Source: Vitrella brassicaformis CCMP3155 (lineage: Eukaryota; Protista; Chromerida). Taken from it: 64,000 nucleotides of DNA. The notes below the pieces were generated by a model, which was not told the origin of the DNA, did not search any database, and was given only the letters and a program-made list of their open reading frames with translations. Made by a program: the position numbers and the translations under genes. The number at the start of each line of letters is the position of its first letter. Position 1 is the stretch's first letter. The stretch spans positions 186,001-250,000 of the forward strand of contig CDMY01000562.1 in the NCBI GenBank assembly GCA_001179505.1. The letters run 5' to 3'. Positions 1-64,000 of the stretch are shown here, in pieces.

Positions 1-3000
1 CACCAGTGCGGCCGCCCTGAGCTCCTCGTCCAGCAGCCGGAGCACGAGGCTGCACTTGGCCACCCGATTCTGGTCAAGCGTCACCTCCTTGCCGCCCTGC
101 CGCCGCGTGTCGAAGTACATGGCCACCTCTGCTGAGTCCGCAAAACCAGACGGCCCCGTCACCCACCCCAGCGGCTGCCTCTGCTGCACGGCCGCCGCCA
201 GCAGGGGGTTGGGTGAGGGGTTGGTGTCGTCGGCCTGTGGGGATGGGAGGAGTGGCCCCTGGACGTACTGGGCGCCGAGGTCGACCTGGACGGGGGCGGA
301 GAAGAATGCAGGGTCTCTGAGCTGTGCGGACCTGATGCGGCCGCCGGCCTCGCCCCGCGCCTCCAGGATGCCCACCGTGAGGCCGTGCGTCAGCAGCTCG
401 CGCGCGGCCACCAACCCTGATAATCAACCATTCAGGAAATACAGAGGCCGAGTGTGGGTGTGTCGCTCTACCCGCCCCCACCCCCCCACCCGCCCGAGCC
501 AGCGCACCTGCACATCCCGCCCCGATGACGATGGCATCCAGGTCGAAGTTGCCGGCTCCCGCACGCCTCTCGGCGGCCACAGCGGCTGTGCCGCCCGCAT
601 GGCTCTCATCCGTGCGCTGTGCCCTCTCCTGCTGCTGCTTCAGGCGGCAGATGGTCCCAGCCGTGTGGAGGTGCAGCGTCTCGTCGGTGAGCCCGGCGGG
701 GTCGAGTAATTCCGGTCGGAATGCAATCCGGGTGGCGTCACGGAGGCCGTGGATGCGCACGGCTTCGAGGTCGTGTCGCGCCTGGGCCTCCTGGATATCG
801 GTGTAGGGGCCGTAGACGAACTCGTAGCCGTTGCAGACCAGGCGGGCGAAGTACTCGCGCCGCACATTGATGGTGATGCGCCAACCTGACAGACAGACAA
901 GCAGCAAGACGTGACATATATGTGGTTGGTGGTGGTGGGCCGGGCCGTGCTGTGCTGTGCTGTGCCGTGATAGGTCTGCTGGCTGACCTTGTTCAGCGGG
1001 CACCTGTCGCGAGACGATCCCCTGCTCCTCCAGAAAACGACACAGCTCCTCTGGCAGACAGCAGACACCCAAAACGACAGACACCAAGACACGTCCAGCT
1101 GCCCTGCCCACACATGTCCCCCATCCCCTCGCATGCTTGCCCACCGGCAGGCCCAGGCCCAGGTCCTTGACCCATCGCCACCGCAAACTGCGGAGGGGGC
1201 GGCAGCAGGGGCACCTCCATCGGCGGCAAAACCGGCAGCGCTGCAGCAGCGGCAGCACCAGCCTCACCCCCACCACCTGGCGAAGGGCGGTCGCTCATCC
1301 GATCAGCGTCCCCCTCTCCCCGCCCCTCCACGTCGATGTCCATAGTGTCGTCATAGTGGGAGAGGTCGGGTGCCTTGGGGAACCCGGGGCTCTCCTGTGT
1401 GGCCTTGCTGGGTATGCGGCCCGTGTCGCGGAAGTGCCGGTAGCACGCGAAGAGGAAGTCGGCCGTCTGCTGGACCTCATCGGCAGTGCACTGCCGGGGC
1501 GTCTTGCGGGCGAGGTCCTTCTTCGGCGTCGTGTGGGTGCCGTCGGGGTGCTCGTATGCCGGCACCGAAAGCACCAGCTTGCCCCCCTTCTCCTGATACC
1601 ACACACCTGCCACACACACCACACACAGATCCATCCATCCATCCATCCACTCATCAACCAACCCGCTGAGAAAGAGCTCACGTGTGTCGCGCGGGAGGTC
1701 TCCCGGGAGCACCACCCTGCTGTCCGGAAAGCGCCAGAGCCTGAACTCCAGCCTGCCGTCGCCAAAGTCATCGGCATGGCCCTGCCGCACTCGCTCCTTC
1801 ATCTCGGCACTCCAGGCCTGGATGCCCCAGCGCACCCAGCGGGCCTCCGCATCGGCCATGGAGCTGTCTGCACCTGTGTTCTCCGCTGGCTGGCCGGGGG
1901 GGAGTTGCGGCGGCGGCGGCAGTGGCAAGTGCAGGTGCGGGGGCTGCGCAGGTGCCGATTGGGGCATCTTGTTGTCCCACCCTTTCAACACAAGGTTTGG
2001 GTGGTCCTGGGCCCACTCACGGTAAGCTGATGGTTGACCAACACAGACAGACATGGTGAGACAGACACGTGTGGACGATGGATGAGTGAGGCACCTACCG
2101 TCGAAGACCTCCTGGGCGCGGCGTGTGATCTCCACCATCTGCTCGTCAGTGAAGCGCCCATGGGGCGTCCCCGGGCCGAGCGGCAGCCCGTCAAAGAGCT
2201 CCCCGGGCAGTGGCGTCGAGAAGGCCCTGCGAGTGCGATTGCGCACCGGCACCTCCAGATACAACTCCCTGATGCCGCCCGGCTTCTCCTGCACACACAA
2301 CCCTGACACACACACACACAGAGAGAGAGACACCAGAACAAGGAGAAAGGCGTCCTGTGTTGCTCGTGCAGCGTCCGTCGTCTTTGTCTGTCTGTCTCTG
2401 TGTGATTGGATGGCTCGGCTCACGTGCGTCCCGCGGTATATCGCCATCTCTGGGCACGCCCATCCTGAAGAGGTCGGCCTCATCCAGCACTGCGGCACGA
2501 CCGGCGGCAGCCGCGGCGGCGGCAGAGCTGGCATCATCCCTCTCGTCCCCATCGTCATCAGCGGACCCACCACCCCTCCCGGCCTGCCTCTTGCTGCGAC
2601 CCCCCCTGCCGCGGCCCCGCCCGCGGGGCCTGCCTCCCCGACTGGGCCTTCTCACCTTGCTGTCGCCCCGGCTCTCGCTGCTCTGGCTTCGCGTCTGCGC
2701 AGGGCGGCTCTTGGGCCGGCCCTTGGCGCGACTGCCCTTTGGTCGGCCCCGCGGTCGGCCCCTCGGTCGACCAGGACCCCTCTTCCTCTCAACCGACGCC
2801 CCGCTCGCGGACGCCCCGCTCACCAGAGATGGCGGTGGCTCGGGCGCGGCCCCCTCAAGCTGCGGAGGTTCGGGTGGGGGAGGGGGAGGGATCGCTGCTG
2901 GCGGCAGGTCCTGCTGTCCGAACGGCAGAGGTTGGTCCATCATGTTCATGTCGGCACCGCCCCAGTTGTCGTAGCCCATTGGAGGCGGGGGGTGGTGGTG

Positions 3001-4355
3001 GTGGTCGGGGGGGTCCTGGTCCTGGTCTGGAATGTAAGGCGGGAACAGGGGAGGCGGTACTGGGTCGACGACGTCGTTGTTGTCCTGGTGAGGAGGACCG
3101 AATGCGGGCGACAGGTCATCCCCTGGGGGCGCCAGGGGGGGCGGGGGCGGGAAGCTCGGCAGACCCACCCCGCCATCGCCATCGCCACCACCACCATGCT
3201 CACCGTCCGGGAGAGCTTCTTCCTCCTGCTCTTCCACCTGCGGCTCTTCCATCTGTGCCTCGGGGGCTGGTGGCGGGGGCGAAGGGGGACTCTGCTGCTG
3301 CTCTTGTTGCTGTGCTGTCCGCTCCTGCTCTTGCAGCGCCTCGCGTGCGGCCCGTTGTGCGAGGGCGGCCTTCTCCTTCCGTTGTACGGCGGCGGCTTTC
3401 TCTTCCTTGGCCGTTAGGCGCTGGTGGGCCCTGACCTCAGCCACCGCATCCTCTCCAGAATTGCCGTCTCGCTCAGCCAGCCTGCACATAACGACAGACG
3501 GCATGACCAGACTGCATATGCCAGCCAGCATTGGCCGAGGTGGTGGCAAGTTACTTGCGGCTCTTCTTGCGGTTCCGCCTGGCTCTTCTGGGCCCAAAGC
3601 CGTCGTCATCTGCCGCTGCCGAAGTGCCCGACGCCGAGCCGTGACCCTCCCCAGCATGGTCTAGGTCGCGCGCCTCTCTGGCCTCTAAGGCCATGGCCTT
3701 GTCGCGGCGCTCCCTGTACCTGTCGAAGAGGATGTCTGCGGCCTGCTGGACGTCGTCTTTGGTACGGCCGTTGAGTCGGCGTGAGAAGTCCCACTTGGTC
3801 TTGGTGGCCTGGGCAGTCCACACCTCCAGGAACAAGTCGAGCACGCCGTTGTCCTTCTCCTTCAGAAGCAGACCTGATCGACCACACACGACCGATTCAC
3901 TCGTTGAGTGTGTGTGTGTGCGCGTGAGTCTTGGGCTTACGCGAGCGCTTCGGCAGGTCGTCCGGCCTGGGTATCTTGTACCCGAGCACACCGTAGATGG
4001 CATCTCCATGAAGGGGGGCAGCAGCAGCAGCAGCCGCCTCATCTCCCCCTACACCGCCATCACCAGCCGCATTGGCCGCACCACCACCAGCGGCAGCAGC
4101 TGCTGCTGCCGATGCAGAAGCTGAAGCTGATGCAGATGCAGACGCGCTTTCCCCAAGAGGGTTGGGATTGGCCGTCCTCTGCGGTCTGGCATCCTTGCCG
4201 ACACATGCGTCTTCCGCCACAGGGCTGTTGTCCTCATCCGGCTCCTGCACCGGCTTGATGAGCCTCCGCTTCTTGAAGCTCTTCTTGGCCGCCGGCTGGG
4301 GGCGCTCCGGCGCTGGGGCGAAGGGCTTGGGCGGGGACTCGACGTCATTCATCAT
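1..4355 (-). CDS. Multi-exon LSD1/polyamine-oxidase-like FAD amine oxidase with N-terminal AP2-like repeats and AT-hooks; 3' part runs off the left edge
   Basis: Splicing intron 417-507 gives LDAIVIGAGCAG-LVAARELLTHGLTVGILEARGEAGGRIRS...VDLGAQYVQG...NPL, the GxGxxG / LEAR-GGR / DLGA signature of flavin amine oxidases. Upstream GT-AG exons stay in frame back to ATG 4355. Start codon is uncertain. Confidence 0.8.
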
Positions 4356-4805
4356 GCTGCTGCCGTCAAGGAGGGACAGGAGAGGTGTGGCGCACACAGC
4401 ACACAGACAGACACAGCACACATCTGAGATCACTGACTGCAGGTTTCCCTCTCGTCTGCTCGCCTTGGGTGTGAGAGGGTCAGTGCCTTGGATGATGAGC
4501 AAATGCAAGCATCATCATCAGTGACCTCCGTGAGGCAGGCTACTCGAGAAGCATTCCGTGCGATGCATCTACCTCTATGGTAGGAGACGGTCGTCGCAGC
4601 ACAATGAGCTACTCAGATCTAGCACACCTGCTCATTTCGTTTTGCGAGCTTCTTCAGGTAACTGATTTCTGCTCTTCCCAAACAAACTTCACGTTCGTTC
4701 GGTCGCCAGTTCGTTCGTTGGTTCGTTATAACCTCACAACTTTGCCTTGCCTGGCACGGATTTCAGCTTTGGATTTGTTGCTGGTTCCATTCCGTTGCGA
4801 CGGAG

Positions 4806-6017
4806 ATGCATCACAACAGGCGCCGCGAGGTGGAGAACTACACACAGCTGCGGGCCTCGCGAAAGGTGCGGCAACCGCAGACAGACAGACACACGAATGC
4901 CATGCCGCCGACAGGCGGACAGATGCACTCTTCCCGTTGTCTTTGGCTTTCTCCCCTTGTGTGTCGTGTGTGTCATGTTTGTCGTCGCATCTGATCTGAT
5001 TCAGGAGTTGGAGGATGCTTCGCTGGCGTCGCTCCAGAGCAGCATCCGCACCGCCGCCGAGACCACACAAACAGCTGATGCCACCGCTTCCAGACTCAAC
5101 GAACAAACAGGTGGGTCACTCACCCTGGGACTGTTGGTGCCCCGGCACACTTATACACACACGTGACTGTCTGTCTGTCTGTCTGTGGTGCATATCGCAT
5201 CCCTCGTCTGTCCTGACGACCTGCGTGTGTCAGACCAGCTGCACCGTGTCCGCGACACGGCTGATGACATTTCGCACAACCTGGACACCTCCCAGCACAT
5301 CCTCAACGGCATGAAGTCCTGGTGGGGGTCAATGACCAACGCCTTCAAGAAACCACCACAGCGCACGGACTCTCACAGCAACAAAGACCCCAACGCCGCC
5401 AAGAAGGACACCACCGCCACCAGCGGCGGCAGCAGGGACAAAGGGGGAGCAAAGACCGCTTCCCCGAACCCTGCAGCAGCAGCACAGGTGAACGCCTGAA
5501 GGAATCGCGAGATTGTGTCGGGTGGAGATTTTTTGGCTCTGTTTGTTGTCCTGGTGTGTGTGTGTGTGTGTGTGTGCAGGGAGGTCGGCTGTCTGGCGGT
5601 GATGCATCGGGTGTGGGTGGTGGTGGTGGTGGTGGTGGCTCGGGTCCGCCCAAGTCGGCGTTCGACCAGCAGCTTGACCAGGGGCTCGGGCAGCTGGAAA
5701 CACTGGTAGGCAGAGATGGAACGAACGACAAGACAGCACGACGCGAATAATGGCTTGACGTCCCTGTGCTTCTGTTGCAGCTGGAGGGGCTTCATGACCG
5801 GTCCAAAGAGATCAATCGCACGCTGAACAACCAGAACCAAATGGTCAGGCAAACTCCCAAGAGACAGACCTACCCCTCCGAGCGAGAATCTGTTCTGTGT
5901 GCGTCTGTCTGTCTGTCTGTCTGTGGTCAGATTGGTGACATTCACGACCGCGTCGACCGCAACAACGCCAAGATGGACAAACAGCGCAAGGAGATCAAGC
6001 AGATACTCAAGCGATAG
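4806..6017 (+). CDS. SNAP-25/Sec9-like Qbc SNARE with two SNARE helices, multi-exon
   Basis: Spliced product: MHHNRRREVENY..ELEDASLASLQSSIRTAAET..RLNEQTDQLHRVRD..LNGMKSWWG, then FDQQLDQGLGQLETL-LEGLHDRSKEINRTLNNQNQM-IGDIHDRVDRNNAKM..KR*. Two Q-SNARE motifs, no TM helix. Confidence 0.85.
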
Positions 6018-6876
6018 ATGACGCCACTGACGCACACCCTACTGGGGCATATATATACTGGGGCGTTTACACCCTCTGTGTAAGGGCCACTTGACACTTC
6101 TTTTTCTTTTGGTGTGTGGTGGGTGGGGGGTGGTGGGGGGGTGGGTGATTCCCTGACTGACGCAAGTCGTCCTTGTGGAAAGCTCTTCGTGTGTGTGTGC
6201 GTAAGTTGCGGCCAGGCCGCCGATCTGCCTGTCTGTGCGTTGGGGGAGGGGTGGGGGATGGCCCTGCCTGCTATCCCGGCGGTGTGCGTGTGCGTGCCAT
6301 GTGTTGTGCAGCTGACTGACTTGATGATGCCTGCCTGCATGTATTGTGCGTTTTTGGGGGTGGGGATGAACTTTGGCTTACTTGTGGTATGCCGTGAACG
6401 TATCCATCCACCCGTCCATTCGTTCGTCCATCCGTCATACGCACCGCACCGCACACCAACTGGGTCTCGCCTCGCCTCGCCTCGCCTCGCCTCTCCTTCT
6501 CAACTAACTGTCTGCCCCTCTCCCCATCTCTCTATGTACACGAAACACCCATCCACCCACCCATGCCATCCATAGATACCCATGTGTCATATCAACTCTT
6601 GCCCGCAGGGACACCTCCCCGCGCCAGCCAACCCCCTCCTCCCTCCCTCCCTACCGCGGCACCAACCGACTCCCCCGACTCCTTGTCCTCTCCGTCGACT
6701 TGTCCTCGACCGCGCTGCTGCCGAGGTCGTCAGGGTAGTCGAGAGCGATCAGATGGTCGATGGGATGCAGTGGTGGCCATGGCGAATCAGCATACTCAGG
6801 GTCCGCCCTTGTTGTCTGTGCCTTCGCCCTCGCCCGCGCCTCCCGCCTGCGCCTGTGGGCATCGGCGTCAGCCCAC

Positions 6877-7996
6877 TCATATATATCGTCGAGGTCCTCT
6901 GTGTGGCACACGGGGCAAGTTGGGAAGCGCACGGGCCTCCTGAAGGATGAGGGGCGAATGCGCCACCAGGCGGCCGGCAGCTGGGGTCTTCCGCCGCTTG
7001 TGCGAGACGACCAGACCCACTGGCGAGCCATCCTTGCCACCCTGCCGTGAGACAACAAGGATTGGAAGCAGCACACGAAGCCGTGCATCCGCGAACAACC
7101 CTGCAGCATCTGATATGAGCGTGTCGGCATCTTACGGTGGGCGATGACGGCGATACCACCACATGCGGGATGGAGCCATCGCCGGACTTCCCGGCCTCCA
7201 AAGCGCCTGCCCCCTCGCCCCATGCATCCCTGTGTGCTGCCCCCTTCTGCACGACCGCCTCGCCCGATGCCTCGCTGGCGGCCGAGAGGAAGTCGGTTCT
7301 GTCTCCGCTGCTGCCGCTCGACAAAGGCTGGTTGCCTCGCCTGTGGGCCTTGGCGGGCGGGGGGACTTTGAGGAATGGCCGATCGTCGGGCGGCATGTGA
7401 GAGCTGCGGGGCATGTAGGTGCGTCGCCGACGGGGCTGCCTGCGCTCAATGAATTGAACGCAGCGGCAACAGAAAGACAGAAAGGGAGAAGGAGTCCATC
7501 GCTCGTCGCTGCATGTCTGTCTGTCGTATACACTATGCTCACCGCCTCCTCCTGGCTCTCATCTCGATGCATCCCCACACTTGGCGGCCGTCCAGCTCCG
7601 CAGACGCGCACATCCCGTGGTGACGTACTGCGTGAGCCTCATGATACCTCCCCACAGCTGGGCCCAGAAGGAGGCCTGCCGCCGCTCCCGCCGCATGCGC
7701 TCCTCCCTCTGCTGGGGCGACAGACGTTGGAGATTGACCACACGCAGATACTTCACCTGTATGTCACATCATGCACAATGATGTCACATATGGTCTGTGT
7801 GAGTGAGTGAGTGAGTGAGTGCGTGAGAGTGCGTGAATTCTGCTGTGCCGGTCAAGTGCCAGCTGACCTTTCGTTCGCATCTTTCTGCGGCAGCCCGCTT
7901 CCTGGTGGCGGAGAGGAAAGACCTGCGGTGGCCCACACTGCCTCGCCGCTGGACGCCGCCAAAGGGCTCCTCGCTCGACGCCGCGCTGCTGTCCAT
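6877..7996 (-). CDS. Hypothetical low-complexity protein, multi-exon; reading frame ambiguous
   Basis: Canonical GT-AG introns are present (about 7865-7757, 7540-7440, 7135-7042). The last exons join in frame (RRRTYMPRSSH..SPT-GGKDGSP..RRYI*), but the first exons can be read in two frames. No recognisable domain. Confidence 0.4.
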
Positions 7997-8366
7997 CAGC
8001 TAAAGGCGTAGGCGTGTGTCAGCCGCTAAACATGCTTCCTTCGTAGAAAGCGGGGCATCTCGCTGGCCGAGCGATGTGCATGCCGCCCTGCAGGCAACCT
8101 GCGGACACACGCAAGTCAATTGCGTTATCGGAGGGTTTGGGGTCAAGGGTTTGGCGGATCGCGCGAGCTTTTGATGTCTGAGTCCGCGTGAGTGGCCTCG
8201 TCCCCTCCTGTCAGGTCCAGCAGCACATACAGGGCCAACCAGAAGGAGTGGAATGGAAATTCGCCCTTTTCTGTGTGAATGTGTGTATCTGCAGGCGCAA
8301 ACAGTGAAGTGGAGAGATTTCGAGCGCACTGTGGTGCTGCGGTGTCAGTCCTCTATCTGGTATATC

Positions 8367-9623
8367 ATGTTTGCGGCGCCCCTGATTGCATCGCTCCTGA
8401 TTCTCTCGCTCCTCCAGCCATGTTGGCTCTGGCTGCTCCGCCACCCGATGTCCATGATGCAGATCTCGCCAACAAGTGCGCCTCTCCATCAGCAGCACCC
8501 TGCCGCCCTCCCAATCTCCCCTGCCATGACATCATCTGATGAGTCCTTGATGCGCCGATGCGTCACTCTGGCTACCCGAGCTCTCGGCCGGACCCGGCCC
8601 AACCCGCCGGTCGGCTGCGTCATTGTGACCCCCGATGGCCGCATTGTGGGAGAGGGCTACCATCCGAAGGCTGGGGAGCCCCACGCTGAAGTGTTTGCGC
8701 TGAGGCAGGCGGGCGACCTGGCGAGAGGGTCAACAGCGTATGTGTCGCTGGAGCCGTGCAGCCACCACGGCAGGACGCCGCCGTGCTGCGATGCGCTCCT
8801 CGCTGCTGGGGTGGCTCGGGTTGTCGCTGGAGTGGTCGACCCCAACCCACGGGTCAGCGGAGGGGGTCTGGCCAAGCTGAGAGAGCATGGCGTGGAGGTC
8901 ACAGTGATGGATGACGACTCTTGTCGGGAGGTGCTGGCGCCCTTCTTTCGGCGGATCGGCGGCAAGAGCCTGTATGGGAGTGTGATGGGCATCGTGACCG
9001 ACGACGGGTTTGAGGCGATGCTGCCCTGGCCGCTCGAGGCCATGGGGGACGACTGCAAGTGGGAGAGCTCAGAGGTGCCGCTAATGTGGCAGCAGAGAGT
9101 GCAGGCGGACGCTGTGGTCATCGACTGCGATGGGCTCCCAAACACCAGCTCACTCATCGAGTCAGCTGCACGGCTGCCGGCATCTGTTGCCCGTGTCCTT
9201 CTGATAGCCTCGGCGGCCAACCTGCCGACGAGCGACGCACTTCGGCTGCTTGCCAAAGACAGTTCTCTTCTCATCTTTTGCGGCGAAGAACTGCCGAGTG
9301 AGCTATCAAAGGAGGTTGGGGCGAGGGTGTTGCCTGTTGGTGGTGATGTGCCCGTGCAGGAGGTGGCTGACCTGCTGAATGGCGAGGGGATGATGAGTGT
9401 CGCGTGGGCCGTGGGTGACAACCTCCGTGCCGACCTGCTTCAGGGTGGTTTGGTTCAGCGGTTGGTGTTTGTGTTGGATGGAATGGGGTGCAGTGTGTGT
9501 GCGGAGGGGGATGTGTTAGGAGGCTGGGGCCTTGACGCCAATGACGTGTCAAGGAGGCAGGTGGAGCCGTGCTCAGACGGGAGGGAGATAATACATTTGG
9601 ACTTGGCTGACGCTTGTGGCTGA
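8367..9623 (+). CDS. ribD: Riboflavin biosynthesis pyrimidine deaminase (RibD/PyrD) with degenerate reductase-like C-terminus; intronless; signal plus transit-like leader
   Basis: Motifs PNPPVGCVIV, GEGYH, HAEVFAL, YVSLEPCSHHGRTPPCCDAL and DPNPRVSGGG. Hydrophobic leader MFAAPLIASLLILSLLQ followed by a S/P/Q-rich stretch. Confidence 0.93.
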   Translation: MFAAPLIASLLILSLLQPCWLWLLRHPMSMMQISPTSAPLHQQHPAALPISPAMTSSDESLMRRCVTLATRALGRTRPNPPVGCVIVTPDGRIVGEGYHPKAGEPHAEVFALRQAGDLARGSTAYVSLEPCSHHGRTPPCCDALLAAGVARVVAGVVDPNPRVSGGGLAKLREHGVEVTVMDDDSCREVLAPFFRRIGGKSLYGSVMGIVTDDGFEAMLPWPLEAMGDDCKWESSEVPLMWQQRVQADAVVIDCDGLPNTSSLIESAARLPASVARVLLIASAANLPTSDALRLLAKDSSLLIFCGEELPSELSKEVGARVLPVGGDVPVQEVADLLNGEGMMSVAWAVGDNLRADLLQGGLVQRLVFVLDGMGCSVCAEGDVLGGWGLDANDVSRRQVEPCSDGREIIHLDLADACG

Positions 9624-9863
9624 ATTTATGTGATCACATGCTGCGGCACACTTTCAATAATCGCATTTGATTGAGACATGAAAGTTTGTCCATTGCATGA
9701 ATTCATCAGAGATCAGCACACACCTCTATCTATATGATGATAGGTGGGAGGTGGATAGGGGGGGGGGGGGATCGTCACACCACTCAACGCATCACACACA
9801 CCCACTTCATCCCACCCAGTGTCTCAAAAACCACTCAACGAGATAGAGGGGGCACGATTCCCG

Positions 9864-11388
9864 TCAGATTCTCACGCAACGCAGAGGGTCATGAAAATCG
9901 AATATGTATCGACCATCGCGGGTGAGCTCTTGATACTTGTTGTTCCTCTTCGGCAAGAAACGCTGCCGGATGGCGTCATCAAGAGACTCGGTGAGCATCG
10001 AAGATGGGTCAACTCGAAAGCATGTCACACCTTTGCACTCCTGTTGCTGAAAAGTGAAGATGCCGTGCCTTGCAAGTATTTTGTCAGAAAAGAGCATGGC
10101 GTGTCTCTGCAGATCAACAAGAAGAGGAAAGCCCTCCGGTTCCCTGGGCGGCATTGTGACGGCAAGCGCTTGAAAGCTGCCATGTTCGTAGGGCTCTGAC
10201 ATTCCCCCTCTCCTGGCTTTTCTGCTCGCGGAACTAATATACGCAAGCCCATTTCTTGCGTCCCACCATGGGCATTCATGCTGAATAGAAAAGGCATTAC
10301 AGAAGCCCTCAAGCTCGTTGGGAAGACGGAGGATGAAGCTCATGTTGGCTGCCGGAGGCCCCCATATGCGGTCAACCGTGGAACCGGTGCGATAGCCAAA
10401 GGATCGGAGGCCCACGAAGGAGAGAAAACGCTCCCACAGTAAGGTTGAAGCTATCTCTCCTCTTTCTCTCGGTCCGCAGAAATCAAGAACCTTCCCGATT
10501 GGATACGTCCGTGTTTCTGGATAGTGGTAGAGAGTCAGCAGCTTCCGGCCAACAAAGTTGTCATCCAATGGCGAGAAAGAAACCTCAGCGTTTCTATCAG
10601 CCGTGTCGTCTTGCTTGAGACAATAAGTGATCCTCTTGTTGCTTGCCTCCGGATGCAGCCACATCTTTCTGGTCGTCAAAGTCACCGCAATCGACAGAAG
10701 GCACTGATGTAGGTCAGAGTAACGATGATAGTTGCACACAAACCGCCATGTGTTGCTTTTGAAGTCTCTCTCAGTTGACTTGACAGAGATAGGCAGCCAG
10801 GGAGCATTCCGTGCAGGCCCAGATGGCCGCACAATGATGTCAATTCCGATGTTTTGGTGCTCAGCTGCAAGATATCGCACCTCCAGGCCCTCTCCTGGTG
10901 CGCAGCCCTTATTCCAGTCGTCGACGGCACGCAGGAAGAGAAGCGTCGCGGGTTGCGGTTCTTTCGATATCGAGATTTTTATGCCGCTTCTCGGTCTCAG
11001 GCAGCCTGAGGGTGGCACGTGAAAGGGCGCGCTGCAGATGCTCCAGTGCCAGCCTCACATCGTCCCTGTAACCGACATCCTGCATGCGACGATATCCCTC
11101 TTGATTCATGGCCCACTCCATTGCAAACGGATAAATGACGGGTGCCGACAGGTGTGGTGTCACGATGGCTCCATTGCGGGATGAGGACAGCCGGGCAGGG
11201 GCCGCAGATGGCGACGCGCCGACATCCCGCAAGATAGACGAGGCGATAGCAGAAGGCGCCTCCTCAATTGTTGTTTCTTTGGCGGTTTGCAGGTCTGAGA
11301 GCCTCTCTTTCTTGCTTGGGATAGCCTGCGAGGCACTTGCAAAGCCGCCTTGGACACCCGTGGTCCAGAGAAGCCGCCATGCTGCCAT
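9864..11388 (-). CDS. Intronless hypothetical protein with two PD-(D/E)XK-like modules; frame break near 10950-11000 (possible pseudogene or assembly error)
   Basis: ORF from ATG 11388 (MAAWRLLW..) overlaps ORF 9864-11018 in another frame. Motifs GIDIIVRP..WLPISVKST and TVDRIW..SIQHE..PYEHGSFQAL. Confidence 0.5.
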
Positions 11389-11665
11389 GGCCGGAAGAGT
11401 GCCGATGAATGACCTCCGAGGACGGTGCAGAAGCAGCAGAAAGACGTTTGTGGTGGCCTGCGTGGCAAAGGGCTTAGCACAGAGGCCAGCAGGCGTCGGA
11501 AAAGGGCCATTTCCCGGCAAGACTTGACGCGAGCTTGAAGTTTGGGAGCCTCGACTTAGGGACGTGCGTGAAACCGTGTCGCTGAATAGCTGAGGTGGTG
11601 GACTCGGAGGTGCCGGAGGCGCTGCTGGGGGAGCGGTGTCCGCAGCGAGGGCTCAACGGTAGATC

Positions 11666-13150
11666 ATGTTTGGAGGGACGGCGCCAGCAGAGGCACCGGC
11701 CGCCAAGGTAGCCGAATATGACTACAAGTTCAAGTGTGAGCAAAAAAGCACACAGAAAGACGCTGCACAATTGCAACGCCAAATGCCTTTCCTTGTCCTT
11801 GTCTGATCTGCGCCGTGTGGCTTCCCCTCATCGCCAGTGGTGCTCATCGGTAGGCGGGCGCCAAGAAGCCCAAGCATCCTTTGCTATCTTTGTGTGTTGC
11901 CACTATGTGTGTGTGCAGGTGAGAGGGATGTGGGGAAGACCTTTTTGCTGCGGCGCTATATCGCAGGTGGGTGTAGTGTGTTCTCTTTTTGCTGACGGCC
12001 GGCACCTTGCTGCCTGTGTGTGACTCATGGCTGCCTGCCTTCAGGCGATGCTGCCGAGCGTCCCACGACTACTCTTGGTACGGACTATCAGAGCAAGACC
12101 ATAGTCCTCAAAAACGGGGCCAGACTCAGGGCGCAGATATGGTGAGTCAGTTTTGTGTGAGAGGGAAAGAGGGCCTTCCCATGGATGGCGTCACGTCACG
12201 TCACGTCACGCGCCTGTCGTCCCTGTGTTGTGTGTGGTGTTTGGACCTGCAGGGATACGGCTGGTCAGGAGCGGTACAAGGCTCTCACCACGGGATTCTT
12301 TCGAAAAGCCGAAGGTGAGACCTCCCCCCGTCCTAAGGCAGACACTCCCTGTCTGTCTGTCTGTGTCTGTCTGTCTGTGTGTGTTGTCCAGGCGCCTTGC
12401 TGGTTTTTGACCTCACTCGACGGGATACCTTCCTTAAGGTAAGTACACATCCGCCCTTATGCGTCTGTCTGCCATGGTGTGTGTGTGCGTGTGTGTGTGT
12501 ATGTTGTGGTGTCTGTACAGTGTTCGGCGTGGCTGGAGGCGCTGGAGCGGTACGCGGATGCCGACTGCCAGATCTTCCTGGTCGGCAACAAGCTAGACCT
12601 CGTCCAGGCCGACCCCTCGCTCAGAGAAATATCCACCGACGAGGCGCAAAAGTCAGTCAGTCATTCAGCCAGCCAGTCAGCGAGCCCACACCAAACCGCA
12701 GGCACAACCAGTGGGCGCGTGTTCGTTCGTTCGTTTGACTGATTGGTTGTATGTATGTGTGTGTGCAGGTTTGCGGTCGATAAGGATGTGGAGTACGTCG
12801 AGACCTCCGCCGAGACCTCACACAACGTCAACAGCTCATTCGAAGACCTAATGGCATGTACGCGGACGCACCATACCACACCACACCACAGCCACAGCCA
12901 GCCTCCCGGCTCGACGAGTGTCCGTGTGCGGTGTGTGTGTTGCTCTCTCTGTTCTGCAGACGTGTACACGGCCCAGGTAGAGGCCAACGACGACTCGACT
13001 GGCGACACCAAGGCGTCTTACGACGGGCAGGGGTCGAAGGGCGGGTTCTTCTCCCTCTCCCGCACTCAGACCAAGGCGGGCTCCATCTCGCTCACCGGAG
13101 GGGCGGATGCCGGTGGACCCACACAGACATGCGGCGGGTGTGCGGGCTGA
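11666..13150 (+). CDS. Rab GTPase, divergent Rab11B-like, multi-exon
   Basis: Spliced: EYDYKFK-LVLIG-ERDVGKTFLLRRY..TTTLGTDY..AQIW-DTAGQERY..GALLVFDLT..LVGNKLDLVQADPSLR..VETSA..CGGCAG*. G1-G5 boxes are present. LVGNKxDLVxxDPSxR resembles alveolate Rab11B (from memory). Confidence 0.9.
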
Positions 13151-13354
13151 CTGAGTGGAGCAGAGCATATGGCATGGGTGGTGGGTTCGTGGGGGGTTGA
13201 TGTCTCATGTATCTCTATATCTCTATGTCTCTGTTGGTCAGTCCGTCTGTCAGTCATTCGGTGAGTGAGTGAGTGTTTTGCGTGGCCTTTTATAATTCAA
13301 AAGTGGTTCAAAAGTGATTGTATTGGTACGTCTACACCTGCGTGAGGGTGAGGG

Positions 13355-13601
13355 TGTGGGGGGGGCGAGGGAGTGCGTGGGCGACAGGTTTGTCTCGCTG
13401 TACATGAATCGAATCAATGACATTACGCTGATGCATATGGCTGTTAGTTATATATACGGGTGAGGTGGCTGATTGCCTTGCCGTGTGCAGAGCTGCTGAT
13501 GGTGAAGCCAAAACTGTATGATGTGATGTTGTGTGTGCATGAATTGTGTCTGCACGACAGAGAGAATGACCTACAGATGGATGCTCAATCACATGTGGAT
13601 G
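13355..13601 (+). repeat. Direct repeat unit A, left copy (carries an ~85-bp insertion)
   Basis: tgtggggggggcgagggagtg..ggtgaggtg(g/a)ctgattgcc..gaattgtgtctgcacgacagagagaatgacctacagatggatgctcaatcacatgtggatg recurs in the same orientation at 22783-22967. Confidence 0.9.
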
Positions 13602-13695
13602 TGTCTACGCCTGAGTGCCCCGGGGACGTCCCCCCTGCCCCGACCACACGAAGGAAAAATGTCCCAGTGGATGACGAACAAGAGAAGCAAACTTG

Positions 13696-14059
13696 TATGC
13701 CATCCCCATTGCGCTTTGGCACAGACAGCCAACACCTCTCCCAATGCCCAACGGCAGGCAGAGTCTGTCGGTGTCTCATGAAATGAACTGCGTCAATCGA
13801 CTCGACCAACCCTCAATCATGCGACAAACATGCCAGCCAGCACCATCTTCAGCGCCCGGCTGACGTATGTATCTTCCAGCGGCGCGGCCCACCACGAACA
13901 CACATCCTCGCACTATGCGCCAACGCAACAGACAGACAGACAGACGAGAGACGAGCAAGAATTGACCTAATCACCTGGCTATACGACTTGTCTGCCCACG
14001 GAGCCTTGGTGCGCAGCTTCTCTCTCTACCAGGCGGCTGAAAAAAAACTCTCCCAATCA
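13696..14059 (+). repeat. Repeat B, partial copy B1
   Basis: Near-identical to 14865-15205 (gacagccaacacctctcccaatgcccaacggcaggcagagtctgtcggtgtctcatgaaatgaactgcg..ctaccaggcggctgaaaaaa) and reverse-complementary to about 22415-22782. Confidence 0.92.
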
Positions 14060-14864
14060 CTGCCAGCATCACATATGAAGAAAAAAGACAACGCAGCAAA
14101 TCCCCTCCCTCCCTCCCTCCCTCCCATGTATGTGTGTATGTGTGTATGTGTGTATGTGTGTATGTATGTATATCAGCACTGCGGTACGCACACATGTCAG
14201 TGAAGGCAGCTTTCGGTGAATGAGTTGTCAGACAACTCAGTGCACTTTACTTCATCGCATTCATCCATCCATCCGTTCAGGCCGCATCGGTCCACCCGCC
14301 CCTGTGTGAAGGTTGTGTGTGCGCAGACACCCCATCAGATGCATCCCGCCACTTCCATGGAAGCCTCACTGTGTATGCGTGTGTCACCAGAGCGTAGGCA
14401 GACAGACAGCCAGACAGACAGACAGACGAAGTCGCTGGCCCGTGTCACAGACAAACAGACGCAGCAAATACGAACACATGACAGACAGACAGACAGACAG
14501 AGAGAGAGAGAGAGAGAGGGACGAGTAGACAGACGTGCGCGTACGATCGATTACCACACACACAAATGTATACATAGGTATATGTATATATATGTTTGTA
14601 CGTACAGAGCAGTACACACTTACGTACATGATCGCATATGTGAGCCACATGAATATTCATGGCCAATGTGTTTGTCAGTCAGTCAGTCGGGCAGATGGCC
14701 GGACGAGCAGAGATGGACTGGACACACAGCACCCCTCCCTCACCTCCCCCGCCTCTTGTGTGTGTGTGTATCCTCTGGGTGTGTACGGATGGATGTGTAT
14801 CAGCAATGCGGCACGCACACACACACAGAGACACTCAGACACTCAGACAGTCAGACAGAGGAAA

Positions 14865-16017
14865 GGCACGACAGCCAACACCTCTCCCAATGCCCAACGG
14901 CAGGCAGAGTCTGTCGGTGTCTCATGAAATGAACTGCGTCAATCGACTCGACCAGCCCTCAATCATGCGACAAACATGCCAGCCAGCACCATCTTCAGCG
15001 CCCGGCTGGCGTATGTATCTTCCAGCGGCGCCGCCCACCACGCACACACATCCTCGCACTACGCGCCAACGCAACAGACAGACAGACACACAGACAGACG
15101 AGCAAGAACCGACCTAATCACCTGGCTATACGACTTGTCTGCCCACGGAGCCTTGGTGCGCAGCTTCTCTCTCTACCAGGCGGCTGAAAAAACCCTCCCC
15201 CAATCAATGACTGCACTAGAGAGACCCTGTAATCCCGTGAAAAAGATCGGCCGATGGCACACAGCACATCGACATATACACCGCCTAGATCGAGCCATCC
15301 CAATTATCTCTGTGGGCCAGCCAACACGCCGCATGTGTCGGGCCATCCCTATGTGCGGGCGGCGGTCTCTCCGCGAAAAGCCCACGAACGAAAAAGGAAA
15401 AAGATGGACGTATGCATGTATGTATGTCGACGTACGTGATGCACACACACGACACGAACACGTGCAGATAGATAGACCACCGTCAACCTCCCCACTCACT
15501 GCGTCAACAGACAGACAGACAGACAGACAGCCAGCGGCGCTGCCTGACTCACTGACTGACTGACTTACAAAAGACCAGCCATCAATAATGGAAGCAGCAA
15601 AACCGACACATCCATCCCAGGCGATCAACAGGCGTACATGACATGCAGCCAGACATGACCCGTTCGTTCATTCGTCAGTCCATTTACTGCGTGGCCTCAC
15701 GACTGACTGCACGGGGGCCGCAGCAGCTTGAACCAACGAACGAACGAAGGCGGTGGCGGTGCACCGACAAAACGGCACGCACGTCCAAAAAGGGTACGTT
15801 GTGCATGGTATCAGGCACGCTCGACGGCCGGGCGTCACGCATGTGTGAATTCATTTGTATGTATGCCGGTGTACGCAGTATCCACATACGTAGGTATATA
15901 TGCCCCAAAGAGAGGGCAAAAAGCGCGCGGCGGCCATGACTCATGGCCGGCCGGCATCCCACACATGCAATGCAGTCAGCACCCAACCGACCAGCGAATG
16001 AATGGCCTCTCAAACAT
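14865..16017 (+). repeat. Repeat B, long copy B2: left arm of the ~1.15-kb inverted repeat
   Basis: Reverse complement of 21586-22745; for example 15181-15300 matches the reverse complement of 22321-22440 with scattered mismatches. Homology ends at ggcctctcaaacat (16017). Confidence 0.95.
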
Positions 16018-16271
16018 ATGGACAATTCGCAGACAGGCAGACATATAGACACAAACACACAAACACTCACACAGGCATGGCTTGCCTCAAAAAAACGTGA
16101 GTGCAGCCCACACGCAGACACAGGTGCGTGTGTGCACACACGTAGACACATGGACACACGGACACACATACACGCGACCATGCAGGGGGAGTGGCGCAAA
16201 GATGACAGTCCACACCGCTCCAATCCCACACACACGACCCGCCTATAGCTCACAACCAGCCACTAGTCACC

Positions 16272-18069
16272 TCAGACGGATGGCGACAGGGGGGTGTCGA
16301 CGTCCATGTCGTGCATGAACGGCACGCCCGTCCTCTCGCTGTGCGGCGTGCCGTTGTCGGCATGCGTCAGGATCGGTGTCACCTGGTGGGTAATCACGGC
16401 CTTCTTGACCAGGTGGTCCACGCCGCTCACCAGAGGTGCGTCGTGTGTGGGCTTGGGTGTGTGGGAGGGGGCGGGATTGACTACTTGGTTGTCGAGCCAC
16501 TGGTGGTCTGGCGTCTGGCCGTCGAAGGAGGCGATGTTGCCGATGGTCGTCTTGGCAATCGCCTCGAGGGCCTCGTAGGTGAAGAACGCCTTCACGCACA
16601 CGCAGAGAGAGAAAGAGGTAGATTGGACATGAGCATGGCTGTTGATTGGATGGTTAGGTACCTGGTGTGCGGTGACGAGTACGTTTGGGAATGTGAGTAG
16701 TCGCGCAATGACGTCGTCCTGGATGACCTCGTTGGACCAGTCCTCGAAGAACAGCTGAGCCTCGCCCTCGTACACATCAATCGCCAGACCACCAACCTGC
16801 ACACACACGGATACACGAGTGGACCATGACCATGTGACATACACATTCACTCTGTGAGCACCTTCTTCGACTTGAGTGCTTCGATCATGTCCTTGCTGTT
16901 GATCACCGGCCCTGAACACGCGCGCGCGCGGGCGCGATGCGCACACACACGGACATGCATGACGCAGGCAGCGTGTGGCGACTACCTGCGGATGGTGCGT
17001 ACCTCTAGACGTGTTGATAATGATGACGCCGGTCTTCATCTGTCCGATGGTCTTGTGGTCGATGAGGTGGCGGCTCTCGGCCGTGAGGGGGCAGTGCAGG
17101 GAGATGACGTCAGACGCCGCCAGTAGCTCGACCATCGGCGCATAACTCCCGCCGATTTTCTCGAATTCGGCGTCCGGGTACGGATCACTTCCTGCAGTTA
17201 GGCACAAGTGCATGCATCCATGCGTGCGATCAAGCAGCCCTTTCCGTGCCGTCAGGTGGCTGACCCAGTATGTTGGCACCGAACCCACTGCATATGCGAG
17301 CAGTGAGGCATCCGATCTTGCCCGTCCCGATGAATCCGAACGTCTTGCCTGACATGACACACGCGCACACGCATTCGTCCAGGGCACTGTGTGTCGCTGT
17401 GTGTGTGTATGTGTACCGTTGAAGTCCATGCCCTCCAAACCGTCCAGCGTGAAGTTGCGGTCACGCACACCTACAAACAGACACAGACATGCACACACAT
17501 ACCGACACTCAGATCGATCGTGCGTACGGTTGAAAGCCCGATGGAGGTTTCGATTGAGGCAGAGCATGAGGCCCACAGCGTGCTCCGCGACGGCGTGTGG
17601 CGAGTAGGCCGGCACACGGGTCACAGTGATGTTGCACCGCTCCGCGGCCGCCAGGTCCACTGAATGGACAGGACAAGAAAGAGCATTGCACAGAGACTGG
17701 GAGGGGTGCGCTGCGTTGTCTGTCCATTCTACCTCACCGTTGTTGAAGCCCGCGCACCTCAATGCGACCTGTCTGACGCCCATTTTGTTGAGCTCCTCGA
17801 CGACGGCCGCGTCCACCTCGTCGTTGATGAACACACAGACGGCGTGGCAACCCTTTGCAAGACCAGCTGTCGCCTACCCATGAAGAGAGCACACACCAGA
17901 CACACGTGTGTCTGCCTGGCTGTCTGTCTGTCTGATATATCCATCCCACTTGTGTGAGTCTTGCGTTGATGAATTCGAAGTCGATGTCATGGTGGTTGTG
18001 TGCGGTGAAAGATGCCTTGTCGTAGTCCTTGGCCGAGAAGAAAGCCACCTTGCACGGGCTGCTCGCCAT
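16272..18069 (-). CDS. ldhA: NAD-dependent D-lactate dehydrogenase, LdhA-like D-2-hydroxyacid dehydrogenase, 8 introns
   Basis: Spliced: KVAFFSAKDYDK..VCVFINDE..VALRCAGFNN-VDL..RVPAYSPHAVAEHAVG..GKTFGFIGTGKIG..DVISLHCPLT..IINTSR-G..IDVYEGE..FFED..NVLVTAHQ-AFFT. Colinear with E. coli LdhA motifs as I recall them. An in-frame N-terminal extension to about 18160 is possible. Confidence 0.95.
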
Positions 18070-18492
18070 GGTGCTGCTGCTGCTGCTGCCCTGCTGAGAG
18101 GGCAGGCAGTCGTAAGGCCGCACGAAGAAGTCACGCTCTATGTGCTGCAGGGAAGTCTCCATGATCTCTTGGTGATTCTGCACACACGCACACAGGAGGG
18201 AGGGAGAGAAAGTGATGGCATGCTTGACGTCGGCCAGTCAGCGCATCATGCACTGGGGCACACCCGAAGCTTGATGACGGATGAGGGAAGATCGACAAAC
18301 GATGCAAACAGCTGGATGAGGTCTGATTGACCCTGCGAGGGATGCGGGCGTCTCGGCGTCTCTCTTTCCCATTCCCAAGCGTCAATTTGGGAAACTTCGT
18401 ATTGGGACGTTGATGAGGGCAACCGACAGATCCCGAGCTTCATGTGATAGTTCACCAGCCGTCAGCAGCACTCACCCATGCCCTTCAAGATA
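18070..18492. promoter_or_regulatory. Putative bidirectional promoter and 5' UTRs of the ldhA-lctP pair
   Basis: 423 bp between divergent start codons 18069 (-) and 18493 (+), largely free of the microsatellites seen elsewhere. Confidence 0.6.
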
Positions 18493-19029
18493 ATGGAAGC
18501 AGAGAATGCCGTCGCTTTCCAATGGATGGCGAACTCGCCTGCAGCACAGGTCGGTGCATCATGATTGCTTGGCGGGACTCGAATGCATGAACGCGCGCTT
18601 GTCTTGCAGACGGTGTTCTATCTGGCGCCCATCGCGTTCTTGTTGGCGACGCTCAAGCCCTGGGGCAAGCATGGTGTGCCCAGCCAGAAGTCGCTGCCAA
18701 TCAGCGCCCTCCTGCGTAAGCACTGCAGTGAACTGCACTGGTGCACTGCACTGCACTGAACACTCTCGGCGACGTGCGTTGTGTGTTGTGCAATGGTTGG
18801 TTGGTTGCAGTGTATCTGATCCGGCTGGTGTTGATGCGTGGCATCGACTACGACACGCCCAACGTGCTTCACGCGGCGATAGTGTCGGGCCTGCTGGACG
18901 TCATGACGCCAGTCAGCATTATCTTCGGGGCCATCTTGCTCTTCCGAACAATGAGCGAAACCCAATGCATGTACGTGCGTACGTGACGTGGGTAGGGAAC
19001 GCGCAGGGAGGACATGCAACGCGATCTGT

Positions 19030-19067
<38 letters not shown>

Positions 19068-21299
19068 GTTGCAGGAGTTGGGTTGTGGCGATGCTCCATG
19101 ATCTGTCCAGTCAGCACCCTGTGGCCGAGGTAATGCCACAAAAAGTACCCCAGCAGCTGGCTGCATCTCATATGTGTTGTGTGTATGACCCATCTAGGTG
19201 ATGCTCATCGGCTGGGGCTTTGGGTACATCGTCGAAGGTGCGTCGGGATTCGGCACGCCTGTGGCTCTCGCGGCCCCAATATTGGCGGAGCTCGGCCACG
19301 ACCCCATCAAGTCGGTCGTCTGCTGCCTCATCATGAACGGAATCCCAAGTGAGATGTGTGCCATCCATCCACCATTCACTGCTTGCCTCATGTTTTCGCG
19401 TGTGCAGACCCGTTTGGTGCTGTTGGCACTCCCGTGTGGTTTGGATTCTCTGCTGTGGCTGGGCATGGCGACACGTACTTCCCAGTCATCGCACAAAAAA
19501 CCCAGACGCTCGTCCTGGTGTGCACCCTTGTGGTCCCCTTCACGGCCGTCATGGTGCTGGTACGCACGCCATATCACACTACAGCACACCACACCAGGAC
19601 AGTGGGTCATGTATGTCTATGTAGGTGCCTCCCAAGGTCTGTCTGAGAAACGCGGGTTTCATCGTGCTGTCATGTCTGGCGTGTGGCGTGCCCAGCTATG
19701 CGCTCACATGGGCGCCAAACCCACTCTTCGAGTTCGCGTCGCTCATCGGCGGGATTGTGGGTACGCACCGCACACACACGCGCGCACATCCATCCCTCTG
19801 TGCGTACGTACGTGCGTGTGCAGGTTTTGCGCTGATCATGGTGCTGATCTACAACAGAGTGTTGCTGTTCCCCGACCACCCCCCAAAGTCAGCCAGCTCT
19901 TGCCGGCCCCCAGGCGGCCTCCGTCAATGCGACTTGAGGCCAGCAATGGTCATTCGCCGCGCCAACAGTGTCGACAAGCTCTCTCAGGAGACGACGTCGA
20001 CAAACGATGACTGGGTCATTGAGGCGCCGCCCGCGGAGGTCACGCCTGGGCCGACCATGGACACGGCGTACGGACCTCTTCAAACGTATGGCATGGAGGT
20101 GGCCATCGTGATGACGAGGGACCAGCCCGTGCAATGTGACAGTATGGGGCCGCACCAACACGGGTGGGTGTTGTTTGGGCGGCCTGAGATCGCCCGCATG
20201 ATGAGCGACGCGGAGGGTGCGCTGCCGTGCGAGCCGTCACTGGTGTCGATTGGGCGTGTGGAGGCGCGCAAGACTATGTGGGGGCGGCTGTTTGTCGCCG
20301 CTGAGAACACCTTTCCTATCTGGGGCTGTGTCGTGCTACTCATTCTGACGCGCGTGAGGGGCATTGGGCTCAAGCAGGCACTTACCGCAGAAGAGCCGTA
20401 TGCAGAGGTACACATATGCGTGATGATCGATCTTCCAGTGCGTACGTGCGTGTGCGCGTGATGCAGGTGTCGTTGGGCCGTCTCGGAGCGTTTCGCGTCA
20501 GTGCGTCCCTGTCGCTCTTCCTGCGCGACATTCTCGCCCAGCCAGGCATTCACTGGCGGTTCCAGACGCTCTACGTGCCGGCGGTCATCCCCTTCGTGGT
20601 CATATCCCTCCTCACCATGGCACTGCACCGCAATCGGCTCCAAGCGTCGCCACTCGCCATTTTCGCCCAGACAGCCGCCAGACTCAGAGGCCCCATTATT
20701 GCGCTTGCCGGCGCCATGGCGCTCGTGAATCTGCTGCGGAGGTCATCTGAGGGGCTGGTGTCTCCCGCGACTAAGATCGGGGGTACGTTGTCTCGTGGTC
20801 TGGGCGTCGGGTGGGTCGTCGTGGCCCCTGTGCTTGGCGCGCTCGGGAGTTTTTTCTCTGGGTCGACGACGGTGTCCAACCTGACGTTTGGCGATATCCA
20901 GCGAGTAGCAGCAGAGCAACTGGTATGTGCATGTGTGCAGACAGGCATGCATGCAGCAATGGATTAATATGGTTGGTGTGTGTCGTGTGTCAGGGGTTCT
21001 CGGTATCATCCTTTCTGGCCCTCCAATGTATGGGCGGGGCGCTCGGCAACATGGTGAGCAGTGAATGGCCATCATTCATGGTCCACATGACAACAGAAAA
21101 ACGTCTGTCTGTCTGTCTGTGTGTCGGTCAGATTTGCATCCACAACATTCTGGCCGCGAAGACCGTCCTTGGTCTGGATGTGCCCGAGGGGGAATTCATC
21201 AAGAAGACGGCCGTGCCGGCAGCCGTCTACTACATGCTGGGCCTGGCACTCGGTGCGGCGCTCATCTTCACTACTGCCTGGTGGGGCGCCATCGACTGA
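18493..21299 (+). CDS. lctP: Lactate/glycolate permease, LctP family, 10 introns
   Basis: Spliced: MLIGWGFGYIVEGASGFGTPVALAAPIL..LIMNGIP-NPFGAVGTPVW..LGALGSFFSGSTTVSNLTFG..QCMGGALGNM-ICIHNILAA. These are LctP signature motifs with many TM segments. Confidence 0.93.
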
Positions 21300-21585
21300 C
21301 TTAGACAGACAGACAGATAGCCGTCCGTCTTTGGATGTGTTTCGTTGATAACATGGACAGCTGTGGTCGGTCGTGTGAGCGTGGGTGTAGGTAGGTTGCG
21401 CATGTACCTTTATGCGTGCGTGCGTGCGGTGCTTGTTCGTGTCGGTTGTTCGGGCCTCGTGTTCTGTCCACATGCCGATCTTTTTATCCACGTACAGTCA
21501 GTGTGTGGACTGCAAGCGGTCGTGTTATGTGGTCCTCTTTTCACGCGCGTGTATGCATATGCTGCGTACAGACGTCATGTTCTGG

Positions 21586-22782
21586 ATGTTTTGAGAGGCC
21601 ATTCATTCGCTGGTCGGTTGGGTGCTGACTGCATTGCATGTGTGGGATGCCGGCCGGCCGTCATGGCCGCCGCGCGCTTTTTGCCCTCTTTTTGTGCATA
21701 TATGCCTACGTATGTGAATACTGCGTACACCGGCATACATACAAATGAATTCACACATGCGTGACGCTCGGCCGTCGAGCGTGCCTGATACCATGCACAT
21801 CCCTTTTTGTATGTGCGTGCCGTTTTGTCGGTGCACCGCCACCGCCTTCCTTCGTTCGTTGGTTCAAGCTGCTGCGGCCCCCGTGCAGTCAGTCGTGAGG
21901 CCACGCAGTAAATGGACTGACGAATGAATGAACGGGTCATGTCTGGCTGCATGTCATGTACGCCTGTTGATCGCCTGGGATGGATGTGTCGGTTTTGCAT
22001 GGCCTGTTGATCGCCTGGGATGGATGTGTCGGTTTTGCTGCTTGGATTGATGGCTGGTCTTTTGTAAGTCAGTCAGTGAGTCAGGCAGCGCCGCTGTCTG
22101 TCTGTCTGTCTGTCTGTTGACGCCGTGAGTGGGGAGGTTGACGGTGGTCTATCTGCACGTGTTCGTGTCGTGTGTGTGCATCACGTACGTCGACATACAT
22201 ACATACGGACATCCATGTTTTTCCTTTTTCGTTCGTGGGCTTTTTGCGGAGAGACCGCCGCCCGCACATGGGGATGGCCCGACACATGCGGCGTGTTGGC
22301 TGGCCCACAGAGATAATTGGGATGGGTCGACCTAGGCGGTATATATGTCGATGTGCTGGGTGCCATCGGCCGATCTTTTTCACGCGTGCCATTACATCTT
22401 TAGTGCAGTCATTGATTGGGAGAGGGCTTTTTCAGCCGCTTGGTAGATCGAGAAGCTGCGCACCAAGGCTCCGTGGGCAGACAAGTCGTATAGCCAGGTG
22501 ATGGGGTCGTTTCGTGCTCGTCTGTCTGTCTGTCTGTTGCGTTGGCGCGTAGTGCGAGTGCGTGTGTGCGTGGTGGGCGGCGCCGCTGGAAGATACATAC
22601 GCCAGCCGGGCGCTGAAGATGGTGCTGGCTGGCATGTTTGTCGCATGATTGAGGTTGGTCGAGTCGATTGACGCACTTCATTTCATGAGACACCGACAGG
22701 CTTTGCCTGCCGTTGCGCATGGGAGAGGTGTTGGCTGTCTGTGCCCGAAAGGCTTCTGTGGAAGCCCAATGGGGATGGCATA
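21586..22782 (-). repeat. Repeat B, inverted copy: right arm
   Basis: Reverse complement of 14865-16017. Its outer end (aatggggatggcata, 22768-22782) matches the start of B1 at 13696. Confidence 0.95.
21962..22038 (+). repeat. 37-bp tandem duplication (40-bp period) present only in the right arm
   Basis: gcctgttgatcgcctgggatggatgtgtcggttttgc occurs twice. The left arm has one copy, at about 15597-15633 in reverse complement. Confidence 0.95.
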
Positions 22783-22967
22783 TGTGGGGGGGCGAGGGAG
22801 TGGGTGAGGTGACTGATTGCCCTGCCGTGTGCAGAGCTGCTAATGGTGAAACCAAAACTGTATGAATGATGTCTGTGTGTGTGTCTGTGTGTGTGTGTGT
22901 GTGTGTGAATTGTGTCTGCACGACAGAGAGAATGACCTACAGATGGATGCTCAATCACATGTGGATG
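22783..22967 (+). repeat. Direct repeat unit A, right copy, abutting the inverted arm
   Basis: Same-orientation match to 13355-13601, beginning at the base immediately after the B arm ends. Confidence 0.9.
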
Positions 22968-23943
22968 GAGCTCGATCGGTATGCTGCGTTGGTTTCAAGT
23001 TTCTGAAAGAGCATTTAGTGGCACGTCAAACACACACACACACACACGGGGGGAGACACACACGCCCGTATGTAAGTCAGTCAGTAGTAGCACGTCGAGT
23101 CAGTCAGTCGTCACAAAGAGGAGGAGGTGGAGGAAGGAGGAGGAAGGACATCGATCCATCCATCCATCTGTCCACCCACCAGTCGTCAGCCTAAGGCACA
23201 CGCACATCCATTCATTCACGAAACACAGTGAGAGTGAGTGAGTGGATGCAGCCCCCCCGTCTCTCTCCCTCTCTCTGGGCCTTTAACACCCACACCACAC
23301 CACACCAAGCCACAACACATCTCAGTCAGTCAGTCATCAGAGTCAAGAGCGTCCATCTGCCTGTGTGACGCCCTTCGCTCACCCCACCCACCCATCCACC
23401 CACAACAACTTAGACCGTCAACGGAGGGCGGGGGGAGGGAGGGAGGGAGGGAGGGAGGAATGACAAATGGCGTGTGCAGCAGGGCAAGGAGAGAGAGAAG
23501 CCAAGGAAAGAAGAATGTGGCGGCTAGGTGGTGTGGGTGTGGGGGTGTGGGCACTTGCTCTACCTAGCACCATCAAAAGCTGGATTGGATGGATGGAGGG
23601 ATGGATATGGATCCACCCATTCACCATCTATCTCAAGACGGACGGACGGAAAAAGACGACAGCTGGATGAGCCGCCCAGCCGCCCGCCGGCCGGCGGCCG
23701 TGCTGCAACAGAGGAAGGTGGTCATTCGCTCCTTCGCTCACTCACTCACTGCGATCGATCAATGCACTTGCAGAGAGAGAGGAAGGACCCACACAGCTGG
23801 TGACAGAGAGCGGGGGCGGGGTGGTTAAAAAAGCAATAATCAGAAAAGGCCTCAATCCACTGTGCTGTGGGAGGGCGGGGAGAGCAAAGCACACGTGTGT
23901 GTGCGCGCGTGTGCGTGTGTGGGTGTGTGGGTGGGTGAGGGGG

Positions 23944-24243
23944 NNNNNNNNNNNNNNNNNNNNNNNNNNNNNNNNNNNNNNNNNNNNNNNNNNNNNNNNN
24001 NNNNNNNNNNNNNNNNNNNNNNNNNNNNNNNNNNNNNNNNNNNNNNNNNNNNNNNNNNNNNNNNNNNNNNNNNNNNNNNNNNNNNNNNNNNNNNNNNNNN
24101 NNNNNNNNNNNNNNNNNNNNNNNNNNNNNNNNNNNNNNNNNNNNNNNNNNNNNNNNNNNNNNNNNNNNNNNNNNNNNNNNNNNNNNNNNNNNNNNNNNNN
24201 NNNNNNNNNNNNNNNNNNNNNNNNNNNNNNNNNNNNNNNNNNN
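23944..24243. other. Assembly gap (300 N)
   Basis: Run of N following a G-rich tract. Confidence 1.
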
Positions 24244-24453
24244 AGTTAGTTACCACTCTACATACAAACAACACAACACGGGAGCATCCATCCGTCCATC
24301 CATCCAGCCGTATTGGCACGTACGTAAGAGAGAGAGAGAATATAGAGAGAGGATATGGTACACACACACACATACGCAAGCCATCCAGAGCCACACACAT
24401 CTCACTCTCACACAAGACCATCATCCAGACAGACGGACAGCCCGAGAGTGCGA

Positions 24454-24489
<36 letters not shown>

Positions 24490-26323
24490 CGGAGAGTGCG
24501 GTGGACCCCATCTGCCTTTATTGTGTGTTCCTGTCTGCCTGCCTGCCTGCCTGCCGGTCACACGGGTCAGTGGTGTGTGTTGTGCTGTGATAGTTTGCCC
24601 CGGTAGGCAGAACATAATCGGAGCGGGCGAGGTTAAGGCTCAAGAGTTGAGTCGAGAAGGAAGTCAGTGAGGTGGTGAGGTGAGCTGAGCTGAGGGGGGA
24701 GATCCGCGCCACCCCCCACACTGCACCCTGCAGGCACCCATACCCCGATGGCGAGTCACACACACACACATACACACATACACACATATATACGCACAGA
24801 GAGAGAGAGGGAGAGAGAGAGATCCATCCACTCATTCATTCATTCATCCAACGGTCATCAAACAGTCGATATGGTCGAAATGAGGAGACAGACGAGAAAA
24901 TCCACAGCCAGGAGCCAGCAGCCAGAGTAGAATGAGCAGATGAATGTGGATAAGAACGAGACGAGAAGGCCAGAAGACCACACCCAGCGCCCGTCCCCCC
25001 CCCTCCTCCCTGACTCCCTCCCTCGCAGCAGCACACTTGCACTCCGACTCACTCAGTCACACAGAGCGTCACAAATGGTTGGTATTGGGTGGGTGCATTC
25101 ATTGTGAATGAATGCACTCGGCTGTTTGTTTTGTTTGCGTGTCGCCCCCTCCGTCCGTCTGTCTGTCTGGCTGGTGTCTTGCGCGCCTGTGTGTGGTGTG
25201 GTGTGCAGACTGACATCGAGAGGCAGGGTGAGCATATCGTGTGTGGGGCAAGCCAAGAGAGAGAGAGAGACAGAGCGAGAGAGACAGACAGAAAATGTAT
25301 GTGTGTGTATGTGTGCAGTGATTGATAGGCGGCGTGTGCAGACAGGCGAAGAGCTCCCATCCATCCATCCATCCACCCGCGGCCCAGCTTCCAAAAAGAC
25401 AGTCAGCAACCGAGCGAGAGCCACCCAGCCATTCGTCCGTTCCTTCAGCCATTCACTTAAGCAGTCACTTAACTTACTTCCGCAAACTCCCACACACACG
25501 CACACAGCCGTGAACATCACTGCGGCCAGCCAGCCAGCCATCCCTCACAGTCCCTCTCTCTCTCCCTCTCAGCCAGAGGGGGAGTGAGTATGTTCGTTCC
25601 TCCAGATCATTCCATTCGGCCATCCGTCCGAAAAGGGCGTGAGCAGTGTGTGTGAGCGTGGACGGAAGCAGAGAGAGGGAGAGGCACACAGAGAGAGAGG
25701 GGGAGAAAGAGGCGCAGCGCAAGCCAGTCTAGCATCATCCATCCATCGTGACATCACACATCACACACACACATTCACTCACGTCCACACAGACACAGAC
25801 ACAGACACAGCCACACGCACAATACAGAAGAGAGTGAGTGACTGAGTGAGTGAGTGAGTCAGTAAGGCCTGTCTGACAGAGGGGGTGGGCAAGGTGGTCC
25901 TGGTTTGGTTTGGTTGGTTGGTGGGCATGCATACAGACTGATATGGGATATGGTACAGGTGACGTGACAAGCCAGAATCGGCCGGCCAGCCGACCTGACC
26001 TTTGCAGGCGAGAGGGTGAAAGAGTGAGAGAGTGAGAAGGAGAGGAAGGAGGGGAGGGAGACGAATCCATTCATCCATGCCATGCAGCCACTCACTTGCC
26101 GTGCATTGCATTACCCCGCCAGCCAGACCCCGCCAGACCCCGCCAGCCCGCCCCGCCCGCCTACCCCGTACACAACCAGACAGACAGGACAAACAGTCGC
26201 TCACACACGCACCCTCACTCACACACACATCAGTGTGCCACATAAGTACCCCGTAAGTACCCCGTCAATCAGTGAGTGAGTGAGCCAGTACATCCATCCA
26301 TCCATCCACCATCGACAGACAGA

Positions 26324-29166
26324 TCACTTCTGGGCCTGTGCGGCCGCCCCGAGCCCGAAGGGCAGCCCGTCGGCAGCCGAAGGCCCGTCCATCCCCCCCT
26401 TACCCCCAACAGCAGCGGCAGCCGCACCCGCCGCGCCCATTGCGAGTCCGACGGCGGCCACAGGCCCCCCATACGCACCGTTGAGGTGGTGGGAGTGGGA
26501 GTGGGAGTGGGTGTGGTGCTGGTGCTGGTGTAGGGGGTTGGGCCCGTGGTGGTGGCCGCCGTGGCCCATGGCCGGGCCGTTGGCCGCAGCAGCTGCTGCA
26601 TACACACCTAGGTTGGCACCGTAGATACTCGCCTGCAGATCACATCGAGACAGGAAATAGAGAGAGAGAATGCAATGCGTCCACACAATGATATGGTTCC
26701 GTGCGTGTGGCCGTGTCTGAGCGACCTGGTCGGGTGACGGCGATCTCTGCGGTTGTCTGTGGATGTGGTGCTGGTCAAACTGCCCGTGGCCGCCCCCGCC
26801 GCCAGCATGCGGCAGGTGGTGACCCCCGTGCTGCGATGAGCCGCCGGGATGGTGTGGCACCCCCAAACCCACCCCCACGCCCCCCACTGCAGCCATGTGC
26901 TGGTGCTGGTGGTGTCCCCCATGGCCATGTGCACCCACACCCACACCAACCCCCACACCCACCCCCGGATGATGAAACGCACCCCCTCCAGTCAGGCCGT
27001 GGTGTGGCCCGTTGGGCTGCGGCGACCCAGGTGGGTGGCCGGCGTGGCCCGGACCCAGCCCTTCCGGCGGACCCGGCGACCCACCAGCAGCGGCAGTGCT
27101 GTAGCCGTTGACCTGGCCTGGTGTGGCACTCGTGGCGCCCCCCGTGGCCTGGTCGTCAGCCGTCACGCCCACGGCGCCCTCCTGGTTGTGGTGCTGGTGC
27201 TGGTGGGGGTGGTGTGTGTGGCCGTGGTGGGTGTGGGCAGTGGCCCCCGAGCTGCCGTTTGTGCCGACGTTGGAGAGGGACTCGTTGAGGCTCCGAAGGT
27301 GCTGGTGCTGGGGGTTCTGCACCTGGGGAGTGAAGGTCAGCTGGTTGCTGCTCGGCGGGTTGCTCCCCGGCTGACCTCCGGGGACAAAGCCCCCCGGAGG
27401 CTGCCCCGAGGCACCCGGCCCGGCCTGTGCGCCACCCACCCCTCCTGCGACACCGCCAGGGTTACTGGCTCCCGCCCCCGCCGCCCCCGCCGCCCCGGCA
27501 GGCTGTGCGCCCGTTGTGGCCTGGATGAGTCCCGCGCCGAGTCCATAGATGATGCCGCTGTATTTGGAGTCGTCTATCTGATTCTCGAAGTAGGTGGCCA
27601 TGAGCTTGAAAAACGTGTGGCATGTCACCAGACTGTCCGACCCGGCCTGGTGCTGCGGACCCACACGCCGAACCTGCAACCATCGCATCAGTCACATCAA
27701 GCACACCAGACAAAGGAGGAAATGGGAGATGGTCTGGGCAGCTGGCTCTCCCGCCCCCCCTCTCTCTGTCTCTCCCTCTGTGTGTGTGTGAGAGAGAGCG
27801 TACGTCGAGGTGCTCTGCGATTTTCTGTAGGGACGATCCCGAGTTGAGGCGGATGTTCTCGGCGGAGCGGAGGAGGAATTTGATGTCGTAGAGGGAGGGG
27901 AAGTAGTCGTGCAGGAGGTCAAAAAATTCGGTCTCGGAGTTGGGCAGCTCCTGGCAGGTGAGCAGCTTGAGGAGGTAGCCGAAGTCGTAGGAGCCGTGGA
28001 AGGAGATCCACTTGACGTCCTCGTTCATGACGAGGCCGGACGTCATGATGAGCTCGCCGAAGTCCTCGACCTCGATGCCCTTCTCCTGGTGCTTCTCGAA
28101 GTTGATGCCGCTCATCTTGAGGAACTCGATGCTGTCGTGGGCGTACATGTCCTTCCTGCAGATAGATAATAATAAGCAGACACAGACAGACAGACACACA
28201 GACAGACATCATCATATTCATTCGCCACACACAGAGATGCGGACACAAGAGAGAGAGTGTGTGTGTGTGTGTCTGTCTGCTCACTGCAGGTCGAATTTGA
28301 AGTTGAATTGCCATGTGGCAGTGCCGGGTGGTAGGTTGCCGTGCGAGTCGGCGAAGGTGATGCCCAGCTGTATGACCTTCAGGAGGTCCACGTTGCCCTT
28401 GACCGTCTGGTAGTTGTACTCCTGCAGGTGGGACGGACCCACGGACGTCGGACGCACCACGATGCCCGGGAACTCGGTGTCCTGATATATCGACCATTTC
28501 AGCCATATATCGTCACACACACACACACAGAAAGAGAGAGGTGTGTTGTCAATCCAATCAGCCAGTGGCGGGGCGACTGTGTGGGTGAATGTTTATGTGT
28601 TGTGTGTCTGTCTGGCATAATGGACACTACGAGCCTCCCTCCCTCGTCGAGTGAGTCCATTATGCCTAGGCCTGCCCCTCGAGAGCGCTCTCTCTTCCTC
28701 TCTCTCTTAATCAGCACACGAGCGAGCGACCGGCTGCCTGCCTGCCTGCCTGCCATCCCTGGCTGTCAAATCAATCACTGCCTGTCTGTCTGTCTGTCCG
28801 TCAGTGCCTGTCACTCACCATGGCGATATATTTGTAGTTCTCCACGACGTGCTGTATCTCCCTGAAGACGTGCTCTGCACACCATAAGCGCACACACACA
28901 GACACAAGAGAGAACAGCAGTGACAACAATCAGTAAGTAGCAAGCACCGATAGCTATCTTATCCCACACACCCCAGAAGTGCCTGTTGTGCCCCTGTGTC
29001 TCGTCTGTGGGTCCCTGTGTGTGTCGTCTGTCCCCCCAGTGTGTGGTGTGCTGTGTGTGGCCGGCGACTGACCGAGATTGTCCGCCCAGACCTCACAAAT
29101 GGGGTAGTGCGTGGAATCGGAGTCATGGGGAGAGAGGGTGAAGGCCGAGGCCCTCAGACCATTCAT
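26324..29166 (-). CDS. CAF1: CCR4-NOT deadenylase CAF1/POP2 (CNOT7/8 family, DEDD) with long low-complexity C-terminal tail
   Basis: Spliced: [106 protein letters not shown]. Confidence 0.96.
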
Positions 29167-29588
29167 ACGGGCGGGCTGCGCCAGTATGGCGACGCTATCG
29201 ACGACGAGTCCCTCCTGCATCGAGATAATCTCCTGCTCATCTCGACACACTAGCAAGCTGGACCGCACACGACCTCACGCAAACAAACAGCAGGACGCCC
29301 GCTTCATACTCACTCAGCGAACAAAGCGCACGACAAGCAGCTCGCAAAATAGCTCGCATCCCCCAGGGAGGCGAAGAGCAGACAGAAAGAGGGAGAGGCA
29401 AATCCGGAGGCAAGAGAAGCAATCCCACAAGCACGCCACTCATTCCCGAATGCATTCTGACATGCATGCTTCGCTTCCTGTTTGCTCTGTGCTGCTCAGG
29501 TCATATATTGTGCCCCTGACTGTCCTTAGCCCCCGGCTCACCCTTGCGCACGGCACGGCACGGCAGGGCACGTCTGTGCAGCAGAACA

Positions 29589-31538
29589 ATGCCCACCGGC
29601 CTGACACCGGTGTTCGCCGAGACCGACACTCGGCTCTCGCTGACCTTCGACATCATCGGCGCGAAGCCCTCGTCGGTCGACGTCTTGCTATCGCGGTGCT
29701 ACATCAAGGTCAACAGCCCGCCCCGCCTCTTCGAGGCCGACCTGCCGGCCAACATCGACCCAGACGACCCACAAACCCTCGTGCGCATCGGCAACGGCAA
29801 GGTCCACCTGTCGCTCGTCAAGGCCCCTGACTCGCGACACACATGGGGCGGCATCCGACTGCCGTTGGGAGGGTGGGGCAGTACAGGTCGCGATGAGGTC
29901 ATGGCGCGGCGGGCGGCGTCGATTGCGGAGAGGGAGAGGTCGTTGGCTGAGCGGATGGAGAGGAGGGCAGGGGCGCGGGTGGCTCATGAGAGGGCAGCGC
30001 AGAACGAGCAGTGGCGCCTGGACAGGGAGACCAGGGAATGGATGGACAAGACAAAAGACGCCGAGAAGGCACACGCTGTCGATAGGATATTCGGCGCAAC
30101 ACTGCGGGAGAATGGTACGTAGACCTACAGCAAGGAGGGAGGGGAGAGCGGGCGGGAAGGAACTGAGTGTCTGTTGTCACGATTTCTCGCCTGTGACATT
30201 GTGTGCGGGCGGGTGCAGGCCCTTCTAGAGGCACGCCAGCATTGGAGGAAGTGGCCGACGGGTCAGCCGAGCGGCCACCGGCTGACCAGAAGCAGCAGAA
30301 TGGAAACCATGATTCTCGCGCCGATGCTGAGTCTGAGTTTGAGGTTGAGGTTGCCCCCGAGCTGCCGTCAGTCGTCGAGGCCCCGGATGACAGCATTTTT
30401 GACGACGATGACCTTCCCCCGCCGCTTGAAGACATCCACGCCCCCATCCCACCACCATCATCTCACCATGACCGCCACCCCAACAACTGCACCAGCAGCA
30501 GGTGCCAAATTGTCGATGTGACAGATCAAGAATGCGAGGCGGACAGTGAAGAGGGTGTGGCCAGGGAGGCCAAGGAGGGCAAGGCCGCCCCGCGGGCAGG
30601 CGGCAGCGTCAAGCTATCGTTCAGCGCTCGGGCGCACCCAAATCTGCCGGCCCGCGAGAGCCACCCGCCGCCCCTGCCCAAGCAGCAGGTCAAGCAGCAG
30701 CACGGTGCTGGTGGTGCCATGGGGGAGAGGGGCGTCCATGAAGATGAGAGCAGCCCCATGTTCCTCAAGGAGAAGGGGGATGGCTTCCTGCGGGCGGAGG
30801 ACTTCCAGTCGGCGGTCAACGCATACACGGAGGCCCTCAAGATCGCCAGCAATGCGGCGTACGGAGGGGAAGGGCGGGGGGTATCCTCCTCTGCTGTGTA
30901 TCTTTGGTGTGTGCGTGTTGCCGTTCTTGTATGCCTTCGTGCAGGTGTTTTGCGAATCGGTCGCTATGCCATCTCTACCTGGGCAATCTGCAGCAGGTCG
31001 GTCAGTCAGTTTGTCGGTCGGTCGCGTCGCAAGATGACCACTGTGTGGCTGCCTGCCCATGTGGCCGTGTGGCCGTGTGCAGTGTTTGGATGACGCCAGG
31101 TTTGCCATCTCGGTGATTGATCTGGCCAGCAGAGCACCTGAGGGACACCCACCACCCATACCGCGACCACAGGTATTGCGGTCGAGAAAGGACCGACCCT
31201 ATGGGCTCTATTATCTACTCTCTCTACTAGTGTGGCTGCTCTGCCGTCAGGACGCCGTGCTGCGTGCTCGGATGCACCTGCGCGTGGCCACTGTGTTCCT
31301 CTGGATAGGCGAGTTCCGAAAGTATGCACCACATGCATGAGGGGTGTTGGTTGTCTGGTCTGTGTTGCCTTGTGCTGGTTGCCGCAATAAATCACGTTTG
31401 CCTGTGTGTGTGAGTCTGTGCAGGTGTCTGGAGCAGTATGACGCGGCCCTGTGTGTGGAGAGGGGCCTCACCAAGGACCATTACCAGATGATAGAGGAAG
31501 ACCGCAACACCATCGAAAGGTACGTCAGAATACACACA

Positions 31539-31574
<36 letters not shown>

Positions 31575-33211
31575 CAACCCGGTTGGCAAGTGACAGCCTT
31601 CTGTTTCTTGATCAGGTCGCTGAAAGCGCTGCCCTTCAAGGCCGCGGCTGACTCGGCGCTTCGTCAGAGCACCTCCTCCTCCTCCACTTCTGCCCATGCA
31701 CTGGCGCGTCGGAGTGTGGATCTCTACGGCGAGGCCCTGGGGCACGTCCAAGGCCACCCCGTCATCCTCTCCAACCGGTGCCAGGCGCACATGCAGATGG
31801 GCGACACTGACCAGGGCCTCGCAGGTGGCTGAGTGAGTGAGCGAGTGCGTCACCCATCATTCCATCCATCCATCCGTCCATCCATCCATCCATTTGTCTG
31901 TCCATCAGATGGCGAGAATGCGCTGCACACACTCGAGAAGTGGCCCCTGCCCACCACACACCACCCCCAGCGGCACCCATCCCCTCAGTGCACAACATCG
32001 GCGGGTGACGAGCCTCTTCCCGAGGCGCTGGATGGTGGTTTAGAAGCATGCAGCCCGTCAGGCCCGGTCATTGGGAGGGGAGGGGGAGAGGTGTGTGGGT
32101 GTCGGCTGGTGTCGGGCCATGTGGTGGAGAGGGCCCGGCGCCGCGTCATGACCAAGCTGCACATGCGTCTGGCCACCATCCTGGAGCAGACGGGACGCAT
32201 CGACAAAGCCATACACCACTGCAAAGTCAGTGAGAGAGGAGAGGACAGGGAGGGAGGGAGGGAGGGAGGGATAGAGGGAGGGAGTGCATGTGGTGCGTGT
32301 GATGTTTCTGCAGGCTTGTCTACAGCTGGATCGCACCCATGCTGCCGCCCTAGAAGCTCTGTGCCGCCTCTCGCCCGATGACGAGGCCGCACGGCTCCCA
32401 CCACCCCCTCTCCCGCCCAACACGCACCACGACGACAGCCGTCCACACGACACCACCCAGCCATCGCCAGACAGCCACCATGACGAACAAGCCGACGAGG
32501 CAGCAGAGAGAGAGGAGGGCGAGCAGTCGGTGGCCGCGCAGGTGGCCAGTCTGGTCAGCACGGGCCGCTCGATGCTGCAAAAGGACTCGCCCGACTATGC
32601 GGTTGCTCTGGAGGTGCTGCAGCATGCCGTCAACGTGGCCAGGAGGGGACGGCCGGGAGCGGGGGGCGAGTGGTCCCATGAGATGGTGGCGGTCAAGTAC
32701 CAGGAGGCGCTGGCCCTGGTTAATGCGGCACTCTGCTGCCAGAAGATGGACCAGCATGAGAAGGTCATCGCGCACACGGACGTGGTGGGCATACAGGCAG
32801 GGCAGGCGGCTCAGAGAGCCTAGAGCCTAGAGACGAGATATGATATATGGGAGATATATGCCTTGCAATGCATGCATTCATTGCAGGGCCTGGAGTTGCT
32901 GAGTGATCTGCAGGCCAGTCTGGCCGTGGACAGAGAGGCCTTCATGGATGCGGTGGGGGGCGACGTCACCCAGGGCAAGCTGCAGCAGATGGAGGCCGCA
33001 TGCAGAATGAGAAGGTGACAACACACACACTCACACACACACACTCACACTCACACATATGCCCGTCTGCATGTGTCGATGTCCCTCTGTGTGTGTGTCT
33101 GTGGATGTGTGTGGTGTGTGCAGGGTGGCGTGTTTGAAGGCGATGGGTCGTGTGGATGAGGCAGAGGCGGAGAAGCAGCGGATCCGCCCACCGCAGCCCA
33201 AAAACCAGTGA
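29589..33211 (+). CDS. DNAAF4: Dynein axonemal assembly factor 4 (DYX1C1-like): CS/p23 domain, coiled coil, TPRs
   Basis: N-terminal YIKVNSPPRLFEADL..IDPD..IGNGKVHLSLVK and TPR FLKEKGDGFL..FQSAVNAYTEAL..ACFANRSLCHL match the DYX1C1 layout. More TPR-like helices follow. Confidence 0.85.
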
Positions 33212-33974
33212 GTGACCCGAAGAGAGGAGTCTGTATGTGTCCTCCTGGGGTGATGGACAACGAACAGGGTGGGGTACGGTGCATGCCTCTCGTCAGACAA
33301 CTCAACGTATAATGTGATCTCTTGACCACACATTGTTAACATTCAGTTGCACTCATTGCAATGGCCATGCACTCCCTCTCCCACAGACAGTCAGTCGTAT
33401 AGGACCACACACACACACCATCAATCAGCATACGTATGTACGGATCTGTATACACGGGTGTGCACACATGCATTATATAGAGATCTGCCGTCACGGTGCT
33501 GCGGGCGGTGTGTGGGGTGTGTGTGTGTATCATCACTGAGTTGGCGGTCTTTTTGTGTAGGTAGGTGTACGCAACTAGGGAGAGAGAGAGGGCGGGCGGG
33601 CGGGCGGGCGGGCGGGCAGCACAGAGAGAAGGCAAGTCATACGACCAACAGAAAGACAGACAGACAGTGGAGAGCTACCGTGGTGAGAAGAGCGTGTGTG
33701 TGGTGTACCAGCCATACCAGCCAGCCAGCCACACTCTTCCCCCCGTCTCGCTTCTGTCTGCTCTGCCTGCCCCTGCGCCGCCTTAGAAAACACACAGACC
33801 CCTCTTCTCACAACACCCACGTACACGCACAAACACACGTGTACATTCACCCATGTATCACCGCTGCCCCTTTCTATCTATCCGTCTACCTGCCTCTCTG
33901 TCTGTCTGTCTGTCTGTCTGTCTGTCCCCCCCCGGTGGATGGGCCGGGCGGGTGGTCTGAAGTTAGTGTGTGCT

Positions 33975-34630
33975 TCACATGAACATGGTGCGGCCTCTGC
34001 GCTTCAGAGCGTAGAGCACGTCCACGGCCGTCACGGTCTTGCGGTTGCCGTACTCGGTGTACACCACCTGAGCAGAAGGAAGGAAACACAGAGGAGGGTG
34101 GGTGCGTGAAGAGGTGAAGTGGAGTGCAGTGCAGTGCAGTGCAAATGGATGGATGGATGCACGGATAACTGACATCATGGCTTGGCTTACGGCGTCGCCG
34201 ATGACTTTCTGGAGGAAGTCTTTGAGTATGTTGCGCACCTCCTCGTACACCAGCCCGTTAATGCGCTTCACCCCGCCGCGACGTGCCAGGCCTGACCATG
34301 GATATATGGCCACACAACGCATGAAACGACGCACAGAGCACACTGTGGTGTATTCTGGTTGTTTATTGGTGGCGGAGTGTTGCATACGGCGGATGGCCGG
34401 CTTGGTGATGCCCGAGATGCAGTTGCGCGGCACCACATGGCGCTTGGTCACCTCTGCGGGGGGGGCAAACACACAGGCCACATCATCGACATGCATCAGC
34501 CAGTGCAAATACGGTTTCTTGTGGCATTCGTGCTCTCTTCTTGGTGCTTACTGCCGCCCTTCCCCACGCCCTTGCCCTTGCCGCCCATACGCGGGAGCGG
34601 CGTGCCGGGCTGTTCGATCTTCACTCTCAT
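33975..34630 (-). CDS. H4: Highly divergent histone H4 variant, 3 introns (34454-34551, 34292-34387, 34068-34190)
   Basis: Spliced: (MRVKIEQPGTPLPR)[98 protein letters not shown]. Start is at 34630 or 34588. Confidence 0.93.
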
Positions 34631-34956
34631 CCTCCTGTCCTTCAAGCGTCAACTTAAGAGGTCAGCCTGAGCACAGCAATGACTCCTCGACAGTAAGGGA
34701 TGCTGCAGCCGCTCAGCGCTTCGGTTACTCCTCATTCTTGCGCTTGCGACTTTGAGGGCGCCTCACTTTTTGATCAACGGGGGCCACTGGCAAGTGGGGG
34801 CTGAGCGAGACGGCGATCGGGGCGTCTTTTGCAGTTCTGCGTGGTCGTTGGCTGAGGAAGTGCGTGGCGGAAGTGGGGAGTGGGAAATATTGTGTTTGTT
34901 CCTGGCAAGACCGTTCCCCCTTCCCCTGAGAGACTATCACAGGTACAGCAGGACAG

Positions 34957-37900
34957 ATGGATGGTGCAGGTACACCGCTCTCCACAGCCTCTTTGCACTT
35001 CACGCAGATGGTCACCTCTTTCAATCGCGCGGCTGCGCCACCCAAAGCGGCCATCGTGATGATGGCCCTCCGGCGAGCGTCCAACATGCTCTCCCTTCCT
35101 CTGTTGCGCGGCATCGTGGTCCTCTGCCTGAACGAGGCAGCGGCCAAGCACGGGCACCACCACCACCCCGACGACTTTCCGACGTCTTGGTGGAACAGCT
35201 TCCTTGAGTTCCTTTCCTCGCTGTCGGTGCTGCAGTACATGACGCCAGTGCAGATGCTGATATGCGGTGCCATCATGACCGTCACTGGAGCCACCATGTG
35301 CTGCCTCGGGAGCCACCTGCAGAAGGCCGCCGGGCTCAACACCATGATCCCCCGGGATGGCACCTTCTTCGACCGACATGTGGGCTACATCCCCCGCATC
35401 CCCTGGAGGTGGTGGTGGGGCATGATCATCTACATCAGCGGCAACGCGGTCCACATGCTCGCACTCGCCTTCGCACCCGCCAGCGTCCTCAGCCCCATGA
35501 ACAGCGTGTCTCTCTTCTTCTCCGCCATCATCGGATCGGTAAGTTACTCACTCAGCCAGTCAGATGAGTGAGGCGGCACAGTACACATCTGTGTGTGGGT
35601 TTGGGGGTGGGTGGGTCCAGGTGATGCATGGGGAGCTGTTGGGCAGTCGGGAGTGGCTGTCCACGACGCTGATCGTCCTGGGTGTGGTCTCCTGCACCTA
35701 CGCGTCCGTCAACCCCTCTATCCACCGACACAAAAGCCTTCAGGAACAAGTAATCACGAACGAAGCAACCACTCTAAGCCATGTCCCACATCTCACATCT
35801 CACATCTCACATCTCTCTCCAGGTGGGTGCGGACTTCTTTGGCACGCCCGACCCCTGGTACGTGGCATACATGATCCTCCTCTTCGCCGGCATCCTCGGC
35901 TGTCTCGTCTGGGCCAACCACGTGGAGGCACACCACAGCCAGACACTCGAGAAGAAACTCGCACAAGAGCAGACCAAGAGGCACTCTGAACAACAGGCCA
36001 TTGCGGCAGAATCCGCTGCGGCAGCGGCCGACTTCCAAGAGTAATGAGTGAATGGCTGACATAACGCACAAGCCAGCCAGCACATATATGAGGCAAGGGA
36101 GAGTTCCGACTGTGTCTGTCTCTGTGTGTGTTGCAGGAGTGGTGCGCCTTGGGGCAATGGCGACGACCTGTCAACGTCTTTTGCGGCTGAGGCGGCAGTG
36201 TCAGGGGGGCCTCGGGTGCCCCATCCATCCCTCACCAAAGTGGCGCCCTCGGGAGAGGCGGAGCCCTCCAGGGCTGACGACACCGGTGCTGGTGTGCAGC
36301 TCGCCCCGGTGCCCAAACGGGCGTCGTCGCAGCGGTCAGTAGCCTAGCCTGGGGAGGGAGACAGACGACGCCACGCCCACACACTCCGCTGAGTCTCCTT
36401 GTCTCTCTCCCTCGGCATGTCTGTCTATCCATCGATCAGCCAGCGGAGCAACTTCCACCCCGTGGATGAGAATCAGCCGATGGACGTGTCTCGCCTGGCC
36501 CTCGAGCCAGAGGGCGTGCAGGAGGACCCCCAGTACGACCAGCAGCAGCAAGGCGACCTGCCGGAGGAGCAGCAGCCCCTGGTCAGTCACCAGGGCCACC
36601 CCGCCCAGCCGGGCATCGTGACACGCCCGCGAGACCAGGAGGTCATGCAGGAGGGCGGGGAAGCAGGAGTTGATGTGGAGAGGGGCGAGGGGGGACAGCA
36701 CAAGGAGCAAGGAGAGGGGGAGGACAAGGCGGAGGAGGAGACAGTGGGATGGCCACGGCAGCTCGGTGAGTGAGTTGTCTGTGTGTGTATGTGGGCAGTG
36801 GATAGATGGATGGACTGGACGAGGGAAGAACGTGTGTTTATGTCTGCAGGATTTGCGTATGGCTTCATAGCGGGCATGACGGGCTCCCAGACGGTGCTGG
36901 AGGTCAAACAGGCAGCGGCACTCATCGAGGTGACACTACACTGACTGCACCCAGACCGACAAAACCTGACCAATGAATGTCTTCGGTGAATGAATGTATT
37001 CCTGATTGGCTCTCAGCTGAGTTTCCGTGACCAGTCTGTGCTGTACGGCCCTGCCCTCTACTTCGCGTGTGTCGTCGTCTTCCTCTCCGCCACACTGCAG
37101 GCACCCACTCACACACTCATCCCATACACACACCACACATACCCATGGCCACATGGCAGCAATGCGTTCCCTCTGTCTGTATGTGTATGTGTATGTGTAT
37201 GTGTATGTGTGTCTCGTGCTGTGCTGTGGTGTGGTGTGGTGTCAGATCCACTACTGCAACCAGGGCATGATGCAGGGCGAGTCGACGGTGGTGCTGCCGT
37301 GCTACTACATCTCCTGGTGCGTCTTCGGCACTCTCGGCGGATTCGCAAAGTTCCACGAAATCGACGGCTTCGGGCCTAACCAAGTGGTCCTCTTCGTTGT
37401 CGGTCAGTCAGTCAATCACTCAGGGAGGAAGGGAGGGAGGGAGGGAGACAGGCATTCTTCTGTGGCTTCGCTCTGTGTTGCGTTCATGGGTGCGGGCGCA
37501 GGGTTCATCATCATTTTGCTGGGTGCCGTGCTGCTGTCGTTCGACTACAGTGTGGAAGAGCTGTGAGTGCATATGCATACCAAAGACAGACAGACAGAGA
37601 GAGAGAGAGAGAGAGGACAAGGGGGGTCGCTTCTGCTTTCGTTCAGGACATTCATCGGCCACGTCAGCGGGAAAATCGTGAGCCTCTCTCTCCCAGGATG
37701 GATGGATGGATTCAGCAAACGACATCGAGAGAGAGAAGAAAATCGCAATAACACGGCCTTGCCTTGATGTCTATGTGTGTGTGTGCATCCGTGTCTCTGT
37801 CTGCCATCAGCGCACTGGCGCCAACAAGCTTCAGGTCAGACACGCAGCCGGCAGGGAGACATGACAGGGAAATCGCTATTACCTGTCTGTCTGTCTGTCT

Positions 37901-39024
37901 GTCTGTGTATCTGATCATGGAACCAGGCGCTAGTGCCGATGGGTCTGATGCCGTTGCCGGTGCAAGTCGACAAGGAGAAGATGGTCGTCGAGTTCCAAAA
38001 CCAAAAGGAGGCAAAACTCGAGGCGCAATACAGAGGTACGTTACGTAAGGACATACGCACATCCGAACCGCATCGCATCGATGCATTGATTGATTGATTG
38101 GCTGGCTGATACATATCCGCTGCATTGCATGCAGAGTTCGTGGCATCGCTGCCCGAGGAGAAGGAAACCAAGCTCACCCGCAGCATGAGCATCTCTGACC
38201 CTCAAGACGCCAAAGGGGTCAGCCAGCCAGTCAGCCAACTTCGCCTGTTTCAGTCATAGTTTGATTGACATTTGTGTGTGTGGGGGGGGGGNNNNNNNNN
38301 NNNNNNNNNNNNNNNNNNNNNNNNNNNNNNNNNNNNNNNNNNNNNNNNNNNNNNNNNNNNNNNNNNNNNNNNNNNNNNNNNNNNNNNNNNNNNNNNNNNN
38401 NNNNNNNNNNNNNNNNNNNNNNNNNNNNNNNNNNNNNNNNNNNNNNNNNNNNNNNNNNNNNNNNNNNNNNNNNNNNNNNNNNNNNNNNNNNNNNNNNNNN
38501 NNNNNNNNNNNNNNNNNNNNNNNNNNNNNNNNNNNNNNNNNNNNNNNNNNNNNNNNNNNNNNNNNNNNNNNNNNNNNNNNNNNNNNNNNNNGCGTGTATG
38601 TCACTCACACCTATATAGGACCGTGCAATGGTCAAGGACATGACAGCCCAGGCGCGCATCAAGCTGTCCGTCGGTGACCGCAGCAAAATGTTCGGAAGCC
38701 TCAACAAAACAGAAGCGTACGTGTCGACAACAAGACGACCATGTGCACACACACGATGGACTGCTGATCTTGTGTGTCACGTATAGGTTGAAGTTCCACA
38801 GCCAGCAGCTTCCCCAGCCGCCCAAGGAGTTGGGTTACATCCACCTGGCCGACAAGCAGAAGGGCCACAAGATCCCCGGACTTGCCGACATCCAGTGGGG
38901 AGAGGCCACCCCCGCACAGCAGCAGCAGCAGCAGGAGGAGGGCCAGCAGCCCCAAGCGGCGCCACAGGGCCTCGAGGGCGCCCAGCAGCTTCAGGCGAGG
39001 CTGCTGCCGCCACCGCAGAAATGA
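34957..39024 (+). CDS. NIPA-family (DMT superfamily) Mg2+ transporter-like membrane protein, multi-exon, spans a gap
   Basis: WWWGMIIYISGNAVHMLALAFAPASVLSPMNSVSL..GELLG and HYCNQGMMQGESTVVLPCYY..TLGGFAKFHE match the NIPA pattern (WW.G..G..AF.FAP..V.PL; LN.AL..F....V.P.YY). Start may be 35086. Confidence 0.85.
38292..38591. other. Assembly gap (300 N) inside an intron of the NIPA gene
   Basis: N run after a poly-G tract. Confidence 1.
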
Positions 39025-39662
39025 ACAGACAGACAGACAGACAGATGGACGGACGAGTGGTGGTGCATATGCATGTAGCAGAATGGATGACATCCACTCA
39101 AACTCTTTTAGTCGGGCAATTCCGCCTCATTCCGCCAGGCTGTGCACGCCGGGCGGGGTCCTCTCTTTGCAACGAGTTCGATTCCAGAAAGTTTTGCCAT
39201 CCGTGTGTGGGTCATTTTTTCGTTGATCCGTTCGTTCGTTGGTGCGTCCCTCGTCATTACGTACGCGCAGATATACACAACCATATGCAGGCAGCCAGAC
39301 AGCCAGACAGACAGACAGCCCACGCAGCATGCAAGAAGGAATGTATTATCGAGCCATCCGTCCAGCTATCGTCCACCCACCCCTCCACAAGATATGATGT
39401 GTGTATCTGTCTGTTTTGCGACACGTGCGAAGCAAGCCAAGCGTGTGAGTGGGATTGTGTTGGTGTCGACACACTTGCAGCCATGCCATGGGATGGGTGG
39501 GGTGGACAGGGAGAGAGGAGGGAGGGAGGGAGGGAGGGAGGGAGACAGCCAGGCGCAGGCGCATGGCAGGCAAACCAACCATGATGATGGCACCTTAGAA
39601 GACACACCACACCCAGAGGATACATAGGATGCTTAGTTGTCCTACACACAAACGGGTGAGCC

Positions 39663-39695
<33 letters not shown>

Positions 39696-40145
39696 CGGGA
39701 CGGACAGACAACGCAGGCCAACCCAGCAACCCACACCCACCCATCCCTCCGATATGCACTACGGCCCAACTACGACCGCCCCCTGGTCACTCCACCGCAT
39801 CCATTCCCCACCCACCCGCGCCTACACACTCTCGAAGCCCTTGCCCCAGCAGAATTTGAAGTAACCCTCGTCGAAGGAGAAGACATATTCATCTACTTTT
39901 TCCGAACCAAGCGCTATATCCGAGTCAAGCGCTATTTTCGGCCGTCCGCCCTCGTGGCATATGGCCGCCAGATTGTCGTGCGAGGCGCACTTGCCCTCAA
40001 AGCGCATTGCTGGTATCTCCGGATTCTCGGTCTTCGTCGAGGCCGTACTGATCACGCAGACGTCACCGCTACAACGTTTGCGCATACGTTTCGCGATGAT
40101 GTAAACGTGTATGAGGATTTTCCGGGCCCGAGCCTGGTGGGAGGA

Positions 40146-42371
40146 TGGCGTACGCTGGCGATGACAGGGCTGCCGAATCGCTCTTCGAGCCTCGCCCAAG
40201 TGAGATCTCGCTCACCATGAGCTCTACTCGCTCTCGCACGCACATATCGGTCCCTGGTGCCACTTTCCTGCTGTGGCGATGGACGGATGGATGGATGTGC
40301 AGGTCCAGACACCAATCGTACCGCTGCTGCTGGTGCTGCTGCCGGGGCGCCAGGATCTGCCATCGACGCACCGCCAGCACCACTGTCGCTCCGCTCGCGC
40401 AGGACACGGAAGCCACAGGAGGTGAGATGGATTGGATGGATGGATGGCTGACCGTGTGTGGTGTGTGGTGTATGTGCAGGATGAGCGTGTACAGCGCACG
40501 GTTGACGAGCAGGCCCAGGCGATGCTGCCCGAAGGCCATCCTGCCATCGAAAGAGGTGCGTATGCGTTGATATCTCATTTCTGGTGTTCATCATCCTCTC
40601 TCTTGGTACTTGTCTGCCTGTCTGCCTGCCTCTTCATTCAATTGGATCCAGCTGAGCCTCAGAGGAAGGAGGGCGCCGCTGCCCGCATTCGCACTCTGGG
40701 AGGTGAGGAGAGAGGGGGGGGNNNNNNNNNNNNNNNNNNNNNNNNNNNNNNNNNNNNNNNNNNNNNNNNNNNNNNNNNNNNNNNNNNNNNNNNNNNNNNN
40801 NNNNNNNNNNNNNNNNNNNNNNNNNNNNNNNNNNNNNNNNNNNNNNNNNNNNNNNNNNNNNNNNNNNNNNNNNNNNNNNNNNNNNNNNNNNNNNNNNNNN
40901 NNNNNNNNNNNNNNNNNNNNNNNNNNNNNNNNNNNNNNNNNNNNNNNNNNNNNNNNNNNNNNNNNNNNNNNNNNNNNNNNNNNNNNNNNNNNNNNNNNNN
41001 NNNNNNNNNNNNNNNNNNNNNCCCGCATTCGCACTCTGGGAGGTGAGGAGAGAGGGGGGGGGGAGGGAGGGAGGGGGGGAGGGAGGGAGGTCGTGCGTTT
41101 TCATGTGCGTGGTCTGCGGTGCGTGTGTGTGTGTGTGGTGTGTGCAGGTGGTCTAGGAGGGTCGACGTGTTTTGAAGTCGCCGTAGCTGGGGAGATAGAG
41201 AACATACAGGTGAGTCCGCCGCAGCACATCGCGCCATCTGCCTTACCTTCCCGTCGTCCATCCATCCATCCATCCGTGTCATATGTGTATTGGAGCGAAG
41301 GGCTGTTTTGATGGGTGTTGGGTGTTGGGTGTGGTGTGATGGCAGTTGCCTGAGGGGAGCCGGTCTGCCCCTCTGGTGTGTCGATACCAACTCGTATACG
41401 GACCTGACTGGGCACTCGTCCAGGTAAGTCAGTAAGCCAACTGCACAACGATACGCACGAATGAATGAACACGCTGGCTGCCTCTCCGTGTGTGTGTGTG
41501 TGTGTGTGTGGAGGGTCCTGACTCAGGGGTCTCGCAGAGTGCGTGTGGTCCGTTGGGCGGGGGTGCGGGCGGCGCCTCTGTGGGGGCGCTCTCCGCCCTC
41601 AACCCCTTCTACGTCCCCACGCCGCCGTCGGTCGTTATCAACTTCCCATTCAACGCCGTCTTCAAAGTAAGAAAGGACGGCTAGGCTATGTGTGTGTAAG
41701 TTTGTGTGTCTGTCGATGGATGGATGGATGGATGGATGGCTGCAGGCGCAGAATGCGTTCGGGTGGCCGAGGGTGCTCGTGTGCATCTACGCTACAGACT
41801 GGTGGGTGAACTATCTGAGCGGATGGATGGATGAGAGGGGCTGGTCCCTCACTATCCACGCCCTCCCTCTACCCCTCCCTCCCTCCCTCCCTCTATCCAT
41901 CCATCCATCAGGTGCAACCGTCGCGTTATCAGGGGCTACTCGTCCGTCCACGTCCCCACTCAGCCAGGGAGGTACTGGACGACGCACTGCACTGCACCAC
42001 AACACACCACACCACACAATGATTGCAATTGACGGATGCACACTCTCCTCAGGCACGTGCGTTGGCTGCGTCTGTACTGCCCGGTGGCGTCCTCGTGGCT
42101 GTCGCGCTTCATGGGCTGGCTCACGGGCAACCGGGCGGAGTACATCGACCCAAAGACGGCAGCTCACAGCGAGGGCAGGGAAGGTACGCACATGTGTACG
42201 CCACCCCATTGTGTGCTGCGCCATGCCATGCCATGCCATGCCATGCCATTTGTGTGGGTGTGTGGGTGTTTGTGTGTCGTTTCAGTGGTGCGGGTGAGGA
42301 GCGGTGGTCGCGTCAAGGTGGTGCTCAACGTGCTGCTCAAAGACACCAAGCCGTTCAACTACTCGTTCTGA
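40146..42371 (+). CDS. B9D1: B9 domain protein 1 (ciliary transition zone) with N-terminal extension
   Basis: Spliced: FEVAVAGEIENIQ-LPE..CRYQLVYGPDWALVQ..VINFPFNAVFK-AQNAFGWPRVLVCIY..RGYSSVHVPTQPG-RH..FMGWLTGNRAEYIDPK..EGRE-VVRVRSGG..NVLLKD. Colinear with B9D1 as I recall it. 5' exons are less certain. Confidence 0.9.
40722..41021. other. Assembly gap (300 N), probably a false gap
   Basis: Sequence 40682-40721 is repeated immediately after the gap (41022-41061). Confidence 0.95.
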
Positions 42372-43241
42372 GCACAGACATACACACGGACCAACAGACG
42401 CAGACGCAGGCGTCGGTCGGTCGCACCTGGGGAAGAGGGGGCGGGGGGGGCGGGGCGGAGGGAGTGGAGCGATGCGACTACATAGCTAGCTACTCATGGC
42501 TAGGCTTCCACCGTGTGTGTGAGTGAGTGGTGTTGCATGACTGTATGACGGTGTGCAGACATCCATCCATCCATCCATGAGTCAGTCAATGGACCACTTC
42601 GAATACCTATGCTACGCGTGTGTCTTGCTCGGTTCGTCTACATGCTCGCACTGCACACACTAGTCCCTCCTCCCTCCCTGTCTATCCCCCACTCCACTTG
42701 TGCGTCCATCGATCGATCGGCAAGCTCACCCACCCACCCACCCACTCCCTCACCCACTCAGACAGACGTGCACGAGCACCATGCATCCATCCATCCCTTC
42801 ACAACTCATCGATCGCATCTCGACACCAGCTCACATTCACTGGAATGAAAACATGAAAGAAAGAACGGATGGCTGGGTGATGGCTGGGCGGCTGGGTGGG
42901 TGGGTCCGGGGATAGTCAGTGCGCGCACGCGACGCCAGGCAACGCAACGCAACGCACCGCAGCATACTGCACTCACCGCAATCACCCACCCCATGGATGG
43001 ATGGCCAAACGAAAGAAACAAACACATCGACATAATGTGAACCAGCCAGACAGACAGCAGGCAGGCAGGCAGGCAGACAGGCAGGCAGGCGGGCGGGCGG
43101 GCGGGCAGATGGCCAGGTGAGCGAGGCATCCATCGCACTAGGAGACGTCTAGTGTCACCCAGGACCACGGATCAAGTGCTGCTGCTGCTGCAGCAGCTGC
43201 TGCGATCCATCCCATCCACTGCAGTGCACTGCAGTCAGTGC

Positions 43242-43541
43242 NNNNNNNNNNNNNNNNNNNNNNNNNNNNNNNNNNNNNNNNNNNNNNNNNNNNNNNNNNN
43301 NNNNNNNNNNNNNNNNNNNNNNNNNNNNNNNNNNNNNNNNNNNNNNNNNNNNNNNNNNNNNNNNNNNNNNNNNNNNNNNNNNNNNNNNNNNNNNNNNNNN
43401 NNNNNNNNNNNNNNNNNNNNNNNNNNNNNNNNNNNNNNNNNNNNNNNNNNNNNNNNNNNNNNNNNNNNNNNNNNNNNNNNNNNNNNNNNNNNNNNNNNNN
43501 NNNNNNNNNNNNNNNNNNNNNNNNNNNNNNNNNNNNNNNNN
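43242..43541. other. Assembly gap (300 N)
   Basis: N run in intergenic DNA. Confidence 1.
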
Positions 43542-44300
43542 CACAACAATACGGTAATATATATGACACAGAGAGGAATGGGGCAAGGAGAAAGAGGGAG
43601 GGAGGGAGAGAGGGAGAGAGGGAGGGAGGGAGGGCGAAAGGGACTGCGATTGACCATCAGCCAGCCAGCCAGCCAGCCAGTAAGACAGACAGACAGACAA
43701 TCAGACAGGCAGACTTCCAACGTGGCATCATGCGCACGGTAGGTACCCTGACTACTACAGTAGCACTCCCCCGCACCGGACACGCGCCACCCAAAACTCC
43801 CCCGGCCTCCCATCCATCCATCCATCCATTCATCCGTCCGTCCGTCTGTCATGATGTTCTCCCCTGCACATAGACAGACCGACAGACTAACAGACAGACA
43901 GCCGCGGTCTAGAAAAAGAGAGAGCTAGATCAATCAAGGCAAGATATTACAGTCGGTCCATTCTCTCGTCCATTCGACTCGACTGTGTCATTCCACTTTC
44001 CGCAGCCCCCCAGTCCCTAGGCCCCCCCACCCCCCCCACCACACGAAAAACTTGCGATTTGTGCGTCCATCCATCCATCGGTCGATCCATCAGTGGCGGA
44101 CACACCACACCACACATAGCCGGCCGGCCAGACGGCCGTCGTTCTGCCTGCCGGCGACATCAGCTACACCTACACACACCGGGACCGGCCTCTACGGGAG
44201 TGCGTCGATCCATTCGTCAATCTGGAGGGATGGATGGATGGATGCCATCGATCGACCTATCTATCTATCCACACGCGATATCTAAAGAAAAGGACGATGG

Positions 44301-45605
44301 TCATCCCTTCTGCTGCCCCTCTCCCTCTCCCTGGCCCTGGCCCTGTTGCTGCTGCTGGTCCTGGTCCTGCTGTTCCTTGTCGTGCCTCTCCTTGATGTGT
44401 CGCTCCTTGTCTTCGTCTGACGGCTGGGGCGCCAGCAGCACCAAACAGCTGTATGCCGGGATGTCGAGGGCTATGGAGGCGTGCCAACCCCACACGCCAC
44501 CCACGTCGGCGTGCACCTTGGCCTGGTTGCCTGATTGACCGACCGAGATGGATGGATGGATTGATGGATGGGTGGGTGTACGTAGCGCTTTGCGTACCGG
44601 GCCCCTTCATGGTGCCGCCGTACTTCCAGTCGTCCGAGTTGAGAAGCACCTCCCACTCGCCGCCATGTGGGACACCCAGCCGGTAGCCGCCGTGCGTCCA
44701 CCCTGCACAAAGACACACACGTGCATTGGATGGGGGGGTGGGTGTGCGGCAGTGAGGTGGGAAGGGTACCCACCAGAGAAATTGCAGATGACGAGGACGT
44801 CGTTCCACCAGTACTGCCACTTGCGCAGGAATGCCACCGTCATCGCTGAGGCGTTGTCGCAGTCAACCCACTGACACACACAAACATAGACGCCAGAGAG
44901 AGAGAGAAAGAGAGAGAGAGCGCCAGCATGACACACACCTACATGTGCTCCTCCCTCCCTCCCTCCCTCGCTCGCTGACCTGGAAGCACTCCCCGTCGTC
45001 GTCTCCGGCGTGTAGGGCGGGTTGGGTTCTGTAGGTGCCCATGAGGTCGCTGACCCAGATGCAGCACTTGCTCCGGAGGTCCTCCTCGCCCTCGTGCCAG
45101 TCCACGCTCTTGCTCTCCCTCCACTCACGGCCCATCGCTATCTCGCCGCCCATGAACAGCAGCGGCCGGCCCGGCTGGCCCACCTGATACCCGTACAAAG
45201 CCCTGCAACCATCCATCCATCCATACTTGACACACACAGGGCAGGGGGCGGGGCGGGGCGGGGAGGGGGCGAGATGAGGGGGGAAAGGTGTGTGTGTGGG
45301 TGACCTTAGGGTTTTGATGCGGTCTTCGTAGGGTGCGGTGCCGAAGCAGGCGCACTTGTCTAGGAGGGAGCCTTTGCCGCTGACCACCTCGTCGTGGCTG
45401 CAAGGACGGACGGATGGATGGACGGATGGATGGATGGATGTGTGTGTCTGTGTGTGTGTGTGTTGATGGCCCACCTGAGTGGGAGTATCCACTTCTCATG
45501 ACGGTAGTACAGACCCCTGCACACACACACACGGATGGACACACATGCCTGGATGGATGGATGGATGGTCCGTCCGTCTCTCCCTCTCCCTCCCTCTCTC
45601 TCTCC

Positions 45606-45638
<33 letters not shown>

Positions 45639-48600
45639 TGTGCGTACCTGAATGTGAGTTTGTTGTGCTGCCCCGGGCGCTCGTTGTATGGCGTGGTGAG
45701 GTACTTGAGTGTGTCGTTCATCCAGCCCAGGTCCCACTTGTAGTCGAACCCCAGCCCCGGGTTGCCCTCCTTGCGCGTCACGTTCTCCCACGCCGTCGAC
45801 TCCTCGGCCATCATCACCACACCCGGCCACTCCTCATGCACCACCCAGTTCATCTCCTAGTAAAATAAAAAAGAAAAAAAAAGAGAGACAGACAGACAGA
45901 CCACACACACATCGAGAAACACACACACCTTTTGTGTGGGTGGCTTGGGGTGGGTTGGGGGGCTGACCTGGAGGAGAGAGATTGCCTGGAGGTTGGAGTC
46001 TCCGCCGTACTCGTTGGGCAGCCACTGGCCGGCGGGGCGCATGTGGTTCTTGTAGATCATGCTAGTCACGGCGTCGATCCGCAGCCCGTCGACGTGGTAC
46101 CGACGCAGCCAGTGGTACGCCGCCCCAAGCAGAAAGGAGCGCACCTGACGCAACCACCCACACACACATGCTTCATGGTGCTGATATATGGCATCCCACA
46201 CCCAGCCCCACCGAGTCAGCCCACCTCATGTCGGCCAAAGTTGAAGACCCCAGTGCCCCATTCCTTGTGCTCGCCCTCTCGGGGGTCGCTGTACTCGTAG
46301 GCCGCCGACCCGTCGTACCAGGTCACGGCCCAGGCGTCTTTGCAGAAGTGAGCGGGGACCAGGTCGAGGAACACGCCGATGCCCGCCTCGTGGAGGGCGT
46401 TGATGAGGTGCTTGAGGTCGTCGGCGGAGCCCAGACGGCTGTAGGGGGCGTACTGACCCGTCACCTGCAGGGAAAAGGGATACGGACGGACAAGTGCGCG
46501 CGTGTGTGTGTGTGTGTGTGTTGCCAGACGGACGCGCGAACGCACCTACCTGGTAGCCCCAGGACCCTGCACACACACACACACACACACATGCATCCCA
46601 CAAGCGCTTCATGCTTGGATGGATAGATGGATGGCTGGATGGCAGGGGTTTCGCCGACCTGACCTTCAAAGGGGTGGTGTGAGAGTGGCATGAACTCTAC
46701 GTGTGTGAAGTTAATGGCCTTGAGGTGCGACACCAGCCGGGGGGCGATCTCGCGGTAGCTCAAATAACGCCCGTCCTCGCCACGCATCCACGACGGCAAA
46801 TGCACCTACACACACACACACACACACACTCACACACACTCCAACACTCCAACACTTGGTTTGTTGGAGTGTGTGTGTGTGTGTGTTGGGTGAGGGTACC
46901 CTACCTCGTAGATGGACACGGGCTGCTGGTTGACGACTCCCTTGCGGCCGAGCTCCGCCCTTCGCGCCATCCACTCGGCATCGGTCCACTCGAAGGCCTC
47001 CGAGGCGGGACGGTAGCTGCACACCACACCACACACAGACATACAGGGCATTGGATCGGATTGGCGGCATTGGCACACGTGTGTCGTGTCGAGTGGGGTT
47101 GTCTGTCTGACTGACTGACGTGTCGTCGCATTTGCTGATGATTGATGCGGTCTCTGGGGGGTTCTCGTACTCCTGTGCGTAGAGGTCCACCTTGAAGAGC
47201 TCGCCGCCGCCAGCGGTGATGATGCGGTACTTGTACCTGCAGTGCACTCACACGGACATATCGGTGTCTGTCTCTCTCTCTGCCTGTGTGCGGCTCACTC
47301 ACTTGTGGCCGGGCAGCGCAGTGGGGATGAACATCTCCCACACGCCATACTCGGCAATCTTTCGCAAAGGGTGGGCACGCCCGTCCCTACACAAACCACC
47401 CCGGCCATGCATCCTATGCACCGTCCCTTCCTCCCTCCCTCCCTCCGTCTCTCCCTCTCTCTGACCATCCGTTCCAGTCGCCCACGACCGACACGTGCCT
47501 GGCCTCAGGGGCCCACACGCTGAATCTCGTGCCCCACAGCCCGCTGCCGTCGATGTCCATGTAGTGGCTACCCATCAGGTCGTCCACGTGCCAACACGAC
47601 CCTGCAACCACACACACACACACACACACACGCGTCCATGCAGCCAGCCACTGCACACGCCCCCTACCGCAAGCAACCCAGGCCCACCCACCCACATACC
47701 CACCTGATGCGAATTTCCTGAGGTCTTCGGGTTTCTGCATGAGGAGGTTCTTGAACGAGAAGGGGTCCCGGTACGGCAGCTCCGGCTCGCCACTGTAGGT
47801 GATGAGGAACTCGTACTCGAAGTCAGGCGCCTCCCGCTCCTGCCCCTCCGGCGTCTTGGCCCTGAGGGTGCCTTCGAAGAGCCAATCGGCCCGCTTGGTA
47901 AGCTCCATGGGCTCGCTGTTGCCGGACGGGCCGTTGGTCATGACGCAGGTGCTGCTGCTCGGGAGAGACCGCACACGCACTCGGTCGGCGTGGCCTATCC
48001 AGGCCCGTATGATCTGTGGGTGGGTCGGGATGAGAGACACAGACATTGCAGTGGAGGGGCAAATTGATCGCGTGTCTGTCTGTCTGTCTGCCTTTTGTCT
48101 GTGCAGTGCAGTGTGTGGTTTGGTTTGGTTTGTGGATAGTTACGTACGTAGTAGGTCCATCCGTCCTCCTCTTTGTAGGGGTGACAGCCGAGGCACTCGT
48201 ACGGGTCGGGACACATGCCTGAACGAACCAAAACAGCGCCAACACAGCCAGCGACACAATTGCCTGCCTGCCTGCCTGCCTGTTTGTCTGTGTGTCGTGT
48301 GTCGGCGTGTTTGTGCACACATACCGGTGTGAAGCAGACCAATCCAGTCGTCCTGCATCGAGATCTCACCTGAACACACACACACATGCATCCGCACACC
48401 GATGCCATCCACGTGGAGTCAGTCGTCTCCTCTGCCTTCTCTCCCTGTCCCACTCACTCGGCACATGATTGAGGGCCTCGAACGTCACGACACCGCTACC
48501 GCCACCAAGAGGCGGTTTCTTGGTCCTCTCCCCGCGCCCATCCTCTCCCTCTCCCTCTTGCGCAATGGCAGCATGGCCATGTGTGTGTGGCCTGTCGACA

Positions 48601-48707
48601 TACTCGCTCGTGGGACTGTCGTCCTTATAGCCGGTCCCTGCCCGAGGACCTTTCTCGCTCACACTCACGCTCGTCGCCGTGTGCGTCGTCTCGGGCACGC
48701 TCTCCAT
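44301..48707 (-). CDS. glgB: 1,4-alpha-glucan branching enzyme, bacterial GH13_9 (GlgB) type, many introns
   Basis: Spliced motifs: [109 protein letters not shown]. 5' end is approximate. Confidence 0.95.
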
Positions 48708-49170
48708 CGGCTCGGGGCGCTGGCCTGGGGTGGGCAACAGAGCGCTCAGCACACGAGCAGCATCTCGCGTGTTCACTCTGGAGATCTCGAAGCTCGCAAT
48801 AGATCTGCACTCCGAGGAGAGGAGGACAGTGAGAGTACGCCCATGGCATCCTTTCGTGGGCGGCTTGTGTGGCAGATCGATTCATGTGTGCATGCAGTGA
48901 CGGAAAGGCACTGCGCGGTATGGGCGCTGCTATCGTTTGATTTGATATGGAGGGAAGGCCGGGCCGTCCAACACTTATTCAGTCATCTGCCTATGACACA
49001 CGCAAAGCATAGCATACATGCGTTTCTATCTCTCAGTGTCCTGCCCGCCCCGCCCCGCCCAAAAATGCACATGTCTGTCTGTCTGTCTGTCTGTCTGTGT
49101 AAACAAGCCATGACCACTCGGCCTTCTCTGCATCTCATCCGCCTAACTGTCTGCCTGTCTGTCTGTCTGT

Positions 49171-50579
49171 CTATCGCCTCTGCCTCCTCCGCTGTCGCCG
49201 CTCCCACACCACCCTCATCTGCACATCCGTCTTGAGCACGTGCGTCCGGTTCACACGGTGCCCTGCACCCACCATCTCCGACGCGGCCCTCTCGCTCAGA
49301 GACAGCAGCATCGCCCTCTCGGCAGCAGAAGAAGATGAAGCCGCCGGTACGTCCACACGCGACACAGTCGAGTGATTGGCCCGAAACACCGGCAGCCGGA
49401 AGCCGATCGCGCGCTGCTCCTCGGTTAACCCACCATGTGGAGCTGCAGCATCATCATCCCCTGCGTCACTCATGGCGGGGGGCGGCAGAGCAGGGAGGTG
49501 AGAGAGCTTGCTGGCGCGGCTGTCGGTCCCACTTGGTGGTTGGTGGCTGCTGCTGGTGTTGGTGCTGCTGTTAGTTGGTGTTTTCTTGGGGGGCGGGGGT
49601 GGTGGGTGCGAGGGGCTGTCTGGCGTGGGTGGGGCGTGGGGGATATGCTGCGATGGGGCGGTGTGCGGGGAGGGGGCTGGCGGCTGGGTGTGTCGGATTG
49701 GCCAGTAGATCCAGAGGAAGATGCCGCCGATAGCCACGAGTACGAGCAAGGTGATGAACCACCAGAAGTAGTAGCGGCGGGCGGCCTGCACCCGCACCTG
49801 CCGCGAGGAGACCTCGAACTGTCGGGCGGACGTGGAGAGCTGCTCCGACTTGTGTGTGAGGGCCTGGAGGTCCTCTGACTGGCTGAGGATCTTGGACACG
49901 TTGTCCTGCATCACGCCCTTGACGGCGTCCACCTTGCCCAGCAACCCGTGGATGCGGTCGAAATGCGCAGGGTTCTCATACGCCTGATCCCGAAGCAGGC
50001 AAAACAAACACGACAGACACAGAGAACAATGGTGTGAGTCGCCCGATGGGTGGTGGGTGTGGGTGTGGTACTCGCCTGCATGAGCTCGCCCATCTTCCGT
50101 CCGAACGCCCGCGTGAGCGCCCCAGGTGACAGCTCCAATATCCTCCTCGACAGCCTCCCCCCAGCAGCACCAGTGCTGCTGCTGCTACTCGCCGCTGCCG
50201 CAGCTGCGGTCTCCCCACCCCTGTCAACGCCCTCCCCGCCATCGCCAATCTGGTAGTGCTGCTGTATCTCGCTCATCAGGTCGGCCAGGAGGGCGAATGC
50301 ATGTCGTTCGGGGTACTCCATGTTGGAGATGACGACGCAGTAGAGGAGGATGCCGGCGTTGTCAACAAGGCAGCACACGAGTCCGTCGTTCCACTGCAGC
50401 CGCTGCCTCTGTGAGGGTCCGAGCTTGAGCTTGGCGGCCTCGAGGAGCTTGACGAACACGGCCTCGGTCTCGGACCGCCACTTGCTGTCCGGCACCTCGC
50501 AGCGGGACGCCAGCACAGCAGCATCGCGAATGCGGCCGATGCCCAGGAACTGAAGGTTGCGCTGTTGAACGCCCTCCAT
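49171..50579 (-). CDS. Longin R-SNARE (VAMP7/VAMP71-like) with a long post-TM extension; GC-AG intron 49984-50075
   Basis: Longin region (ILLYCVVISNMEYPERHAFALLADL), R-SNARE helix (KVDAVKGVMQDNVSKILSQSEDLQALTHKSEQL) and TM segment (YYFWWFITLLVLVAIGGIFLWIYW). 3' end uncertain. Confidence 0.85.
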
Positions 50580-51093
50580 TGCTACGCAGTGACATTCTCC
50601 ATCGCAGAGTCGTCCATTGCCACGCTCTACTCGTCCCTAGGCTAAGCCCTTTATCAAAAAATGCATGGGGGCCAGCTCGCAAAGACTGGGGGCCCCTCAA
50701 TGAATCAGGGGCTGGTTTCAGCGTTGACCGCGTGTCCTTGGCACAGACAACACTTCCAACGCACAACGCGCAAGCGGAGTCGAGAGATCTCTTTCAGATT
50801 CGGTCCTCTCAAGACGAAGCATTCACAGGCGATTCGGCGCTTCCATCGAGGTCGGTTTGCGACTACGGCTCCACAGTAAGGCGCCCCCTGTCACTGCTGA
50901 CGCTACTGCATTGACCCACAACGCTTAGGAGCAGGTGCGTCACTTACTGTTCCGTAACGGTCCCCGTCTCTGTCGCATGTACGCTCTTCGGTGCTTTCTG
51001 CACTGATTGCGCAGGAAAGCTTCAACGATTCAAAGACAGCAACGGTCTGGCACTGGCCACCCGAGCGCATCTGCATTGACCCCCACACACACA

Positions 51094-54000
51094 ATGATCC
51101 AGTATCCGCCCTCCCCGAATCCTTTTGCCCTCCCGCAGCAACGCACCAACCCACCCCTCCCCGCCATGGCCACCCCTTTCGTCCCCCCGCCCTATGGCAT
51201 GGGCCTCTCGCCCCCATATTTCATGAAGCACTCGGCCTCAGCACCCAGGCCGGCGTCAGTGCCGCCTCTCCCGCACGTGCTTCCCACGCCATCCACGCCG
51301 GTGCTCCACTCCACACCACTCACCCCTCACGGACACGGGGGGCCCGGTCTGCCTGTGCTTCAGCCACCTGCAGTCGCAGTCACAGCGTGGCCTGACCCGT
51401 ATAAGAGGAAGCCCACTACACACACACTCGAGAGGGAGGCCTACCACTTACCACACAAGCGGCAGCCTCTCTTGGTGCGGCAGATGCCGCCGCAGAGCGT
51501 CTTCCCGCTCAGCCACACAATCAGGAGGGAGCAGTATGGAATGGCCCAGGGCCAGGTGCAGCAGATGCAGCCGACACAACCACAAGGCGAGCGGGGCCGG
51601 GTCACACTGGTCGTCGGCCCTCCTGCTGCTGCTCCCAAAACGGCCCCCCCTCAATGGGTCGAGGTCCCGGCGCGCAAGAGCCGCTTCAACGTGATAAAGC
51701 GGGAGGAGTACCAGTCGGGCAAGCCCAATACCTACGACACGTGGGAGTCGGACCTCTTCGACCCCAAGATGCGGCACCTGCAGCCAAGTCAGGTCATCAG
51801 ATTCGAGCGGTCCGTGCGAGAGGAAGACGATGCCGAGGGGGACCTCGGTGCCGCCACGGTGGCCGCTGCCAAGGCTGCTTGGGGGGTGGGAAAAGACGAC
51901 CAGCAGAACAAGAATAAGCACACTACCGTCGTGCGGCAACAAACCGGCGCTGACCAGCAGCACAGGTGGGTGACAGACAGATGAATGCTTTCCTGAATGG
52001 CCTGTCTCTCTGTCAGGGGGACGGCACTTGGGCGGAATACCAGGGTGTCTCGGCTTTCGACAGTGACGGGCGGTCAGTCTAACGTTCCCGACAATGGGCG
52101 GACAGAAACGGCCGATCTCTTCTTCAGCAAAGTGCCCAACAAGCCCTTCGAAACGGCTGAGAAGGGACACCACCCGAAAGACGGTACGCAGGCAAACACC
52201 CCCTGTCCGTCTATAAGCCTGCATGTCTCCGTCTGTCTGGGTGTGTGCAGCGGCCAAGATTTATCGTCTTCACGCCAGGGCGGCCGCCAATCGACCGCCA
52301 ACTCCCAACTTCCCGGCAGCCAAGCGGCCTACCGTCCCACCCTCTGCCGTCCAGTTGCGCGGCCCCCCGCCCCGCACAGCGCCCAGCCGGTCAGGCAGAC
52401 ACACTCCCCTCACACGCAAAGCGGCTCCAGCACAGGTAAGGCGGTTGACACAGACATACAGAAACGCACACACACCGAGACAGACATCGCATGCATCCCG
52501 TGACTGTGTGTAGGGCCGTGACCGGTCGCCTCCTGCCCGTGTTGTGGACCGGTCGTCGTCCCCCACGGCTATGCAGGGCCACCGGGGGCATGCACAGAAT
52601 CATAAGACGGAGAGCAAGTCGGGTGGCCACGGTAGCAAAGCCACGGACTCGTCAGGAAACAATGGCGTTTTTTCGTTCGGTCCGCGAGGCGTCGCCACTC
52701 CACCGAAAGCCAAACGACCGTCGGCCAAGGTGGTGAGTCAGGCCATCCATCCATTTATCCATCCATCCATCCATCCAATAGGCAGAATTGTCACCCATCC
52801 ATCCCTTTCCGCCTCTCTCCTTGTGTTGCGTGCGTCTTGTGTAGAGTCGGCCAGCAAGCCGCGGGCGGTCTCCGGTGCGCACGCCCCCAGTGCTGCGTGA
52901 GCTGTCGCGGCGCCCCACCCCCACGGGCTCCGCCACCCCTGTGCAGAGACAGGGCACACGACTCTCACAAGAGGTAGGTACAGTATCGGTAGGTACATGG
53001 AGGGGAGGCAAGGCAACCACACACACGTCATCACATCAGTAAGTAATCCACAGCCCGTCTGTCTTGTATCGTCCATCAGGCTGCTCCCAAGCCCCCGTTT
53101 CGCTCTGGCATAGCCCCCGCCAAGGCGACAGTTCCTCCTCAGCGCATCCGGAGTCGCTCGCCCTCGCCGGGTGCATGGCCCTTGTTGAGCGGCCCGGCCC
53201 GTGCCAAGCAGCGTGTGGAGGAGCGTCGCCGTCGTGAGGAGCGGCAGCGGGTGCAGTCTCAGCAGAGGGGGGCCACTGAGGAGGACAGGGGGGTCATCGA
53301 CGCGAAGTGCTGCAATGTCAAGGGAGTCATCGCCAAAATGAAGGCAGACAGGGAGAGAGCACGGAGCAGGGTGATCATGGAGCAGGCGGAGAGACACTCC
53401 ACACACACACACACACACACACACAAATAGAGGAAAGGATCTAAGGATCTTGTTTGTGCTGTGCTCTCCTGTGCTGTGCTGTGCTGTGGGGTGTTGTGTC
53501 GTGCAGGGGCGTCCTTCAAGCGGCAGTGGTGGCCACGGCAGCGGCGGAGGGGGCAGGAGTGGCGCCTCGGCATTGCGGGCCGCCGGGAACAACATATGTG
53601 CCCGACAGAAGCCCGGCGGGCCCGCATATATCTTCCAGACAGACAGCGGAGGTACGCCCGTGAGTCAGAGAGCACATCATCATACGTAGATGATACTTAC
53701 ATAATTACATATACAAATCGATCAGAGTACATGTTGGCGTTTGACCCGGAGGCATACGAGCCCAGCCAGATTATCAAGTGGGAAGGTACGTCACGTGATT
53801 CAATCAGGCAATCAATCAACGCACTCTAACCCCATATATATCTGATGCGTGTGTGGGTACTTTGGGTGGGCAGATTTGGAGCTCAAATATCTCATTGCCG
53901 AGGGGGCCTTCGGATCAGTACGCGATCTATTCATCACAGCCCGCTACCCTCTCTTTTTTTCTTCTTTCTGGCTGCCGTGTCTGTCTGTGTGCGTGTGTGT

Positions 54001-55688
54001 CTACAGGTGTTTCGTGGTGTGCATCGCGGCGAGTTTGGCGAGAGGGACGTGGCCGTCAAGGTCTTCTTCTCTGACAAAAGTGAGGGAGGGAGTCAGTCAG
54101 TCAGCAAGGGCCTGATCGAACATACACGTGTGTATGTATGCAGCTGGTCCCATATCGAAGGAGCATTTCCTCAACCTGGAGCGGGAGCTCAACGCATATC
54201 GGTCGGCCTGCATCTCTTCAAAATGAATATTGTGTGTGTGTGTGTCACGTAAGTGTCCTGTGTGTGGCATCCAGTGTGGTGTCTCACCGCAGCATTTTGC
54301 GGCTGGTCGGCGTGTGCATCGAGCCGCCACACCTGGCCATCGTCACCGAATACCTTCACGGAGGTAGGTGAGATGAGACAGGCACACAGGCATGCATGCC
54401 ATGGATCAATCATGTGTGCCTGTGTGCTTTTAGGGAATCTGTTTGACATTTTGTTCAACCATTTGCGCGTCGTGACGGCGGAGGAGCGGCTGATCTATGC
54501 GAAGCAACTGGTACGTGAGCGACCAGGGAATGAGGGGGGGTAAGGCAGTCTGCTTCCCTCTCCCTCTCCCTCTCCCTCTCTGCCTCTGTCCGTGCCTGTC
54601 TGTCTGTCTGTCTCAGTGTGAGGTGGTGATATACCTTCACAGCATGACGCCGCCCATCGTCCACCGCGACCTCAAGACACAGGCAGGGCCTGGAGGCAAT
54701 GTTAACACAACACATGCGCATCTCACTCATCCCACAGGCATCTGTCTGTGTGTCTATACTTGTGTGGTGTGGATTGACTAACTGACGCATCGCATCGCAT
54801 CGCATCAGAACATGCTGCTGGACAACAGGGGGAAGATGAAGCTGTGCGACTTCGGAATGGCCAAAAAGATGGTAGTTAGGATAGACAGAGAGAGAGAAAG
54901 GCACACCCGACACCAGACACCTTGTCGTGTCTGTCATGCCACCTGATCGATCGCTGTGTGCGTCCCTCTGCGTGTGTCTGCAGGAGAACGGACAGTTCCT
55001 GGTGTTGGATGACAACGGCGGCTCGCCGCGATACATGGTGAGTGAGTGAGTGAGTGAGGGAGGGAGGGAGGGAGACACACACGGCTCCGGCCGGCAGTGC
55101 CGTATTTGTCGCACATCTCGTGTGTGTGTTTTGTGTGTGTGTGTGTGTGTGTGTCTATGCAGGCGCCCGAGAGCTACATGAAGGGCGGCACCATTGACGA
55201 GAAAGCCGATATCTGGGGACTCGGTTAGATAAGACGAGAGCTGTCTGTGCCACAAATCAATCAATCGACCAGACAAGCGACACACGCTCACGCCCTCGCC
55301 GGCCCCTCGGGCGGCGTGTGTTGTGTGCAGGTTGTTGTTTGATCGAGTTGTTTGGGGGTCCCATTCCGTACGAGGAGCTCGACAAGATGCCCGACGTCAT
55401 CCGACGCATCTTCCACGAGCGCAAGAACCCAACCATCCCAGAGACCTTTGAAATACAAACCAAGCGCATCATCGAACAGGTGTGCGGTGCGGCACGAGGG
55501 AGGGAGGAAGGGTGGGCTGGCGCCGCTCTCTCTCTCTGTCTGGATGTGTGTCTCTCTGTGTGTATGTGTGTCTCTGCGCGCTGATGCAGTGTTTTGACCG
55601 GGACCCTCGAGAGCGGCCGGCAGCTGTGGAGGTGCTGGAGGTGCTGCAGACACTCACCCCCACCATAGTCAGACGACACGGTCAGTGA
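51094..55688 (+). CDS. TKL-group (Raf/MLK-like) protein kinase with a long disordered Pro/Arg/Ser-rich N-terminus, many introns
   Basis: All exons from 51094 splice in frame to IAEGAFGS-VFRG..VAVK..LRLVGVCIEPPHLAIVTEY..HRDLKTQ-NMLLD..DFG..GSPRYM-APE..KADIWGL-GCCLIEL..CFDRDPRERP. Confidence 0.9.
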
Positions 55689-56468
55689 TCGATCGAGTCG
55701 AGACACACACAAGTCTCAGAGGCAGGGCAGGCCAGCAAAACAGAAGCTCAAGATACCAGTCGCCTGCCTGCCTGCCTGCAGAGATGGACATGCTGTACCC
55801 TCGCGAGTTCGACGAGCACGGCCACGTGGCGGGTGTGGTGGACAAGGACTGATTGATTAGTCGACTGACGGACGGAGGGAGGGCGGGAGGGAGGGGAACT
55901 GGTCAGTCAGTCAGTCATCGGTGGAGTGAGACGTGGCGTAGAGTAGCCAGTGAGTGAGTGAGTGCGGCGTACATCCATCCATGTGCTGTGCAGGACACTA
56001 ATGGCTTGATTGAATGTCCGTCCATAATCAATTCAACTAAGTGTGTGCTCAACTCAACATCCAAGCCGGTGGAGTGGGCTGTCTGCATTGAATGTACAGA
56101 TAGATTTCTAGACAGACAGCGGCAGCCAGACGTCGACTGCTCATCTCATCTGGAGGGACTGACTGCACTGCAATGATCGACCGACGACTTGACGACTGCA
56201 TGCACAGACAGAGGAAGGGAGGGAAGCAGCGTCGAGTCGAGGGACTGACTGGATAATCAGCTGAGATGAGACGTCATTCAAACAAAGAAAATCACACATC
56301 AGTCCGTCGTTTCAGTGTGTTGGGGGGATATATGCCACAAACGCAACGCCCCCTGCTGTCCATTCATCAATCGACCCACCCATCCATCCATCTCTCTCTC
56401 ATTCTCAAAACTGCCTCACCACCCCATCCGTCCGTCCGTCCGTCCACCCATAAGAATGCACCATATCA

Positions 56469-56939
56469 TCAGACCTCATCAAACCTCGAGTCAATCAACT
56501 TCTGCGCCTGCAGCAGGGCGAACCCCGTCACCACACCGATGAGCGTCGCGATCCACGAAAGCTGAATCACCGGTATCATCTCGTCCGCCAGCGGCAGGGT
56601 CGACATGGCGTCGAGGGCCGACGACGCAACATCGCCCTCGGCGGCCGATGCTGGGAGGGACTGCAGGAGGGGCACGAGGGAGGCGGCGAGGGCGGTGGTG
56701 GGGATTGCTGCATCTTCCACCCTCGGCGGTGACTTCATTGACAGACCTCTTCGACGTGCCAGGGGGCTGGATGACCTTGAAAGGGACCTGGGCACAGCCA
56801 CACACACAGAAGAGGGTGAACAGCCTGCAGATCTGCAGATGGATGGATGTGCAGCTTACAGGGAGGGTTGTGACGGGACGAAAGCAGAGACAGCAGAGAG
56901 CGCCACAAGGGCGAGAGAGATGCCGATAATCAGCTTCAT
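56469..56939 (-). CDS. petM: Nucleus-encoded plastid protein, PetM-like (cytochrome b6f subunit), 1 coding intron
   Basis: MKLIIGISLALVALSAVSAF (signal peptide ending SAF), a S/R-rich transit peptide, then LADEMIPVIQLSWIATLIGVVTGFALLQAQK, matching the PetM pattern E...TL.G...GF.LL. Confidence 0.65.
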
Positions 56940-57083
56940 TCCGCTTCTCTCAGGGCCTGGCCTGCAGTGGTTGCGGGAGGATGGGCCTTTGATGGAGAGG
57001 GGGGGAGGAAGAAGTGCTGCCAGTGATTTGCGAGCTTATTCTGGGATCGCCCGTGACCACTGGTTGAGAAGCGAAGATAATAA

Positions 57084-58025
57084 ATGAGTGCGTCATCCGT
57101 GAGCCGACTGGCCAAAAGGACGCTCCTCGTCAGGAAAACACCGTTTCTTGCAAACGGCGCTGCTGCTGCTCGAGTTGCGTGTGTCACCGTCGATGGTCAA
57201 GGCTGCGGCCAGCAGCAAGGTGCCCCTGTTGCTCATCACTGCCAGTCTGCACGTCTGCAGGTAGGCGAAATCAAAAGAAGCAATCTCGTGACCTCGCCAG
57301 CGAGATTGACTCATCGCCCTCTTGCTTGGCTGCAGGGCCGGCAGAGGAACAGGATGGATGGCCTGTCGGTGGCGCTCACATCTGCCATGGTAAGAAGCGG
57401 AGAGAAAGATCCGCATTATCCGCTCCACTGTCTGCTTGATTGTCTGTCAATCTACTAGACGCCGTCCGTGCGCATGGCTTTTGAAAAGGCGATGGAGGGT
57501 CAGACCTTATCCCAGGGCTGTCCCTCCGGCAAGCCGTCCAAGAGCGTCATTTCTCCCTGCCGCATCACGCACAATCAGCCCCTCCGTGCCCCATCGCCCC
57601 GCCAATCCACGACACAGACGCCAGTGCGCCAAGGTGGGTGGGCCCAGGAAATGCATCATCGTCAGAGATGTGGGTGTTTCCATCCATCCATCCATCCATC
57701 CATCCCTCTCTCTGTGTGTGTGTGTGCGTGTGTGTGTAGGTTGGTGTGATGGTGAGGTGCGCGAGGGTCCTGGTTACGGTGCGGTTGTGGGGTATTCGCT
57801 CAAGTCCTGGAGAGGCGACTACCGGGTCAAGATGTATCGGAGAGAACTGGTGAGTGATATATAAGGGAATGAGGGAATGAGACGAGAAAGAACGGGCTTC
57901 CCAACTCCCCTCTTTCCACTCTCCTGTGTTAACGTGCACTCTGCTTTGTTCTGCCTTAGATATTCCTGATCATTTTCTTGGGAGTGTCGCTGTATTTCGC
58001 CTGGCCCAGAAGCGAGTTTGACTGA
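57084..58025 (+). CDS. Small hypothetical protein with basic N-terminal leader and C-terminal TM helix, 5 exons
   Basis: Five exons splice in frame with GT-AG: MSASSVSRLAKRTLLVRK..ARLQ-GRQRNRMDG..SAM-TPSVRMAF..RQ-GWCDG..YRREL-IFLIIFLGVSLYFAWPRSEFD*. Confidence 0.6.
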
Positions 58026-58427
58026 TTGACGCGCCGGCGACTCTCGCCTCGCCCAAGATGAAGGGGAGTCATCTGATTGATGTGTGGATGTGTGTGTGTA
58101 AGTAGTAAGTATGGAGCGAGGGGGCCAGGATGGATGGATGGATGGACTGCCAAACCTTTGTGGTGTGCCGGGTGTATCGAATCAAGTCATTCACGACAAC
58201 CACAAACGATGCAGCCCAAAGTGTCGTCCGTACATTTAGCCTGGATGTACTGTTAGCTCATGTATTGACTCTTCCTCACACGACACCTCACAAGACGGGC
58301 TCAGACTCAGACTCAGGAAGAACCACCACACCAACACCGTGCCAGCCAGTCACTGACCCACACTGCATTGGCAAGCCACACCACACCACACCCATCGACG
58401 TCTCCCTCCCTCCATCTTTCTGTCTAT

Positions 58428-61400
58428 CTATGACCCCCCCGCAGCAGCAGCAGCTGCAGCCCCCGACCTGTGCATCTCCCTCTCCCTCTCCCTCTCCCTC
58501 TCCCTCTCCCCCACACCATTCGGACTGCCGCCGATGCCCAGCTCTTCCTCTGGTGAGAGGATGTAGTCGACATCCACCAGCCGAATGCCCTCACTCGACA
58601 CGACGGGGGGCTCTGGTGGCGACACTGACAACGGCAAGTTTGCCGCTGAAGAAGGGGACGGGAGACCTGTGGGTGGGCGGTCGTCTTGGGTGGTGGCCCG
58701 TGTGACGTCTGGGCGGAGGTTGACGAGTGAGCGTTCCAGGTTCATGCCGCTGAGGCCCAACACACCCGACCGCTGAAATGCCCTGCAGGCAGGCAGACAC
58801 AGACACAGCCAGAGAGAGGAGGAAGGAGAGTATTGGGTTTGCTGTGGTTTGCTATGGTGACTGACCGACTGACTGACCATAGGCAGTATGAGAGGGCGTT
58901 GGGTTCGAAGGAATTGAGGTTGGGCAGGAAGTTGTCCTGGATGGCCGCGTACCAGAAGTGCTGCGCATAGTACTCCTGACACACACACACACACACACTC
59001 CCACGTGTCCCTCTGTCGCAGCACCTGACAGCCCGCACCCTTCCCTCACCTGTTTGGCGAACGCCCACACGAGCCCGGTGAAGTCGGTGGCCGAAAAATG
59101 AGGCATCAGAATCAGCGCCTCCTGCGCCATATCCGTCAGCAGCTGCGGCGCCGCCGCGCCCTTGCCCTGCTTGGTATACGCCCACATGACGTAGGCCACC
59201 TCCTTTGGCGTAAAGGTCGACAGCTTGGCCCGCACGTAGGGCGACGCCGCCTTGAACAGCATGTGCCTCTTGACGCCCCGCCGCGAGAAGCCCCACAGGA
59301 GGCCCATGAGGTCCTGCGAGTTGCACTCGGGCAGCAGCGAGACAGCCCGACGCGCAGCGGCATCGAAGAAGTCGGAGAGGTCGCCGTTGCTGATGGTGGT
59401 GGTGGGGATACGCGCCAGACTCCACAAAAGGTTGGACAGCTGGTGGGAACCGAAGTCTGTCGGTCTGCAGCCTCGCACAGGATGCCCGTCTTGGTCTCTC
59501 TTTCTCTTTCTCTCTCTCTCTCTCCTTCACTGACCTTCTGAGAAATTCGTGGACGACTGTCATGGGTAGGCGTGTGTCCACGAGACCGATGCGTACGGTG
59601 ACCAGGAGGGCGTTGGTGAGCTGCCAAGCCGCCAGCGCATCGGCGTGCTGGGACACCAGACGGGCCAACCTCGCGCCCACCGTACGATGCCGGTCTGGCT
59701 CGCCCGCCCATCAGACAGCCACACATACGACAACACACGTGTGTCTGTGTCTGTGTCTGTGTCTGTGTGTGTGTGTCTGTGTGTGTGTTGTGAGTAGCGT
59801 ACCATTGAGCTCTTTGGGGTCCAGTGCGGCGAATGCGGAGCAGATGGCCGAGAGGTGTGCGATGGTGAATTCGTGCAGCCGCATCACGACCACCTGTAGA
59901 GCGGGCTCACGGAACCTCGAGGGAAAGTGCTGCCATCCACCACGCGCGCACACACACACACACAACACAGACAGACACACAGCCACTTTGAGCCAGGTCG
60001 ACACAGACAGACAGACAGACAGAAAGGTGCGTATACCTTGACTTTCTGCAGGCTCCAGATGAGCATGGCCAGGACGTGTGGCGAGAGGTCGAGCAGCCGT
60101 GGGTGAAAGACGTTGATGGCAAGGTTCCAGATGGCCCGCTCGTGCACCTGCAGCCGGCCCAGCGACAGCAGCATTCCCGCAAAGTCGTAGTCGCTCATCT
60201 CGCCATTGCGAACCAAACTCTTCGTCACCTGCACACGACACACACGACAGGCGCTCTGGGTTGATGGCATGGCATGGCATGGCTGGGTGTGGTGTGGTGT
60301 GGGAGATCAGATCGTTAGTCTGACTGACCTCCACGAGTACGACAAACAGGGGCTCATCGAAGACGCCAGCAGTGGCGAAGCTCCAAGCGATGTTGGTAAC
60401 ATCGTTGCCGCCGAGCTCCCGCTGCCGCCTCCGCAGCACAGTGGCCGCCCGGTGGAACAGCGGGGCCACAAGCTGCTCGTCGCTGTCGTCGGGATCTGCG
60501 CCTGGGTCTGTGTCCCTCTGTTGGTGTGCTGTGGCCAAGGACGGCTCGGCGTCGGTCCACCTGACGCCCCGCGCATAGCCTGACTTGCTCGTAACCCACA
60601 GCAGACGCCGAAGCTGCATGCCATGCAGACAGACACACATGGAGGTCCGTCCAGTCCACACACGAAGGCCAGTGTGCTGTGCGAGGCTCCTCTTCCTCAC
60701 ACACACCGACCCACCCCACCTACCGTTGGGATATCCATCTTGTCAAGCACGGCGAAGTCGTTTTTTGCGACGTAGCGCAAAGCCAGGTCGAGCAGACGAT
60801 CGTCCCCCTGATGCCGACCCAGCAGCACATAAGCGGCGAGGGTCCTCCCCAGGTGGGACAGCGGCGCCTTGGTGATGGCCCGCCTCAGCGGCGCCTCGAG
60901 TGCGTCGAGGATCTGGGGGCACTCAATGGCGTGGCGGTAGAAGAGCTGCAGTAACTGGCAGACCGCCTGGGGCGGCCAGGTGCCAAACCCCTCGTCGAGC
61001 ATCCTCCGGAACATGCTGGCGAGCAGCTGGGTGTGAGCGTCGAGGCGGCCCATCTTGCCGAGCGAGTGGAGCACCCCCGTGTAGGTCAGTGCGCTCACAT
61101 ACGTCCCCCGGTCCTCCATATACCCACCCAGCACCCTGCACGCGCTCTCAACTGCCGCCTCCACCCACGGCTCGTCAACAGGGACCTCCGCCATGGCCAG
61201 GCCGTGGACGGCCCGCATCGCCAGGAATGGTGTGACGCCGTCGCTCTGGGGGTGCGGTCTGTCCATGCGGCGAGTGGCGGTTTCTGCGAGGGTGCGGGTG
61301 AGGGTGTGGTTGGAGCGGCCTATCGCTGAGAGGATCTGGGTGAGGTGGTAGAAGCGCAGCTGGGGGGCCGCATCAGCCACGAGGGCGTGCAGCCGGGCAA

Positions 61401-63793
61401 TGACCTGGTCGTCCTTAAGACTGCATCAATCATCACAAAAGCAAGGGACACACAAAGGGACAGAGGCTCTCGTGTCAGATAGGACAGGTGGCTTCCCTTC
61501 CCTTCCCTTGTGCGCTTGGTAACTTACGGCTGTGTGTTGGTGCTCTTGATGAGCCGGAGCAATGTCTCCTGGGTCACCATGCTGTATCTCCCTTCAGCAG
61601 CCGCCTGACGCTGCAGCGCGTCCATAGCACTGACACACACATACACGCGCACAGACACACACGCACACACACCCCGATTTGCAGTCATCTCATCCACCCC
61701 ATCACTGCAGTGGTGTGGTGACGTGAGTGAGGTTACCCTACCTGTGCACGACTCCGGTTGACAGCTCGCCGAGGTCGGCCAGCTGCTCGACGGTGCTGGA
61801 CAGCTCGATGGCCGGCACCCCGCCCAGCTGGGTGCACCGCTGCAGCTGCTCGTGCAGCACGTCCCAGAACTGACACACAACACACACACACACACACAGA
61901 CACCGACACACACATAGAAACACAGATAGAAACCCACCACACCGACCTGACTCAAGTCGGGCTGCCCGTCCTCTCGCGCGTGTAAGGGCATCCTCTGCTG
62001 CCTCGCCAGCACGCCCGTCTGCCGCACGACTTCCCGGTGCACATGAAGCGTCGTCAGCACCTGGTTCAGCATGTCGAAGCCGTAGTCACGGAGCCGCCGC
62101 AAGATGGCCGACAGAACCGCCCGCAAGACCTTGGTGTCGGCGATGCCCGAGTCCAGGCAAACGCGCAGGAGGTTGTTGAGCTGGAAGGGCTTGAGGTAGT
62201 CGACGGCGTCGAGGGTCTTCTGCACGGGGGCGATGAACGTGTCCTTGGTCATGACGGTGCTGCCCGGCCGGTAGCCGGCTTTGCAGAGGGCCAGGAGGGT
62301 GATGAGGGTTTCTGTGGCGTCCATCGAAGGGAACTTGTAGCGCAGGCCGCGGAGGACCCAATCCGCCAGGTCGAGCTTACGTGCAGAGGCCAAGATGATC
62401 GACAGGCAATTCAACGGGTCATCTGGTCGATCAGCACAAGCACACAAGGCTGACTGCCTGACGCCACACCCTTCCCTCTCCCCCTCCCTCCCTCCCTCCC
62501 GCCCTCCCTACCGCTGAAGTCGATGAGCCTCCGCTGCGCACTGGTGACCACCTTCTTGATCCTCTCCTCCCCGCCCCCCTCGCTCCCACCGGCCACCGCC
62601 GCCTGCGCCACGCTGCTCAGCGCATGGGGCGACAGACCAAAGACGCCATCCGACATTACACGCCACAGCCCGTCCTCCACCTCACACAACACGCCCTCGT
62701 CCACATCTGCCAGAGGCTCATCTGTCCACAGCCCGGACTCTCCTCGCGACGATGGTGCCGGTGGCTGGAACTCTTGCTCGGCGAAGGCCTTCCACCTTAA
62801 CCGGGCGACGCACTGGAGCAGCCGGGCCGACGGTGTGCCGTCTTCCGCCAGGGCGGAGTAGGTCTGCCGCACGTCAACGTCGGTATCGTCTTGCTGATTC
62901 GGGCCGGCGTGATCCGTGTGCTCCTCCAGCTCCAGCCGCCGGGCCACGTGGTGCAGCACCGCCTCCAGGAGCCTCTGTGCCGGCCTGTGGTTGAGCAGCG
63001 GCCGGTTGAACGCCAGCATCCACGCGAGCCTCGACACCTCCCTCCACACGATGGGCTCCTGCAGCGGGAACACCTGGGTGGCCTGCTTCACCGACTCGGT
63101 CACCATGTCCACCAGCCGCACAAACCTGGCGTCGCTGAAGGCCTTGGACGCGGCAAGCGCCTCGAACCGCACTCTTTGGCCGGCCCTGGCGGCCCTCCTG
63201 ACGTCCGTCATGGCCCGCTTAACGACCTGCAGCAGGCAGTCGACCTGAAGCGAGGGCGTGGCGAGGGATGAGTCGTCGATCTGCTCGAGGCAGGAGGCGA
63301 CGCGGCGACGACGGCCATGATGCATGGGCGGGGACAGGGGGGCGGGAGAGTGACGGGGAGAGGGAACTCCGCGATTATCGTCGCCTGGTAGTGGCGTGGA
63401 AGACGCAAGCAGAGGATGTGGCCGCTTGGAGCGCCTGGTAATGTGACGCCGCTGTTGGATGGACAGACCAGCCGGCGGACGGATGAATGCTGCGCCCGCG
63501 CTCCTGCCGCTGAAGGTCCGCCTCCTCCATTCCCTCCAGTGCGGAGCGGTTTCGCTGTCCATGGCACTCCAGCCATCCCTCGACAGCAGGGAGCCGAGCA
63601 GCGGATCTCGCGATGCAGAACGCCTGATCCTCTGTGGGCGGGGTGAGGGGTGCTGTGGCTCCAGCAGGATGGGCAGCTGATACTGCTGAGGGGAGAGCAA
63701 GCCGCCGCTGCTGCCTTGAGTGATGGCGCCGATACCGACGGCCATCATCACCATGCTGACAGCGACGTGGAGCAAGATCAGCTGCCGCTTCAT
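58428..63793 (-). CDS. Large helical-repeat (HPR/OPR-like) organellar RNA-binding protein with signal peptide and transit-like leader, multi-exon
   Basis: Repeats QLSNLLWSLAR, QDLMGLLWGFSR, KEVAYVMWAYTK, TDFTGLVWAFAK, NALSYCLW, NDVTNIAWSFAT and HVLAMLIWSLQK, with W-to-W spacing of 37, 39 and 38 aa in the last array. Leader MKRQLILLHVAVSMVMMAVGIGA. Confidence 0.8.
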
Positions 63794-64000
63794 TCAAACC
63801 ATGAGGCTGGAGATCTGATCCACTTCATCACCGCATTCTGTTAAAAGCCAGGGTTTGAGGGGTGAAGGGTTTTGGGACCTTTCGAGGGTGAGGCAATGGA
63901 GTGACCTGACAGACCAGCTCTCGGTGTTGACATGAGCAAGGGAAATCGTCTCTTGACCAGGGAAAGCGTCAGCCCATCACATCGGTCCATCCCATCACCG

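Follow-up and report, generated by a model that had tools for sequence, protein, structure and literature searches.

One spliced gene has its 5' part on the minus strand of positions 1-4355 of the window (the whole 64-kb stretch of Vitrella brassicaformis DNA analysed here). In our judgement it is fairly probable that this is one expressed nuclear gene whose product, a protein of ~1830 residues, combines three repeated modules (M1, M2 and M3), AT-hooks, a divergent AP2 domain (M4) and a divergent FAD amine oxidase. From the N-terminus, a low-complexity region with NLS-like basic clusters is followed by M1, the AT-hooks, M2, M3, M4 and the oxidase. The literature that we searched yielded no description of AP2-type and AT-hook modules together with a flavin amine oxidase in one protein, nor of an ApiAP2 protein with an enzyme domain of such kind.

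LSD1-family enzymes usually depend on partner proteins to bring them to their targets. With DNA-binding domains naturally fused to an LSD1-family oxidase, 'reader plus eraser' would be united in one protein, and the ways in which sequence-directed chromatin editing can evolve would become open to test. Vitrella is a free-living relative of the apicomplexan (malaria) parasites, in which AP2 proteins dominate gene regulation; the fusion therefore also indicates that AP2-type modules have recombined with enzymes in this lineage.

Gene structure and transcription

The portion of the gene that lies in the window comprises, in our exon model, nine exons and 1220 codons without a stop: exons 1-3 at 4355-3941, 3873-3555 and 3481-2424, exons 4-6 at 2302-2099, 2026-1682 and 1606-1145, and exons 7-9 at 1050-988, 885-508 and 416-1, all on the minus strand. 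All introns of the model are GT-AG and measure 67-121 nt. The start codon is at 4355-4353; the NCBI model uses the second ATG (4352) instead. The N-terminus encoded by exon 1 (3941..4355), which is spanned by an RNA contig that covers 3939-4356 (X4 record 10), is rich in Ala, Ser and Gly and has a basic cluster, KKSFKKRRLIKP, that resembles an NLS; the exon also encodes 'DDLPKRS', the lead-in to M1.

Spliced RNA contigs from two studies (X4 record 9; X5 records 12-14) join exons 2-9 in frame, and the pieces of the 4355-nt contig X4 record 9 sum exactly to exons 2 (partial)-9. Contigs X1 and X6 are unspliced DNA. The same spliced contigs extend 1234 nt beyond the window start, an overhang consistent with introns of 102 and 90 nt, and stop inside a CAG repeat. 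A 48-nt intron after exon 9 was discarded as too short and as a poorer fit to the length of the RNA contig, and a 27-nt intron within the (TG)n run as too short. Extended past the window, the model reaches 1703 residues without a stop; the annotation of NCBI contig CDMY01000562.1 has one gene, with a product of 1829 residues, that spans all of this region, and ~126 C-terminal residues of the product lie beyond our model. One spliced ORF and one transcript, as originally predicted, are thus what the spliced contigs from two studies and the single annotated gene both describe. The suggestion that two adjacent genes have been mistaken for one, through an artefact of annotation or assembly, is very improbable and is already contradicted: spliced contigs of both studies pass in frame through all the junctions of exons 2-9 and continue further, and the window DNA is identical to the NCBI contig, base for base, across the overlap. 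Elsewhere in the window, an intronless ORF of 456 residues occupies 8253-9623.

The repeat modules M1-M3

The three modules, all encoded on the minus strand, share both sequence and intron position. M1 (aa 131-197; 3698..3965) is split by a 67-nt phase-1 intron (3940-3874). M2 (aa 590-672; 2007..2448) is encoded by exons 3, 4 and 5, with a phase-1 intron placed as in M1 and a second intron within the helix, and M3 (aa 773-842; 1422..1706) by exons 5 and 6, again with a phase-1 intron placed as in M1. In M1, M2 and M3 alike, this intron falls within the Arg codon that follows '[LI]P[KR]xx'. BLASTP relates M1 to M3 with an E-value of 1e-6 (47% identity across the helix) and M1 to M2 with 2e-5, and a profile built from the three modules scores 66-107 bits at these three sites only, the next best score in the six frames of the 64-kb window being below 8 bits. 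The modules, which had been noted as homologous at the outset, are true paralogues.

The further proposal that M1-M3 are AP2-like stands as regards predicted shape but not as regards sequence. AlphaFold2, run on an alignment of three sequences only (A2), gave a model of M1 with pLDDT 78.9 and pTM 0.63, in which three strands (E2-5, E11-17 and E27-32) precede a long helix (H38-64). In this prediction, three antiparallel strands form a sheet on which the C-terminal helix packs, as in the AP2-integrase DNA-binding fold (Balaji et al. 2005, as cited in PMC11742926). Against the Pfam AP2 family (PF00847), no match was obtained for any of the four modules even at an E-value of 10. The phage-AP2 HMM described below scores M1-M3 at -1.0 to -1.7 bits, on a par with shuffled sequences, and hhalign of M1-M3 to AP2 returned nothing. 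Neither did a profile search of PDB sequences with M1-M3 give anything relevant, nor the language-model features of these modules a lead. M1-M3 are therefore a repeat family tied to AP2 by fold prediction and not by sequence searches, and their AP2/integrase-like fold is a predicted one.

Comparison of the M1 model with known and predicted structures points in more than one direction. The best shapes in the ESM Atlas are N-terminal, arm-type DNA-binding domains of tyrosine integrases (TM 0.65-0.79), and VIA-align matches the model to the arm domain of the HPI integrase (3jtz) at Z 4.1 and, over one and the same residue range, to 9g6k_UG (Z 5.5) and 9i05_Xz (Z 4.5). The chain 9i05_Xz is mL153, a Toxoplasma protein entered as 'AP2 containing' by the depositors of 9I05 (PMC11742926). 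LptE-like lipoproteins head the VIA-align list for M1 (Z 6.1-6.6); every Z for M1 is below 7 and within what the tool terms a common arrangement, and no AP2/ERF crystal or NMR entry is among the matches listed. Foldseek found no significant match for M1 in the PDB or among viral models, and a chromo-like fold was set aside since it was represented only by weak chromo-shadow rows in the PDB (TM 0.28). M1-M3 have no sequence similarity to tyrosine integrases, and the Vitrella gene is eukaryotic and has no recombinase domain.

DNA binding by M1-M3 may be questioned. They could be scaffolds that bind protein or RNA and share a common small sheet-plus-helix shape, so that only the AT-hooks, and perhaps M4, would contact DNA; we regard this as possible although on the whole unlikely. 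It is consistent with the absence of AP2 sequence similarity, with a net charge of +3 to -2, which makes the modules nearly uncharged and is unusual among DNA-contacting domains, and with the first rank of LptE-like proteins in the structural comparison at Z <7. ApiAP2 domains are, moreover, able to act as RNA or protein scaffolds, and those of the Toxoplasma mitoribosome do so (PMC11742926). Against it, DNA-binding integrase arm domains dominate the Atlas shapes, and M4 agrees with M1-M3 in intron phase, in intron position and in the '[LIV]P' lead-in, which suggests common descent of all four.

M4, a probable divergent AP2 domain

M4 (aa 949-1013; 713..1009, minus strand) ends in '...YGPYTDIQEAQARHDLEAVRIHG' and, like M1-M3, has a phase-1 intron just ahead of its first strand. 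An HMM was built from 38 Pfam-positive AP2 domains of phage HNH-AP2 proteins (in Felix O1, the first three HNH genes are without an AP2 domain and the other three have one). It scores M4 at 7.7 bits, a value reached by one of 2000 shuffles, and in the 1703-residue model M4 is the only region to score; when the window is searched in its six reading frames, the match has an E-value of 8.2 and is not significant. With hhalign, columns 19-54 of M4 align to columns 19-54 of AP2 in the same register (P 0.0019), the canonical register being taken as strand 2, an NG turn, strand 3 with G-x-aromatic, a helix with 'EA' and a closing 'HG'. ESM-Atlas language-model features place M4 at 0.92, with AP2 carried by seven of the 30 nearest clusters. 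The HMM score, the hhalign register and the Atlas features thus argue for the AP2-like character that had been ascribed to the fourth module, while Pfam AP2 does not recognise it, and M4 is probably a divergent AP2 domain. A single-sequence AlphaFold2 model has strand-strand-strand-helix in the right order at pLDDT 43, and is unusable.

The following searches for relatives, made with M4 and with other parts of the gene, found none. PHROGs and PDB sequence searches with M4 (exon 8) gave nothing, and tblastn against phages gave chance matches only (E 7). With exon 8, an exhaustive search of representative sequences brought up P0001 alone, a repeat protein that is unrelated and owes its score to six repeats, and the gene's own product was absent from the output. 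Word-index searches with exon 8 and with the 526-residue read-through ORF at 993-2573 returned nothing, in the latter case probably since low-complexity words swamped the candidates; exons 8 and 9, each used to scan metagenomes, likewise retrieved nothing.

AT-hooks

A cluster of AT-hook motifs that leads into an RG-rich run (aa 476-541; 2593..2790, minus strand) is read directly from the translation and contains 'PRGRPKGS'. Gly-Arg-Pro cores with basic flanks occur at aa 482, 486, 490, 499 and 528, four of them within 21 residues and two of the five being RGRP. Of 5000 shuffles that preserved the protein's composition, only 26 reached five cores, which upholds the GRP-rich motifs at the position where they had been noticed. 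The short Pfam AT-hook model reported nothing here.

The flavin amine oxidase domain

A linker of 57 residues (542..712, minus strand, in the exon model) separates M4 from the start of the enzyme (1..541, minus strand), which carries GxGxxG, the Glu that ends strand 2, and GGR, and which runs on past the window (L003 1748 to 108 and further). The FAD-binding start, 'IVIGAGCAG...ILEARGEAGGRI', lies at 541-331. Pfam Amino_oxidase (PF01593) recognises it over profile positions 4-49 at 33.5-33.9 bits, where the curated cut-off is 19.8 (E 2.8e-8 to 3.7e-8), in agreement with the FAD amine oxidase start predicted at the outset, and its Atlas features fall with amine oxidase clusters (0.91-0.93). Judged by these matches, the start of the enzyme is that of a very divergent flavin amine oxidase. 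Farther on, the inner motif 'VVCTFPLGVLK' aligns weakly (E 0.11) to profile positions 246-264, with order preserved; beyond the first ~50 residues and this motif, Pfam and PDB searches with the middle and later parts of the oxidase found nothing. The domain as a whole extends over ~760 residues with large insertions, and is interrupted by a polyglutamine run and by a Cys-Val run encoded by the (TG)n repeat. A candidate fifth AP2 module in one oxidase insertion ('YTLGGYTT...') was rejected, as it obtained no score against the AP2 HMM.

Possible activities and relationship to known families

In the mechanism that we consider most likely, provided that M1-M4 bind DNA and the protein is nuclear, the AT-hooks and AP2-type domains would tether the flavin domain to DNA or chromatin, where it would oxidise a chromatin-bound amine (a polyamine or a methylated lysine); if catalysis has been lost, the protein may instead serve as a flavin-binding scaffold. 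A broader proposal, which we put forward as quite speculative, is that of a chromerid enzyme family in which AP2-type readers stand in for SWIRM in an LSD1-like flavin oxidase, so that one polypeptide would find its motif and erase a histone methyl group, or oxidise a DNA-bound polyamine, with no recruiting partner.

The nature of the oxidase can be read in three ways, each of which we hold to be unlikely to a different degree. That the domain is catalytically dead, or a repurposed flavin-binding module in what would be a transcription factor or chromatin scaffold, is unlikely. Such a loss is suggested by the extreme divergence of a domain in which a single weak motif is recognised past profile positions 4-49, by the empty PDB searches with its middle and later parts, by the polyglutamine and Cys-Val runs that break it, and by a possible replacement of the catalytic lysine by Arg: in an alignment made by eye, the presumed position of the catalytic lysine (K661 in human LSD1) reads Arg in 'GSHTRVVMRF', which we treat as a lead. 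Yet the dinucleotide-binding motif (GxGxxG, Glu, GGR) is intact and the length suits a complete oxidase with insertions; the one variant seen, a synonymous one in M1, says little on this point. An active enzyme might be, as originally proposed, a self-targeting H3K4me1/2 demethylase of LSD1/KDM1 type, its AP2 domains reading a DNA motif and its oxidase demethylating nearby nucleosomes, a reading that we find doubtful. The Pfam family is common to this oxidase and LSD1, LSD1 chains are among the weak N-terminal PDB matches, and M4 occupies the place that SWIRM has in LSD1. In addition, an insertion of ~170 residues (aa ~1220-1385) ahead of 'LTPEQEDHRTWQLAEML' lies at what we take, again as a lead, to be about the position of the LSD1 Tower. 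However, Pfam finds no SWIRM domain on any exon, and the gap of 57 residues between M4 and GxGxxG is too short for one. The insertion matches no Pfam family, and the presumed position of the catalytic lysine reads Arg in the alignment by eye, as noted. Nor does LSD1 (E 0.65) match better in the PDB search than protoporphyrinogen oxidase (E 0.087) or putrescine oxidase (E 0.84), all of these matches being weak; LSD1 is not singled out by these searches because the oxidase sequence is so divergent. Of the 'LSD1-type amine oxidase' of the original prediction, membership of the flavin amine oxidase family therefore stands, whereas the LSD1 type is unproven, given the missing SWIRM domain and a PDB search that shows no preference.

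A third reading, distinctly unlikely in our estimation, is that of a chromatin-tethered polyamine oxidase of PAO/SMOX type, brought by the DNA-binding parts to DNA, which binds spermine and spermidine. The Pfam family is again the same, the absence of SWIRM is as expected, and the nearest language-model clusters are generic amine oxidases and not demethylases; PAO and LSD1 are nonetheless not separated by any of the sequence searches made here. Plain polyamine oxidases have ~450-550 residues and are without large insertions or DNA-binding domains. The Vitrella protein, which resembles PAO/SMOX in its Pfam family, its FAD motif and its lack of SWIRM, differs from them in an oxidase of ~760 residues and in the fusion of this oxidase to modules of DNA-binding type.

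With LSD1/KDM1, the protein has in common a PF01593 oxidase with an intact N-terminal FAD motif, a non-catalytic domain directly upstream and a large insertion in the oxidase; in LSD1/KDM1 the oxidase is accompanied by SWIRM and Tower, whereas here an AP2-like domain is found in the place of SWIRM. ApiAP2 genes are greatly expanded in the apicomplexan and chromerid lineage (PMC4501334). Like the ApiAP2 factors, which contain PF00847 domains and often AT-hooks, the Vitrella product is a long low-complexity protein with multiple AP2-type modules and AT-hooks. It departs from them in that AP2 sequence similarity is confined to M4, where it is weak, and in that M1-M3 form a separate repeat family.

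Gene structure and transcripts

Probable or predicted AP2-like modules and AT-hook motifs are joined to an amine oxidase in one spliced gene, as had been proposed from the sequence; RNA contigs from two separate studies and a single NCBI gene establish that this fusion is real and expressed. None of the literature searched describes an amine oxidase fused to AP2 domains. In chromerids, ApiAP2 genes are greatly expanded (PMC4501334).

The gene lies on the minus strand in a region of 62-73% GC, and our own model places nine exons inside the window (4355-3941, 3873-3555, 3481-2424, 2302-2099, 2026-1682, 1606-1145, 1050-988, 885-508 and 416-1). The eight introns between them, all GT-AG, measure 67-121 nt, and the resulting 1220 stop-free codons are open at the window start. 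The exon 6 donor at 1145/1144 keeps the reading frame and is confirmed by RNA. Beyond the window, the gene was followed in L003, an overlapping NCBI locus whose sequence is identical to the window with an offset of 1748 bases. Here exon 9 reaches its full extent (L003 2164-849) and is followed by an intron of 102 nt, exon 10 (L003 746-634), an intron of 90 nt and exon 11 (L003 543-108), after which comes a GAG/GTGGGT donor. The NCBI annotation (GCA_001179505.1, CDMY01000562.1) has one minus-strand gene of 1829 residues, whose start codon is the second ATG (window 4352) and whose other end lies past L003; our extended model comprises 1703 residues, so that about 126 of those annotated fall outside it. 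The 1829-residue product has no Pfam match on record. Large-scale protein searches failed to recover it, among them an exhaustive representative search with exon 8: either the library does not contain the product or the NCBI model is unlike ours at this exon. Microsatellites of the (TG)n/(CA)n and (GGAT)n types are abundant in the introns (e.g. 1607-1681, 2303-2423 and 3874-3940) and appear in six-frame translation as 'VCVCVC' and 'WMDGWMD' strings.

Four sequencing runs containing this DNA were compared with the window. Contigs of X1 and X6 are unspliced and these runs are therefore DNA, whereas those of X4 and X5 are spliced and represent RNA. Record 9 of X4 (4355 nt) aligns to 3480-2423, 2026-1679, 1603-1145, 883-507 and 415-1, and its internal gaps of 203, 65 and 196 nt match the lengths of exons 4 and 7 and of the 3' portion of exon 2. 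From these blocks and gap sizes it follows that a single contig holds, in frame, the end of the first module (M1), the AT-hooks, modules M2, M3 and M4 and the oxidase start. The junctions in X5, from a separate study, are identical and spread over three contigs. The RNA contigs of both runs extend 1234 nt past window position 1, a length that fits the extended model: with introns of 102 and 90 nt, the extension ends near L003 323, some 30 nt inside a CAG repeat. Their common endpoint is explained by this repeat, in which a k-mer assembler would stop.

Near 3750, RNA and DNA contigs alike are interrupted, 31 nt away from window 3719, where a C/T variant occurs; this looks like an assembly break rather than a transcript end. 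The variant is present in all four runs, accounting for about half of the depth in the DNA run X1 and for the majority in the RNA runs X4 and X5. An AGG codon of the M1 helix, as read on the coding strand, thereby becomes AGA, a synonymous change (Arg). X4 record 10 spans exon 1 (3939-4356); its alignment ends one base upstream of the ATG, with 171 further letters unmatched, and the AG at 4358-4357 is the probable end of a 5'-UTR intron.

Modules M1 to M3 and the AT-hooks

The three homologous modules occupy residues 131-197 (M1), 590-672 (M2) and 773-842 (M3). Their kinship is reflected in BLASTP E values of 1e-6 and 2e-5, and a three-module profile matches these modules alone, both in the window and in the extended protein. 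They share a layout that opens with '[LI]P[KR]xx' and an Arg codon cut by a phase-1 intron; after 'xxx[KQ]EK' come two further strands and a helix, which in M1 and M3 bears the motif 'D[DE]VQQxADxLFxxYR'. Net charge is near zero (+3 to -2). Between M1 and M2 lie five GRP cores, 'RGRPRGRPKGS' among them, followed by an RG-rich run; the AT-hook-like motifs of the original prediction are borne out.

The AP2-like character of M1-M3 finds no support in sequence comparison: Pfam, PHROGs, PDB profile search and language-model features assigned them to no family, and against an AP2 profile they score on par with shuffles. It comes instead from fold prediction. AlphaFold2, with a three-sequence alignment, modelled M1 at pLDDT 78.9 and pTM 0.63, with strands at 2-5, 11-17 and 27-32 and a helix at 38-64. 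Foldseek found nothing significant for this model in the PDB or among viral models. By shape, its ESM Atlas matches are chiefly the N-terminal domains of tyrosine integrases, which are of the arm-type DNA-binding kind (TM 0.65-0.79). In a VIA-align comparison with 48,161 chains, LptE-like lipoproteins rank first (Z 6.1-6.6), followed by 9g6k_UG, a chain of the Toxoplasma mitoribosome (Z 5.5), and by 9i05_Xz (Z 4.5, same residues 325-391), and the arm domain of the HPI integrase (3jtz) gives Z 4.1; all these values are modest, and the tool cautions that such values can mean a common arrangement. No plant or Plasmodium AP2 entry is among the VIA-align matches listed. Chain Xz of 9I05 is mL153, listed as 'AP2 containing' in the depositing paper, which also cites the idea of one DNA-binding fold common to AP2 and integrase domains (PMC11742926). 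From the integrase-arm, mL153 and 3jtz shape matches, M1 is predicted to have this AP2-integrase fold.

Module M4

M4, upstream of the oxidase start, is probably a divergent AP2 domain, to judge from profile comparison. Pfam gives no AP2 match on it, and its AlphaFold model, built without an alignment, has a pLDDT of 43, too low for use. Its language-model features adjoin AP2 clusters (score 0.92, 162-184 features in common). An AP2 HMM was derived from three Pfam-confirmed AP2 domains of phage Felix O1 HNH endonucleases and 35 relatives, mostly flagged PF00847. M4 scores 7.7 bits against it, a value reached by one of 2000 shuffles, and this match is weak and without significance against the six frames of the whole window. 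The HMM aligns with M4 in the canonical register, in agreement with hhalign (P 0.0019). When the HMM was slid along all 1703 residues, windows over M4 alone scored, the next best remaining below 0.3 bits. M4 also resembles M1-M3 in its 'VP' lead-in and in a phase-1 intron immediately ahead of its first strand, a hint that the four modules share an ancestor.

The oxidase domain

The original prediction described an LSD1-type amine oxidase. The FAD amine oxidase start ('IVIGAGCAG', 'ILEARGEAGGRI') does exceed the Pfam Amino_oxidase cut-off and is akin to generic amine oxidase clusters, but no SWIRM domain was found in the gene, and matches to PDB sequences are weak and fail to single out LSD1 (protoporphyrinogen oxidase E 0.087, LSD1 0.65, putrescine oxidase 0.84). 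M4 holds the SWIRM position, 57 residues ahead of GxGxxG. Further downstream 'VVCTFPLGVLK' alone is recognised, weakly, at profile positions 246-264, and the remaining pieces have no Pfam or PDB sequence match.

The domain spans some 760 residues (about 1071-1829) and is interrupted by a large insertion of about 170 residues (about 1220-1385; L003 ~1250-1750), at what we take to be about the site of the LSD1 Tower. A stretch of it, 'KLALYDLSQKYTLGGYTTRWHETLKWIEH', which by eye reads strand-strand-helix, was considered as an AP2 module and had no score against the AP2 profile. The oxidase also contains a polyglutamine/histidine run encoded by the CAG repeat (L003 290-352) and a (TG)n repeat (L003 182-208), read in frame as a putative Cys-Val run. 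The position that presumably corresponds to the LSD1 catalytic lysine reads Arg, and the oxidase may be inactive. The 'LSD1-type' label is hypothetical, as is the proposed role of a self-targeting, sequence-specific histone demethylase.

Neighbouring genes

A divergent neighbour (window 4687-5110, plus strand) has a GT-AG intron at 4864-5002, confirmed by RNA, and its ORF pieces are weakly SNARE-like (V-SNARE_C E 0.055, under the cut-off). Further along, an intronless plus-strand gene (8253-9623) encodes 456 residues, which include a deaminase domain of the cytidine/deoxycytidylate type (PF00383) and by eye resemble RibD; exactly the same product is annotated by NCBI and present on two Logan contigs.

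What the first reader, a model, noticed from the sequence alone, without database searches (positions are those of the whole stretch)
16272..21299. Functionally coupled eukaryotic gene pair: bacterial-like D-LDH head-to-head with an LctP permease
Seen: LdhA-like dehydrogenase (-) and LctP-family permease (+), with start codons 423 bp apart. Both are fully intronised (8 and 10 introns), so they are long-resident nuclear genes. Established: LdhA reduces pyruvate to D-lactate in fermentation. LctP/GlcA transport L-/D-lactate and glycolate, are mainly prokaryotic, and often sit beside lactate dehydrogenase genes in bacteria. Inference: a two-gene metabolic cluster for fermentative D-lactate production and export (dark or anoxic redox relief), or for lactate/glycolate uptake, either co-transferred from a bacterium or assembled secondarily.
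Basis: partly seen in the sequence, partly recalled or inferred. Interest (0 to 1): 0.75.

Follow-up and report, generated by a model that had tools for sequence, protein, structure and literature searches.

The report
Lactate enzyme and transporter gene pair
In the alga Vitrella brassicaformis, a bacterial-type D-lactate dehydrogenase gene sits back-to-back with a lactate-permease gene, and both are transcribed and spliced; this copies a common bacterial ldhA-lctP operon, but the two genes have different histories, so the alga probably assembled the pair itself, and what it does is untested.

Summary
The window is Vitrella brassicaformis CCMP3155. A D-lactate dehydrogenase (minus strand, 9 coding exons) lies head-to-head with an LctP permease (plus strand, 11 exons).

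Two runs hold one spliced 4,247-nt contig covering both genes. It adds a minus-strand 5' intron (18178-18263) and shows no untranscribed gap between the genes.

The enzyme is LdhA-type: 365-382 bits to E. coli and P. aeruginosa fermentative D-LDHs, with the catalytic and pyruvate-restricting residues kept.

The permease belongs to a eukaryote-wide LctP clade, first noted in Oxyrrhis, diatoms and Sphaeroforma (PMC3942190; here also other dinoflagellates, a red alga and a fungus). The clade shares a long central loop that bacteria lack.

New support for coupling: 12 of the 79 nearest bacterial lctP loci have ldhA directly upstream on the same strand, and one has it divergent.

Against co-transfer:
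- The D-LDH's nearest listed relatives, apart from Vitrella's own paralogues, all carry bacterial names or no name.
- Both families expanded inside Vitrella (4 LctP, 3 D-LDH), and only this locus links them.
- Six other eukaryotic genomes show no linkage.

Secondary assembly is favoured. Substrate, direction and location are untested. Other first-reader notes of this scan cover the same stretch (the inverted repeats and the shared 3' flanks).

The parts
16272..18443 (-). D-lactate dehydrogenase gene (LdhA type). The public model (P0001, 501 aa) adds a 5' exon, 18443-18264.
   Evidence: Peptide mapping. Pfam 2-Hacid_dh and 2-Hacid_dh_C. PDB: 382 bits to 5z20, 365 bits to E. coli LdhA 3wx0/5z1z. 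Spliced contig in runs X6 and X7.
18178..18263 (-).
   Evidence: The contig pieces 17949-18177 and 18264-18546 are joined in runs X6 and X7. The ends were read. The public model P0001 uses this intron.
18070..18492 (.). Shared 5' region between the two ATGs (423 bp). It holds the D-LDH 5' exon and intron. RNA-derived sequence is continuous across 18264-18546, so the divergent transcripts abut or overlap.
   Evidence: The start sites were not mapped.
18493..21299 (+). LctP-family permease gene, 11 exons: 18493-18549, 18610-18714, 18810-18971, 19076-19135, 19198-19347, 19407-19562, 19625-19762, 19823-20405, 20465-20921, 20994-21053, 21131-21299. Boundaries are good to 1-3 nt where they come from peptide mapping. 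The public model P0290 (683 aa) starts at the second ATG, 18526.
   Evidence: Pfam Lactate_perm 254.8 bits. TIGR00795 238.7 bits, below its cut-off of 341.
19823..20405 (+). Large exon that encodes most of a hydrophilic central loop: 163 residues between the conserved anchors G262 and P426. The loop is typical of the eukaryotic LctP clade and has no family match.
   Evidence: Loop length is 123-281 residues in named eukaryotes against a median of 40 in 79 bacteria. No Pfam hit.
14865..16017 (.). Left arm of an inverted repeat. The D-LDH 3' end runs into it, 258 nt after the stop.
   Evidence: about 90% identity with gaps, ungapped blocks 92-100%. The RNA contig ends about 30 nt inside the arm.
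21586..22745 (.). Right arm of the inverted repeat. The LctP 3' end runs into it, 290 nt after the stop. Both mRNAs therefore carry the same sequence at their 3' ends.
   Evidence: A contig of run X1 (RNA by guess only) runs from 21500 across 21600 for 59 more letters, to about 21659.
13458..13601 (.). Direct repeat A. Its partner lies at 22802-22967, and the two flank the whole inverted-repeat unit. A partial extra copy of the outer arm lies at 13690-14068.

Best explanation
A divergently transcribed two-gene lactate module in the nuclear genome of Vitrella brassicaformis.

The minus-strand gene encodes an NADH-dependent, LdhA-type D-lactate dehydrogenase, which reduces pyruvate to D-lactate. 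The plus-strand gene encodes a eukaryote-type LctP permease, a family whose studied members are proton-coupled carriers of lactate and glycolate. The 5' ends abut or overlap, so the two share one short control region. Both 3' ends run into the two arms of an inverted repeat and so carry the same 3' sequence.

The most likely role is to make D-lactate from pyruvate when NADH must be re-oxidised (dark or low oxygen) and to move the lactate across a membrane, most simply out of the cell.

The arrangement copies a recurrent bacterial ldhA-lctP operon. It was most likely put together within the Vitrella lineage from genes of separate origin.

Shown: gene identities, splicing, transcription of both genes, adjacency, the bacterial operon precedent, and the different phylogenetic neighbourhoods. 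Inferred: co-regulation, substrate, direction of transport, location, and the order of events.
For: - Identity.
- Active site (aligned to E. coli LdhA 5z1z): the aligned blocks around Phe51, Tyr101, Arg235, Glu264, His296 and Phe299, and the NADH-type Asp of the DPYP motif, carry the same residues; positions other than Phe51 are numbered from my memory of LdhA. The roles of Phe51, the conserved Tyr and Phe/Tyr loops and the NADH-type Asp are from PMC6303947; the catalytic Arg-Glu-His triad is my own knowledge.
- Expression: one spliced contig spans both genes in two runs from two studies.
- Coupling precedent: ldhA lies directly upstream of lctP in 12 of 79 bacterial loci and is divergent in 1. 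About 0.3 would be expected by chance. The linked LdhAs are scattered over the tree, so the pairing arose or spread repeatedly.
- Secondary assembly: the LctP is in a eukaryote clade with a shared loop insert. The D-LDH has only bacterial or unnamed near relatives, at 54-64% identity. There are 4 LctP and 3 D-LDH paralogues, each a Vitrella-only clade, and they are linked only here.
- Age: introns are shared among paralogues.
- Context: chromerid lactate dehydrogenases have been proposed to ferment pyruvate in dark anaerobic periods (PMC6668581).
Against: - There is no expression data across conditions. One contig gives no relative levels, and contigs do not show strand or start sites.
- The LctP scores below the NCBIfam subfamily cut-off and matches neither LldP nor GlcA as an equivalog. 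Its substrate is open.
- No targeting prediction was possible. The public D-LDH model has 97 extra N-terminal and about 75 extra C-terminal residues of unknown meaning.
- The D-LDH tree has no resolved sister group. One weak grouping (53% support) with three lctP-linked bacterial LdhAs keeps an operon origin possible.
- One Vitrella LctP paralogue (P0121) is cut by a contig start, so its upstream neighbour is unknown.
- Vitrella's genome is compact, and head-to-head neighbours are common there.
Confidence: 0.5

Rival explanations
1. The pair is coupled, but not for fermentative export. One version is a 'lactate valve' or shuttle: D-lactate made by this enzyme is passed by an LctP across an organelle membrane and oxidised by the mitochondrial cytochrome-dependent D-lactate dehydrogenases. 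Other versions are uptake of external lactate, or glycolate traffic linked to photorespiration.
For: - Chlamydomonas LdhA-type D-LDH is proposed as a lactate valve feeding mitochondrial cytochrome-dependent D-LDH and glycolate dehydrogenase. It also reduces glyoxylate weakly (PMC4722173).
- Vitrella has two K00102 D-lactate dehydrogenase (cytochrome) genes (supplement of PMC6668581).
- From my own knowledge, the LctP members LldP and GlcA carry L-lactate, D-lactate and glycolate.
- The window LctP matches the GlcA and LldP models equally weakly, at 79 bits each.
Against: - The window LctP begins almost directly with its first hydrophobic segment, with no presequence-like extension (14-type reading of P0290). 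This fits a secretory or plasma-membrane route better than a mitochondrial one, but no predictor was run.
- Phe51, which restricts LdhA to pyruvate-sized substrates, is kept (PMC6303947).
Confidence: 0.2
2. The pair is a relic of a bacterial ldhA-lctP operon that entered a eukaryote as one piece. The genes later gained introns, one of them was inverted, and duplicates dispersed.
For: - ldhA-lctP operons are frequent among the nearest bacterial LctP relatives. One Flavobacteriales locus even has the divergent order, with a 405-bp spacer.
- Those LdhAs are 50-54% identical to the Vitrella enzyme.
- In one tree the Vitrella D-LDHs sit with three lctP-linked LdhAs, at only 53% support.
Against: - The LctP groups with other eukaryotes (100 support) and shares their loop insert.
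- None of six eukaryote genomes with this LctP has a D-LDH beside it.
- No eukaryote other than Vitrella appears among the 118 best D-LDH relatives.
- The nearest named bacterial D-LDH (Puniceicoccales) has no lctP neighbour.
Confidence: 0.12
3. Chance neighbours in a compact genome: two independently regulated genes that happen to lie head-to-head.
For: - Gene density is high: about one gene per 3-4 kb in the fetched Vitrella loci.
- The other LctP paralogues are also head-to-head with unrelated genes 58-309 bp away.
- No co-regulation data exist.
Against: - The expected chance of an LctP and D-LDH adjacency is about 0.001. The gene number behind this estimate is from memory.
- Bacteria repeat the same pairing independently.
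- The two genes have overlapping or abutting 5' transcripts and identical 3' flanks.
Confidence: 0.15

Closest known systems
Bacterial ldhA-lctP two-gene operons (seen here in Bacteroidota, Flavobacteriales, Fibrobacterales, Salinispira, Hahella and Phycisphaerales genomes; loci L020, L021, L023, L048, L050, L053, L054, L058, L065, L067, L079, L086)
   Same: The same two families lie side by side: an LdhA-type D-LDH (50-54% identical to the Vitrella enzyme) and an LctP permease (about 40-46% identical in the best segment).
   Different: In bacteria the genes are co-directional, 24-160 bp apart, intron-less and presumably on one mRNA. In Vitrella they are divergent, have 9 and 10 introns and give separate mRNAs. 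The Vitrella LctP carries the eukaryote-type loop insert.
E. coli LdhA and P. aeruginosa fermentative D-LDH (PDB 3wx0, 5z1z, 5z20)
   Same: The alignment runs full length over the core at 365-382 bits. The catalytic Arg, Glu and His, Phe51, Tyr101, Phe299 and the NADH-type Asp are all kept.
   Different: The Vitrella protein has a tail of about 75 residues, and possibly a 97-residue N-terminal extension, with no family match. Its activity was not measured.
Eukaryotic LctP clade, first noted in Oxyrrhis marina, diatoms and Sphaeroforma (Lee et al. 2014, PMC3942190)
   Same: The Vitrella LctPs fall in a eukaryote clade split from bacteria with 100 support and share the long central loop. Here the clade holds dinoflagellates, a diatom, a red alga and a fungus; Oxyrrhis and Sphaeroforma were not in my trees, so that it is the clade of that paper is inferred from the shared diatoms and the alveolate kinship.
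   Different: Vitrella has four paralogues, and one of them is paired with a D-LDH. No such pairing was seen in Thalassiosira, Prorocentrum, Symbiodinium, Pyropia, Hyaloraphidium or assembly GCA_025491035.
Chlamydomonas chloroplast D-LDH, Cr-LDH1 (PDB 4zgs; PMC4722173)
   Same: It is an LdhA-family, NAD-dependent pyruvate reductase of an alga, and it is linked to dark fermentation and a proposed lactate valve.
   Different: It is a more distant relative than the bacterial enzymes: 261 bits against 365-382. No adjacent transporter gene is reported in that paper.
Small metabolic gene clusters and divergent pairs in eukaryotes (for example nitrate-assimilation clusters of algae and the GAL and DAL clusters of yeast; from my own knowledge)
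   Same: An enzyme and a transporter of one pathway lie side by side and probably share control sequences.
   Different: Here there are only two genes, co-regulation is not shown, and the pair lies between 1.15-kb inverted repeats.

Membership tests
[quoted passage not shown] | Two-domain architecture: 2-Hacid_dh catalytic domain and 2-Hacid_dh_C NAD-binding domain. | tested here: met
   P0001 scores 103.3 and 165.2 bits against cut-offs of about 25. Single exons also match.
[quoted passage not shown] | Catalytic Arg235, Glu264 and His296 (E. coli LdhA numbering). | tested here: met
   The NTSRG, DVYE and HQAF blocks carry the same residues as the aligned blocks of 5z1z and 3wx0.
[quoted passage not shown] | Residues that restrict the pocket to pyruvate (Phe51, Tyr101, Phe/Tyr299) and the Asp that favours NADH. 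| tested here: met
   The alignment shows Phe in VCVFIND, Tyr in VPAYSP, Phe in HQAF and Asp in SDPYP. The residue roles are from PMC6303947.
[quoted passage not shown] | Closest characterised relatives are D-lactate dehydrogenases, not glyoxylate reductases, PGDH or FDH. | tested here: met
   The top 16 PDB matches are all deposited as D-lactate dehydrogenases or LdhA-type 2-hydroxyacid dehydrogenases (163-382 bits). Glyoxylate reductases score 117 bits or less.
[quoted passage not shown] | Measured pyruvate reductase activity that yields D-lactate. | not testable with these tools
   This needs an assay of the recombinant enzyme.
LctP (lactate permease) family, TC 2.A.14 / Pfam PF02652 | Full-length match to the family profile above the curated threshold. 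| tested here: met
   Pfam Lactate_perm scores 254.8 bits against a cut-off of 27, in two stretches split by the loop insert.
LctP (lactate permease) family, TC 2.A.14 / Pfam PF02652 | NCBIfam TIGR00795 subfamily cut-off, and equivalog status as LldP or GlcA. | tested here: not met
   TIGR00795 scores 238.7 bits against a cut-off of 341. GlcA scores 79 against 1121, and LldP 78.8 against 918. It is a family member, but not assignable to either characterised transporter.
LctP (lactate permease) family, TC 2.A.14 / Pfam PF02652 | Conserved family motifs shared with bacterial members. | tested here: met
   65 columns are invariant over 17 sequences, including the blocks E128 G129 S131-P136 and G580 ... 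S593 T596 F597.
LctP (lactate permease) family, TC 2.A.14 / Pfam PF02652 | Transport of lactate or glycolate. | not testable with these tools
   There is no solved structure related by sequence. A transport assay is needed.
Horizontally co-transferred bacterial operon | Both genes trace to the same donor lineage, to the exclusion of other eukaryotes. | tested here: not met
   The LctP lies in a eukaryote clade. The D-LDH lies among bacteria with no resolved sister.
Co-regulated eukaryotic metabolic gene pair | Correlated expression of the two genes across conditions. | not tested
   The only evidence is that both spliced mRNAs are present in the same two runs.

The most novel reading that the evidence does not exclude
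The two genes, their shared 5' region and their identical 3' flanks form one 7.9-9.3-kb cassette. It is bounded by 1.15-kb inverted repeats and, outside those, by 145-165-bp direct repeats. Such a unit could have been inserted, moved or flipped as a block. That would be a eukaryotic re-invention of the bacterial ldhA-lctP operon as a movable or invertible module, or else a direct descendant of such an operon.
Probability: 0.12. Interest if true: 0.65.

Novelty: new member of a known kind. Interest (0 to 1): 0.4.

Why it matters
If the pair is truly co-regulated, a eukaryote has convergently rebuilt an operon-like unit that many bacteria use: the enzyme that makes lactate next to the carrier that moves it.

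It would also name a candidate lactate carrier in a free-living relative of apicomplexan parasites. From my own knowledge, those parasites export lactate through an unrelated FNT-type channel. Chromerid mitochondria are thought to take electrons from D-lactate (PMC6668581 and the work it cites).

The eukaryotic LctP clade, with its long extra loop, has no studied member. This locus gives a concrete hypothesis for its substrate.

In practice the pair is already annotated in the public genome, and the kind of arrangement is known. The value is a testable functional lead rather than a new principle.

Tried and rejected
- The big profile search with LctP exon 9 did not return the window's own protein. 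It did lead to the paralogues P0121 and P0122.
- The 722-aa gene head-to-head with a D-LDH on contig CDMY01000234 was tested as a hidden LctP and is not one: tblastn gives no hit.
- Intron positions shared between Vitrella and Symbiodinium, diatom, fungal or red-algal LctP genes were sought as a sign of vertical descent. No convincing sharing was found.
- Three D-LDH trees with different samples did not resolve a donor.
- The nearest named bacterial D-LDH (Puniceicoccales) has no lctP neighbour.
- Rfam finds nothing in 13000-23900.
- The inverted-repeat arm was not found elsewhere in the window, in six other Vitrella loci, or in the scan's notes.
- Flegontov et al. 2015 is not held in the library.
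- No solved structure is related to the LctP by sequence.
- The many 'joints' between about 17934 and 21103 are artefacts of a shared (GTCT)n microsatellite, not splicing.

Full report
**What is there**

The region is GC-rich, intron-rich eukaryotic DNA. The D-LDH lies on the minus strand, with ATG at 18069, stop at 16272 and 9 coding exons. The LctP lies on the plus strand, with ATG at 18493, its stop codon ending at 21299, and 11 exons. There are 423 bases between the ATGs.

Exon-by-exon scans give 2-Hacid_dh, 2-Hacid_dh_C and Lactate_perm/TIGR00795. A stop-free 520-codon frame through most D-LDH exons, given by reference, retrieved the public protein of this very locus. That protein is P0001, named Vitrella brassicaformis CCMP3155. 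A paralogue-based word search retrieved the public LctP of the locus, P0290. Both lie on the same 333,361-bp contig.

**Transcription**

Runs X6 and X7, from two studies, each hold one 4,247-nt contig that covers both genes with all introns removed. Joints are CT..AC in the D-LDH and GT..AG in the LctP, and piece lengths fit the coding sequences. The contig adds a minus-strand intron at 18178-18263. It is continuous from 18264 to 18546, through the LctP start codon.

The '423-bp spacer' is therefore largely transcribed, and the two transcripts abut or overlap. A contig across two genes is not one transcript, and contigs show neither strand nor level. Co-induction is therefore not shown.

The public models start at upstream and downstream in-frame ATGs (18443 and 18526), 82 bp apart.

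**The enzyme**

The core of P0001 scores 382 bits to the fermentative D-LDH of P. aeruginosa (5z20) and 365 bits to E. coli LdhA (3wx0, 5z1z). It scores 261 bits to the Chlamydomonas enzyme (4zgs) and 117 bits or less to glyoxylate reductases.

The alignment keeps Phe51, Tyr101, Arg235, Glu264, His296, Phe299 and the NADH-type Asp. The roles of the pocket residues and the Asp are given in PMC6303947; the Arg-Glu-His triad and the numbering beyond Phe51 are from my own knowledge. This argues for a pyruvate reductase rather than a broad 2-keto-acid or glyoxylate reductase. The 97-residue N-terminal extension of the public model and the 75-residue tail match no family.

**The permease**

P0290 is a clear Pfam member at 254.8 bits. 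It falls below the NCBIfam subfamily cut-off and is far from the LldP and GlcA equivalogs. No solved structure is related by sequence.

Trees split a eukaryote clade from all bacterial sequences with 100 SH-aLRT. The clade holds four Vitrella paralogues, Prorocentrum, Symbiodinium, Thalassiosira, Pyropia, Hyaloraphidium and MMETSP transcripts. Its named eukaryotic members share a central loop of 123-281 residues, where 79 bacteria have a median of 40. A eukaryotic LctP clade of bacterial origin was already described from Oxyrrhis, diatoms and Sphaeroforma (PMC3942190).

**Histories**

The four Vitrella LctPs form one clade and the three Vitrella D-LDHs form another, each with 100 support. The other two D-LDHs sit in a row with an Ldh_1-type dehydrogenase on contig CDMY01000234.

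None of the other LctP loci has a D-LDH. One of them is cut by its contig start. Seven of 8 D-LDH introns and 9 of 10 LctP introns are shared with paralogues, so both genes were intron-bearing nuclear genes before those duplications.

A clean search with P0002 lists only bacterial or unnamed proteins after the Vitrella copies, at 54-64% identity, with no other eukaryote source. The sister group is unresolved. LctP genes of six other eukaryote genomes have no D-LDH neighbour.

**Bacterial precedent**

Among the 79 bacterial loci nearest to this LctP, the counts are as follows:
- 12 have an LdhA-type gene directly upstream on the same strand, 24-160 bp away.
- 1 (Flavobacteriales, L085) has it divergent, 405 bp away.
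- 2 have it within 6 kb.

About 0.3 such loci would be expected by chance. The linked LdhAs are 50-54% identical to the Vitrella enzyme and are scattered over the D-LDH tree. The pairing is therefore recurrent. This is the best independent evidence that the two functions belong together.

**Reading**

The pair is most likely a functional lactate module that makes D-lactate and moves it, assembled in the Vitrella lineage. A shuttle or uptake role, or glycolate traffic, is a live alternative (PMC4722173). A relic operon and pure chance are less likely.

**Flanks**

The unit lies between inverted repeats, 14865-16017 and 21586-22745, extending to about 22785. There is an extra partial arm at 13690-14068, and direct repeats lie outside at 13458-13601 and 22802-22967. 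Both 3' ends enter the arms, so the two mRNAs share their 3' sequence. Other first-reader notes of this scan cover these points.

**Limits and omissions**

I used exons by reference and the public proteins. The spliced protein of the third D-LDH paralogue has no reference. Only a straight translation of L001:5488-6159, holding intron-derived residues and two stops that count as gaps, was used, in one local tree.

Noticed in passing
window 13458-22967: The gene pair is the unique centre of a larger structure. It runs: direct repeat A (13458-13601), a partial outer-arm copy (13690-14068), 796 bp of low-complexity DNA, the left arm (14865-16017), the two genes, the right arm (21586 to about 22785, inverted), and direct repeat A' (22802-22967). 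The arms are about 90% alike with gaps, and the inner 70 bp are identical. Neither the arms nor A were found elsewhere in the window or in six other Vitrella loci.
   Followed up: partly
L001 (Vitrella contig CDMY01000234.1) 4948-11845: Three dehydrogenase genes lie in a row on one strand: an LdhA-type D-LDH (374 aa), an Ldh_1_N/Ldh_1_C protein (L-LDH/MDH type, 348 aa), and an LdhA-type D-LDH (369 aa, P0002). This is a second lactate-related cluster in the same genome.
   Followed up: partly
L020, L021, L023, L048, L050, L053, L054, L058, L065, L067, L079, L086 (co-directional); L085 (divergent): ldhA-lctP two-gene operons recur across unrelated bacterial phyla. I did not look for a description of this operon in the literature.
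   Followed up: partly
P0290 residues 263-425 (window 19823-20405) and homologues: Eukaryotic LctP proteins share a hydrophilic central loop of 120-280 residues at one site, where bacteria have about 40. It has no family match and its function is unknown. Two clade members of unknown origin (P0294, P0307) lack it.
   Followed up: partly
L005 3141-4625 and L006 4955-5863: An Arf-family GTPase gene lies a few kb upstream of the LctP gene at two of the paralogous Vitrella loci. This may be a trace of a segmental duplication, or a coincidence.
   Followed up: no
window 17917-17935 and 21103-21120: (GTCT)n microsatellites lie in an intron of each gene. They are very common in this genome and gave many false long-range 'joints' and depth spikes when contigs were laid.
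   Followed up: yes
Prorocentrum cordatum assembly GCA_963575745.1 (no DNA fetched): Two identical-length LctP genes (648 aa) lie in tandem, 4.8 kb apart, as is usual for dinoflagellate gene arrays.
   Followed up: no
window 23944-24243, 38292-38591, 40722-41021, 43242-43541: There are four 300-N assembly gaps. The first lies 1 kb beyond the right-hand direct repeat, so the far right context of the cassette is not fully assembled.
   Followed up: no

What the first reader, a model, noticed from the sequence alone, without database searches (positions are those of the whole stretch)
33975..34630. Highly divergent histone H4 variant lacking K20, the basic patch and the C-terminal GFGG
Seen: the core [18 protein letters not shown] is intact, but KRHRKVLRDNIQG becomes [12 protein letters not shown] (K20 lost, one residue deleted). 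Other changes include S47N, TEHAKRK to TEYGNRK and GRTLYGFGG to GRTMFM, with a possible 14-aa N-terminal extension and three introns. Established: H4 is among the most conserved proteins and true variants are rare. K16-K20 contacts the acidic patch and ISWI/Dot1/Sir3-type readers, and H4K20 methylation is linked to repair and compaction. Inference: a replication-independent variant building open or stage-specific nucleosomes (e.g. gamete, zoospore or centromeric partner).
Basis: partly seen in the sequence, partly recalled or inferred. Interest (0 to 1): 0.78.

Follow-up and report, generated by a model that had tools for sequence, protein, structure and literature searches.

The report
Divergent histone H4 variant in Vitrella
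The alga Vitrella brassicaformis, a free-living relative of malaria parasites, has a normal histone H4 and also makes this spliced, evolutionarily maintained H4 variant, which lacks lysine 20 and the normal C-terminal end; such variants are rare for H4, and what this one does is untested.

Summary
On the minus strand, 34630-33975, a four-exon gene with GT-AG introns of 98, 96 and 123 nt encodes a 112-aa histone H4. It is the annotated Vitrella brassicaformis protein CEM23183.1/A0A0G4G447.

- **Real and expressed:** Contigs from three public runs (two studies) and two further transcript contigs carry the predicted splice joints.
- **A true variant:** Vitrella also has a canonical 103-aa H4 (Vbra_20047, A0A0G4EA45). 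This protein is 66% identical to it.
- **What it keeps and loses:** The GK-repeat lysines and K16-R17-H18 remain. R3, R19/K20, S47, H75-A76-K/R77 (now YGN) and F100-G102 are gone.
- **A second copy:** A paralogue (P0147, 116 aa) on another contig was already flagged by this scan (s1-221717). It shares the N-terminal extension, the K20 loss and TEYGN.
- **Under selection:** dN/dS between the two is 0.20, so this is not a pseudogene.
- **Restricted:** Three large protein searches gave nothing closer than canonical H4, so the pair appears Vitrella-restricted.

Replication independence, nucleosome incorporation and stage specificity remain untested. I class it as a new, undescribed member of the small set of H4 variants, of moderate interest.

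The parts
34631..34780 (-). 5' UTR (minimum extent)
   Evidence: Transcript contig L001 aligns at 100% from 34780 downwards. Logan RNA contigs reach 34757.
34649..34735 (-). Upstream ORF of 28 codons inside the 5' UTR
   Evidence: Listed by the ORF listing. It lies within transcript L001. Function untested.
34589..34630 (-). 14-codon N-terminal extension (M1-R14) ahead of the second in-frame ATG at 34588
   Evidence: ATG1 has A at -3. A homologous extension with V3, I5, P8, T10, P11 and P13 invariant is present in paralogue P0147, which has no later Met to start from.
34552..34630 (-). Exon 1 coding part (extension and GK-repeat tail)
34454..34551 (-). Intron 1, 98 nt, GT-AG, phase 1 in codon 27
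   Evidence: The joint 34552|34453 is present in contigs of X1, X2 and X5, and in L001 and L006.
34388..34453 (-). Exon 2 ([21 protein letters not shown]; site of the R19/K20 loss)
34292..34387 (-). Intron 2, 96 nt, GT-AG, phase 1 in codon 49
   Evidence: The joint is present in X1, X2, X5, L001 and L006.
34191..34291 (-). Exon 3 (helix 1 end, loop 1, most of helix 2)
34068..34190 (-). Intron 3, 123 nt, GT-AG, phase 0, stop-free in frame; sometimes retained
   Evidence: Spliced in X1, X2, X5 and L006. Retained in L001 (product P0001, 153 aa) and in one X5 contig.
33975..34067 (-). Exon 4 coding part (TEYGNRK, helix 3, truncated end GRTMFM, stop TGA at 33977-33975)
   Evidence: Transcripts run collinearly through the stop with no further joint.
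33604..33974 (-). 3' UTR (minimum extent), containing a (GACA)n microsatellite at about 33884-33936
   Evidence: L001 runs to 33604. No Rfam histone stem-loop at E<=10. The repeat was skipped by read laying.

Best explanation
This is one of two paralogous, lineage-restricted histone H4 variant genes of Vitrella brassicaformis (here v1; v2 = P0147). They sit beside a conventional H4 gene (Vbra_20047).

**Shown**
- v1 is transcribed and all three introns are removed.
- The reading frame has been held under purifying selection since the v1/v2 duplication.
- The histone fold and the H4 DNA-binding residues are intact.

**Inferred mechanism**
- **Assembly:** v1 pairs with H3 and enters nucleosomes as an H4 replacement.
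- **Tail:** it keeps acetylatable GK lysines and K16-R17-H18, but lacks R3 and R19/K20. It cannot carry H4K20 methylation, and should bind the acidic patch and ISWI/Dot1/Sir3-type readers more weakly.
- **N-terminus:** a conserved 13-14-aa extension with a P-x-T-P motif replaces the SGRG end. This is a possible proline-directed phosphorylation site.
- **H2B-H4 bundle and loop 2:** H75Y, A76G and K/R77N alter the H2B-H4 four-helix-bundle and loop-2 DNA-contact region.
- **C-terminus:** in v1 only, it is rebuilt and three residues shorter (L97M, Y98F, G99M, no F100-G102). This removes part of the strand that pairs with the H2A docking domain and binds Asf1.
- **Net prediction:** a K20-less nucleosome that is less compacting and holds H2A-H2B less tightly.
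For: **H4 identity**
- E = 5e-37 to solved H4 chains, with about 70% identity over the alignment.
- The AlphaFold2 model has the three histone-fold helices at 44-53, 56-88 and 96-105. All top Foldseek PDB matches are nucleosomal H4.

**Expression and splicing**
- L001 is 100% identical to the window with introns 1 and 2 removed.
- All three joints are present in contigs of X1 and X2 (study P1) and X5 (study P3). X6 is collinear, as expected for DNA.
- L006 from ERR558152 is fully spliced.
- The exact 112-aa product is in MMETSP and EukProt.

**Canonical H4 coexists**
- A0A0G4EA45/Vbra_20047 was read from supplement file 3 of PMC7996758.
- v1 is 65/99 identical to it overall and 72% in the fold.

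**Selection**
- Against v2: dN 0.26, dS 1.28, dN/dS 0.20. The fold gives 0.14 and the tail 0.36.
- Bootstrap pN/pS is 0.25-0.50 and never reached 1 in 2000 replicates.

**Shared variant signature**
- 13 states are shared by v1 and v2 against the canonical H4.
- They include the loss of R19, K20V/T, L22P, H75Y, A76G, R77N, M84V, V87L and Q93R.
- Separately, both proteins carry the homologous N-terminal extension.
- v1 and v2 group together with SH-aLRT 94.

**Precedent for the C-terminal effects**
- The H4G paper states that the last five H4 residues form a beta-sheet with H2A.
- It also reports that H4G did not form nucleosomes in vitro and did not bind Asf1, that deletion of residues 97-102 is lethal in yeast, and that Y98H blocks octamer formation (PMC6895281).
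Against: - No protein-level evidence exists for v1. I found no mass-spectrometry peptide, localisation or ChIP data.
- Contig depths cannot rank its expression against canonical H4.
- v1 has more private changes than v2 (8 versus 2; relative-rate p = 0.058), so constraint on v1 may have relaxed recently.
- The pairwise dN/dS averages both lineages, and dS is near saturation.
- A precedent warns against assuming function. Fungal H4E is conserved and nuclear, yet shows no phenotype (PMC10878826).
- The structural consequences are inferred from residue identities and published work on other H4s. They were not modelled in an octamer here.
Confidence: 0.6

Rival explanations
1. Expressed but functionally dispensable or decaying duplicate. 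Under this reading v2 is the working variant, and v1 is a younger-looking copy drifting towards loss. The C-terminal truncation would be a first disabling lesion.
For: - v1 has 8 private substitutions against 2 for v2 (p = 0.058) and the longest terminal branch (0.51 versus 0.23).
- It alone lost the C-terminal residues and S47.
- An in-frame intron-3-retaining mRNA is readily seen.
- Fungal H4E shows that a conserved H4 variant can lack any detectable phenotype.
Against: - The ORF, all six splice sites and every DNA-contacting Arg/Lys of the fold except position 77 are intact.
- Fold dN/dS is 0.14.
- GC3 is 0.89, with no sign of codon decay.
- Fully spliced mRNA is found in two independent studies.
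Confidence: 0.15
2. Non-nucleosomal H4-like protein. It would fold with H3 or another histone-fold partner but work outside bulk nucleosomes. Examples are a chaperone-bound pool or a nucleolar factor, as proposed for human H4G, which does not form nucleosomes in vitro.
For: - The C-terminal truncation and Y98F/G99M resemble the H4G lesion. In H4G that lesion goes with no Asf1 binding and no in-vitro nucleosome (PMC6895281).
- H75Y/A76G/K77N sit at the H2B-H4 interface (established nucleosome structure; inference).
Against: - v2 shares the TEYGN signature but keeps a full-length C-terminus, so the family as a whole looks nucleosome-competent.
- The residues corresponding to R35, R36, R39, R40, R45, R78, K79 and R92 are all kept.
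Confidence: 0.15
3. A second replication-coupled bulk H4 isoform. It would be deposited genome-wide in S phase alongside Vbra_20047, not as a specialised replacement variant.
For: - Gene structure therefore does not separate the two classes here.
- No cell-cycle data exist.
Against: - The gene is solitary and shares a bidirectional region with a Mg2+-transporter gene.
- No histone stem-loop hit at E<=10 behind v1 or v2.
- 34% divergence from canonical H4, including the loss of K20, would be extraordinary for a bulk H4.
Confidence: 0.08
4. It is simply the organism's ordinary and only H4 type.
For: None after testing.
Against: Vitrella encodes a 103-aa canonical H4, Vbra_20047/A0A0G4EA45, with SGRG, K20 and GFGG. 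It is 96/103 identical to a generic protist H4.
Confidence: 0.01

Closest known systems
Canonical histone H4 of Vitrella brassicaformis (Vbra_20047, A0A0G4EA45_VITBC)
   Same: Same fold and the same [18 protein letters not shown] block. K5/K8/K12/K16-type GK lysines, R17, H18, R23, K31, R35-R45, K79, K91 and R92 are all kept. Identity is 66% overall and 72% in the fold.
   Different: - v1 has a 14-aa N-terminal extension.
- It has no S1/R3 and no R19/K20.
- Substitutions are L22P, S47N, R67G and H75Y/A76G/R77N.
- The C-terminus is GRTMFM in place of GRTIYGFGG.
Vitrella paralogue v2 (P0147, CEM13700.1/A0A0G4FJC1; L002:6001-6585; earlier scan note s1-221717)
   Same: - 74% identical.
- Shares the extension (M-V/R-x-I-x-x-P-x-T-P-x-P), VTKRHxVPR, [24 protein letters not shown], and a four-exon structure.
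- Also present in MMETSP.
   Different: - v2 keeps S47 and a full-length C-terminus (GRTLYGYAD).
- It has fewer private changes.
- None of its three intron positions coincides with any of v1's three.
Human H4G (hominid-specific H4 variant, PMC6895281)
   Same: A rare H4 variant with a truncated C-terminus and changes in the tail and helices 2-3. The C-terminal strand that pairs with H2A and binds Asf1 is affected.
   Different: - H4G is 85% identical to H4, lies in a histone cluster and loses five residues.
- v1 is 66% identical, solitary, loses three residues and carries an N-terminal extension.
- The two arose independently.
Ascomycete H4E (PMC10878826)
   Same: A lineage-wide H4 variant whose gene has its own intron/exon pattern. 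It differs mainly in the N- and C-terminal regions and in Lys/Arg distribution. It is nuclear and interacts with H3.
   Different: It is fungal and unrelated in origin. No phenotype was found. v1 also changes the H2B-contact region (TEYGN).
Trypanosomatid H4.V and Oryza H4.V (PMC13052989, PMC12400321, bioRxiv 10.1101/2023.07.31.551207)
   Same: Single-copy H4 variants located away from canonical histone arrays (abstracts).
   Different: They arose independently in unrelated lineages. I did not compare their sequences directly here.
Divergent and elongated H4 variants of dinoflagellates and Perkinsus (Marinov and Lynch 2015, PMC4751559)
   Same: They belong to the same larger group (Myzozoa), where H4 is unusually prone to divergent, often N-terminally elongated variants.
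   Different: No dinoflagellate or perkinsid protein scored closer to v1/v2 than canonical H4 does. That paper used Vitrella H4 only as a comparison taxon and does not describe these variants.

Membership tests
Histone H4 | Significant full-length sequence similarity to bona fide H4, better than to any other histone class | tested here: met
   phmmer against PDB gave 94 hits, and all 60 listed are H4 chains (one row also carries an H2A label). The best E-value is 4.8e-37, aligned over residues 15-111. All database relatives are H4.
Histone H4 | Histone fold (helix 1 - loop - long helix 2 - loop - helix 3) preceded by a disordered basic tail | tested here: met
   The AlphaFold2 model has helices at 44-53, 56-88 and 96-105, with residues 1-38 below pLDDT 50. 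The top 50 Foldseek PDB hits are nucleosomal H4 chains.
Histone H4 | Invariant [19 protein letters not shown] block and the RKTVT / YALKR motifs | tested here: met
   All are present and invariant in alignment A1.
Histone H4 | Pfam histone-fold domain above the curated cut-off | tested here: met
   PF15511 (the model that also labels the canonical H4s in the search tables) scores 28.3 bits against a cut-off of 28.1. This is only just above threshold. PF00125 was not reported for this protein.
Canonical (bulk) H4 | N-terminal SGRGK, the complete basic patch K16-R17-H18-R19-K20, and the C-terminal LYGFGG | tested here: not met
   SGRG is absent. R19/K20 is replaced by a single V, and the protein ends GRTMFM.
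Histone variant (non-allelic paralogue of a core histone) | Coexists with a canonical gene of the same class in the same genome | tested here: met
   Canonical Vbra_20047/A0A0G4EA45 was read in the supplement of PMC7996758. The variant's accessions are different.
Histone variant (non-allelic paralogue of a core histone) | Expressed, and maintained by purifying selection | tested here: met
   Spliced transcripts appear in runs from two studies plus L001 and L006. dN/dS against the paralogue is 0.20.
Histone variant (non-allelic paralogue of a core histone) | Replication-independent expression and a polyadenylated mRNA without a histone stem-loop | tested here: inconclusive
No Rfam histone stem-loop at E<=10 in 33300-34900, or behind v2. 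No poly(A) tail is visible on the contigs, and there are no cell-cycle data.
Histone variant (non-allelic paralogue of a core histone) | Incorporation into nucleosomes with distinct localisation or properties | not testable with these tools
   This needs histone mass spectrometry, reconstitution or ChIP.

The most novel reading that the evidence does not exclude
v1 and v2 define a specialised, K20-less nucleosome type in a chromerid. The conserved P-x-T-P extension would act as a regulatory phospho-switch. The TEYGN change and the truncated C-terminus would make H2A-H2B easy to evict. This nucleosome type would be deployed at particular loci or life stages, such as sporangium or zoospore formation. 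That would make Vitrella a tractable free-living model for how the most conserved histone diversified in Myzozoa, the lineage leading to dinoflagellates and apicomplexans.
Probability: 0.2. Interest if true: 0.65.

Novelty: new member of a known kind. Interest (0 to 1): 0.5.

Why it matters
H4 is the slowest-evolving core histone, and only a handful of functional H4 variants are known: trypanosomatid H4.V, hominid H4G, ascomycete H4E and Oryza H4.V. Here a photosynthetic relative of Apicomplexa carries two expressed, selectively maintained H4 variants.

Both have lost R3 and R19/K20, altered the H2B-contact region and gained a conserved N-terminal extension. One of them has also lost part of the C-terminal strand that docks H2A and binds Asf1.

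These are natural experiments on residues that chromatin biologists mutate by hand: K20 methylation, the tail basic patch, K77 and Y98. They also bear on how histones diversified in the lineage that includes dinoflagellates.

The practical value is a clear set of testable predictions. The limitation is that the protein is already in public databases, labelled only 'Histone H4', and nothing about its function is shown.

Tried and rejected
- **Pfam on the read-through ORF.** A scan of the 177-aa ORF that reads through the introns gave nothing. The spliced product was needed.
- **First word search.** It used the read-through ORF, and the ranking was useless. Tandem-duplicated H4 annotations scored as high as the protein itself.
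- **Orthologue outside Vitrella.** I searched three ways and found none closer than canonical H4.
  - In the single-protein word search, v1 itself scored 237 bits, v2 162, and canonical H4 about 125-131.
  - The 1.84-billion-representative HMMER search gave a best single-stretch hit of 131 bits.
  - In the v1+v2 profile search, v2 and v1 scored 238 and 229, and the next single-domain hit scored 156.
  - No Chromera-labelled protein appeared.
- **P0236.** This K20-less H4 with an N-terminal extension, from SRR28036163, joins v1+v2 in the tree at SH-aLRT 86. It scores no better than canonical H4, and its organism is unknown. I do not call it an orthologue.
- **P0172.** This is another K20-less, C-terminally truncated environmental H4. 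It does not group with v1/v2.
- **Shared regulatory sequence.** A comparison of the v1 and v2 flanks gave only chance-level short matches.
- **Introner-type repeats.** The six introns match only microsatellites elsewhere.
- **Histone stem-loop.** No Rfam hit behind either gene.
- **Literature.** No paper mentions either accession.
- **Canonical H4 gene DNA.** I could not fetch it. Its protein is known to me only from a paper's supplement, so branch-specific codon models and an intron comparison with the canonical gene were not possible.
- **Expression level.** The reads tool returned only assembled contigs, so the expression of v1, v2 and the canonical gene could not be compared.
Full report
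**What is in the sequence**

The finding lies on the minus strand. Reading 34760-33900 in reverse complement and assembling the exons gives a four-exon coding sequence: 34630-34552, 34453-34388, 34291-34191 and 34067-33975.

The three GT-AG introns are 98, 96 and 123 nt. Their phases are 1, 1 and 0, at codon 27, at codon 49 and between codons 82 and 83.

The 112-aa product is letter-for-letter the protein P0002. Public sources hold it as CEM23183.1 / A0A0G4G447, 'Histone H4' of Vitrella brassicaformis CCMP3155. It is also present in the MMETSP and EukProt transcriptome-derived sets. The window is therefore part of Vitrella contig CDMY01000562.1.

- The [18 protein letters not shown] block is intact.
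- The tail reads [12 protein letters not shown], one residue shorter than canonical.
- S47N is present.
- TEYGNRK replaces TEHA(K/R)RK.
- The protein ends GRTMFM.

One nuance needs correcting. The equivalents of K16, R17 and H18 survive, so only the R19-K20 half of the basic patch is lost. R3 and the SGRG N-terminus are also gone. The GK-repeat lysines corresponding to K5, K8 and K12 remain.

**It is an H4 by every test available**

phmmer against all PDB chains returns only H4. The best E-value is 4.8e-37, over residues 15-111.

An AlphaFold2 model built on a small alignment has a disordered stretch at residues 1-38. The three histone-fold helices follow at 44-53, 56-88 and 96-105. The top 50 Foldseek hits are all H4 chains of nucleosome or chaperone complexes.

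Pfam's PF15511 model also labels the canonical H4s in the search tables. It is met only just, at 28.3 bits against a 28.1 cut-off.

**It is expressed and spliced as predicted**

Several independent assemblies support the gene model.
- **L001.** This 983-nt contig from JGI sample 3300017148 is 100% identical to the window from 34780 to 33604. Introns 1 and 2 are removed exactly at the predicted borders, and intron 3 is retained.
- **Public runs X1, X2 and X5.** Logan contigs of X1 and X2 (study P1) and X5 (study P3) each carry all three joints. The skipped lengths are 98, 96 and 123 nt, with ends CT..AC on the plus strand, which is GT..AG on the minus strand.
- **Control and retained form.** X6 is collinear with the genome, as expected for DNA. 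X5 also holds an unspliced intron-3 contig.
- **L006.** This contig from ERR558152 contains the fully spliced 339-nt ORF.

No run shows a substitution or indel relative to the window. Transcripts run straight through the TGA with no further splice. The short C-terminus is therefore real.

Because only assembled contigs were served, nothing can be said about expression level.

**The N-terminal extension is real**

The mRNA starts at or upstream of 34780. It contains a 28-codon upstream ORF (34735-34649), and then ATG1 at 34630 with A at -3. The second in-frame ATG at 34588 has C at -3.

The paralogue gives stronger evidence. It has a homologous extension and no internal Met from which a canonical-length protein could start. 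V3, I5, P8, T10, P11 and P13 are invariant between the two. Both extensions contain P-x-T-P, the minimal consensus of proline-directed (MAPK-type) kinases. That reading is my inference from general knowledge and is untested.

**A canonical H4 exists, so this is a variant**

The proteomics supplement of PMC7996758 (file 3) prints UniProt A0A0G4EA45_VITBC, gene Vbra_20047. It is a 103-aa H4 beginning [29 protein letters not shown] and ending GRTIYGFGG. Its accession differs from those of the two variants.

- It is 96/103 identical to that generic H4.
- The window's protein is 65/99 identical to it (66%), and 72% identical from GITKP onwards.

**A second variant gene and evidence of selection**

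The word search with the spliced protein found P0147 (116 aa; CEM13700.1 / A0A0G4FJC1). It lies on contig CDMY01000447.1, fetched as L002:6001-6585.

That note (s1-221717) reads 'Divergent histone H4 variant with a rebuilt tail and no K20-equivalent'. I take the two to be the same gene.

The two proteins are 74% identical. Thirteen aligned positions hold a state shared by both variants but not by the canonical H4. One search lists the shared changes:
- A15T
- deletion of R19
- K20 to V or T
- L22P
- T54 to V or I
- H75Y, A76G and R77N
- M84V, V87L and Q93R

Both proteins also carry the homologous N-terminal extension. They group together with SH-aLRT 94 in a 110-sequence H4 tree.

| Region compared (v1 versus v2) | dN/dS |
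|---|---|
| Whole alignment (dN 0.26, dS 1.28) | 0.20 |
| Fold | 0.14 |
| Tail | 0.36 |

These are Nei-Gojobori estimates on the codon alignment. In 2000 codon bootstraps pN/pS stayed within 0.25-0.50 and never reached 1. This removes the pseudogene reading as a long-term state.

Two caveats apply. dS is near saturation, and the estimate averages both lineages. v1 has 8 private changes against 2 for v2 (relative-rate p = 0.058). It alone has S47N, R67G and the truncated end, so it is the more derived copy and could be under weaker constraint.

**Distribution**

Three searches found nothing closer to v1/v2 than canonical H4.

| Search | Variant scores (bits) | Closest other proteins (bits) |
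|---|---|---|
| Single-protein word search, 5.8 billion proteins | v1 itself 237, v2 162 | canonical H4 about 125-131 |
| Exhaustive HMMER, 1.84 billion representatives | not applicable | best single-stretch hit 131 |
| v1+v2 profile search | v2 238, v1 229 | next single-domain hit 156 (a canonical-type H4), canonical bulk 148-150 |

No Chromera-labelled protein appeared. The pair is therefore Vitrella-restricted as far as these collections show.

Two unidentified K20-less H4s turned up.
- **P0236** (SRR28036163) has an N-terminal extension, AKRFKNFRRDCITG and KRRGRT. It joins v1+v2 at SH-aLRT 86.
- **P0172** (JGI 3300062821) has MRHVEWRNSIKG and a truncated end. It does not group with them.

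With 103 alignment columns, I treat the P0236 link as unresolved.

**Context**

No other histone gene lies in the window or near v2.

v1 sits head-to-head with a NIPA-type Mg2+-transporter gene, and a TPR protein gene lies downstream. The contig L006 joins the spliced transcripts of both genes through their overlapping 5' ends.

No Rfam histone stem-loop is detected within about 670 nt downstream of v1, or behind v2, at E<=10. Neither introns nor this negative result establishes replication independence.

**How it most likely works (inferred)**

The following residue roles come from published nucleosome work.
- K20 is the H4 methylation site.
- Residues 16-24 contact the acidic patch and readers such as ISWI, Dot1 and Sir3.
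- Loop 2 residues K77 to K79 touch DNA.
- H75 and its neighbours lie in the H2B-H4 four-helix bundle.
- According to the H4G paper (PMC6895281), the last five residues form a beta-sheet with H2A and are needed for Asf1 binding. That paper also reports that deletion of 97-102 is lethal in yeast and that Y98H blocks octamer formation.

On that basis, v1 should form H3-v1 pairs normally, because its H3-facing and DNA-binding residues are conserved. The resulting nucleosomes would differ in three ways:
- They cannot be K20-methylated.
- They engage neighbouring acidic patches and tail readers less well.
- They hold H2A-H2B less firmly.

v2 would share the first two properties but not the C-terminal weakening.

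None of this was tested here. Human H4G offers a competing outcome, because it failed to form nucleosomes in vitro. Fungal H4E offers another, because it is conserved yet shows no phenotype (PMC10878826).

**Comparison with known systems and novelty**

Described H4 variants include hominid H4G, ascomycete H4E, trypanosomatid H4.V and Oryza H4.V. Marinov and Lynch reported divergent, often elongated H4s in dinoflagellates and Perkinsus. They used Vitrella only as a comparison taxon and do not discuss these proteins (PMC4751559).

No paper in the searchable library mentions either variant accession.

The Vitrella pair is thus an undescribed, independently evolved member of a known but small class. 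The proteins themselves are already in public databases under the bare label 'Histone H4'.

**Verdict**

- The variant status is established by a coexisting canonical gene, expression, splicing and purifying selection.
- Replication independence, chromatin incorporation and any stage-specific or centromeric role remain open.

Interest is moderate at 0.5. It is a clean, testable natural H4 variant in an evolutionarily informative alga, but functional evidence is wholly lacking.

Noticed in passing
window 34068-34551 (three introns) versus L002:6125-6528 (three introns): The two variant paralogues each have three introns, but none of the six positions coincides. v1 has them in codon 27, in codon 49 and after codon 82. 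v2 has them at the G of GITKP, between N and F of KNFLEN, and between V and D of TAVDVL. This suggests an intron-poor ancestor with independent intron gain, or extensive intron turnover. The introns are not repeated elements.
   Followed up: partly
window 34068-34190 and 34292-34387: Introns 2 (96 nt) and 3 (123 nt) are multiples of three and stop-free in frame. An intron-3-retaining mRNA exists (L001; one X5 contig). It would encode a 153-aa protein (P0001) with 41 extra residues inside helix 2. This may be chance, an assembly of pre-mRNA, or regulated retention.
   Followed up: partly
window 34649-34735 (minus strand): A 28-codon upstream ORF lies inside the variant's 5' UTR and ends 18 nt before the main ATG. 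It may affect translation. The v2 upstream region also has ATGs, but its transcript start is unknown.
   Followed up: no
window 34552-35540; L006: The variant gene and the divergently oriented NIPA-type Mg2+-transporter gene have overlapping 5' transcript ends. One RNA contig (ERR558152) joins both spliced mRNAs. A plus-strand GT..AG intron at 34943-35004 removes the ATG at 34957, which a naive ORF scan would take as the transporter's start.
   Followed up: partly
L003 (SRR28036163) and L004 (JGI 3300062821): Two unidentified organisms encode other K20-less H4 proteins. P0236 has an N-terminal extension and KRRGRT. P0172 has MRHVEWRNSIKG and a truncated end, NNCTLYR. Loss of K20, with or without C-terminal shortening, may recur among protist H4 variants.
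   Followed up: partly
window 33884-33936 and about 33600-33620: (GACA)n and (GCGGGC)n microsatellites lie inside the 3' UTR. They break the Logan RNA contigs. Short motifs in intron 3 (34145-34167) and the 3' UTR (33648-33668) also occur in many unrelated contigs.
   Followed up: no
window 23944-24243, 38292-38591, 40722-41021, 43242-43541: There are four runs of exactly 300 N. These are scaffold gaps in the assembly.
   Followed up: no
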